A stretch of 46,963 nucleotides of DNA, filler included, from Catajapyx aquilonaris (Eukaryota): the NCBI GenBank assembly GCA_000934665.2. It is 2 parts of 2 records of this genome, joined end to end, with 100 filler letters (N's around TTAATTAATTAA, not from the genome) between each part and the next. Parts side by side here need not be neighbours in the genome. Positions count along the whole stretch, not along the records: positions 1 to 23,440 come from JYFJ02005682.1; 1 more part is not named here. The stretch is one strand, 5' to 3'. Both the position numbers and the translations under genes were made by a program. The notes below the pieces were generated by a model. It saw only the letters and a list, made by a program, of their open reading frames with translations. It was not told where the DNA came from and did no database searches. Positions 1 to 46,963 of the stretch are shown here, in pieces. Position 1 is the first letter of the stretch, and each line of letters opens with the position of its first letter.

Positions 1-26
1 AGTACACTTCAACATCTAGAACAAGT

Positions 27-227
27 TTATTCATCTATATGTACCGCATGGACTTCTTTGCTGCTTCTCTCACTGCAGCCCTTGTGGGATCGTTTTTTAA
101 ATTTTTTGCGGTATGCCTCTCTCTCCCGCTTCTTCTTCGCCTTGTAGACTTTCGGATCTTCGAGTCTCTTTTTCATGCGCCAATCTCTCAATCTTTCGGC
201 GCCTGACTTCGCTTTGGTTTTTGCCAT
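27..227 (-). mobile_element. Basic, charged N-terminal fragment resembling the start of a DNA-transposon ORF (possibly Sola-like), truncated
   Basis: ORF MAKTKAKSGAERLRDWRMKKRLEDPKVYKAKKKREREAYRKK resembles the K/R/E-rich N-termini of some DNA transposases; no catalytic domain visible; family assignment is from memory. Confidence 0.3.
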
Positions 228-374
228 GTCTCAGATCTCACCTTGCTCCGTAAATTCTGTGAACCTCTCTCAGAGCTGCTAATTACATCTGCTCTAGGAT
301 TGGACTGAGGATTAAATCTATAGGGCAGGATTAATCCTGTTTTTCCTGCTCTAGGATTGGACACTCACTGAGTG

Positions 375-740
375 TGTGTTGGTGTGTGTGTGTGTGTTCA
401 TGTCTTCAATAAGGTCTGGGGACATAGGTCTGTGTTTCTACTGAAGCTGTGGGGACTAGTCCGCATTGTGGGGACATTTCTCGGTCCCCACAGTGTGTGA
501 CGTGTGTGTGACACACTGTGTACTATTAGAGTGGGGACATGTGTAAATTAGTGGGGACATGTCCCCACTATTTTCAGTTGTAGTGTTTCACAAAAGTCTA
601 TTTTTCTCAGCCTAGGTTAGTTAGTAAGTGTAGGTTAGGGTAGGTTAGGTTAGTTTACACTCGCTTCGAAAAGTTGAATTTTCACATCCCCACGCCTTAG
701 TGAAGACAAGGCTGGGTGGGTGTGTGTGTGTGTGCGCGCG
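375..740. repeat. Microsatellite-associated non-autonomous element: (TG)n flanks, GGGGAC/GTCCCC motifs, (TAGGT)n tract
   Basis: (GT)n at ~382-398 and ~720-735, repeated ggggac/gtcccc, taggttag repeats 613-653; similar layout (ggac/gtcc, aggttaggttag, (TG)n) at ~27590-27860. Confidence 0.45.
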
Positions 741-1920
741 CATAGTGGAGTGGGTAAGAGGAAGGTGGAATGATGTGTCATGTCATGCAAGAGGATGGTG
801 ATTGGTAAAAGGTGTTGAGTGGGGAATTCCCTCACCCATGCGTACAGTTGTAGGCCTGTATAATATTACTGTATAGATAATCAGACAATTTTCAGCATAA
901 TGTGCCAATATGTACGACTCTACTTCATTTAAACGGGAATAGAGCATATGTTGCACCCCATACCCGTGCCACGTGAGGGGTGTAACGTTACACCCCATAA
1001 CAACTTCCTTATCAATGCTGCCAGAAATTGGTGGCATTCTATGACTTCCAATTCACATGAGACATTGCTCACGGTGTCTAGTCAATGAATATTGAAAACT
1101 AGCACCACTGCCCTAAAACCCACTCATTGCCATAAACTTTTTTATCTATTTCGTTACACCCCACACACCGCGCGGAGTCCACTTTTGATGCCAAGATCAA
1201 TCATTTATGTCGAATGACTGTCCTTCTTTACCAAGGAACGCGGTCATTTCATCCTCGACTTGAGCCCCGTGCAAAGAAAAGTGGATTTATTTTTATTTTA
1301 AGTTCCCATTTAAGCCTGTCAAAGTTCATGTGATTTCATGCACAACTTCGCATTCACAATGTAACACATTCAGGTGCAATTTCTTTTACCAGTTCAGGTT
1401 CTATGTCTAAATATATTTCAGAAGCCGAAATTTGGGTTCTTTTTGATTCCAACGACGTATCACACATTGCCAACAAGTCATTTTCAATTTTTGTCCCAGA
1501 TGTTTACTTTTACGTGGAATTGCTCTTAGGGGTTCAGAAGTTACGGGCCTCTATTCCAAGCACTGACAGAGTAAAGTGAGTGAAAAATCGCAACTTACAC
1601 ACCCTGTAGTTTCACAACCACGTGTCACAGAGAGACAAAATCCCTGTTCCTTATTACATATAACGCCTAGTAGTACCTATGAATTTTGGTCGAAATCGGA
1701 ATAGATTTGTCGGAAAGTGGTCAGGTTGACGTGGAATGCCTCATGTACTCGTACATATCAAATGAAATAGAAACACCAGAAGAATGCGCATATGTCATTT
1801 GTGTCCCTCTGTAATGTAATGAGAAAATCCTGTGTCGCATTCCATCGGTCACATGCTCAGTCACACGTCCAAGTACGATTTAGACCCCCAACAATATATT
1901 AGTGGCGTATTTTTTATACG

Positions 1921-2225
1921 GACTGAAGGGACTATCTGTAAATCTGTGAGTTACGTATCAAAGGGATGTTTTCGTCATAATGTCAAAAAATAATGGGACA
2001 CCCCCACACTGTGAATTTATATTTGCATATGTATTTCTTATGTATCCCAGTTGCTATTATTTTTGGCTCACATAATTGCGACATTATGCATGACGTTAGG
2101 GACTAATATTGTCGCACTATTGTTGTTCTGCGTCTGTCTCACAATATGCTTGCACTTCTTCCTATTAGTCCAGTCAACATCCCATTGCAAATCCTGGCTT
2201 CAAATTCTGAGACACTCCTGTGAAA
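1921..2225. repeat. Segmental repeat: region upstream of type-B GPCR genes, copy without its gene
   Basis: gactgaagggactatctgtaaatctgtgagttacgtatc...ttctgagacactcctgtga matches 14516-14857 (direct) and ~21310-21475 (inverted). Confidence 0.85.
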
Positions 2226-2307
2226 CCCCAACATTATGGCCACTTTTGCATGTATGTCTTCCCATGTTGCCAGCCATGAGTGTCTTAGAAACATCCTGCT
2301 GGTTCAC

Positions 2308-3744
2308 TTACGGAATCCCATTTCCCGGTGAAACAGTAACCTTCCTAAAAGCTCTGTATATCCATGCCCGTGCATCTTTGCAGAACAAAACAACGGCATC
2401 CATGTAGCTCTGGACCCTGAAAGAAATGGAATGAATATATGGGAGACTTTGATATCATATTTTTGCAGTGTACATTATATATGAGATGGAGAAACTTCTC
2501 AAGGATAATATTGTTGAGGTAGGAGTGGAGAAGACTTATACAGTACATCTATCACACACACAAAAGGCTTACCTGTAGATATAAAGGAACACGTTTATTC
2601 CAAAGTAGAGAGAGATGAATGTGTAATATATGTAAGGAGGACTCCAAGGTCCTTCAAAGGTCAATACAAAGATGAGGAAAAACGGAAGTGCAGTATTGGT
2701 GTAAGCAGCTCCCAACAATGTGAGGAGAATTGTCACCCTCTTCTCTCTTTCCTTCAGCTCCTGAAGGGTGTTATCGCCCACATCTCTGCAAATATTGAGA
2801 GGTTTAGTTCTTAATTTTATCAACATGTAGTCACGTGTACATACTTGAAACATTTAAATTGTGACCAGTTTTGACGCAGTTTGATCCAGATGAGAAGGAG
2901 GCAGATCAGAACTATGAACCATGGAAGTATTATAACAATACCGTACGCTGTTTGCTGGCCACCGTAACTCAACATACCACACATACCCTGCTGCCTGCTG
3001 TATCCAAATTCGGAATGAATCTATTGGCATAAAATATATAAATAATATTTTTAAATCCATCGGATATGACATGTGTCAATGTTACTCACACTGGCCGATA
3101 TGGGCACCGCAGCAGACACGACCCAGACCACAACAACGACAGGTATGCTCCCATATGGCTCGAAAGTGACAGCAGCTGCTGCAGGCCACCAGAGTGTCAA
3201 TGTCCTGTGGATCATGAAGACATGATGCTACTATAGGGGTATTTTTCTCTAAGACCTCATTGGGTTATTGTCCTTACCTGCTAAGTGTAGCTGCTGCTAA
3301 GGAATAGGTTGAGGCCACTCCTAGGTAATAGGAGATGAAAACGTATATGTAGCAGAACCTGACTCCTAGTATCCACTTCCGATATAAGTACGCCAATGCT
3401 TCGACTGGAAATACGATGTAGCAGTAGAGACAGTCGGCCAGACTCACGCTGAGAAGGAGGACTGTGATTGTGCTCTTCAGAGGACTTTGATGGTCCCTGG
3501 TCCTCCACCTGGCGTATGGCAATGCGACCAGCACTAGCAAGTTCCCAAATCCTCCGACCACACTCAGGAGGAGCCAGTATGTCGCTGCTATTATCGTGAA
3601 GTATTCAGAATAGTCCGGGAAACAACAGGAAGGAGTATCCTCTTGGGTCAGGCACACCAGAGATGTCTCCTGGTCATCCCTCGAACAAAAGGACGATCTA
3701 TTGAACTCGGCGAGAGAAGTGCTGGCCTCCTCTGAACCAACCAT
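2308..3744 (-). CDS. Class A (rhodopsin-like) GPCR, Tre1/Moody/GPR84-like, copy A1, intact 5-exon model, 359 aa
   Basis: Exons 3744-3278, 3204-3090, 3020-2845, 2785-2573, 2416-2308; all GT-AG, phases compatible, 1080 nt. TM1 GNLLV, TM2 SLADCLYC..P, ECL1 W..G..FC, TM3 end ATLSRT, TM4 VW, ECL2 FGY..GMC, EREKRVT before TM6, TM7 INVFLY. Confidence 0.9.
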
Positions 3745-3907
3745 TGCAAGAGACTAAATGGGTAGAGATATGGATTGTACTGTGATTATGCCAGATGGGA
3801 CTTGATGTGGAGGAATTATTATTCAGCGATAATATCAGCAGGATGTTGTGCGCATGTTATGGCAGAAAACAATGGGACAAACACGGACTATATTCAGAGG
3901 ACTGTGA

Positions 3908-3978
3908 GGGTCCGTGCTCCTCCAGGTGTAGGTCAATGCCACCAGCACTAGCTAGCAAGTTGCCAAATCCTCCAACCG
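3908..3978 (-). pseudogene. Small TM1 fragment of a further GPCR copy (B1), truncated next to a SINE
   Basis: Reverse strand ggttggaggatttggcaacttgctagctagtgctggtggcatt matches the VGGFGNLLVLVA coding sequence of the other copies, with a frameshifting duplication. Confidence 0.7.
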
Positions 3979-4002
3979 TACACGTTGGAACCATTTTCGA
4001 AG

Positions 4003-4234
4003 CGCCTGGGCCCACGGGCAGGATGACAGGAGGGGATGTGCAAAGTGCAGTGCAATGTCGTTGCTAATGTTATTTTGTGAGCTCCCCCGTGTGGATTAGT
4101 CTAGCGGAAATTCCACCCGAGACGAAGGCAGAGATGGCCCAACTCTGCACGAGATAAGGGGGGGAACCCCGGCCTGGGATCGAACCCGGGACCTTAACAT
4201 CCGTGGGCGCATACGTTACCGCAGCGCCACTCCG
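4003..4234 (-). mobile_element. tRNA-derived SINE (family 1)
   Basis: Minus-strand A-box TGGCGCTGCGG and B-box GGTTCGATCCC; body matches copies at ~33043-33240 and 33741-34059. Confidence 0.85.
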
Positions 4235-4351
4235 TTTCCCGTGTTTCATGGCAATAATTAGCACCAATAGAACAGAAATTCAATGTGCTTAATATTGAAG
4301 TTCCTAATTTCAGAAAACGGTTATATGGAGTGGCTCATGGAAAATTAATGG

Positions 4352-4471
4352 GTGGAATTTTCGTCGTACTACTAGTACCGGTAACTATAGTTACTGCTAA
4401 CTTAGCAGTATCATTGCACTACACTGGTACTGCTAAGTTAGAAGTAACTACTAGTATGACGAAAATTCCAC
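4352..4471. mobile_element. Short palindromic element/MITE
   Basis: Ends gtggaattttcgtc...gacgaaaattccac with inner arms agttactgctaacttagcagta / tactgctaagttagaagtaact; second copy at 36777-36881. Confidence 0.75.
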
Positions 4472-4911
4472 AAATTTGTTAGATTTCATGAGTAGTAAAT
4501 TGGTAATTGCTTGAGTAAGACCTGTGGTGCAGTTTAAATCATTTGGTGAAGGTCTTACGTGCGCCTGATGCCTTGTTTCAGTACTTTCATTCCGCCACGG
4601 AGGTCTTACTACCCATTTTTTCACTGAAGGGAATGTTTTTGATCTTATATATTTTGTAATGTCAAACTCATGCATTCAACTCAGGAAAAACCTTTGCCGC
4701 AACCTTCCGCTAATTTCATTTCCTTTAGATTGCCTTGCTGGTTCTCGATAAGATAAATGACAAAAGCACTTTCTTGTCTTCGCATTGGCTTGAAGTGGAT
4801 TTCCATCGAACACTGGTAAGTAGTAATATATGACAGGTTGCAAGCAGAATCAACAGTCCGCTTAGCAGCTTGTTCCGGTTAAAAACAGTGAGTACATAGT
4901 GTCATACTGAT

Positions 4912-5479
4912 GGGAAGGTCACAGGGTGATAATGACGGATCTTGATTACATTTAACATGCAAATACAGGGCAATATATGATACCCAAAAATGAAATATTT
5001 CATGCGGTGGCCTATATTTGCAAAAGTTATGACGTCTTAAAGTTCCAAAAAAACACATTTTCATTGAGTTCATAATGGGATTACATTAGCGACCACATAT
5101 AAGACCACATTGAAGTGTGTAATCAGTTACTACACTTTGTCTCATCGGAAAAAAGTCCTACATAACGGCTCTGTATCTCTTACGGTTTAGACCTTGATAC
5201 CTGTCCACAGACGGACGGACGGACAGAGCCGTTCTGTAGGACTTTTTTCCGATGAGAAAAAGTCCAGAAACTGATTACACACTTCAATGTCATTATATGT
5301 GGTCGCTAATGTAATCCCATTATGAATGAAAATGTATTATTTTTGGAACTTCAAGACGTCATAACTTTTGCAAATATGGGCCTCCGCACGAAATAGTTCA
5401 TTTTTGGGTATCATATATTGTCCTGTATTAGCATGATAAATTTCATCAAGATCCGTCATTATCACCCGGTGACCTTCCC
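4912..5479. mobile_element. Foldback element (~260-bp imperfect inverted arms) with a (GACG)n-containing core
   Basis: gggaaggtcacagggtgataatgacggatcttgat... pairs with ...atcaagatccgtcattatcacccggtgaccttccc; pairing continues inward to ctcatcggaaaaaagtcctaca/tgtaggacttttttccgatgag. Confidence 0.9.
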
Positions 5480-5533
5480 TTGTGAGCATTGTCTGTAGCA
5501 TAATTTTTACACTCAAATTTGCAGGGAATAATC

Positions 5534-8500
5534 ATGGCTACAGCAATGGTGGACCAGAGCCTGGTAGACTTGCACTATGCTGCCGAAAATGGGTCTCTGA
5601 CAACTGTCAAGATGCTGCTGGACAAAGGAGAGGAAGTGGACGCCCGTACCAGGAATGGAGTGACCCCACTGATGGTGGCCTCCAGACGTGGTTGGATTCC
5701 AGTGTGCGAGGAACTGGTCAAGAGGGGGGCAAGGGTCAACCTGGCCTCCACTGACCAGGACAAGACTGCCCTTCACGAAGCATCTGAATTCAACCATCTG
5801 CAGGTGTGTCGCCTTCTTCTGGAGGAAGGGGCAGATCCAATGGTGAAGACCAAGGTGGATGACACCCCTCTGCACACGGCAGCGGAGCATGGAAATGTCC
5901 TCCTGGGGAGGCTTCTCTTGGAGTGGGGGGCAGATCCTGGAGACAAGAATATGGAGAAGATGACGCCTAGAGGGTTGGCAGTGAAGAAGGATCGAACTGA
6001 AATGGTCAAGTTCCTTGTGAACATTGTAGAGGACATGCACATAATGGCGGCTATGGGAAGGGAAGAGGACGTCCAGAATTTGTTGAGGAAAAGTGATGTG
6101 AACAAGAGAAATGGACATGGGGCGACTCCCCTGATGGTAGCTTGTAGGGCCATGAAGGTTGGAATTTGTCGGTCCCTTCTGGATGGGACTAGGCAGGACG
6201 AGGTGGACACGAGGGACTTGGAGGGAAGGACAGCCCTTCACTGGTCTGCCAGGAGTGGTCTGATCCAGACGTGCAGACTCCTCCTGGACAGAGGGGCCTC
6301 CGTGGACACTCGCACCGTCCACACTGGTCACACTCCGCTGCACTTGGCCTGCATGTTTGGCCATCTGGAGATGGCCAGTCTTCTCTTGGTGGACGGAAAC
6401 AGTGACCCCCAGGCCACGGACAAGGATGGGGCCACACCAGCCTCTCTTGCCCTTCTCAAGGGTCATGTACAAGTGCACCGATTCATCATGGATCACTTGC
6501 AGTTAACTCATGCCAGACAGGCCAGGTTAGTACATCCGTTAGTACAGTGCCATGTCACTCATTAAAATCCTTTCTTCAGGGCTGATGTCAACAGTACGAA
6601 GGAAACGACAGTCGTGTCCAGATACATGTCGGACTACAAGCAGGAGTCCATCTTGGGTGAGGGATCCTTTGGGGTTGTGGCCGAGGCGGAATTGAAGCTG
6701 GCAAAGGCACGTTACGCAGTCAAGAGGGTTCCTTTGCCTCAAGACAATCAGTTGAAGGAGGTCATTCTGAGGGAAGTGCAGGCACAGGCTCGACTGGACC
6801 ACGATCACGTTGTGAAGTTCCATCACGCTTGGACTGAGAGCGCTCCGTGTTGGGTCCATAAGGAGTGGGACGCCATGACTGCCACATGCTCTCTCAGGCA
6901 TGGTCCAGAGGCAATGGAGGCCTCAGAGGCCGCATCCGTGTACTTCTCCTCTCCCATGACGGTGACAGGACCAACCACGAACTTCCTCTTCATGCAGCTT
7001 GAACTATGTCAAAAGGAGACACTCGGACACAGGATGGACAGAGGACTGAACCTGTGCAAGTTCGCCAAACTCACCCTCTTCAGACAAATCGCATCCGCAG
7101 TGTGTTACATACACTCCAAAGGGTTGATCCACCGCGATCTGAAACCACACAATATCCTGTTTGACCTGGATGGAAAATATGTGAAGATTGGAGACTTTGG
7201 TCTGTCCACCTCCCTTCTGGCCTGTCCTTCCCACAATCCAGGTCATGGTGACCAGTCCACTTCAGATGACCCATATGAATCAGGAGTCTCCAATCTTCCT
7301 TCACCACCTGAGATGACTGTGGGTGTTGGAACGCGACTGTACTGCTCCCCTGAGCAGATCAGTGGGAGGGTGTATGGTCCGAAGACTGACGTGTACTCCA
7401 TGGGTCTTGTCCTCTTTGAGCTCTTGTCCCTGTTTGGAGAAGACAAGGACAGGAGGACACAAGCCTTCATCGCACTCAGAAATGGGGATCCTCTACCAGA
7501 TGACTTTACGAGCAAGAATGCTGACGAAGCAAGGTTGATACAGAGGATGTTGACACCCGATGCGTCTTCCCGAGTGGTGTCTTCCTACGTGGAGAAACAT
7601 GTTCAGATGTCGCTGGACAGGAAGAAAAAGGTAGGCATGAATGGTGTTATCTGCTGAGCTGATTGGTACTATCTTCCTCTGATTTCAGATGGACACCAAG
7701 GGATACTTTCATGCCTGCAAGAAGGATGTCCTCTCTGAGGTTGAGGACTGGGTTGATGTGAAGGGGGTTGATGTTGTTGGGACAGAGGATTCGTTTAAGC
7801 GAAGAAGTGGGATCCATTACGCTGCTCGGAGGGGTCATTCCCAAGTGGTCCGCTTCCTCTTGGACAGGGGAGGGGAAGTGGACGCACTGAATCGGAGGCA
7901 TGAGACACCCCTGCATCGGGCTGCATTCTGCGGCCATAAGTCGACCGTCCTCCTCCTCTTGGACAGGGGGGCAGATCCGTGGAAAAGAAACGTGGATGGT
8001 AAAACTCCAGGAGAGATGGCAATGGCAGGAGGCTACCACTCGCTCTCTTTGCTTATACAGGAGAAGGACTTCAGAGACGACCTTAGGACCTTAGGGAATG
8101 AACCCAAGTCAGATGGAAGGGTAAATGGTGCTTTCATGCAGTCGTTTTAAACTATTTCTTCTATAAAAAATTGTCTACTCGAATCACACTCGCATGATTT
8201 GCCAATCTTGTTTGCTTTTGTCTTGTTTTCTGAATGGTGTTGTTGTTCCCGTACAGACGAGGTCCATGTTTCTGGACGCGTGTAGGAGAGGCGGATTGGA
8301 TGATGTGAAGAGGCTAGTGGAGGAATGTGGAGGTATGGTGGAGAGGTGGGTTGGAGTGTGGGATAAGCACGGACTGAGTGGTCTGCACCTGGCTGCTATG
8401 GAAGGAAGAGACGGGTTGTTCCCATACCTTCTGGGAGGAGGATGGCCTGTGAACCAGGATGACAATGTGGGAAGAACAGCCCTCCATCTGGCAGCACGGG

Positions 8501-8838
8501 GAGGACACCTTTCGACGTGCATGGTACTGCTTTGGGAAGGGGCAGACGTTGGGGTAAAGAACGAGGATGGTAATCAGCCCATCCACCTTGCATCTCGGGG
8601 AGGCCACATCCAGGTTGTGGACCTACTCCTGAAGGAAGGGGCAGGGCTGGAGGACAAAGGAGACGAGAACTGGACCCCACTCCACTATGCAACAGGGATG
8701 AACCAACTCGAACTGGTTCACTTCCTTCTATCCAAAGGAGCGGACAAGTCGGCCGAGGACGTACATGGGAGGACACCCCTTCATCTGGCAGAGATGATGA
8801 ACTTTGTTCTTGTCGTCACTCTTTTAAAAGGCTTATGA
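5534..8838 (+). CDS. Ankyrin-repeat / eIF2-alpha-kinase-like (PERK-type domain) / ankyrin-repeat protein, 4 coding exons, ~1018 aa
   Basis: Exons 5534-6525, 6580-7630, 7689-8120, 8257-8838; introns GTTAGT..tttcttcAG (54 nt, phase 2), GTAGGC..tttcAG (58 nt, phase 0), GTAAAT..gtacAG (136 nt, phase 0) all preserve frame; 3057 nt. ANK TPLH/TALH repeats; kinase motifs SRYMSDY, LGEGSFG, YAVKRV, LREVQAQARLDHDHVVKFHHAW, FLFMQLELC, HRDLKPHN, KIGDFGL, TVGVGTRLYCSPEQ, TDVYSMGLVLFEL. Confidence 0.88.
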
Positions 8839-9059
8839 CGAATCATAAAATGCTGTAGTCTATCGCAGGCAAATGTTTGTTTTCGTTATGATTTTATTAA
8901 TTTTGATAATTAGTTGGTAGGTTATGCAAGTGGCTCTCTCTGGGATATCTTGGGTCTTTATACCACACACATTGTTCTTGATGATTCACATGAAACAAAC
9001 CTGCCGTAAGAAAGTTTCATTTGTTCAGCTCCCAGTGTGCGAAGTCTGTAATGAGAAGT

Positions 9060-9205
9060 TTCGCTATGCATAGCCTCTTCAGAAGTCCAAATCTAACCCC
9101 GATGGACTCTGTGGAAACACAATCAATGGGCACAGCAGCAGACAAGACCCAGACCACATCAACGACAGGAATGCTCACATATGGCTCGAACGTGATTAGA
9201 GTAGA
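9060..9205 (-). pseudogene. Fragment of a type-A GPCR copy (A2): exon 2 and start of exon 3
   Basis: TFEPYVSIPVVDVVWVLSAAVPI matches exon 2 (TFEPYGSIPVVVVVWVVSAAVPI) of A1; followed by tttccacag and an RFG..LC remnant. Confidence 0.8.
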
Positions 9206-9299
9206 CTTTTTCATGGACTTCCCCTTTTCCCCCTCCCTCCTCCTACCCCCAGACCACCCCCTTCTCATTTAAAAATATATATCCTATCAAGCCCATTTT

Positions 9300-9424
9300 T
9301 TAGACCTTTTCTCGTCCATCGAAAAAAGTCTTATAGCACGGCTCTGTCTGTCTGATACCTGTCCACAGACAGACAGACAGACAGAGCCGTTCTGTAGGAC
9401 TTTTTTTCTTGAAAAAGTCTAAAA
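9300..9424. mobile_element. Core of the 4912-5479 element family, with (GACA)n microsatellite and short inverted arms
   Basis: catcgaaaaaagtcttatagcacggctctgt...gatacctgtccacagacagacagacagacagagccgttctgtaggactttttt matches ~5140-5265 in the same orientation. Confidence 0.8.
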
Positions 9425-9926
9425 GGGATGAGGATCCATCATTTTATTGTCCCTTCTCTTGTGTTGAGATTATTGCGGCCTAATTAAACTAAGGCGTATG
9501 TTTGGATATTGTATCTGTCGTGGGGGATGTACCACAAACAATGGCCAGGTGTGACTTGATGTGGAGGAATTCGTGAGTGATATCAGGCGCGTTTATTACG
9601 TCAGAAAACAATGGGACAGGAACCATGCAGCTTCTGGCATAATTAATTATATGAGGGTTATAAATAAGTTACTTGACGAAATCATATTTCGTAACACCAC
9701 CAGACGGAACGGATCACAAAATCTTTAAAACACCAACCAAGCAACTGATCTGATAGCAATGATTTGGACACCTTTGATATTCATGCTACTTCCAATCAAC
9801 AAACAGTCGCAATGGGACTGTCTATGTCCACTGTTGTCACACGCGACACCAGTTGAGTGCATCTCTTTTCAACAAAACAAGTCAATTACCGGTACGTAGA
9901 GTTCTCGGTTGTATTTTATTATTCCG

Positions 9927-11875
9927 TCAGAATGTTGATTGGATTTTGCTTAACTTCCCACGTTGCAGGTCTAGTGTGTCTCTGTAGAGTAGAATAAATG
10001 CATCTCGGTAGCTCGGTATCCTGCAATGATGATAGGAACATCTTCTGTGATGACTAGGGAACGGATTTCTAGGTTCTAAAAAACCCTCAAATAGGTAGGC
10101 ATTTAGGCCCTGAAAACAGTCAAAATAGGCTCTTAAATAGGCACTATAAATCAACCTGGTTCAAATTTATTTTAATTTCTACACATATTTACAGCATACT
10201 CCTGGCCATGGAATTTTGCAGCGCCGTAACGAACTAGCAGTTATTCCATATTTTCGTTTGTTAACCGCAGTTATTCGGCGACAGTTAGCATTCTCCCTCA
10301 CGGGGAGCCAATATGGCCGATAGAAAAGCCGTCGGGCCGAATGTAGCAGCTTATTTAACGGCTATTAATAGCAGTGATTTCGAGTCTCAATAACGGTTAA
10401 CGGCATATTACCAGGGATCTTACCCATCAGCCGCTTCTTCGCTCGTCACAAGTTGAAGTGGGAGGGATTCCTTGAACGGAAAACCTGCAGAACTCTCGAA
10501 AATCTTACCAAACGACGTGAAAAAGGTCGAAATAGGTACTAATAGGTGCTAATAGGCCATTTAGGTCCCAACATCCGAAATAGGCATTATTAGGTTCTAT
10601 AAAACTACGATTTTTGAGGTCCTTGTGTTATGAAACGGATAGATATTTTGGTTCCGGTGTTCTGCCTACAAAAGAAAAAGTAGGTAAAAACCTAGAAATC
10701 CGTTCTCTAGTGATGACAGACAGAAACACGCAGCATTGTTGGAGTAACGTAATGAATTACCTATATACGTAAAGAAATACGTTGATGACGTAGTAGTATT
10801 GCAAGATGACTTCCAGTGATAAGACAGTCCCAGAAGAGTCAGAAGAACAGTCATTCTCTTCTCTCTTTCCTTCAGGTCATGCAAGGTTTTCGCACCAATA
10901 TCTCTGCAAACAATACGCTCAGTTCCATGCGTTCCAGCATAGTTAGACTGTTTAAACCCCGTACTTGGATTGCTTCAGTTGAGACCAACTTTGACGCAGT
11001 TTGGCCCAGATGAGAAGGAGGCACACCAAGACAGTGGCCCACGTAAAGCACAGAGAAAACCCGTAGAGTACATTATGCCTGTTTCCATTATTATTTATTC
11101 CTTGACCCATTACTGCACACAATCCTCTTGTTCTTCTGTATCCGAACCCATACATACTGAAACCTTTGCACGTTTTACAATTTTAATACGCATCCTGACT
11201 ATTTTGGAAATATTATTTTCTCGCTTCTTTGTCATCTTACCCCCTCAAATATTGGAACCACTGCACTGCTGCGAACATCCACACTGCCACCGCCGCAGGG
11301 ATACCACTGCGCCACTTGGGATGGAGGAACATGCAGGCCACCACAGATCCAGTGCCCTTTGCAGGAGGAATACAGTAGTTCAAATTGTGGCTTACTAATA
11401 TGAGGCTGCCATACCTGCAGAGTGTGGCGGCTGCTGCCAACGAAATGGTGGAAGCCATGAAGAGATAAAAGCCCATGAATCCCACAATGTGGCAGTACGT
11501 GGGGCTAAGGACCCACTTTCTGTATAGAAACGTCAGTGCCAAAGCAGGCAATATGTTGACACAGTAGAGGCCATCGGCCAGACTCAGGCTGAGCAGGAGG
11601 ACAGTGGTGCAGTTCTTGAGGGGACTTCTAGGGTCCTTGGTCTTCCACCTGGCATATGGAATGGCCACCAGAGCTAGCAAGTTGCTCAATCCTCCGACCA
11701 CACTCATGAGTAGCCAGTATGTTCCTACTATCACTGTGAAGTATTCAGGGTGGTCCGGGAAGCAGCATGATGGCACCTCCTGTTGGGTCAGACACACCAG
11801 AGATGTCACCTGGTCGTCTCTGGTGCAGAAGGAAGACAAGTTCATGCTGATGGACGTGTTGACCCACCCTATCAT
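9927..11875 (-). pseudogene. Type-B Tre1-like GPCR pseudogene (B2), full exon set but frameshifted
   Basis: Exon 1 11875-11415 intact; exon 2 11356-11241 frameshifted with in-frame TGA; exon 3 ~11160-10965; exon 4 10903-10761 is 143 nt versus 213-216 in intact copies (frameshifting deletion); exon 5 10020-9927 IPSYRDAFILLYRD. Confidence 0.8.
10055..10709. mobile_element. Non-autonomous hAT element in the last intron of B2
   Basis: TIR tagggaacggatttctaggtt / aacctagaaatccgttctcta; 8-bp TSD GTGATGAC at 10047-10054 and 10710-10717; subterminal aaatagg repeats. Confidence 0.9.
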
Positions 11876-12225
11876 GGCAAGCGACTAGAGAGAAAGAGTG
11901 TTGCGCTATTGGCACTCATAAGCGATGACATAGCAGTGAATATGCAAGCACTCCTGAATGTCATATCAAGGAGACACACTCTCCATGCATTGCTAGAACA
12001 CACAGTCACCATCACTCTCTGACAGGCGGCCTGTTGACATACTGTATGTGCATTTTTCGATGATAAGAAAAATCATAAAACGTACAGTAAGCTATTAGAG
12101 AAGAAATGTGAAGAGAAATGTTTATTTCTGCTTTATGACAACGTGTTATCACAGTGGTCTCTGTGTCTTTAAGACGATAACATTCTTGTCGTTTTGGGGC
12201 ACCTAGGAACATCATGCTGTTTCAG

Positions 12226-13704
12226 TTAGGGAATCGGGCGTCCAGGTGAAACAGCGACCTTCCTAAAACACCTGCGCATCCAGGTCCGTGCATCTTTGTA
12301 GAACAAAACAAGGGCATCCATGTAACTCTGGACCCTGAAAGAGAGGAGTGAATAGATGGACGTTTTTGACTGATCGCACTTCACCAGTAGGCCTACAAAT
12401 AGAGTAAGCCCACGTCATGAAACGGAGAGGTTTTCTCACAGTAGTGGTTTTGAGATAGAAATGGAGAAAAGTGGTAGGCTAATATTGTTACACAAAAAGT
12501 ATTACCTGTAGATATAAATGAACACGTTTATCGCGAAGTAGTAGTGCACGATGAATGTATAGTATATGTACGGAGGACTCCAAGGTCCTTCAGGGGTAAA
12601 CATGTAGATGAGGGAAACCGGAAGTGTAGTGCCGGTGTAGGCAGCTCCCAGCAATGTGAGGAGAATGGCCATCCTCTTTTCTCTTTCTTTCAGCTCCTGA
12701 AGGGTGCTCTTCCCCATTTCTCTGCATATATTGGAACATTTTTTAAAGTTCTTATAGTTTTGTCAATGAGTGGTCACATACTTACTTGAAACGTTTAAAT
12801 TGTGACCAATTTTGACGTAGTTTGATCCAAATTAGCAGGAGGCAGACCTGAACTGTGATCCATGGAAGGGCCATAACCACCCCGAATGCTGTTACCTGCT
12901 CGACGTCACTCATGATACCGCAAAAACCCTGCTCCCGGCTGTATCCCAGTTCGCAATGAATCTGTGTGTTTTAATATAATTAATACCTTAGTCCTTATTA
13001 GGTCGTCGGATAATTCGCATGGCACCGATACTCACACTGGCCGATATGGGAACAGCACTAGACACAACCCAAACCACAGCGACGGCAGGTATGCTCCCAT
13101 ATGGCTCGAAAATGACAGCAGCCCCTGCAGGCCACCAGAGTGACATTGTCCTGTAGACATGAAGAGAATGACGATGATACAATACCATAATAGGGGTATT
13201 CTTCATGGCCTCTAAAACCTGATACGGTAACTGCCTTTACCTACTAAGTGTAGCTGCTGCTAATGAATAGGGTGAGGCCACTGCTATGTAATAGGAGATG
13301 AAAGCGTATATGTAGCAGAACCTATCTCCTAATATCCACTTCTGGTATAAGAACGCCAATGACATGACTGGATAGACCATGAAGCAGAAGAGACAGTCCG
13401 CCAGACTCAGGCTCAGGAGCAAGACCGTGGTGCAACTTTTCAGGGGATTTCGAGGGTCCTTGGTCTTCCACCTGGCATATGGAATGGCCACAAGCACCAG
13501 CAAGTTGCCGAATCCTCCGACCACACTCAGAAGAAGCCAGTATGTCGCTGCTATCACTCTGAAGTATTCAGGATAGTCCGGGAAGCAGCAGGAAGGAGCG
13601 TCATCTTGGGTCAGACACACTAGAGATGTCTCCTGGTCGTCTCTGGAGCAAAAGGACATGTTGAACTCAGCGGTGTAAGTGTGGACCTGCTCTGAACCAG
13701 CCAT
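12226..13704 (-). CDS. Class A GPCR, Tre1/Moody-like, copy A3, intact 5-exon model, 359 aa
   Basis: Exons 13704-13241, 13150-13036, 12961-12786, 12721-12506, 12334-12226; GT-AG, same intron positions and phases as A1; 1080 nt with no internal stop. Confidence 0.9.
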
Positions 13705-14126
13705 TGCAAGAGACTAGATGAGTCAAGTGATGGATTGTTGTGTGAATACATGTGGAGGATTTTCCTCATGTAATGGACTTGATGTGGAGGAGTGTGGAGC
13801 GATAATATCAGTAGGATGCGGTTCGTTTAATATGTCAGAAAACAATGGGACAGAAACCATGCAGACTACTGACATGCGTGAGGATTATGTCATATGTGAC
13901 GAACCCATATTTCGTAACGCTACCAGAAGGAATGGGACTATCACAAAACATTTTTAAAATGAACATTTTCCCCTTAGGAAACAGGAGTAGATATGGGCCA
14001 TCCGTTACGGCATCCTGTTGGGCAGGTACACTGACCCAAGTGATAAACATGGCAATGAACACGTGCTCAATTTCCATACACTTGACAATATGACCATGGG
14101 TTGTATAGCAGTGGTCGACTTAATTT

Positions 14127-14510
14127 ACCTTTAGAAATAAAGAAACACATTGATGACGTAGTAGTGGAGCAGTAAAAAAAATCTAAAATAAATGTAAGGC
14201 TTTGTCCACGGCCCTTCCTTGCAAGCAAGGTTGTTGGGTTCTTGAGAGGACTTAAAGGGTTCTTGGTCCTCCACCTGGTGCAGGGAATGGCCATCAGTAA
14301 CCATCAGGTTGCCGAATCCTCCAACAACACTCTGGAGGAGCCAGTATGTTCCTGCGATGATTGTGAAGTATAATTATCGGATAATCAGGAACGCAGCATG
14401 AAGGCATCTTCGGGTCAGACACACCAAGATGTCTCCTGGACGTCTCTTGAACAGAAGGAAGTCACGTTCATGCTACGTGTGGAGGTGTTGACCTGCACTG
14501 AGCTTGTCAT
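14127..14510 (-). pseudogene. Type-B GPCR pseudogene (B3), frameshifted and internally deleted
   Basis: MTSSVQVNTSTRSMNV.. start, degenerate FCSRD.QET, YW..VGGFGNL, PCTRWRTKNPLSPLK, then jumps to the exon-4 end ctactacgtcatcaatgtgtttctttat..ag|gtaa. Confidence 0.8.
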
Positions 14511-15331
14511 CGAAAGACTGAAGAGACTATCTGTAAATCTGTGAGTTACGTATCAACGGGATGTTTTCGACATAATGTCAAAAAAGAATGGGACACCCGC
14601 ACACTATACTATCAGCTATTGATGTGTGAATGCAACAAGTGCATTTATTATTGCATATGTATGTCGTATGTATCACAGTTACTATTATTTTTGGCTCACA
14701 TAATATTGCGACATTATGTATTACGTTAGGGACTAATATTGTCGCACTATTGTTGTTCTGCGTCTGTCTTACAATAATTATGTTTGCACTTCCTATTAAT
14801 CCAGTCAACATCCCATTGCAATAAATCCTGGCTTCAAATTCTGAGACACTCCTGTGACTTGGACTCCCTGACTTGAAACCCCAGCCAAACTTCTGGCCCA
14901 TGCACAAGAGGGTGCTGAAAATTGCGAGACATACCAACCTACATTGCATATCGAGAGGGTATCAACCGCCTCATAATTACTATGAACAAGACGGTGACGT
15001 CTTCCTATTGCGACATCTATGCGAGGTTTTTAAGGCGGCTTCCCCCTTAAAAATCCAAGATAATTCTATATGATGGCCCAGTCTCTCTGATGAATTATGA
15101 AAACATTAAGTGTCCCTTAAAAAAATTTTAAACGAAGTTCACCCCAGCGCCACTAGGCAAGGGAAAAACAATTGCTTATCCGGAGGCAGTGAATCACATT
15201 GGGACAAAAAAAAAAACGCGCGTGATACTATATCTATTATCTAGGTTGTTGACCTGGTTTATCACTTATTAGGCGCCTATTATTATTAATAGTTCCCCGG
15301 AGGTATCCTTTGGCACAGTCTACTTCTCGAC

Positions 15332-15383
15332 ATGGCTAACCGTATCTGCTTCTTGCTGCTCGCCTTCTTGGCAATTGTCCATG
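15332..15383 (+). other. Possible isolated signal-peptide exon (MANRICFLLLAFLAIVH, phase-1 donor)
   Basis: ATG, basic residue, hydrophobic core, then G|GTAATG; upstream acceptor-like tttggcacAG; no partner exon identified. Confidence 0.4.
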
Positions 15384-15414
15384 GTAATGTATCCGCCAGC
15401 CGATGTTACACTTT

Positions 15415-15870
15415 GGCATCGATATAGCGCATATTAAAATATCGATATGTTGCATAATTACGTATCGATATGGTCTGTATGGATATATCGATGTGTCGCA
15501 TATTTATACATCGATATGTTGTTTAGTGATGTATCGGTATATGTATAATGACGTATCGATGTTGTATAATGATGTATCGATATCGTCTGCATTGATATTG
15601 ATTTTTGCACATCTCAATCTCAATAATCGACGTCGTAATCAAAATTTCGAATATTGATATATTGAATTATCAAATACAATATGTTGTAGCCTACCTCAAA
15701 ATATTGAAAATCGCTATTTTGTAAATTGATATATTGAAAGTCGATACTTATTGTGTATCTAATTGTTAAAATCGATGTTTTTCACAGTTAAATCTCAAAA
15801 ATCGATGTACCGTACATCAAAATGTCAAATTCCGGTATTGATAGGTTGTGCATCAAAATATCGTGCTAGT
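15415..15870. repeat. ATCGAT/ATATCG-rich imperfect repeat tract, probably transposon subterminal repeats
   Basis: Many atcgat, tatcga and atattga motifs at short spacing. Confidence 0.55.
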
Positions 15871-15894
15871 GCCATGGGATTGCCACTATCGTGC

Positions 15895-16230
15895 AGGGAC
15901 AGGGTAGGGATAGGAGGGGGGGACACTGGTGCATGTGCAATGTCATCAAGTTGGGGGTCGTGTGCAGTCCCTCAGGGGGCCCGTTCGCCAAGATGACCCC
16001 CTAGATGCGAGTCAGAAACTCACCCACTGACCCGCACCTCTCCACGGCAGGGAAAGGAAGGAAGCGGCTGTGGCCTATTTTTTTACGGAAACGACCTCGG
16101 AATTGTCCTGGAGGAGACCATGGAAAACCACAGAAAACCAAGGTCAGGATCGCCAGGCCTCCGGGATTCGAACCCAGGACCTCCCATTAGCAGTCGGACA
16201 CCATATCCACTCCACCACTACTGCTTCGGT
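15895..16230 (-). mobile_element. tRNA-derived SINE sequences (family-2 body plus a second tRNA-like head)
   Basis: B-box-like GGTTCGAATCCC on the minus strand at ~16163-16175; 15895-16040 resembles the reverse complement of 17855-18000. Confidence 0.6.
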
Positions 16231-16279
16231 GAAAATCGATGTATTAAGCACATTAAGCGATTTTTAATCCAAATTCCAG

Positions 16280-17120
16280 TGTTCCAAACGCTGCGGCGGA
16301 GGCTGGAAGACCCGTCGGGTCAAATGTCAGCAGATTCTGGCCTTCGGTCACGTAGTGGACAAAGACTCTGCCCACTGTCCAGACAACAAGCCTAACGATG
16401 ATAGACGTGCCTGCAACCCAAGACCATGTCGTGAGGAAGTAGCCCCAAGGATCGCTTCTTCCAGCAATCAGTCCTACATGCAGGTCACCACAAAGAAGAA
16501 GTTGATCCTGAAGATCGGAGGTCAGGCCGTCGTCTTCCAAGGAACCACCGTCAAGATCAAATGTCCCGTCAAACGGTTCAACAGGTGGGTCACTAAACTT
16601 TTTTTAGCCAACTTTTTCCACTTTTTTTCCATCATATCTGAGGGGGAAAGTGGTTGGCGCAGATGGGGATCTACTACAACTGGTTCCAGCCCGGTTGTTA
16701 TCGAGTTTTTCGTGTGTAGGATCCCTGACGACATGTGCGCCACGTGAAATTGCCTGCACCTAATGGTGGGACCCACGTTTGATGAGATTGAGTATTGATT
16801 TGAAGGAAACTATTGCTTACTTTTTGGGAAGTTGGACGATAGTAATAGTCGACATCGAAAAAGATCTTAAGTGGAAAATCCACAATTGAAGTTGAAATTG
16901 AAGTGGAAAATTCTTCCAGTTATTTGGAATTGACGTTTGTAGGATATTAGGATGAATATTTTTTAGCCAATTGGATTGTTTGTTGTTTTCAGGGCCAAGA
17001 TCATGTGGGCCAAGAACCATGAGTATATCAAGAAGTCCAAGAAGTACGGGGTGTCCAAGAAGGGGGCGCTCAGGATCAGGGAGGTCACGTTCAGCGATAG
17101 TGGGATCTACACTTGCATAG
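16280..17120 (+). CDS. Two internal exons of an ADAMTS-like (madd-4/nolo/ADAMTSL1-3) gene: TSP1 repeat plus Ig-like domain
   Basis: Exons 16280-16584 (CSKRCGGGWKTRRVKC...CPDNKP...RACNPRPC...KIKCPVKRFNR) and 16993-17120 (AKIMWAKN...GALRIREVTFSDSGIYTCI); canonical splice sites, phase-2 join in frame. Confidence 0.85.
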
Positions 17121-17774
17121 GTAAGAAGTTCAAAGGCTATTTGTTGTGCTCAAAAGTGTTTCATTTGGCTAAATGACTGCGGACTAATATCTTTAAAGCG
17201 ATTTTGAAGATGGAAGGTTATGTGCTATTTGCGTTATTTTCAATATAGTGTAACTGCTATTGTCATGAATGATCAAATTTCTGCTACTTTCAAGAGTAAT
17301 GGTCAAATCACTGCTACTTTCATGACTTAGTGAATTCACTGCTACTTCCACATGAACTCGCTGCTACTTAATGACTTACGGCGAAATGACTGGCATTTGA
17401 ATGCTTATAGAACGTGACGGAAGAGTGACTGAAAAAAAATCGCCCATTTTCAGCTGGGCAGTCGTCTGCGAATCTGACGTTGACGGTGAAACAGATCCCG
17501 AGTCATTTCCTGGCGTCGGAAGAAATGGAACGAACCCGAGGAATTGGAGCGCGAAATCCTGTATTAGGAACAAACATTGTCGGCCCTGGAAGCTTCGAGA
17601 CCAAGGAAGAGACACTACTTTGACTCCTTATTTTCCGATGAGGAATTGCTTACTACATTAAGCATTTAAGCCTGGAGCTGGAGGTTCGTCAGTAACGTCA
17701 CAAGTACTTAATTTTTAATTTTTCATAATAATAGGGGATGATGGCTTGTAGTTCTTTACCTCCATGATCTTCGG

Positions 17775-18000
17775 AGAGGTGCGGTGGCCGATATGGTAAC
17801 GTCTCGGCTTGATGAGTGAAAGGTCCCAGGTTCGATCCTTTTCACCTGCGTCAGGAGGGTCTCTGACCTGCACCTTGGAGGTGTCTGGCAACCTAACCTC
17901 CTGGGGAACAGCACATGACCCCTTTTCAGACATTGGACTTGCACCACATGTTCCCTCCCCAAAAATCCATATCCTTACCCAATGTCCTTCATTCCCTGCA
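17775..18000 (+). mobile_element. tRNA-derived SINE (family 2)
   Basis: A-box-like TGGCCGATATGG and B-box GGTTCGATCC at tRNA spacing, followed by a non-tRNA body. Confidence 0.7.
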
Positions 18001-18178
18001 CCGGAGTTAGAAGAAAATGTANGGGGGGGGGGGGTTAAAAATAAAAAAAATAAAATGATCTTCAATTATGCCAATGAAATAATCTTTTTATTAAAGAACA
18101 AAGTGGTATAAAACCCAGTTATCAGCTCTTGATAAAACTGAGTTAAATTACCACAAAAAAAATCAACATAAGATTATT

Positions 18179-18481
18179 TCAGGCAGATGATTGCTGGTAG
18201 TTCTTAACTGCCATGAGCTTCTTTCCACACATGGCACAGATCCCCTTTTTGTATGCACATGACTGGCAGAAATGGGAACCAGTTTGGTGAACCGTCTGAT
18301 GGCATATTCGACACTCGTTGAACTTGTTGGTGTAAGGGTTGAAACGTGCCTTCTTAGATGTCAGAAGCTTGTTCTCATTGACTTTCCGACCGCCACTCTC
18401 GATTGTGTTGCGAGCCCCTGCCTTCCATGAGTCAGGTGTTATCACACGACCTAGCTTACTCTGGCACTTATCACAGACCAT
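18179..18481 (-). CDS. CRIPT: Cysteine-rich PDZ-binding protein CRIPT, 100 aa, single coding exon
   Basis: MVCDKCQSKLGRVITPDSWKAGARNTIESGGRKVNENKLLT...CRICHQTVHQTGSHFCQSCAYKKGICAMCGKK...YQQSSA; acceptor ctcttacAG 9 nt before the ATG. Confidence 0.95.
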   Translation of the reverse strand: MVCDKCQSKLGRVITPDSWKAGARNTIESGGRKVNENKLLTSKKARFNPYTNKFNECRICHQTVHQTGSHFCQSCAYKKGICAMCGKKLMAVKNYQQSSA

Positions 18482-18638
18482 GGTTAGAAGCTGTAAGAGT
18501 GGATATAAGAAAAGCAATATATTATTAGCAACAAGCACATCTTCCAACAAGTTAATAAGTGTTAATTAATGTTTTGATTTTTAACAGTTGCACATTTCAT
18601 TTGAGTTATATAAATAGATAGAGAAATTCGTGACTTAC

Positions 18639-19705
18639 ATTTCAAGAAAGCCAATCGTAACACAGGTTTTGATATTTTCCAACCAGCTCCTTCTTTATGA
18701 GGGGAATGACACCTGCAATAAAGAAAAATTCAGATCAGCCCTTTGAACTGACAAGGGAACTGTAAGTGTTGTAAATGGAGTTGCTAAGTGAAACTTGGCA
18801 CAATAATATAGGCAGGTAAGTTATTAAACCAAATGCAAACCGTTTCGGCGAATGCCTACAAGGTCAAAAGTTATGACCTCTCGAACTCACAAGGGACACT
18901 TTCCAAGGTCTCACCGATTTCATTGACATTCAGTACATTGGTAGCCAACCCCAAGGGATGATAAACGCACCTAAAGTGACCTGCTCAAAATGACTGGGTG
19001 ACCCCTTTTGGGGGGCTACCAATGCACCGAATTTCAAGAAAATCGGTGAGTTTTCGGCATTTACCAGTTGACCTCTGCCCCACCAAAAGGGGGAACCAGG
19101 TCATTTTGAGCAGGTCACTTTAGGTGCGTTTTTCATCCCTTGGGGTGGGCTACCAATGCACCGAATTTCAAGAAAATCAGTGAGACCTTGGAAAGTGTCC
19201 CTTGTGAGTTCGAGAGGTCATAACTTTTGACCTTGTAGGCATCCGCCGAAACGGTTTGCATTTTGTTTAATAACTTACCTGCCTATATTATTGTGCCAAC
19301 TATCAGTTGAGCAACTCCTGCTTATTGAAGACCGGTACACTCTCACACTGCTGAATCTCACAATAAAACCACTCTTTACAGTCTCAAGCACTAGTTAGAA
19401 ACAGTTCTTTTTGATGATTTAACAAGCACAGTACAAGGTTATGCCAATTGAAAGGATGGAACTGCAAGACCAGTAACAAACAATATATTGTAACACAGAG
19501 GGGCTTTTCCGGTTTCAAAGTCCGGCCCAGGGGCTCAAAACTCCTGGAGTGGGTAGCCGGACACCAGGCACGGCCCGTGCTGGCACTCCCAGTGTCGGAT
19601 GGCCCCGGGTCCGCCCCCGAAACACGACAATGCAAACATATGCAACTCACCTTGATCGATGGCTGCGGGGAAGGGGAAGAAAAAGAGGGGAGCGTTTGAG
19701 CACGT
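18639..19705 (-). other. Probable non-coding 5' UTR exons of CRIPT
   Basis: Exon ending 19651 (AAG|GTGAGT) with a long pyrimidine tract; exon starting 19461 (tcttgcAG, donor uncertain); exon 18712-18639 (ttattgcAG..AAT|GTAAGT). Confidence 0.55.
18777..19318. mobile_element. Foldback MITE (~235-bp arms) in a CRIPT 5' intron
   Basis: ggagttgct..ttggcacaataatataggcaggtaagttattaaac.. pairs with ..gtttaataacttacctgcctatattattgtgccaa..agcaactcc. Confidence 0.9.
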
Positions 19706-21047
19706 CACATGGAACGACAAAGCGTCGCCAACAGTAACGTACTTTTATAAAAAAAACCGTTATAAATATTAAATACTAATAGCGGATATGTCACTGAGAA
19801 AGCAATGCCTGAATTACAGGCATCTATAAATGGTTTAGTAATAGCTCCCTAAGGGATTATTCGTTACGACAAAAATTAACTCTGGCAACACCGCTCTCCA
19901 CCGGAAATAGTGGAGTTTTTGAACGCACCCAATGAGTTACGAGGTTTTCACCAAAATGACGGGAAAGTGCTGCAAGGGGCTGCAAGTCTTAAATTTTAAT
20001 AAGACAATGGGGCACACCCAGGTACCCTAGAAATAAATTTTCGTGAAATTTGGACCACTAGGTCCACACCAGGAGAGGGCCCAACTTGGCGTTTTTTTGT
20101 GCGGGTGGCGAAAATCAAAAAGATTGACCAGTTCCAATGTTATCATACAGATCCGCCAAATTTTGTACAAAAATGGGTCCTCGTCTGAAACCGCCAGGAA
20201 AAGTCCAAACCAGGAATCCGGCCATCTTGGGCCCAGACTGGCAAACACGAAAAAATTCCAACAATCAAATAAATAATAATCAAATAAATTAATTTAACAA
20301 TGGTACATGGCAAGGTACATGGTCTCCATTGTTACGGTACTGACAATGAGTGCTGGACACATTAGCCGTCGCTGAATGTTTTTTTTCCGTCGGCGACGGC
20401 GCGCGTCACCTTATGGCAACCCCGTCCAGCGGGCCAATTCAAACATCAGAACATGGAGACTGCTCAGTGTCCTTTCCATTGTTGCCCACGGTTTACAAAT
20501 CGAGTGACTGACGCGGTTGACCAAGCGACGGGTCTCTTCAGTGCCTGCTCACGCATCAAGGAATACGCAGGGAAACACGGGAAAATAATGATGTTAGAAG
20601 CAAGTCCTTCTGGGGGAATGTTCCCTGCTGGACTCAAAGAAAGGTTTTCGTCCACAGCACACGAAATATATTCCATCCCTGAGGAGGGGGTGACAATTAA
20701 GATCAGGGGTGTGCTAATTCAAAGTGTCTCAACTGACGGATTCTATCGGTTTTTGTGTCTTTTTCGCGTCATTCGACCACCGCTAAGACGAATGGAGGCC
20801 ATTCCCTGCATGTCAGACACCGCGTCTGTCTCGTGATTTGTCCCCACAAGACGTCATATTTCAAAATTGCCTCTTCCTGTCGCTATAATGTGATACGTGT
20901 TATTCGTGTCACATTATAGCGACAGGAAGAGGAACAGGACTACTATCGGATTTTTTAAATACTGGCCCGACGTTCCAAATGATCAGCAAGTTGGTGTGAT
21001 CAATGAATGTATATGCATACGAGCTAATATACGTACTGTACATAGGC

Positions 21048-21243
21048 ACGCAAAAAGAATGTCCGGGGAGAGTCTTCGTTCAGCCTGGTGGAGGCAAACC
21101 ATTGCACCTGGGTAGCTGAGGGAGGAGGGAAAAAGCTCAGCAGATAAGCACGGACGTACACACAAGTGTGTGTGTACACATCTGCGCAATGGTTTGCCTC
21201 CACCAGGCTGAACGAAGACTCTCCCCGGACATTCTTTTTGCGT
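21048..21243. mobile_element. MITE/hairpin with ~59-bp near-perfect arms
   Basis: acgcaaaaagaatgtccggggagagtcttcgttcagcctggtggaggcaaaccattgc and its reverse complement at ~21185-21243. Confidence 0.85.
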
Positions 21244-21478
21244 CCGATACATACTGTATATATCCATGAAAATACGATAGTTTTTGGGATAATTCCGGAA
21301 AAATCCAAACTGTGATACATACGAAATACATATGCAATAATAAATGCACTTGTTGCATACACACATCAATAGCTGATCGTATAGTGTGGGGGTGTCCCAT
21401 TCTTTTGTTGACATTATGTCAAAAACATCCCTTTGATACGTAACTCACAGATTTACAGATAGACCCTTCAGTCTTTCG

Positions 21479-21580
21479 ATGACAAGCTCAGTACAAGTCA
21501 ACACCTCCAGACGCAGCATGAACGTGTCTCCCTTCTGTACAAGAAACGACCAGGAGACATCTCTGGTGTGTCTGACCCAC
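21479..21580 (+). pseudogene. N-terminal fragment of type-B GPCR (B4), inverted unit
   Basis: MTSSVQVNTSRRSMNVSPFCTRNDQETSLVCLT, then homology ends. Confidence 0.8.
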
Positions 21581-21859
21581 GGACTAGGCATTTCAGTACT
21601 GGTTCCGTTCCTTCCGGTAGCGCTACGAAAGATGGGTTTCTCACAGATGACTTGCGAATCGTATTATAATTATAATCCGCACACATGTCAGTAATCTGTC
21701 TGGTTCGTGTCCCATTGTTTTATGACCTTAAACGAACCGTATCCTACTGATATAGCTGCACACTCCTCAACATCAAGTACCGCCTGGCCATTACATGGAA
21801 AATTCCCCCACACGTATTCGCACGACAATCCCATCACTTCACTCATCTAGTCTCTTTCA

Positions 21860-22327
21860 ATGGCTGGTTCAGAGCAGGCCAACACTTACACCGCTGAGTT
21901 CAACATGTCCTTCTGCACAAGAGACGACCAGGAGACATCTCGAGTGTGTCTAACTGAAGAGGATGCTCCATCCTTCCTGCTGCTTCCCGGACTATCCTAC
22001 ATACTTCACAGTGATAGTAGGAACATACTGGATCCTCCTGAGTGTGGTTGGAGGATTCGGCAACTTGCTAGTTCTAGTGGCCATTCCATACGCCAGGTGG
22101 AGGACAACAGATCCTCGAAGTCCCCTGAAGAGTTGCACCACAGTCTTGCTCCTAAGCCTGAGTCTGGCGGACTGTCTCTTCTGCTTCACCTACATACCAG
22201 CAGCAGCATTGGCTTTCTCATACTATAAGTGGATACTAGGAGCTAGGTTCTGCTACTTCCTCTCTTTCATCGGCTATTGCCTAGCAGTGGCCTCACCCAC
22301 TTCCTTAGCAGCAGCTACACTTAGTAG
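21860..22327 (+). pseudogene. Type-A GPCR exon 1 (A4) with a 4-nt frameshift; later exons absent
   Basis: MAGSEQANTYTAEFNMSFCTRDDQET; gctccATCCttcctgc versus gctccttcctgc in A3; continues CCFPDY...ATLSR, donor at 22328, then repetitive sequence. Confidence 0.85.
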
Positions 22328-22330
22328 GTA

Positions 22331-22715
22331 CACTGAAAACCTGGAGTGCATTAAAATATGCACGAAGTGAATATGTGGAGCAGAATATGCACCTATCACA
22401 TGAAATTATGCACGAAATGTCAATGGTTTGCATTATTTTATTCACTTTTGAAAGCTGCATAAATTTATGCAGCGACAACATTCGCTAAGTAAGTAATTAA
22501 ATTCACGATATGAATGATGTTATTCATATAGTGCATATTGACGTCATTTTTATTCATTTCATGCAGTTTATGCAGTAAGTGAATGGAACAAAAGCAGTGC
22601 GTTATTTTATTCACTTACTGCATAAACTGCATAAAATGCAGTAAGTGAATGAAATAATGGACTGCTTTTTTCCATTCACTTACTGCATTTATGCGTTTTA
22701 TGCAGAAGTGAATAA
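22331..22715. repeat. TGCAT/AGTGAAT-rich repetitive element with internal inverted repeats
   Basis: Repeated atgcagtaagtgaat / ttcacttactgcat motifs in both orientations, starting right after the A4 donor. Confidence 0.55.
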
Positions 22716-22736
22716 ATTAAAGGTTTGATTAGGGGA

Positions 22737-22873
22737 TGACGTCATGCGTGTGACGTCATGATGAAGGTCAGGTCTATCGGGCTTGCGGTGATACAAGACT
22801 GAAGCAGCCTTCGTTTGGCAACGGAAGGGACGACGGAAGGCGGGGCCGCGAGTACAATGGACACATCAGCAAC
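22737..22873 (+). promoter_or_regulatory. Candidate promoter (2x CRE, 2x ETS, GC box) and first exon MDTSA|GTAAGT
   Basis: TGACGTCA at 22737-22744 and 22751-22758; CGGAAG twice; GGCGGGGC; ATG 22857 with a consensus donor at 22874. Confidence 0.5.
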
Positions 22874-23440
22874 GTAAGTAACCTAGATAACCAAGTAATA
22901 ATGTATCAGTATTTGTTGACATTTACACTGCTGTCGTACTATATGTTTGATCTGTTCCTCTATGCAACACTCCGTTTCTATTTGATTTCCCCCATTTGAG
23001 TGCATTTTTGGCGTTAGCACTAATTACTGTTCCACTTACAGCAAAAATGGTTTGTTTTGGAAATCGACTTACTTCACTCCAAAACGTGACTCCACATGGC
23101 TTCAAAAATAATTAACCACAAGGCGCGGATAAAAAAGGAAATGAAATATGTAAGTATATATACAGTAATTTGTGTAATCATAATCTTTAATATTTCAGAG
23201 TAATAATGTTATTAATTACGCAGCAATTAATTTCATGCATTTACTCCAACCCCTTTCTTCCAGACATAGCCGCATCCGTACCGGAGATTGTGGATATTGA
23301 ACATAGGAAGGATGGTACATGTAGAATTGCACACTTCTCATCCATCTAATATATATAAAGCCCCAATCCGAGGAGGATATAGGATGGAAAAGATCTCCCA
23401 CTTCCCGAGGTCGGAGAGACGTCGGACTTACGCCGTTGTA

Positions 23441-23540
23441 NNNNNNNNNNNNNNNNNNNNNNNNNNNNNNNNNNNNNNNNNNNNTTAATTAATTAANNNN
23501 NNNNNNNNNNNNNNNNNNNNNNNNNNNNNNNNNNNNNNNN
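23441..23540. other. Artificial contig linker N44-TTAATTAATTAA-N44
   Basis: Exactly 100 nt, symmetric Ns around a six-frame stop spacer at 23485-23496. Confidence 0.95.
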
Positions 23541-25815
23541 TTGCTCTAATGAGTGTCACTACCTTCAGGTGGAAGGACATCATTATCAGCCCGCGCCATC
23601 TACCTTAGGCTCAGAACTTATTGGACGACCCTCGTATATCTGCACACATGGAGGGCGTTACTGAATCCCTCCGACACCCAATTGCAAGCTCTATATTATT
23701 ACTTCGGTTACATTGCGGATTGGATAAAAAACTGTTAACGCTAAGGGGAACTGAATTTGTATACCAGGAAATACCAAACCCGTGGGAGTAAGGGAGAGCT
23801 CTGTATTGTATTTGCATTTGTGTCTGTATTATCATTACCACTTGTTGTTTTGGTGTGTCCCTCCCTGCGTGAATGAGGCAGGGAGGTTAAATCAATGAAA
23901 AAATGAAATGAAATATCTGCACACAGTGGATGTGCATTTATGTTTTTTGAAACATTACCCACCACCACATCACTCCCTCCCTTCCTGCCCAACCATATAC
24001 TGTAATAGGACATTAGAAACTTTATTCATTTTAAATTGATTATGTGATTCTGCCACCTGTGGAGTCTTGAGTCAAAACACGTGCAAAATGTGGCAGTGTG
24101 ATTTATGGAACCACCAACCTGTAACAACTCTCAGGGTCGCTGGATTTAAGCATAATAAGCCATCCTCACCATGGCAAGGTGTTGACACCACTGGGGGAGG
24201 GGAAAAACCTTTTCATGTCCAGGCCAAACTGTGTGATGATCTTGCTATGAAAAAGCCACACTCGGCCACACTGTTGGTTGCAGTGTATTTTTTAGGCTCA
24301 CCCAAATGTTTACCATTAGCGGGGTGAGAATTACATAGGATTTTCATTGCAGTTACAACCTTGTAATTCTCACCCCGTGCATTGTCTATGTGGTTAACAG
24401 CCTATTATGCTGTGGTGGTGCTCCTGTGGTGGATGCTGGCGAAAGATGCAAACAAAGCATCTACAGAGGCAAAAATGCAAGATGTGTGGTGGTTATAGCA
24501 AGGCTGAAGTCGTTCACAGAAGTGCTAAACTTGATGTACATTTCGCTTTTTCACCATTACAAAACAAGAGTCTATGCAACTAAAGCGGACAACTCAAATA
24601 ATGACGTGTCCTCCATCACCCCTGACATGCTGGAGAACACCTCAGGGTGGGCGATTTTTGGCTTAAAATTGTGTTTTCTACTAAAGGGCCACATGTTGAA
24701 GGCACCTGATTTTTTTACATAAACTTGATGAGTGTCCCTTCTCATTTGTACAATTTCGACACCATCGTCCAGTAACTTGCATAGTGATATCATGTTGAAA
24801 CTAGAGAGGTTCATTGTGCACACCCTGTATATCATTAGACAACAAAGACCATGGTTGAACAGGTGATCCATGCACATGATAAAACCACATGTAACATAGA
24901 GTATATAGGGAAGTACCTGTTTTACTCCGCTTCATTTTACACCATTTCACATTAACACCAGTTTGAAAATTATGATATTTTTTAAATATTAAATTGGAAA
25001 ATTGCGAAAAATGTGAACATAACAAAGCAATCTAAACATAAGTGCATTGCTGCAACCATTCTGAGTCCAAATGCACTGCAGTAGTGGCGCTTATTTTGTA
25101 TTTCGTGGTGCATTGTGGCAGGCTGTATCCCATTTTGGGCACTCCCTGAAGCACTGTACCTATTGTTACAATACTGGTACCCTACGTATACTGCAGTCCT
25201 TGCCAAAGAAGGAAAGGAACCATCAGAACCCCATAACCCTCAACCTGGAACCTCACATTAAACATGGGCATTAAATTTTTCAAATACTCAACATTAAAAA
25301 CAGCAATATCAGTACTATCTGTGGAAATTTTGGAACCTATCTCATTCACTTATATTATAATAATTCTGTCTCGTTTTACACCAATTCATTGTACGGCGCT
25401 ATGTTGCTGGAACCAATTAATGGCGTAAAACAGGTACTTCACTGACAAACAAGTGATGTCTGTGCTCGAGCATATACATAATTTCATATGTTAAGATTGT
25501 GAAATCTGATACTGCATATTCATGCTGAAGCAGAAACATTATTAATTTTCAAGCTAATTTGTTGGAGTTCTTTAACATGGATCATTTTCTTGACAATTGC
25601 CTCGACATTTGCAATGATTCAGCAGTAGGTTACCTTGCACTCATGACACGCCTACTTTGCTGCTCGATCAGGCTGAATCAGCCCAAACTGTCCCATTTGG
25701 GTTAGTGTGGGTGAATGGTGGGTCTGGCCTGAGCTGGTTCTTAGCAGAACATACCTCCATGTATGAGATTCAGTATGATGACATATTTCTCGCAATATGC
25801 AGCAGTGGGTGTAAG

Positions 25816-27204
25816 CAGGGCCGTATTAAGGCCTATGTGGGCCCCTAAGATGCGATCTTCCAACCTGTGTTTCCCTCCCCCCAGAGCTTATTGTAAGGAA
25901 GTTGGAGAACGGCACAAAAGGCATGTTAAACTTGTAGTTATGTGGAAAAGGTGAAATAAGCCCGCCCCATGCGAAATTTTTTGGTGGGTTCAAGGTCACA
26001 CAAGCTTAGGTGAATGTAACTGACAAAGTAGGCTACAGTGGAATCCTCCTGTACAGTGGTGGCCAATAATCGAGGCAACGACTAGCGACATTTTTCCGAA
26101 GCGGCAGAAGAAGGAATCGAAGATAAGCATGCTACAAGCCGGGCGAGCCAGATTCCTTCTTCTGCCGCTTCGGAAAAGTGTCGCTAGTCGGTGCCTCGAT
26201 TATTGGCCACCATTGTACTGTCAACACATTGGATACAAGCAAATACTGCATAGAAAGGTCGGTCCCTTTCATATTTCCAGCAGTCCCGATAATGTACAGG
26301 TACCATCAAAATTAGCTGTTCAGAGGTTAAGGAAGTCAAATTTCTTTCAAATATTTAGTTTGAAAGGAGCTCTCACCAGATAAGCAACGTTATGGTTAAC
26401 AAATGGTATTGATGGTCATAATTCATGTTCTTTATTGACATAGCTTTAACATAACTCGGAAAATATGATTTCCCCCCAGTATCTTGAACTTTTTATTGCA
26501 CGTGAGAATTTGTGTGTGTGTGGGGGGGGGGGGNGGGGGGGGCGCTCAAAAGTTTCAACGGCGGGCTTAGCCAGCTATTATTATTTATAATTAATTTTTC
26601 GGGTCACCTGTGCTACTTACAGCCAATGATTGCAGGGGTCGAAATTTAAACATTTTCTCCAGATGCAGAGTTTGCACTCCAGACTAATCTGGAGTGCCTT
26701 ATTTAGATGAATCTGGAGCAGAGCCAATTGGAGTGCAAACTTCGCACTCCAAGGCTCAGTTTGGAGTGCAGATGACAGTTTTGGAGTGAAAATAATTGCA
26801 CCTTTGCATCCGAATATTTCGACCCGGCGATTATTTACCTGTTGGGAGGGGTCCCGGAGCAGAGGGGCCCTGTTGAGCCCACGACATCTTTAAAAAAAAT
26901 AACACATTTCGATTGTTATGAAATTAATGCGTGTTTTCGATGTTTATTATTATTACCAATTACCTGAAAAATTATAAGTGTATGACTGCTAAAGCAGTGC
27001 AGGGGCCCCATATGTTCAATGGCAAAAGTAGCAGACCAGCCCCCCCACCCCCCATCGCCCCCGTTGGAGGGGCCCAGCAACCCGTACACACCGGCTCTGT
27101 GTATTGATGTATACAATACAGTATATCGGGCCCCTGCGGGGCCCATAAATTTTGTTGGGCCCGGGGCTCGTGCCCCGGTAGGCCCCTTAGGTAATACAGC
27201 CCTG
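25816..27204. mobile_element. Non-autonomous hAT element with nested insertions
   Basis: TIR cagggccgtatta / taatacagccctg; 8-bp TSD GGTGTAAG at 25808-25815 and 27205-27212; GGGCCC subterminal repeats. Confidence 0.88.
26054..26215. mobile_element. Tc1/mariner-type MITE nested in the hAT element
   Basis: TA|cagtggtggccaataatcgaggca...tgcctcgattattggccaccattg|TA, ~65-bp arms. Confidence 0.88.
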
Positions 27205-28101
27205 GGTGTAAGCATATACACAGGTATACACCATGTGACTACACCTCTATGTGTGGATATGAACATACCGTACTTATTGCGGAAATACGTACTGTACAGT
27301 ATAACATGATCGGTGTTTTAAGTGTTCAGAGTACGGACACGGATATAATGGGTGCCAGGCCGATCCGAGATGCCCATTTTATGCGGGACAGCACTAGCTT
27401 CGTGATTGCAAGGAGAACATCCCAGCGTGCCATCATTGCAGGATGGCGGGGCACCTGCATACGGACCATCCAATGTGGGCTAAGTATTGTCCGATTTGGG
27501 CCAGACGGAGGGAACAGCTGAGATTACGTGTTCGAAATGGCCAATAAAGGAGGAGGCTTATAAATGGGACAAATCAGCGTCTGGAAGGGGAAGACTTTCC
27601 TATCCTTGCGAGGAATTTTTTCGATATTTCCCTATCCTTGAGAGGACCTCTTGCCTTACGAGGACTTTTTCAGGACCTCATATGGTACACAGTCCTCACA
27701 AGGATAGGGAAATATCGAAAAAATACCTCATATTTACTGTCAAAATATATGTCACCAAAATTTCGTGTGTTTTTTGTAGGTTAGGTTAGTTTTAAATTTT
27801 TATTTTTCGAAAATCCTCACAAGGATAGTACATTATAATATTTATGTGTGTGTGTGTGTATTTGTTTTTGTGTAAGGGGTTGTGTAAGGGCCTTAATGGC
27901 TGGGTAAGTCCAATAAAAATATATAACAATTATAAAAATATAACATGGCTAAAATGTGTTATAACCTGTTTTGTCTGGACTAGTTTATTTGCGATTGGGA
28001 TCGCATCTTTAAAGCTATACAAAATAGGCCCCATAGCCAAATGCAGAATCCTCACTCAAACTATACACTTTCCTTCTCATTCACTGGCATTGTGACCACA
28101 G

Positions 28102-31100
28102 AAGATGAGATATGCCGACCTTGTAGAGGCAATGAAGACACTCAAATCCTGGGAGATGGAAGGTGAAGAGTTTCACAATAACTGGATCAGCATTAAAAAG
28201 CCATTTCTCAAGGTATCTGCCAATAAGTGGCTGGACCAGTGGCAGAAAAGCAACATGATCCAAGAACATCATGAGACCTACATCAAGAAATGCAAAAGGT
28301 GCCAGCAGGTATGCGAAGAATACACAGACGTTCTTGACAAAGTCTTGGAAATTGGCGCTGCCAAGTTATCAGCACTTTCCAAGGAAGGAGAACACTTCAT
28401 AAAAGGCGAGGTTGTCCAAGTCCTTCGCAGAACAATGGTAGGAGTCATGTACTTGATATGCACTTACACTAGTGAAACCTCAATTCTGTTTTTGTCAGGA
28501 CCCCTCAAAGGAAAGTGTGGATTTGGGAAAACAAAAAATGTGGGAGCCTATACCACATAAAGTTTGTTCTGAGATCCTAGGAATTGAATGATGGATCTGG
28601 AAACTATCAATCGAGGTTTAACTGTAGCCTACTTTTCTAAAATATCTAGTCACGTCAATTGGCACCAGAATTGAGAAAACACTGTTTTCTATCAAATTTA
28701 TGGCATACTGTATAACATAAGACAGCCTTATTCAAGTACTATAACTGGGTAACAATAAATGCTGATTTCAATGACTCAATGAGCATGGTAAAAGAAAAAA
28801 CACGTCCAGTTCAAAAAGACCCCAACTCAGTGGAAACAGCCAGTTTGCACTTTTTATCATTGCATGTGTAGATGGACAAAATCATTTCTTGTCGCCCACT
28901 GATGAAGAGAATAACTTATATTTTATACATACAGAAATAATGTTAAAACTACAATTTCACCAATTAACTCATCTTTATTAAGCAATAAAGAGATATCTGC
29001 TGGGTGCAGGAACTATGCGTTTGGCATGTCTGGTTCAGGAATATGTGCAACAATGTTTTCATGACAAGATTCATATTTTGTGTTGCATGTTTTATGAGAA
29101 ATTATTGTTCCAAGCAATAATGGATATGGCCATTGACTGGAGCTATGAAAAGTGGGGTCAGTGCAGGTGGGTGGGGATTCTTAGGTGCTTTTGTCACCTC
29201 TTGTGCCTGGCCAAATCCGTTGTTGCTTCTAACAATGAAAGGGTGCACACAGTTCCCATGCTAAATCTTCATATTGATCAAACTTCATGGGAACAGAAAA
29301 AACCTAAACTGAAAATTAATCTACAGCCAGTCTAGATAATTTGAGTAAATTACTGTCCCCACTATAACCGGTTTTGTATTAAAATCTGGAAAACTTTTTT
29401 ATTTACAAAGTATTATTCTTAATGTTCCCCTTGAGCTAGGGAAATTGAAGGGGAGACAATGCAAAGGTCCTAAGTGCCAAAAAATCCTGATTTGAGTTAT
29501 GGGTGTCAAGGAATCCTATGTGCCATCGCCAATGTTGGGTAGAAGTCCCAAGTGCCAGAAAAATCAGTAAGGTTCTGCATTTGGCCAATAGATGGGGAGG
29601 TTGCCTATTTTGTTTTGTTTTGTTTTGTTGAGGAGAAAGAAACATTCATAACTCAAAATCAGGGGTTTGGCACTTAGGACCTTTGCATTGTCTCCCCTTC
29701 AATTTCCCTAGCTCAAGGGGAACATTAAGAATTTTGGCCAAACATTAGCATTATATCCAATAAGGGAATTTTTTCCAGATTTTAATACAAAACCGGTTAT
29801 AGTGGGGACAGTAATGACTACCGGTATTGAATATTTTAAAGATGCGAATGGTCTACAAAAATGGCGTAATAATACAATACCGTAAAATGGGGCTACTTTG
29901 ATCCTGCTTTGGTCCAAGCACATACCAAGTACTTCAAAAATGCATAATATGGCAGGTATAATGATACTAACTACATGTAATAAGCACAGTCAGAATCACT
30001 TAGGATTGGTGCATCCCATGGTGCATCTGTGGTAAAGGTGTCATACGTCTAAGTTCAGAAACCCGCCAGCAGAGGGCTACTTTCCACCAGTCACTTTGGC
30101 ACGCGTTTTCAAGAAGTCCGTACTGTTAAGAACAGTTATGCAAGGATTTGTAGTACATTTAGTTGCTGTTTCAGTCATATGTAAGTCACGAAATAATGCT
30201 TATCAGGAATTGTGAGGGGGAAAAGAAATCAAAAAAGTTGTAAGTGCTGGGGGTTACTTTGGTCCAGAATATGCTTGGACCAAAAGAAGCCCCAAGACTC
30301 CTTGCACATTATGGCCATGATAAACTGGGCTCTCTGGGTACAGTCAGTGAGTAAAAAACGGGTCTCCATGCCATTACCAATGTAATACCGTACCAGTAGC
30401 AGTTGTACTCACATACAGTATTTGATTATTCAGACAAAATATCATTAAAAATACAGCCTATCCAGACAAATATAGCCTACTTCTGCTTCGAATAATATCC
30501 AAGGGACCTCACATCTCCAAGATGTACGCATGTCTTGGCCTATATGGATTATCTGGACCAATAACACTCAATGGGGTTTAATTCAACCATGGACATTTTT
30601 CCAAGGGATTCATCATACTGGACTAAAGTAGCCCCCACACCATGGGGCTTCTTTAGTCCAACTTTGCCATTTTCTGTACAGCGTTACTGTATATAATCTA
30701 CACTGCACGAACAATAGTGCAAAAGTGTTGCTAAGATGTTCAAGAAACATGCATAATTTTTTAAAGTTCAAAACTGCAATAGTAAGGAAGATATTAACCA
30801 ATATAACAAAGTAGCCCCATTTTACGGTATATCTCAAAACATGAGATCACTGTGAAAAATGGGATTGATAATATCAATATCTTGAAAACAGTCATGCCCA
30901 TGCCCCTTTATTTCCCTATAAGGAGCAGTGGTATGGTAGTTAATTCTGTGAAGGCTAATTAGGCCTACAATTATAGAAACGTGTTTACAGGAAATATTTA
31001 CACATTGGAAGAATGAATTCTACTGATTTGATGGACCAGTCCCACAGTCTGAAATAGTGAAACATTCACAAAAGTTCAAAAGTGCACAGTTGGAGGCCTT

Positions 31101-32433
31101 CTGGAGCCGTTTTGTGCATATAATACGCACTTGACTAATCTCAATCTCAATGACCTGTCTAATTGTGACAAATAACATGATGCATCATGTGAATCATTTT
31201 GAATCATCCGTCTGGGACCACATTTTGAAAGCTTTCAGCAATGATTGCCACAATAACATTATTGCTTGGTTGGTTGGTTGGTTGGTTGGTTGGTTGGTTG
31301 GTTGGTTTGGAAGGGTTACCCAGCTTGTATGGCTCTGTCTGAGCCGAGCCTTGGCAGCCGGGGGTAGGAGAGGAAGGCGTGGGTTGAGAAACTGAGAAGG
31401 GTGGGGGAGAGGAGGGCTGGACCCGGCTGTACTGCAATGCTGGGTCCAACCCAGGGACGGGGGTGGGATATTCTCCCAAGCACCCCGTCCGACCAAGAAA
31501 TACGAGTTGGTCCGAGAGGACCACTCGATGGGCGCCTTGATCTTAGCCAGAGGCTGAGAAGCGTATTACAACAACATTATTGCTTGTGTTTATAGCCCAG
31601 TAACAAGCCTAATGCCAAGTTCCTATGCCCAGCAGTTTTAAATATAACAGGAAGTTTTGATGTTATTTTTGTATACATAAATCTTCTTCCCATCATTGGA
31701 GCAAGGAATATTTTTTTGTCCAATCATAAAGGAAAAATTGCAAGCTTGCTCTTTCCAACACATTGCTTAAAAATTGGCAATTTGATCCTAATACAAGTTA
31801 CCTACTTAATCATTTATTACCATCAATATTTATTGTTACCCAGTTATAGAATGCTTGAATCATATTATAGCCTACTGCATAAAGTTTTATATGCAATAGT
31901 ATTCATGCAGAGTTGTTTCTAGTCAAGGTGACTACTATACATTTCTGGAATATGGTCAGGATGACTTGTAGGCACTATCAAGAGCTAATAACTCTTGGCA
32001 CTATATACATAGAGTGAAGTGAGCTAGGTTGTATCTACACATCCTTATTGTGGCTGCATCTTTATCGTATCTGGCTCCCAAATGCAACTGATTCTCTCAT
32101 TTTTCTAACTCTGTATCCACTTAGACTCCATTCGATGCTACACTTGAGCAGAAGGCCAGTTGGGAGGTGAAGCAAATCCCAAGAAACTCAATCAAGCTAG
32201 AATTCCCAGCCTCTCCTTACTACGCAGCACTCCACAAATCAGTTATCCTTGATGAAGTACAGAGCAACCCATCCAGTGCAGACGATGTAGCTTCAATCAA
32301 ACTATGCAATCATCCAGATGGGCTCACCCCTCTAGACAAGTACATAAACGAGAGGAGGCACATAATGCGCAACAAGATTGCAGACATATTCGAACTCATT
32401 AGCAACAGTCATTGGACTATTACCTATAATTGA
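28102..32433 (+). CDS. Unrecognised protein-coding gene, two probable exons (28102-28437 and terminal 32125-32433)
   Basis: gaccacAG|KMRYADLVEAMK...VLRRTM|GTAGGA and atccacttAG|TPFDATLEQK...SHWTITYN*; both open and protein-like, phase-0 compatible; intervening or upstream exons may be missed. Confidence 0.55.
29353..29811. mobile_element. TA-flanked MITE with long inverted arms
   Basis: TA|ctgtccccactataaccggttttgtattaaaatctggaaaa ... ttccagattttaatacaaaaccggttatagtggggacag|TA, plus inner ~65-bp arms. Confidence 0.9.
29880..30827. mobile_element. TA-flanked non-autonomous DNA transposon (Tc1/mariner-pogo superfamily type)
   Basis: TA|ccgtaaaatggggctactttg ... caaagtagccccattttacgg|TA; internal copies of the ggggctactttggtcc motif. 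Confidence 0.85.
31269..31568 (-). mobile_element. Retroposed element with (CCAA)n tail
   Basis: (TTGG)n at ~31266-31305; 18-bp TSD caa(t/c)aacattattgcttg at 31251-31268 and 31569-31586. Confidence 0.75.
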
Positions 32434-33042
32434 GCTCAGTTCATTCATACATTTGAAGTAAATAAAGCCACATGAAAACCCACCCAACATTGTCTGATTG
32501 AAGCTGCTGATATTATTTATAATCATAACTCTTCTTCATTCATAAGGCTGTGCTTTAGTTTCACATTTCACTTACACTATTGAATGTGCAGGCTGCGTGA
32601 GACATTATTTTGAGCAAGCGTTAAATTGAATGCTTCCATGCAAAAACTTGATGACTTTCCCTACGATTCTGTGGAAAAATGCACTTTGATCCTTTACCTT
32701 GCTAGTCAGCTGCTGTCCTCGCACTTGCGAGACAGACATCATTTCGGACTTGAGTGGATAGCTCTCATCAAGGTGGATGTCACCATTGAATTGTTTCATT
32801 TTGTCTAATGAGCTGTTGTAAAAGGAGTGTATAATTGAAGTGCCTTATGCAAATATGGCATGCATTACATAATATACTGTATATCAATATGGAAGTGATA
32901 AATATAAATTATTGCAGCATGATATATAATAATAAATTAATAATATATAATAATGGGTGATAGGCATACCCCTAGGGGTTTGCTGCCAGACCTTTATTTA
33001 TTTTTGAGGTGTTTTTACAACTTGGAATCCTATTTTTACAAT

Positions 33043-33240
33043 GCCCGGGCCCACAGGCAGGATGACAGGAGGGGATGTGCAAGTGCAGTGCCTTGTCTGA
33101 AATGTGGTCGTTTTGTGAGCTCGCCCGGGTGGATTAGTCGAAGGAAATTCCACCCGAGACGAAGTCAGAGACGACTCTTAACTCTGCACGAGATGAAGGG
33201 GGTGTCCCCGGGTTGAGTTTGAACCCGGGATCTTAACATC
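33043..33240 (-). mobile_element. tRNA-derived SINE family 1, lacking the A-box end
   Basis: Aligns with 4003-4200 (gggcccacaggcaggatgacaggaggggatgtgc...gaacccgggatcttaacatc). Confidence 0.85.
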
Positions 33241-33559
33241 CTCCCCATGTTGGGCCCACATGTAGTAGCACTTCCCTTTTGTACCTATAAAGTTCAGCCT
33301 AGTCTGGTAGGGTCGCCACTTACCTGGGCTCTGAAATGTCTCATGGTGCTCTCAGGTGAGCACCCCCTGCAAAACGCCCCAGCAGGGGGTGGTTGGGAGT
33401 AACCAGACCTTACTTTCTATGACCAGGGTCCAGACGCATTTTAGTTAAAAATTCCTGTCATTACCCCAGAGTACAGCTGCAGGCTATTTTTCAAGATTAG
33501 AAACAGGAAGGAGGAACGTAATGGTCAAGATATTTAAGCAACTAGCAGGGTTTTTAATA

Positions 33560-34480
33560 AGTAGGCCTATAAATGATCCAGCCAGATGACAGATGGACAA
33601 AAAAAGCATTAAAATGGGCACTAGATTCAGAACTAGAGATTAGATGGATGGAACAGGTGAGGGAATTATTTTGGAGGGGTGGATTTGCTTGGAAAGAATG
33701 GCTGAAGGAAGGAGACTACTCAAATACTCAAGCAATAGTTTTTTTGTTTTTTTTTAGTTGTACCCCATTATCTGGCCGAGAGGCCATTTCTAGGGGAGGT
33801 TTTTGGAGCGATACATACGTATTTTAATTGCTCCAAGGGTAATTAGGAGGGGATGTGCAAAGTGCAAGTGCAATGTCGTTATATGGTCATTTTGTGAACT
33901 CCCCCGGGTGGGTTAGTCTAGCGGAAATTCCCACCCGAAACGAAGCCAGAGATGGCCCAACTGCACGAAAGAAGGTGGGAACCCCAGGTGGGGATTGAAC
34001 CCGGGACCTTAACTTCCGTGGGCGGACGCGTTGCCGCGGCGCCACTCCGTCTCCCCTCGACTCAAGCAATAGTTAAAAATATAATAATATCGACCCAACA
34101 ACAGGATTTACTAGAAATGCAAGCCTCGTCCAGATACAGTTACTACATCGACTTAGTCCCAGAAAATGGTCTAGCATGGTACTTTCTGTATTCGCTTCCT
34201 CCATACCAATGGGCAATTGTTCGACTGCTTAGTAACCTCAGAAATCTATCAATAGTATGACTGTTATATAAAAGAGTATAAACTGAGCTTTCCACTAGAG
34301 ATGACATGCACCTTCTGCAATTATGATGAGGATTGGTCAATATATTGTATAATTATGAATGTCCCTTTTTTAAATCAATAAGAATGACCAACTTAATACA
34401 AATTTTCAAGGTACCAAAGGATAAAGAATGGTACGACTCTACATGGACAAAATGTTTATTCTGTTCCCAACCCCTGGGTC
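33560..34480 (+). mobile_element. Degenerate 3' part of a non-LTR retrotransposon, interrupted by a SINE
   Basis: PDDRWTKKALKW...W..QVRE continuing across the SINE into SSRYSYY..., and a ..YECPFFKSIR zinc-knuckle-like remnant; multiple stops. Confidence 0.55.
33741..34059 (-). mobile_element. Full-length tRNA-derived SINE family 1 with poly(A) tail and TSD
   Basis: 15-bp TSD actcaagcaatagtt (33726-33740, 34060-34074); poly-T on the plus strand; A-box TGGCGCCGCGG, B-box GGTTCAATCCC. Confidence 0.92.
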
Positions 34481-35270
34481 GCCAGCATGTTTTTAGGGGT
34501 CACGAGGAAGTCCTGGAAAAGGGAATCAAAATAAAATAAAAAAGAGAAGAAAAAAACAAAGCTAAGTAGGAAAATTTTAGGGGGGAAACTCACATCAAAT
34601 CTGCGTAAGCATTGCACCGGGTTGAACATTTTGGTCATTAAAATTTTTATTTAAAAATCGGGATGGGTCATACGGGTCAGGAGAGGTCCAGAAAAGGTTG
34701 TCCATAGGGTTTTGTCGAATTAAGGTCGGGAATAATGCTCGATAATCAGGATAAACATTTTGTCCATAGGGTCGTACCATTCTTTATGAGCGGGACTGAC
34801 ATACTTACATTAATTGGATCAATGCCACTGCAGGCTGTACAAATTCTGTATAATTTTTTTGTATGCAATATTTTAATTTTTATTAATCTTTATAATTATA
34901 ATACCTTTCAATGTATTGACTATTCTTTGAACAATGCCTAAAATGACCGCTAATTCAAAATAAACATGCACTTTCTGTTATATACTTTTTTTAAATGGCA
35001 AAAGTTCAAAGTAATTATCATTTTAATGCATTTTAATTCCTTTGGGATCCTAGAAGACCCCACGTCACGGTTCCAGGGTTAAGGTAGGCTACTCATTTGT
35101 TAGTTAAGCTATCATGAATATTCAGCCAGAGATTCAGGCGATGCTGGAATGGGTTGGAAGTTATTATTTTAAACATGTTATTCAAATGTCATCAACTACA
35201 GACAGCATCCTACCTTGTAAACCTCCCCTACCCCCATGGACCAAGACTTTGTGAGTGAAATGTGAAACTA

Positions 35271-36169
35271 CGAGGGTCGGTCATGAAGTTCTAATTATTG
35301 CCTTTATAAAAAAGGGAATATCGTAATATATTATTTTTGCTGGTGGTAAAGCACACATCTTTGAACTCTTATCAGGTGCAAATAATCCCGCGCAGTAGTA
35401 ACGCGGAACGCTGCTACAGCGTCCAAACCAAAATGGTGCAGGAGATCGAGGTTCGCGCGGTGATTCAATTCCCACATTTGAAGGGGCACAAAACCAAAGC
35501 TGAGCTGAGCTGGTTTCCGTGTACGGAGGCAATGCCCCATCATACCACACAGTGGTAAGGTGGCACGACATTTCAAATGTGGACAAACAAGTCTGCAAGA
35601 TGAACCCAAAGAGGGCGACTAGCGACTGTCTCTCAGTGAAGAACCAGGAATTGTTAAAGACATGGAGGGCCTACTACTCACATACTGGGGTATAACTGTC
35701 GAAGTGATCATAGCAAAGGTTCACATCAGTCATTGGCCCGTATTAAACATCATCCACAATGAATTGCACATGACGAAAGTCGCCGCTCACTGGGTGCGCA
35801 ATTGCTCACCCCATTGCCAAAAACGAAAGGATGTGGCATCACAAATGTTGAAGCTGTGTCAGGCCGACCCAGGTGCCTTTTTTCAACGGCTGATCACTAT
35901 GAATGAGTGCTGGGTCTACCATTATGATCCGGAAACAAAGAAACAAAGCAAACAGTGGAAGCATATGGTGATTTTCGAGGTGAAGCACTAGCTGAACAGC
36001 CAGAAACAGGACTTCTACAACAAAGGTCTCCACCAGCTCATCCATTGATGGGAGAAGTGTGTAACTCTGGATGGGTCATATGTAGAGATGGACTAATTCC
36101 ACCACCAAATCTTGTGAAAGTAGCTCTCTTCTTTCTTGGTGATAATTAAAACTTTATGACCGACCCTCG
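35271..36169 (+). mobile_element. Internally deleted mariner element
   Basis: TA|cgagggtcggtcatgaagtt...aactttatgaccgaccctcg|TA; transposase remnants EVRAVIQF, KVAAHWV, FFQRLITMNECWVYHYDPETKKQSKQW, FYNKGLHQLIH*WEKCVTLDGSYVE; catalytic core deleted. Confidence 0.93.
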
Positions 36170-36189
36170 TAATAGCACAGACTTATGAC

Positions 36190-36973
36190 TAGAATCCGGA
36201 TTTTTAGGCACGAAAAAACCCCGAAATAGGCACAAAAAAAAACTCAAATACGCACACAAATTTTACTTATTTGGGCTTATGGAGGATACTGCTACAGGAA
36301 ATTTGAAAACCAGAATAATTTCATAGACCTCAAGTATGAACTATATAAGTGATCCAGGAAATCACGAAACTTGGGGAAAAGACACAGTGCAAGCAAGTAT
36401 CACTAACTTGCTCTGGACTCTCCTGCTTATAGCCAGTTTCCACAAGTTTGCACAATATGTTGCCAAATATTAGTCTAAATTTTCCTCTGATTGTTTAGAA
36501 AAATATTTGGCATATGGGTCACGGAAACATGATTTGTATTACTTCTGAACGATTTTGGCCCTTTCAGGAGCACAAAAAATACTCCGCAAAAAACCCAAAC
36601 ATGCCTCTGAAGGAGTAGGTCCGGAATAGGCCCAAAAAGTCCCCAAATTGCTTCAAAAAGTTCATAAACTATCCCAAAAAAGGCCAAATTGTCATGAAAA
36701 GTCACAAAAAGCCGGAATAGGCAAAATTGTTCTCAAAACAACGAAATAGGCCATTTTATGCACTATAAAACCAAGAGTGGAATTTTCGTCCCACTGATAG
36801 TTACTGCTAACTTAGCAGTACCAGTGTAGTCCATTGGCACTGCTAAGTTAGCAGTAACTAGCAGTGTGATGAAAATTCCACCCCTACATTTTCCACATCC
36901 TGCCCTTATGACACGGATAGATCTCTTCACAAAACTAAACTAAATAGGCATTTGCCTAAAAATCTGGACTCTA
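36190..36973. mobile_element. Non-autonomous hAT element related to 10055-10709
   Basis: TIR tagaatccggatttttaggca / tgcctaaaaatctggactcta; 8-bp TSD CTTATGAC at 36182-36189 and 36974-36981; aaataggc subterminal repeats. Confidence 0.9.
36777..36881. mobile_element. Second copy of the short palindromic element, nested in the hAT MITE
   Basis: gtggaattttcgtc..agttactgctaacttagcagt..actgctaagttagcagtaact..gaaaattccac. Confidence 0.8.
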
Positions 36974-37004
36974 CTTATGACTGAAGAGTTGTAAGTATTG
37001 GAAG

Positions 37005-37636
37005 TATGATTATAAATCTCATCAGCTTCAATCAGACAATGTTGGATGGTTTTTCATATGGCTTTATTTACTTCAAATGTATGAATGAACTGAGCTCAAC
37101 TACAGGTAATACTCCAATGACTGTAGCTTATCAGTTCAAATATGTCTGCAATCTTGTTGCATATTATGTGCCTGCTGCTCAGATATAGTGTAGAATCCTC
37201 CTCCCTCCTGCTGTGAGCCCACCTTTCCTGCTTCCTGTGAAAGGCCAAATCAGTTATTGCTTCCAACAATGATATCCGATAAACCACACAACACAAATTA
37301 TAGTTTCATGATGCACATTTGCACATATTCCTGCACCCAGCAGATATCTTATTATTGCCCATATAACAACAATTGTTGCAATTGCAGTTTTAACATTAAT
37401 TCTATAAACTTAATTATTCTGTTCATCTTTGGACCACAGGACAATTTTTTGTCCACCCACACATCACGGGAACAAATTGCACACTGGCTGTTTCCATGGA
37501 ATCACTTAAATATTCGTCTCTTTAAATGTTATCTTTTTTACTTGCGCAATGCCATTGAGATTTAATGTTATTCAATTAGATAGTAATTGATTAAGACTTT
37601 ATGATATAAACCTAGAATTTTTATAGATAAGAGCAG
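37005..37636 (-). pseudogene. Inverted, deleted duplicate of part of the 28102-32433 gene
   Basis: 37005-37173 matches the reverse complement of 32356-32527 (RHIICNKIADIFELISYSHWSIT versus RHIMRNKIADIFELISNSHWTIT); ~37195-37636 matches the reverse complement of ~28680-29185. Confidence 0.75.
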
Positions 37637-37637
37637 T

Positions 37638-37888
37638 TCTGGAGCCTCATGTAAAAACCATGTAACTCAAGATACTGGGTTTTTACTTGTAGGCCACAAT
37701 TGGACGGGTCTTTTCAAGCTCTATCCACTGGTACAAACCACGTCTCTCTAACTTGTTTTCCTGCAAAGTTATTCAAGTTTTTCAAGTATGATTTATGCAA
37801 GAACTAATGGCAGATCACGAACTTTGAGGTGCAATATCTCAAAATGGCCAAATCAGAGAGATACATGGTTTTTACATGAGGCTCCAGA
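37638..37888. mobile_element. MITE
   Basis: TIR tctggagcctcatgtaaaaaccatgta / tacatggtttttacatgaggctccaga. Confidence 0.85.
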
Positions 37889-38622
37889 GTTGAAGTAGTT
37901 CCTGGCTGTTATGGATGTAAAAACAATGGCTGATGGCTCAAATGTGTGCATGTGAGATATCATACCTTTCACATTTGCATGGTGTTAATTCTGTCACAAT
38001 GGTTTTTTGACTACTCCTTGTAGAAGTTCCTTGTAGCGACCATCCCTCTCCTTATACCACATCTGCTGATAATCATTCCTCAGTAGCATTCCGATTTCTG
38101 CAGGTGTCTATTTTTGAATAGAATTCCTACGTCACACCAATAGTTAAATAGGCCTACTCCTGCACAACAAAGGCATGTACTTACATTCATATAGCTAGGT
38201 GTAAACTTCGGTTGGGGAATTCCCCTGGGGCGGTCCTGATAGTAAGTTTTACCCTGGTTAGCTGCTGCAGGGGTCTGCAAAATTATAATGTGAAATCACA
38301 GTGAGACAGTCAGCATACACATACTGACCACCTACTCTCAAATACCACTTGGTCGAGACTAGTTCAGACTGGACTAATTCCAGGAGAGGTCATGTCTGTT
38401 AAGTCATATCAAGAGAGTCTTACCAGGTTGCGACCACAGCTGCATTGCACTGCCTGGGTAGTTTCCTTGACCATTTTATTATTATTTTTTTATTCCACAA
38501 AAAATTTTGCTTCCTGATCTTGGCCAAAAAGAATTGGAGTAAATAAATTGTGTTACCTAGTGATGTGAAGCAAGGGGTCTGTTAGCAGTGTTGCCAATGT
38601 TGGTTTGCAGTTTCTGCTTATG

Positions 38623-39391
38623 CAGTAAAATCTCAATATAACACTCCCGCATATAACACTATTCTGCATTTAACGCTCCTTTTTTCCTGTCCCTTGATCA
38701 GCTCTACATGGCCCAATTGTGCATTTTTCCACTTATAACACTTTCCCGCATATACCAATTGGTTTTTCTGGTCCCCAGCGACACTTATCCCGCATATAAT
38801 GTCAAAAGACACATTGTGTGTACTTAGAGGGTTTGAAGTTCACCCTGCTGGCTGAAGTTTGATTGAGTGAGTGATGTGGCAATGGCAGGGAGGCTCTCTG
38901 GGCTGACAGGCTTGGTGAGTCCTGGCAGAATGTGGCCTGAGACCCACTGGGGAGGGGGTGTGGGGGGACACGAATGCAGGCTGGCAGTATGGGAGCGATG
39001 AGCAATTAACAACAAGCGATGAATAACAGGGCATTCTTTTCCATACATACTTTGGATGTATGAGGCCTAAGTTGTGGGATGGTGTAAGGTGGTGAGCCTT
39101 GTGGCCAAGTTAAACATGCCAACGGTGCAGAGAGGTGGCTTAAGTGAACTAGCTATGACTCTGGTTAGTCACTATTGTTTTAGGTGCTTCAGGAGTCTAC
39201 GTGATACCCTACGTGGGCAGGTCAGGTCAGGTCAACGTGGTTTATAAGCATCCATATACATAGCAACAGAGTGAAGGCATTCATTTCTCGAGAAAAGGGT
39301 GAATTAAATCGCATTTCCCACACAGCGAATTCCCGCTTATAACTGTACTTTCGGGCGGTCCCTTGAAGAGCGTTATATCGAGATTTGACTG
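38623..39391. mobile_element. Tigger/pogo-like non-autonomous element
   Basis: cagtaaaatctcaatataac ... gttatatcgagatttgactg|TA; internal cccgcatataac repeats; left TA degraded. Confidence 0.65.
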
Positions 39392-42300
39392 TATATATCA
39401 GCAGTCTGTCTATGGTGGGGAACTGGGAATGGGTCATTATTTTAATTTTGTAATTTTTGAGGTGCAACAATGTCACAAATGACATCATGTATGCAGCAAC
39501 TAAACAACTAACATGCAACTAAAATGCAAGAGGCATGTCCCCTCTTGCTGCACTTTTGAGCAATTCCACGAAAATGTCAATATGACAGCCATGGAAAAAA
39601 ATTTATCGTAGGAGAAAACTTTCTCTGCACGTTCAAAGGGCATAGTCCAAATTTCATTGCAGTACACAGAGACTCGTTTCGTACATGTGTGAAGGTGTGG
39701 AGACAACGTACATATGCGACTCATTTTGCATGGGTGCACAAGCTCACTGAGGAAGCACACAAAGAAACGGTCGTCGCAATTTGCACATGCGACTTGCTGA
39801 AATGTATCCGCGCAGAATAGTTACCTATGATTATCACAGTGCAAATGTATATGCGGAAAAACTGGATTAAATATTTCCGGAGTTACATGGACCAATAATC
39901 AGTCACCCCTCCCTAGAACGGGTAACGTCCGTATCCGTAACGAGAACACGACAAAGTTCCTGTCACATGGAGGGTAAGTTGTCGATCGCCACCATTCTTC
40001 GTATCTAATTTTGGGTCATCAAGGGAAATGATATGATGACACAATTTCCTGAAATTAATGCCCATTAATGGGCTAATGTGCGTTGCGGACGTTAGCTGTT
40101 ACGTCCGTAACGGAACTTGCTCGATATCTAACTGCATCCAAAACGAATAAACGTGAACATGATCAAGACCACACAATGCCATCATATCATGCCAATTAAA
40201 ATGCGGCAATTAAATGCGGCAATTAAATCCAATTGGATGCAATTGTCTCACAACTTGAGCTAAAAGACCTGTGGGAAAACAACGTGCCATCTATTCCTAA
40301 GACGCGGGAGCTTCATTTCCTGGAAGCACGGAGCCCCGACAGGAGCAAGACCAAAGAATATTCAAGCAGTGACACTACACTAACACATTCATTTTACTGG
40401 AAGTAGGTTAATTTTTCAGTATATGTAATGCACACTTTTGTATGTCCACATTTTCATGTCATGCCAAGAGCTAATGATCATACCCTTTTTTGTGTCACAT
40501 TTTTGTATGTCATGCATATTTTAGCATGTCATGCACATTGTCTGAGCTTGCTGACATGATTGATGACGAATGTATGTTTTTGGTTTAAATTATGACCCTC
40601 CATTACAGTGTCCATTATTAGTAAAAAGAACATATACTGTAACCTGTTTCGTTTACCAAATCACATTAAAATATATACTGAGTTGATGCTGTTGTTTCAT
40701 ATTATATGTATGGCACGCACAGTACTCCGATTCGCCGTAACGCAGGAACATTTGTCCATTGTTGGCGAACTATGGCTGCAATTGCTCTACGAGTCAAGTC
40801 ATTATACGAACACACCGTTCTTGCAATGGACCCTGTAGAAGAAAGTTCCATAACCTTACATAATTCGCAGGAATTTCGTATACTTTAACCCCCCTCGCAT
40901 TAGGGTGTTCAAATCAGGTAACTTCCGTAATGAGCACAATAACGCGACTGTCCCTCTCGTGTGTATATGTAGGAGGTTGGTTCATGGTGTATATGAAAGC
41001 ACACATCCTTATTGTTCCTTTGGCCATACCCATTTCATCATAACTCGCATGCACCATTGTGGAAGCAGCCATCTTTCCCCCTTTGCACTTGCGATGATAA
41101 CGTCCGTAACGCTGGAATTGCTCTTTTGTCTTTTCAGTGTTAGAAGTTTCCAGCTTTTTAAATCATTTTGCTGGTGTTGGATTTTGATTGTGAGGGGACA
41201 TGGGAGAACTTGAGAAATCTTTGCAAACAAGTAGAGAACACACGGAGTCTGTGTGTGGATTACGCGAGGCAAAAAGGTAGCCACAAAATTTGAAGACGTG
41301 AAAAACTTCACAAGAAAAGCTAACAGTATTAAAGTCGTTGCAAAGAGGACACCTCTATACAGGGGGGCTGCAATTACAATGTCCATAATGGTTTGCAATT
41401 TTTGCAGCAAGCTCTTTATTTTTAAGAAAATTTCCCCACAGAACGTAACAATGAAAGGCTGGCTCAGTCTAACTGATTAGTTATGCTGGTTTAAATCAAG
41501 TCTATTGCTGTCCGAGATTGTCAGTTTCTCTTTCTTTTCTCAATCAGTCCCAATGCTTGCCCAAACTGTTGCACAACAAGTGTTACGAGCTTTGCAAGAA
41601 TGCAATGAATCTTGTTTTGCTCCAAACAATTGTCGCACCACAAAACCAGTTTTCAACTCCCACCAGCAATAGGTGGCGGCAATTCTGCTGTCAGTGTTTT
41701 GTACAGACTGCTACTTCCCTTGCGCCTCACCCAGCCATGCATTAAATCCATTATATTCATTAACACATTATTCCACGTTGGTCATTTGCATCATTAATGC
41801 CTAAATTGGGTAACATGCCAATTGTCGTAAATAGCTCAGTGTGAGTCAGTTGTGGCACACATTACCAGTTGTAGGTCAAAAGATACAACAATAGTAACCG
41901 CAACCCCACCAGCTTTTGCCTCCTCTTCGTGTGCTTTCATGGCAGTGTCTCTTGCGTTTGTTTCTGTCACATTCCTCTGGCCTCCTTTTTTTGCCCTTTT
42001 TTCCCCCTGCTAGAGGTGGAAGGTAAGTCCGACATAACGACACAGCAGCTAATATCAGCGGCACGTGTCTCGTTATGGCATGTCACCCTTTTCAGTGGGT
42101 GCTTCCCAGCAGTTCCCAGAGAGAGAGACTGCTTCCATTCACTTCTATTGAATCTTCTTTCTCACGCCAGGCGGAGCTGATACCCTCTCTACAACCCCAT
42201 ATCGTATCACAGACCGTAACGATCAAACAAAATTTTATTAGTTACAGCCTGGTTTCAGCTATTCACTTACCATCGCATTAGTTACTTGCATTCTATGCAT

Positions 42301-45300
42301 TATTGCCTTGACTTGAGACTGGTTTTGCAACCAAAAGCAGCAGGCTACGATGTGTCTACAAAGTAAGTTTGAACTGCCGGCGACCAAAAGTGTGCCAATT
42401 CGTCTGGAACTGATGTCGTCTGCTCTTGGTGTGGCTAATATCGTATGTATTTCCTGTCAGCAGTAGCAGTTGAGGCAGTAGCTGGTACGTTGTTCCCACG
42501 CCAGACGCGAGAAGAAAAATAATAATGGTGAAGGTATTAAATAGTGAAGGGCAGGGAGAGTAGCAGCAGGAGAAGGCTCTTCCGACGTCTTCTGGACCAG
42601 GGATTCCCCATGACGGCATGAATATTTGACAAGCTGGCTCAGATCTACGGATTTGGTGGGTGTCGCCAAGCCGCATGCTGGTGCAGGTGTGTATCATGCC
42701 AATTTTGGGAGATGTAGCGCAGGCCCTCAGCCTGTCAACAAATGACAACCATGGACTTGAAGCAATAATCATGCGCTTCCTCAATGCTTACTCTGGTGGA
42801 CTCTGAAAAGGTGATTGCCCATGTAGTAGCTAAACTATTACATGACTGTAAGTTGTCCAGGAGGTAGTATTATAAGCAAGACTGCAAGACATTTTTTTGG
42901 TCTCTCTTGGTGACACCGTTTCTTAAAGGCAAATCGCTAGAAAAACAAACAGATGTAGCATTGCTGAGTTTTTTCACACATTTTGAAGTTCAGTTGAGTC
43001 AGTGAGAGTGAAAAGTCCCAAGTTCTTGTCAATTTCATGAGAGAGGCAGAATAATACATTTTATGCTAAATGGATGGAAGCAGTTTATTCAAACTTACCT
43101 GTCAGTGTCCTACATAAGACTTTTAAAACTCCTACCAGCCCTTGCATTTCTAAACACAGTTGAAGGTCTACAACATTAACCCCTTGGCTATCAGATGTAG
43201 GCGCCGAGATTCGTTTATGTTCAACTTGCACATACTCTGACGATACGGACAAGATATTTTATACATAATAACAGTTATAGTTACACGGTCATGATGTACA
43301 CTATGAATATGTTTGGAACAATTTTCCACTTCTAGAAGTCGCAAAATTAATTTCCAAAAAGATTGTCGTAGCAACTCGAAATTAAATTACTACCGGCCAA
43401 CTGTTAGGCTGATTTAATTATGAAATACATTAAAGTATATGGAATACAAAAGTGGAATACATGGATACAATGGATTACATGGAGGAGGAAACCGAAACAA
43501 CTCCAAGAGGGCTTCGTGGGGAGGAGGTTACTACAAATGTGTGCTGTACAGTACCTACATGTCCGCCTAGCATAGTTTCAACGTGGATGAGTGTTGAATC
43601 GTCCGCTGCAACTGCCCTGCAAATTCCATGCATGTGTGATGGTCCCTTTCATGCTTTCCGAGGGGTCAGTGCAAGAAGGTCACAAGTCGTTTTCTTCCCT
43701 CACTGAGTTAGCTCGGTTTTGATTTACATGGTTCAGTTTTACTGTAGGCTACATTCCTCACGGAATTAAAGCAGCATGAAATGCATCTGATCAGATAGGT
43801 GTAGGTGGTGTAATTTGAGTGTGCATGTATTTCATTTCATGGTTTAATGTTTTTTGCACACATAAATGAAATGTGCTCAAGGTGTCAAGCAACCTGGAAA
43901 TATAAGGGATTTTTTTTTTTCCTTTGCTTTGCTAGACTCCTGATGCTGCATCACTTACAGTTAAGAAATGCTTTTACACATGTGCAATGTGTCATTAGAT
44001 AGACTATTGCATACATGTCTATAGAAAAAATTATTTTGCAGTTGAAAACGGACATGAAGTGATACCTATTTTTGCACATACAGCACCATGCTTAACAAAT
44101 CAGAGGTAATAAATTTGTGAAAATTCCCCTGTCTATACATAATTGTTAGTAGAGAGTTAGGTTTGTAGTGGCAGAGTAGGATGTCTGCATTATTCAAATA
44201 CAAGATTTTAGTATTTTGTCTGCACAAAATCTCAGAAAACAAATCCTTGTAAGAGTGCATATTTCCTAGATTCTTCTGTGAGGTCATGCATAAAAACAAA
44301 TGTCCTGTATTCCACCCATTTTCTGAGAAAATCCCAGATTTTCTGCTCTGAACGCCTTTATTTTTCCACTTACCACATATTTGATGGTATTATTGGCAAA
44401 GACAATCCCAAATATCACAGCTGGACCTTGCACCAAGGGATGTAGGCACATTTCATACTATTCCAGGGAATAACTGCCCTAGAAAATGTGATTAAGTTTG
44501 GGTGCCACTGTCCTTATTTCCCCCTCTTCCAAGTGTTGAATACTGTAACTTGAAATAACACCGCACACCTGTAATGCTGTACGTTACAATTTATTCAGCT
44601 CAGGGCATATACCTATACAACATTGATCATAAATGTGGCTATTGCAGAGGGCATAGTACAACACACTTTAATATTTGTGACCATATCTTCAAAACAACTT
44701 GCTTAAAAACATGTCACAGTACAAAAAAATACTGATTATACACATGGAGCTGCACATGATGTTGTGAATTTCAGGCTGAATAAGCACTTGAGATACATCC
44801 ACTGCTTCCATGACTTGGGATGTTTATAGCAGATTTGCAATTGAATTTGTGATATTGGGAGAACTCAATCATTTGTCAAAATAGTTCACGTGACAATTGC
44901 AAAGGAAGACTGGAAACGGATGACCATTTTGCATGCTTAATGCTTGATTAAACCACACGTGGCTTGCCTTCTAGGGTTAAAGGCATAATCATGTATGCAA
45001 TAATGCATTTTTCATCACAGATAGTTTTCTTTTTATGTAAAATTGGTGACTTTATTGGCATTTTAAAACTGAAGCTTTCCAGGTCCAAGGAAATGCTCAT
45101 CCTTTTAACATGCCTACAGACATTTCATTAGTCCTAGAATCACGTCACAATTAAGATATTGCACAATTTTCTTGCCTCATGCATTCATAAGTATGTACCT
45201 AAGTAAGTGAGGATTGGAACAGCCATCATAGTTCGTACAGTCAACTCGGGACAGATGACCCTCAGTTATAGCCAACTCTAAAGCCTGGTCCTGGTATACT

Positions 45301-46931
45301 GTACTTCCATATTTGGCCTGTGTATTTGGACATAGGATACTAATTTCCACACTCCCTTGAAGTCTCTTACATCCGGAGTAGCCAGTATTTTAAGAATTCT
45401 AACACCTGAGTCTGGAGATGAACTATGTGGTATTGTGCCATGCTACCCAAGTTCATGATCCACAGGCTCACAAGAGAAGCTGGAAACTACAAGAACATCA
45501 CTCAGACATCCTAAATTGGTGGGGCTGACCTGGATGGAGCAGCAGCATTCACTAAGGCTTGCAGTTCTTATGGTCCAGATGGAAGGTACCTACATCGTAG
45601 CCCCCTGAATCTTTATGACTTGCGCGCTTCCATAAATTGATAGAAGCACTACAAAAGCATGTCCAAACTTCGCTAATCTACACTGCAGTCTCTTGCAAAG
45701 GTCAGTCACTGTCAAAGAGCTGGTGACATGCAACAACTGCCCCATCAGGTGCACCAGTTATGCACAAACCACATCTAGCATTTTGAGTGAGGCAAGTGCA
45801 ACTACAGAGGCAATTTTCTCGTACGTGAATAGTATCCTCATTTGCATCTCAGTGTTCATCTCTAAAAATCAGGTGTTTGAATGAAGAAGAAAAAATACAT
45901 GCTGTGACTTCTGTTCCAATCCTCATATATCTCCTCTGAGTGCAAAAGGTAATGGCAATGGCAATGTACTACAGTACTTCCTGGGTGACACATTTGCCGG
46001 GTATACCACCACTGAGGTCCCAAGTTCGTTTCCCTAGTCGGACGGAGGATTTCCTCATGTGGAAATAATTTCGATGGGTCATGTCTGTCAGCAGCTTGAG
46101 TTTTATTGGGATTTAGGCATGAGTCAATGAAATGTGACATTTAGAGAAGGTCCCCTAGACGCTGCAAGCCTATTGTGGGGCACACAATTATTTCAATTAC
46201 TACTCCTGACTTTAAAATATTGTCAAGCTTCATTAGTTCTCTGCATGCAAAGTTGTTATTCTTTTTCATTCCTCCCACATGTATTTGAAGACCTCAGGGG
46301 AAGAACAATCAAGGTCCACCTCAGGTGAACCAGATATTCTAATTTTAAATTTCAAAGGCCCATAAGGTTCCATTGTATATCCCACTTTTGGGGCCTTCCA
46401 TAGTGACCTATGATCATTACTCCACATCCACAACCAAACCATCACATTCTACGCTAGTGAAAGTATCTTCTGAGATATGTAACTCATTTTTGACAAAAAG
46501 TGGACCTTGATAGTTCTTCCCCATGAGGTCTTCATTTAAAAACTCACTTTCAGTCATTGAGATTCTGGATTCTCACATCTATTTCACAAAATGGCATAGA
46601 AACTTTCAATGCCATGTAAGTAACAAGCTGCACAATACATTGTCAAGGGTGGGATTCTGAGAGGCAGCTTCTGGAGGAGTTAGGCCAGCAAATTCCACCC
46701 ACTGGGAAGTGACATGTACCCAAGGTTAGGGACACTGACAAGGGAAGTGTCTGTAGGGCCATCGGCCAATCGGCCCGAAAATGACACTTGGGGTAAATCG
46801 CAGGCCAGAAATTCATTGGTGAAAGTAAAAAGTCGCATTAGCCAAGCGTTTTCGAGATATGGGCGACTATAGGTGCCCGGCAAGCCTGCTCGGTGACAAT
46901 GGGGCGCATTCGGCAGAAGAAATCATAAACA

Positions 46932-46963
46932 GTCTTCGTGGCTCAGTCGGTAGCGCGTCCGCG
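46932..46963 (+). other. Start of a tRNA or tRNA-derived SINE, cut by the window end
   Basis: gtcttcgTGGCTCAGTCGGtagcgcg A-box/D-arm-like sequence. Confidence 0.4.

Follow-up and report, generated by a model that had tools for sequence, protein, structure and literature searches.

Does the DNA at positions 5534 to 8838 (+ strand) of the window analysed here, the whole stretch of 46,963 nucleotides from Catajapyx aquilonaris with filler included, encode a single protein in which an eIF2-alpha kinase is enclosed by ankyrin (ANK) repeats, and if so what might such a kinase do? In each of the described eIF2-alpha kinases the conserved kinase is linked to a stress sensor of a different kind. A soluble, ankyrin-wrapped member of this family would represent a new coupling of a signal to translational control and a candidate sensor of stress or of innate immunity in arthropods; its value is limited at present by the predicted gene being known from one genome only.

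The reading frame at 5534 to 8838

Four stop-to-stop open reading frames lie on the + strand (5504-6565, 6566-7657, 7683-8150 and 8167-8838), and joining 5534-6525, 6580-7630, 7689-8120 and 8257-8838 yields 3057 nt, i.e. 1018 codons and a TGA stop, with no internal stops. A sequence-only reading of the locus had proposed that the four pieces form one 1018-aa frame through short canonical introns of matching phase; the predicted join is indeed free of stops and the junctions that it gave, 6525/6580, 7630/7689 and 8120/8257, are exact. The three GT-AG introns are 54, 58 and 136 nt long with entry phases of 2, 0 and 0, their donors reading GTTAGT, GTAGGC and GTAAAT and their acceptors ending in TTTCTTCAG, TGATTTCAG and CCCGTACAG respectively.

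Exon 1 (5534..6525, +) carries the start ATG and an N-terminal array of approximately 10 ANK repeats (residues 13-326, by Pfam Ank and by an HMM of the gene's own repeats), two central repeats of which are degenerate, and is followed by intron 1 (6526..6579, +; GC 0.389) with an in-frame TAA at 6563-6565. The entire eIF2AK-family kinase domain (protein residues approximately 344-671, by Pfam, PDB, AF2 and Foldseek) lies within exon 2 (6580..7630, +), and retention of intron 2 (7631..7688, +) would bring a stop into frame at 7655-7657. Exon 3 (7689..8120, +), the first codon of which is ATG, encodes a linker and approximately 4 ANK repeats, intron 3 (8121..8256, +) contains a high-copy repeat fragment at 8173-8213, and exon 4 (8257..8838, +) encodes approximately 6 ANK repeats and the TGA stop. 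At the 5' end a candidate acceptor AG at 5523-5524 is in frame with the ATG of exon 1, and a 5' UTR intron or an additional exon upstream of 5534 is possible on this sequence. The exons have a GC content of 0.52-0.56 and a GC3 of 0.57-0.64, similar to adjacent coding ORFs, and GC drops to 0.36-0.43 precisely within the three introns, as in the flanks, a contrast in composition that is far beyond chance.

The kinase, its family and helix alphaG

The exon 2 product matched Pfam Pkinase with an E value of 9e-44, and the 19 best distinct PDB sequences were all PERK, GCN2, PKR or HRI (E 4.5e-51 to 7.8e-33, the top match being PERK 3qd2), after which the scores showed a gap to the 20th distinct sequence, SIK3, at E 1.4e-19. 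An AF2 model of the kinase (pLDDT 85.7) retrieved PERK at ranks 1-12 in Foldseek, followed by PKR and GCN2. Judged from its sequence and modelled fold, the kinase is a member of the eIF2-alpha kinase (PEK) family, and the PDB ranking with its score gap, together with Foldseek, upholds the family assignment made from the sequence alone.

Of the 60 columns with a conservation of at least 85% across 35 known eIF2AK units, 52 were matched, the eight mismatches being mostly conservative, and the invariant columns of alignment A1 (K48, E65, H184, R185, D186, N191, D205 and G207 in exon-2 numbering) were all matched. The G-loop, VAIK Lys, alphaC Glu, HRD...N and DFG are present, with the catalytic Lys codon at 6722..6724 (+; exon-2 residue 48, protein K379), the HRD catalytic-loop codons at 7130..7138 (+) and the DFG codons at 7193..7201 (+). 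In the N-lobe, S-R-Y-M-S-D aligns with the S-R-y-x-x-d consensus and contains the R-x-x-x-D dimer pair (R345 and D349), and a beta4-beta5 insert of approximately 47 residues (6842..6982, +; model pLDDT 67-79) extends from A-W-T-E to F-L-F-M-Q. The activation segment retains T-x-x-V-G-T-x-x-Y-x-S-P-E-Q, the Thr pair of which (exon-2 T246 and T251 in T-x-x-V-G-T, 7316..7333, +) falls in columns where at least 90% of the A1 sequences have T, the positions of PKR T446 and T451. All sequence motifs quoted in the sequence-only reading were found, the alignment columns agree with it in showing intact the catalytic Lys, alphaC Glu, HRD, DFG, Thr pair and N-lobe R-x-x-x-D, and by its residues the kinase is predicted to be catalytically competent.

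The description of the kinase as PERK-derived stands only in part. PERK is its best match in both sequence and fold, and in the tree the kinase falls on the same side of the starred split (support 98/97) as PERK, opposite GCN2 and HRI, but it has a long branch (1.6) and a clade with PKR/PKZ was not rejected by the AU test (p 0.172), such that the affinity for PERK as against a grouping with PKR is not significant for the sequences compared. Since the tree had no non-eIF2AK outgroup, and is hence unrooted, family membership rests on the PDB score gap.

A deviation overlooked in the sequence-only reading lies in helix alphaG, where the codon at the position of PKR Thr487 (7439..7441, +) encodes Glu (E618), this column holding T or S in 34 of the 35 known eIF2AK units (T 29, S 5, V 1). 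A one-residue insertion adjoins the Glu and the same motif carries Met-to-Lys and Glu-to-Asp changes, the conserved Thr of the alphaG docking motif thus being absent from this kinase. The helix itself is still predicted by AF2 (exon-2 residues 289-300, pLDDT approximately 90 or more). In the part of PMC11556786 that deals with this site, Thr487 of PKR is amongst the few strongly constrained positions in a mutational scan and is tied to a conformational change of eIF2-alpha. As read from the sequence, eIF2-alpha is a plausible substrate of the Catajapyx kinase but not a secure one and, because the docking Thr is replaced by Glu, we put the odds of its being the physiological substrate at about even. 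The Glu would provide a natural test, setting the limit to which the eIF2-alpha docking surface can drift against a scaffold retargeted to another substrate.

Ankyrin arrays and known counterparts

Pfam Ank families were matched by exon 1 (E 4e-59), exon 3 (E 5e-15) and exon 4 (E 1.5e-32). The own-repeat HMM detected 14 repeats, and weaker ANK repeats, read by eye from the translation, occupy the gaps between them, which fits approximately 10 + 4 + 6; the encoded protein is accordingly laid out as approximately 10 ANK repeats, the kinase, approximately 4 ANK repeats and approximately 6 ANK repeats. No transmembrane segment was found over the predicted protein (highest 19-residue Kyte-Doolittle mean 1.42), a signal peptide and a luminal sensor domain are absent, with only Ank families upstream of the kinase in Pfam, and by Pfam the protein contains no dsRBM, Z-alpha, HisRS, RWD, pseudokinase or haem-binding domain and no RNase (KEN) domain. 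Pfam, the own-repeat HMM and the Kyte-Doolittle profile thus bear out the previously proposed layout without signal peptide or transmembrane helix, and Pfam likewise finds none of the luminal, HisRS-like, haem, dsRBM or Z-alpha sensors that the sequence-only reading had ascribed to the characterised members of the family. In a PDB search of the ANK exon the arrays resembled canonical ankyrins and DARPins, of a generic consensus type, and as sequences they appear to offer no hint of a ligand; AF2 with single-sequence input gave a pLDDT of 42.5 for ANK exon 1, too low for the model to be of use.

With PERK (EIF2AK3), its best sequence and fold match on the same side of the tree, the Catajapyx protein has in common the insert, the N-lobe S-R-Y-x-x-D and the activation-loop Thr pair, but it differs in lacking the signal peptide, luminal domain and transmembrane segment, in having ANK arrays on both sides of the kinase and in the Glu at the alphaG Thr position. 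As a predicted cytosolic eIF2AK in which an exchangeable sensor module is placed N-terminal of the kinase, from an apparently fast-diversifying multi-copy family, it would resemble PKR (EIF2AK2) and fish PKZ; unlike these it has no dsRBM or Z-alpha domain and has a further module C-terminal of the kinase, and the tree favours the PERK side. It differs from GCN2 in having no RWD, pseudokinase or HisRS-like domain, and from HRI in having no haem-binding N-terminal/helical domain.

Ankyrin repeats and kinase folds also meet outside this family. In RNase L the ankyrin array binds 2-5A and drives dimerisation, and this cytosolic protein likewise has an N-terminal ankyrin array and a kinase-fold domain, whereas the Catajapyx kinase is catalytically complete by its residues, best matches eIF2AKs and is accompanied by no KEN domain. 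Given the likeness of the ANK arrays to canonical ankyrins and DARPins and the absence of RNase L from the best 60 PDB matches listed for the kinase and for the ANK exon, the analogy with RNase L is conceptual only. ILK, TNNI3K, RIPK4/ANKK1 and DAPK1 similarly carry ankyrin repeats and a protein-kinase fold in one chain, but the kinase domains in these proteins are of other groups and none of them is amongst the best 60 PDB matches listed for the kinase.

None of the 269 relatives retrieved carries ANK repeats or shows the same architecture in another species, and identity to any listed representative is at most 46%. Amongst invertebrate relatives this kinase type occurs in other layouts, being arranged in tandem in mites and Pristionchus and combined with small-GTPase Pfam families in Daphnia sinensis. 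A Protein Atlas search returned generic kinase clusters only, literature searches found no description of an ANK-plus-eIF2AK protein, and the word 'ankyrin' does not occur in the text of PMC5851622 or PMC5025754. The earlier suggestion that no protein of this architecture had been described is in line with these searches, and we could not find the ANK-kinase-ANK layout elsewhere, such that it appears to be new as far as the public proteins and papers searched extend.

Function, gene copies and rival readings

If the kinase were activated in the manner of PKR and PERK, its N-lobes would dimerise back to back and the activation loop would be autophosphorylated. The two ankyrin solenoids may act as protein-binding platforms that control this step, with the kinase either held off or clustered on a bound partner, and the output would be phosphorylation of eIF2-alpha at Ser51 and a block of translation. 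We lean, by a little, towards the joint reading of an intact nuclear gene for a soluble 1018-residue ANK-kinase-ANK protein of the PEK family, with ankyrin-controlled dimerisation and eIF2-alpha Ser51 as the output. The broader proposal, of a further class of eIF2-alpha kinase with a PERK-like origin and a cytosolic location, in which the solenoids sense a protein or a small ligand (e.g. viral or damage-associated) and bring about dimerisation and translational arrest, and which forms a fast-diversifying arthropod family with exchangeable sensors and a functional counterpart of PKR/PKZ where PKR is lacking, is in our view doubtful. PKR is not found in invertebrates, which have two eIF2-alpha kinases, according to statements in part of PMC5025754.

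Over exon 1 and the N-lobe the contigs are fragmented and their depth is elevated, and over 7205-8093 depth is single-copy, a pattern that fits the presence of close paralogues in the genome. A further run (X5) had matches to the flanking repeats only. A DNA contig approximately 92% identical to 5650-5950 differs from it at 24 sites, 15 of them at third codon positions (binomial p 0.003), with 12 synonymous and 7 non-synonymous codon changes. The gene apparently belongs to a multi-copy family that is lineage-restricted in the Catajapyx aquilonaris genome.

Three other accounts of the locus compete with the preferred one. It is possible, although somewhat unlikely, that the gene encodes a genuine protein which, as a neofunctionalised offshoot of the eIF2AKs, has lost eIF2-alpha docking and phosphorylates partners recruited by the ankyrin repeats, as the changes in the alphaG motif, the high constraint on Thr487 in PKR reported in part of PMC11556786, the long branch and the other layouts seen in mites, Pristionchus and Daphnia sinensis could all suggest. 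Against such retargeting, the remaining hallmarks of the family (the insert, the N-lobe R/D pair and the activation segment) are kept, helix alphaG is predicted with high confidence, and an acidic residue nearby could cap the helix. The gene model itself would be at fault if the locus gave separate or alternative products, namely an ANK-only protein, an ANK-kinase protein without the C-terminal arrays or a downstream ANK gene starting from the ATG at 7689. This we consider improbable: no start codon precedes the N-lobe within the kinase exon, the frame of that exon opens just 14 nt 5' of a strong acceptor with the donor of the ANK exon 54 nt upstream, the three introns have canonical ends and a low GC like that of the flanks, and the 31 nt between the unspliced kinase stop and the ATG at 7689 leave no space for a promoter. 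Such a fault is favoured nonetheless by intron 1, the length of which is divisible by three and which contains a single in-frame stop, and by the start of exon 3; because that exon opens with ATG and the kinase frame could close 9 codons into intron 2, past the exon 2 donor, the C-terminal ANK fusion is less secure than the N-terminal one in the predicted gene.

A recently duplicated copy of the multi-copy family that is unexpressed or decaying, an incipient pseudogene, would be in keeping with the close paralogues, with the high-copy repeats that adjoin the gene at approximately 5300-5486 and 8856-9100 and the one inside intron 3, and with the absence of a canonical AATAAA within approximately 960 nt 3' of the stop, where there is only an ATTAAA at 9483. 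The 1018 codons are nevertheless open, the catalytic residues all intact and the differences from the paralogous contig enriched at third positions, and we regard decay as very improbable. A viral origin was rejected on account of the spliceosomal introns and host-like composition of the gene. Giant-virus MAG contigs carry eIF2AK-like kinases, the best of which reached 130 bits against the Catajapyx kinase, below the 177 bits of PERK in the PDB search and the 199.0 bits of P0127, the best PERK representative, and ANK repeats are present in 0 of 79 viral kinase ORFs.

One contig links position 5483 to position 6557 with 30 other letters between them. It may come from a paralogue with a different first exon, as it was initially read, or, more simply, from a paralogous intron carrying a copy of the high-copy repeat.

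Gene structure and ankyrin arrays

The plus strand carries four long open frames arranged head to tail (5504–6565, 6566–7657, 7683–8150 and 8167–8838), and the DNA, read directly and spliced by coordinates, gave four plus-strand exons at 5534–6525, 6580–7630, 7689–8120 and 8257–8838, matching exactly every exon and junction position of the sequence-only reading. The donors of introns 1–3 are GTTAGT, GTAGGC and GTAAAT, all three acceptors are pyrimidine-rich and end in CAG, and the introns (54, 58 and 136 nt; entry phases 2/0/0) have matching phases, so that in the spliced model the four pieces join, as had been proposed, into a single 1018-codon frame with TGA at its end. Pfam assigned exon 2 to Pkinase and the other three exons to Ank families. 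With an HMM trained on the repeats of this same gene, 14 repeats were marked, and the gaps between these were seen, on reading the translation by eye, to be filled by degenerate repeats, giving a tally of ~10 ahead of the kinase, with ~4 more in exon 3 and a further 6 in exon 4; the ANK-kinase-ANK layout claimed earlier is thereby upheld. The best PDB matches of the arrays were ankyrin-1/2, NOMPC and DARPins, and judged by sequence the repeats are of a generic, ankyrin-like nature. The most hydrophobic 19-residue window averages only 1.42, so that, in agreement with the earlier claim, the protein has no TM segment. The analysis thus shows an intact ANK-kinase-ANK gene whose predicted protein is soluble, and the window contains no second kinase or ANK gene.

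An artefact of the gene model, in which the pieces would be spliced otherwise or belong to separate products, is improbable; its likeliest site is the exon 2–3 junction, because exon 3 starts with an ATG and the kinase frame is able to close nine codons into intron 2. GC content drops to 0.36–0.43 exactly within the three proposed introns (flanks alike, 0.39–0.41) and is 0.52–0.56 in the exons, whose GC3 of 0.57–0.64 is similar to that of the neighbouring genes' coding ORFs (0.56–0.66). Among the DNA contigs of a single sample, from which the assembly was probably made, one contig of 1152 nt and depth ~30 covers 7060–8211 with 0 or 1 differences, and over 5554–7085 the contigs are short with a summed depth of up to 170–690, as expected if close paralogues have exon 1 and the kinase N-lobe in common. 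One paralogue-like contig is ~92% identical over 5650–5950, and 15 of its 24 differing sites are at the third position of a codon (binomial p 0.003); of the resulting codon changes, 12 are synonymous and 7 non-synonymous. This third-position excess points to purifying selection on the reading frame, and we consider it very improbable that the gene is a silent young duplicate.

Kinase family, possible substrate and proposed mechanism

When all PDB chains were searched, the 19 best distinct sequences were PERK, GCN2, PKR and HRI (E 4.5e-51 to 7.8e-33), with SIK3 following (E 1.4e-19). The AF2 model of the kinase (pLDDT 85.7, from a 35-sequence alignment) retrieved PERK structures at Foldseek ranks 1–12, followed by PKR and GCN2. 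For alignment, 57 kinase units were hand-picked from 269 retrieved proteins, with seven further chosen proteins left out as having no full kinase unit, and family labels followed each protein's accessory Pfam domains and its source name. Of 60 columns with at least 85% conservation across 35 known eIF2-alpha kinase (eIF2AK) units, the window kinase agrees at 52, its mismatches being mostly conservative (R/K, Y/F, I/M, M/L, L/M, I/V, E/D, L/Q). Membership of the eIF2AK family, as claimed in the earlier reading, is shown. The alignment also bears out the features that the earlier reading had named: the beta4-beta5 insert is present, and the N-lobe S-R-Y-x-x-D motif, the catalytic Lys, alphaC Glu, HRD, DFG and both activation-loop Thr are kept, as are the G-loop and the Asn of HRD...N, showing a catalytic centre that is complete at the sequence level.

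In an ML tree without outgroup, built with care from 58 rows and 328 columns, the window kinase fell within a set (98/97) of nine PERK units and 17 unlabelled units from invertebrates, oomycetes and other sources, with PKR, PKZ, GCN2 and HRI all on the opposite side of this split. Its end branch is long (1.6) and its place inside the set is not fixed by the tree. An AU test did not reject a clade with PKR/PKZ (lnL difference 8.29, p 0.172), so 'PERK-like' is the best but a provisional reading, and the proposed derivation from PERK is upheld in part.

Helix alphaG begins, in 29 of the 35 known units, with T at the position of PKR Thr487 (S in five units, V in one); the window kinase has Glu there, beside a one-residue insertion, and two further changes, Met to Lys and Glu to Asp, lie within this short motif. 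A separate tool-made alignment gave at least 90% T in this column, and no gap placement brings a hydroxyl residue to the position. Thr487 is among the few highly constrained sites in a published mutational scan of human PKR (PMC11556786). AF2 still predicts the helix itself, at exon-2 residues 289–300, with high confidence. Since the Thr is replaced and the helix retained, eIF2-alpha is a plausible but unsecured substrate. A kinase redirected to other substrates, with eIF2-alpha no longer used, is possible but rather doubtful.

By analogy with PKR and PERK, the family member described here would be activated by back-to-back N-lobe dimerisation and activation-loop autophosphorylation, and its output would be phosphorylation of eIF2-alpha Ser51. 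As the repeats are generic and ankyrin-like, the arrays may be protein-binding and may gate the kinase or determine where it is localised. The likeness to RNase L drawn earlier holds as analogy only, since the gene here has no RNase domain, its kinase has a complete catalytic centre and the PDB matches listed for the kinase and ANK exon do not include RNase L.

Occurrence elsewhere

A word-indexed search of longer proteins only gave 250 matches at E ≤ 1e-10, with an Ank Pfam family in none of the best 120. Exhaustive HMMER searching of 1.84 billion representatives gave 571 matches at E ≤ 1e-30; identity to the window kinase was at most 46% among the best 150, so the protein and its close relatives are missing from this library as judged from the matches listed, and Pfam scans of 44 of these 150 found no Ank. 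The own-repeat HMM found no ANK repeats in any of the 269 stored proteins. The best relative among the matches listed is a mite tandem-kinase model with source name EIF2AK3, other near relatives being tandem kinases of Pristionchus and an oribatid mite; a Daphnia sinensis protein (P0019) combines kinase and small-GTPase Pfam families. We found no description of an ANK-plus-eIF2AK protein among the papers listed by literature searches, and 'ankyrin' does not occur in the text of the eIF2AK papers PMC5851622 and PMC5025754. Within this literature and the matches listed, the earlier reading, which knew of no described protein with this architecture, holds: this is an eIF2AK family member with an undescribed regulatory layout, so far confined to one genome's gene family.

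Unusual eIF2AK-like layouts with tandem kinase units occur in the retrieved proteins P0121 (Halotydeus destructor), P0131, P0138 and P0219 (Pristionchus) and P0216 (Medioppia), and in the ML tree the units of Daphnia and Pristionchus cluster together as a separate group.

Giant-virus MAG contigs encode stand-alone eIF2AK-like kinases of 320–490 residues (79 IMG/VR loci). In one of these (L001; 2719–3891, plus strand; 78 further loci) eIF2-alpha kinases take all of the first 19 places among PDB sequences (E 1.8e-54 to 2.7e-38), followed by a PKR-fusion chain (1.2e-25) and Nek7 (3.3e-25). A viral origin was rejected: these kinases are less similar than PERK and 0/79 carry ANK repeats.

Neighbouring repeats and genes

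High-copy repeats adjoin the gene at ~5300–5486 and 8856–9100, with one piece in intron 3 (8173–8213), and repeat-bearing bins have a summed contig depth of ~1,700 to 50,000 compared with ~30 for the gene. Similar short ORF-like strings recur at 5068–5336 and 9287–9443. In three runs of one sample, DNA contigs link 5483, the end of the upstream repeat, to 6557 with 30 other letters between; the 6557 side corresponds to the final 23 nt of intron 1, and these contigs probably represent a paralogous kinase exon whose intron carries a repeat copy. Paralogous first exons of rhodopsin-family GPCRs (Pfam 7tm_1) lie at 3274–3753, 11237–11884 and 13237–13713 on the minus strand and at 21954–22370 on the plus strand, all four sharing a similar N-terminal segment and forming a tandem array around the kinase gene. 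An intronless CRIPT gene of 100 codons (18182–18481, minus strand; Pfam Cript, E 5e-36) has its best named matches in arthropods at 75–79% identity, none exact, and a thrombospondin type 1/ADAMTS-type repeat ORF at 16268–16747 (plus strand) is probably one exon of a larger gene.
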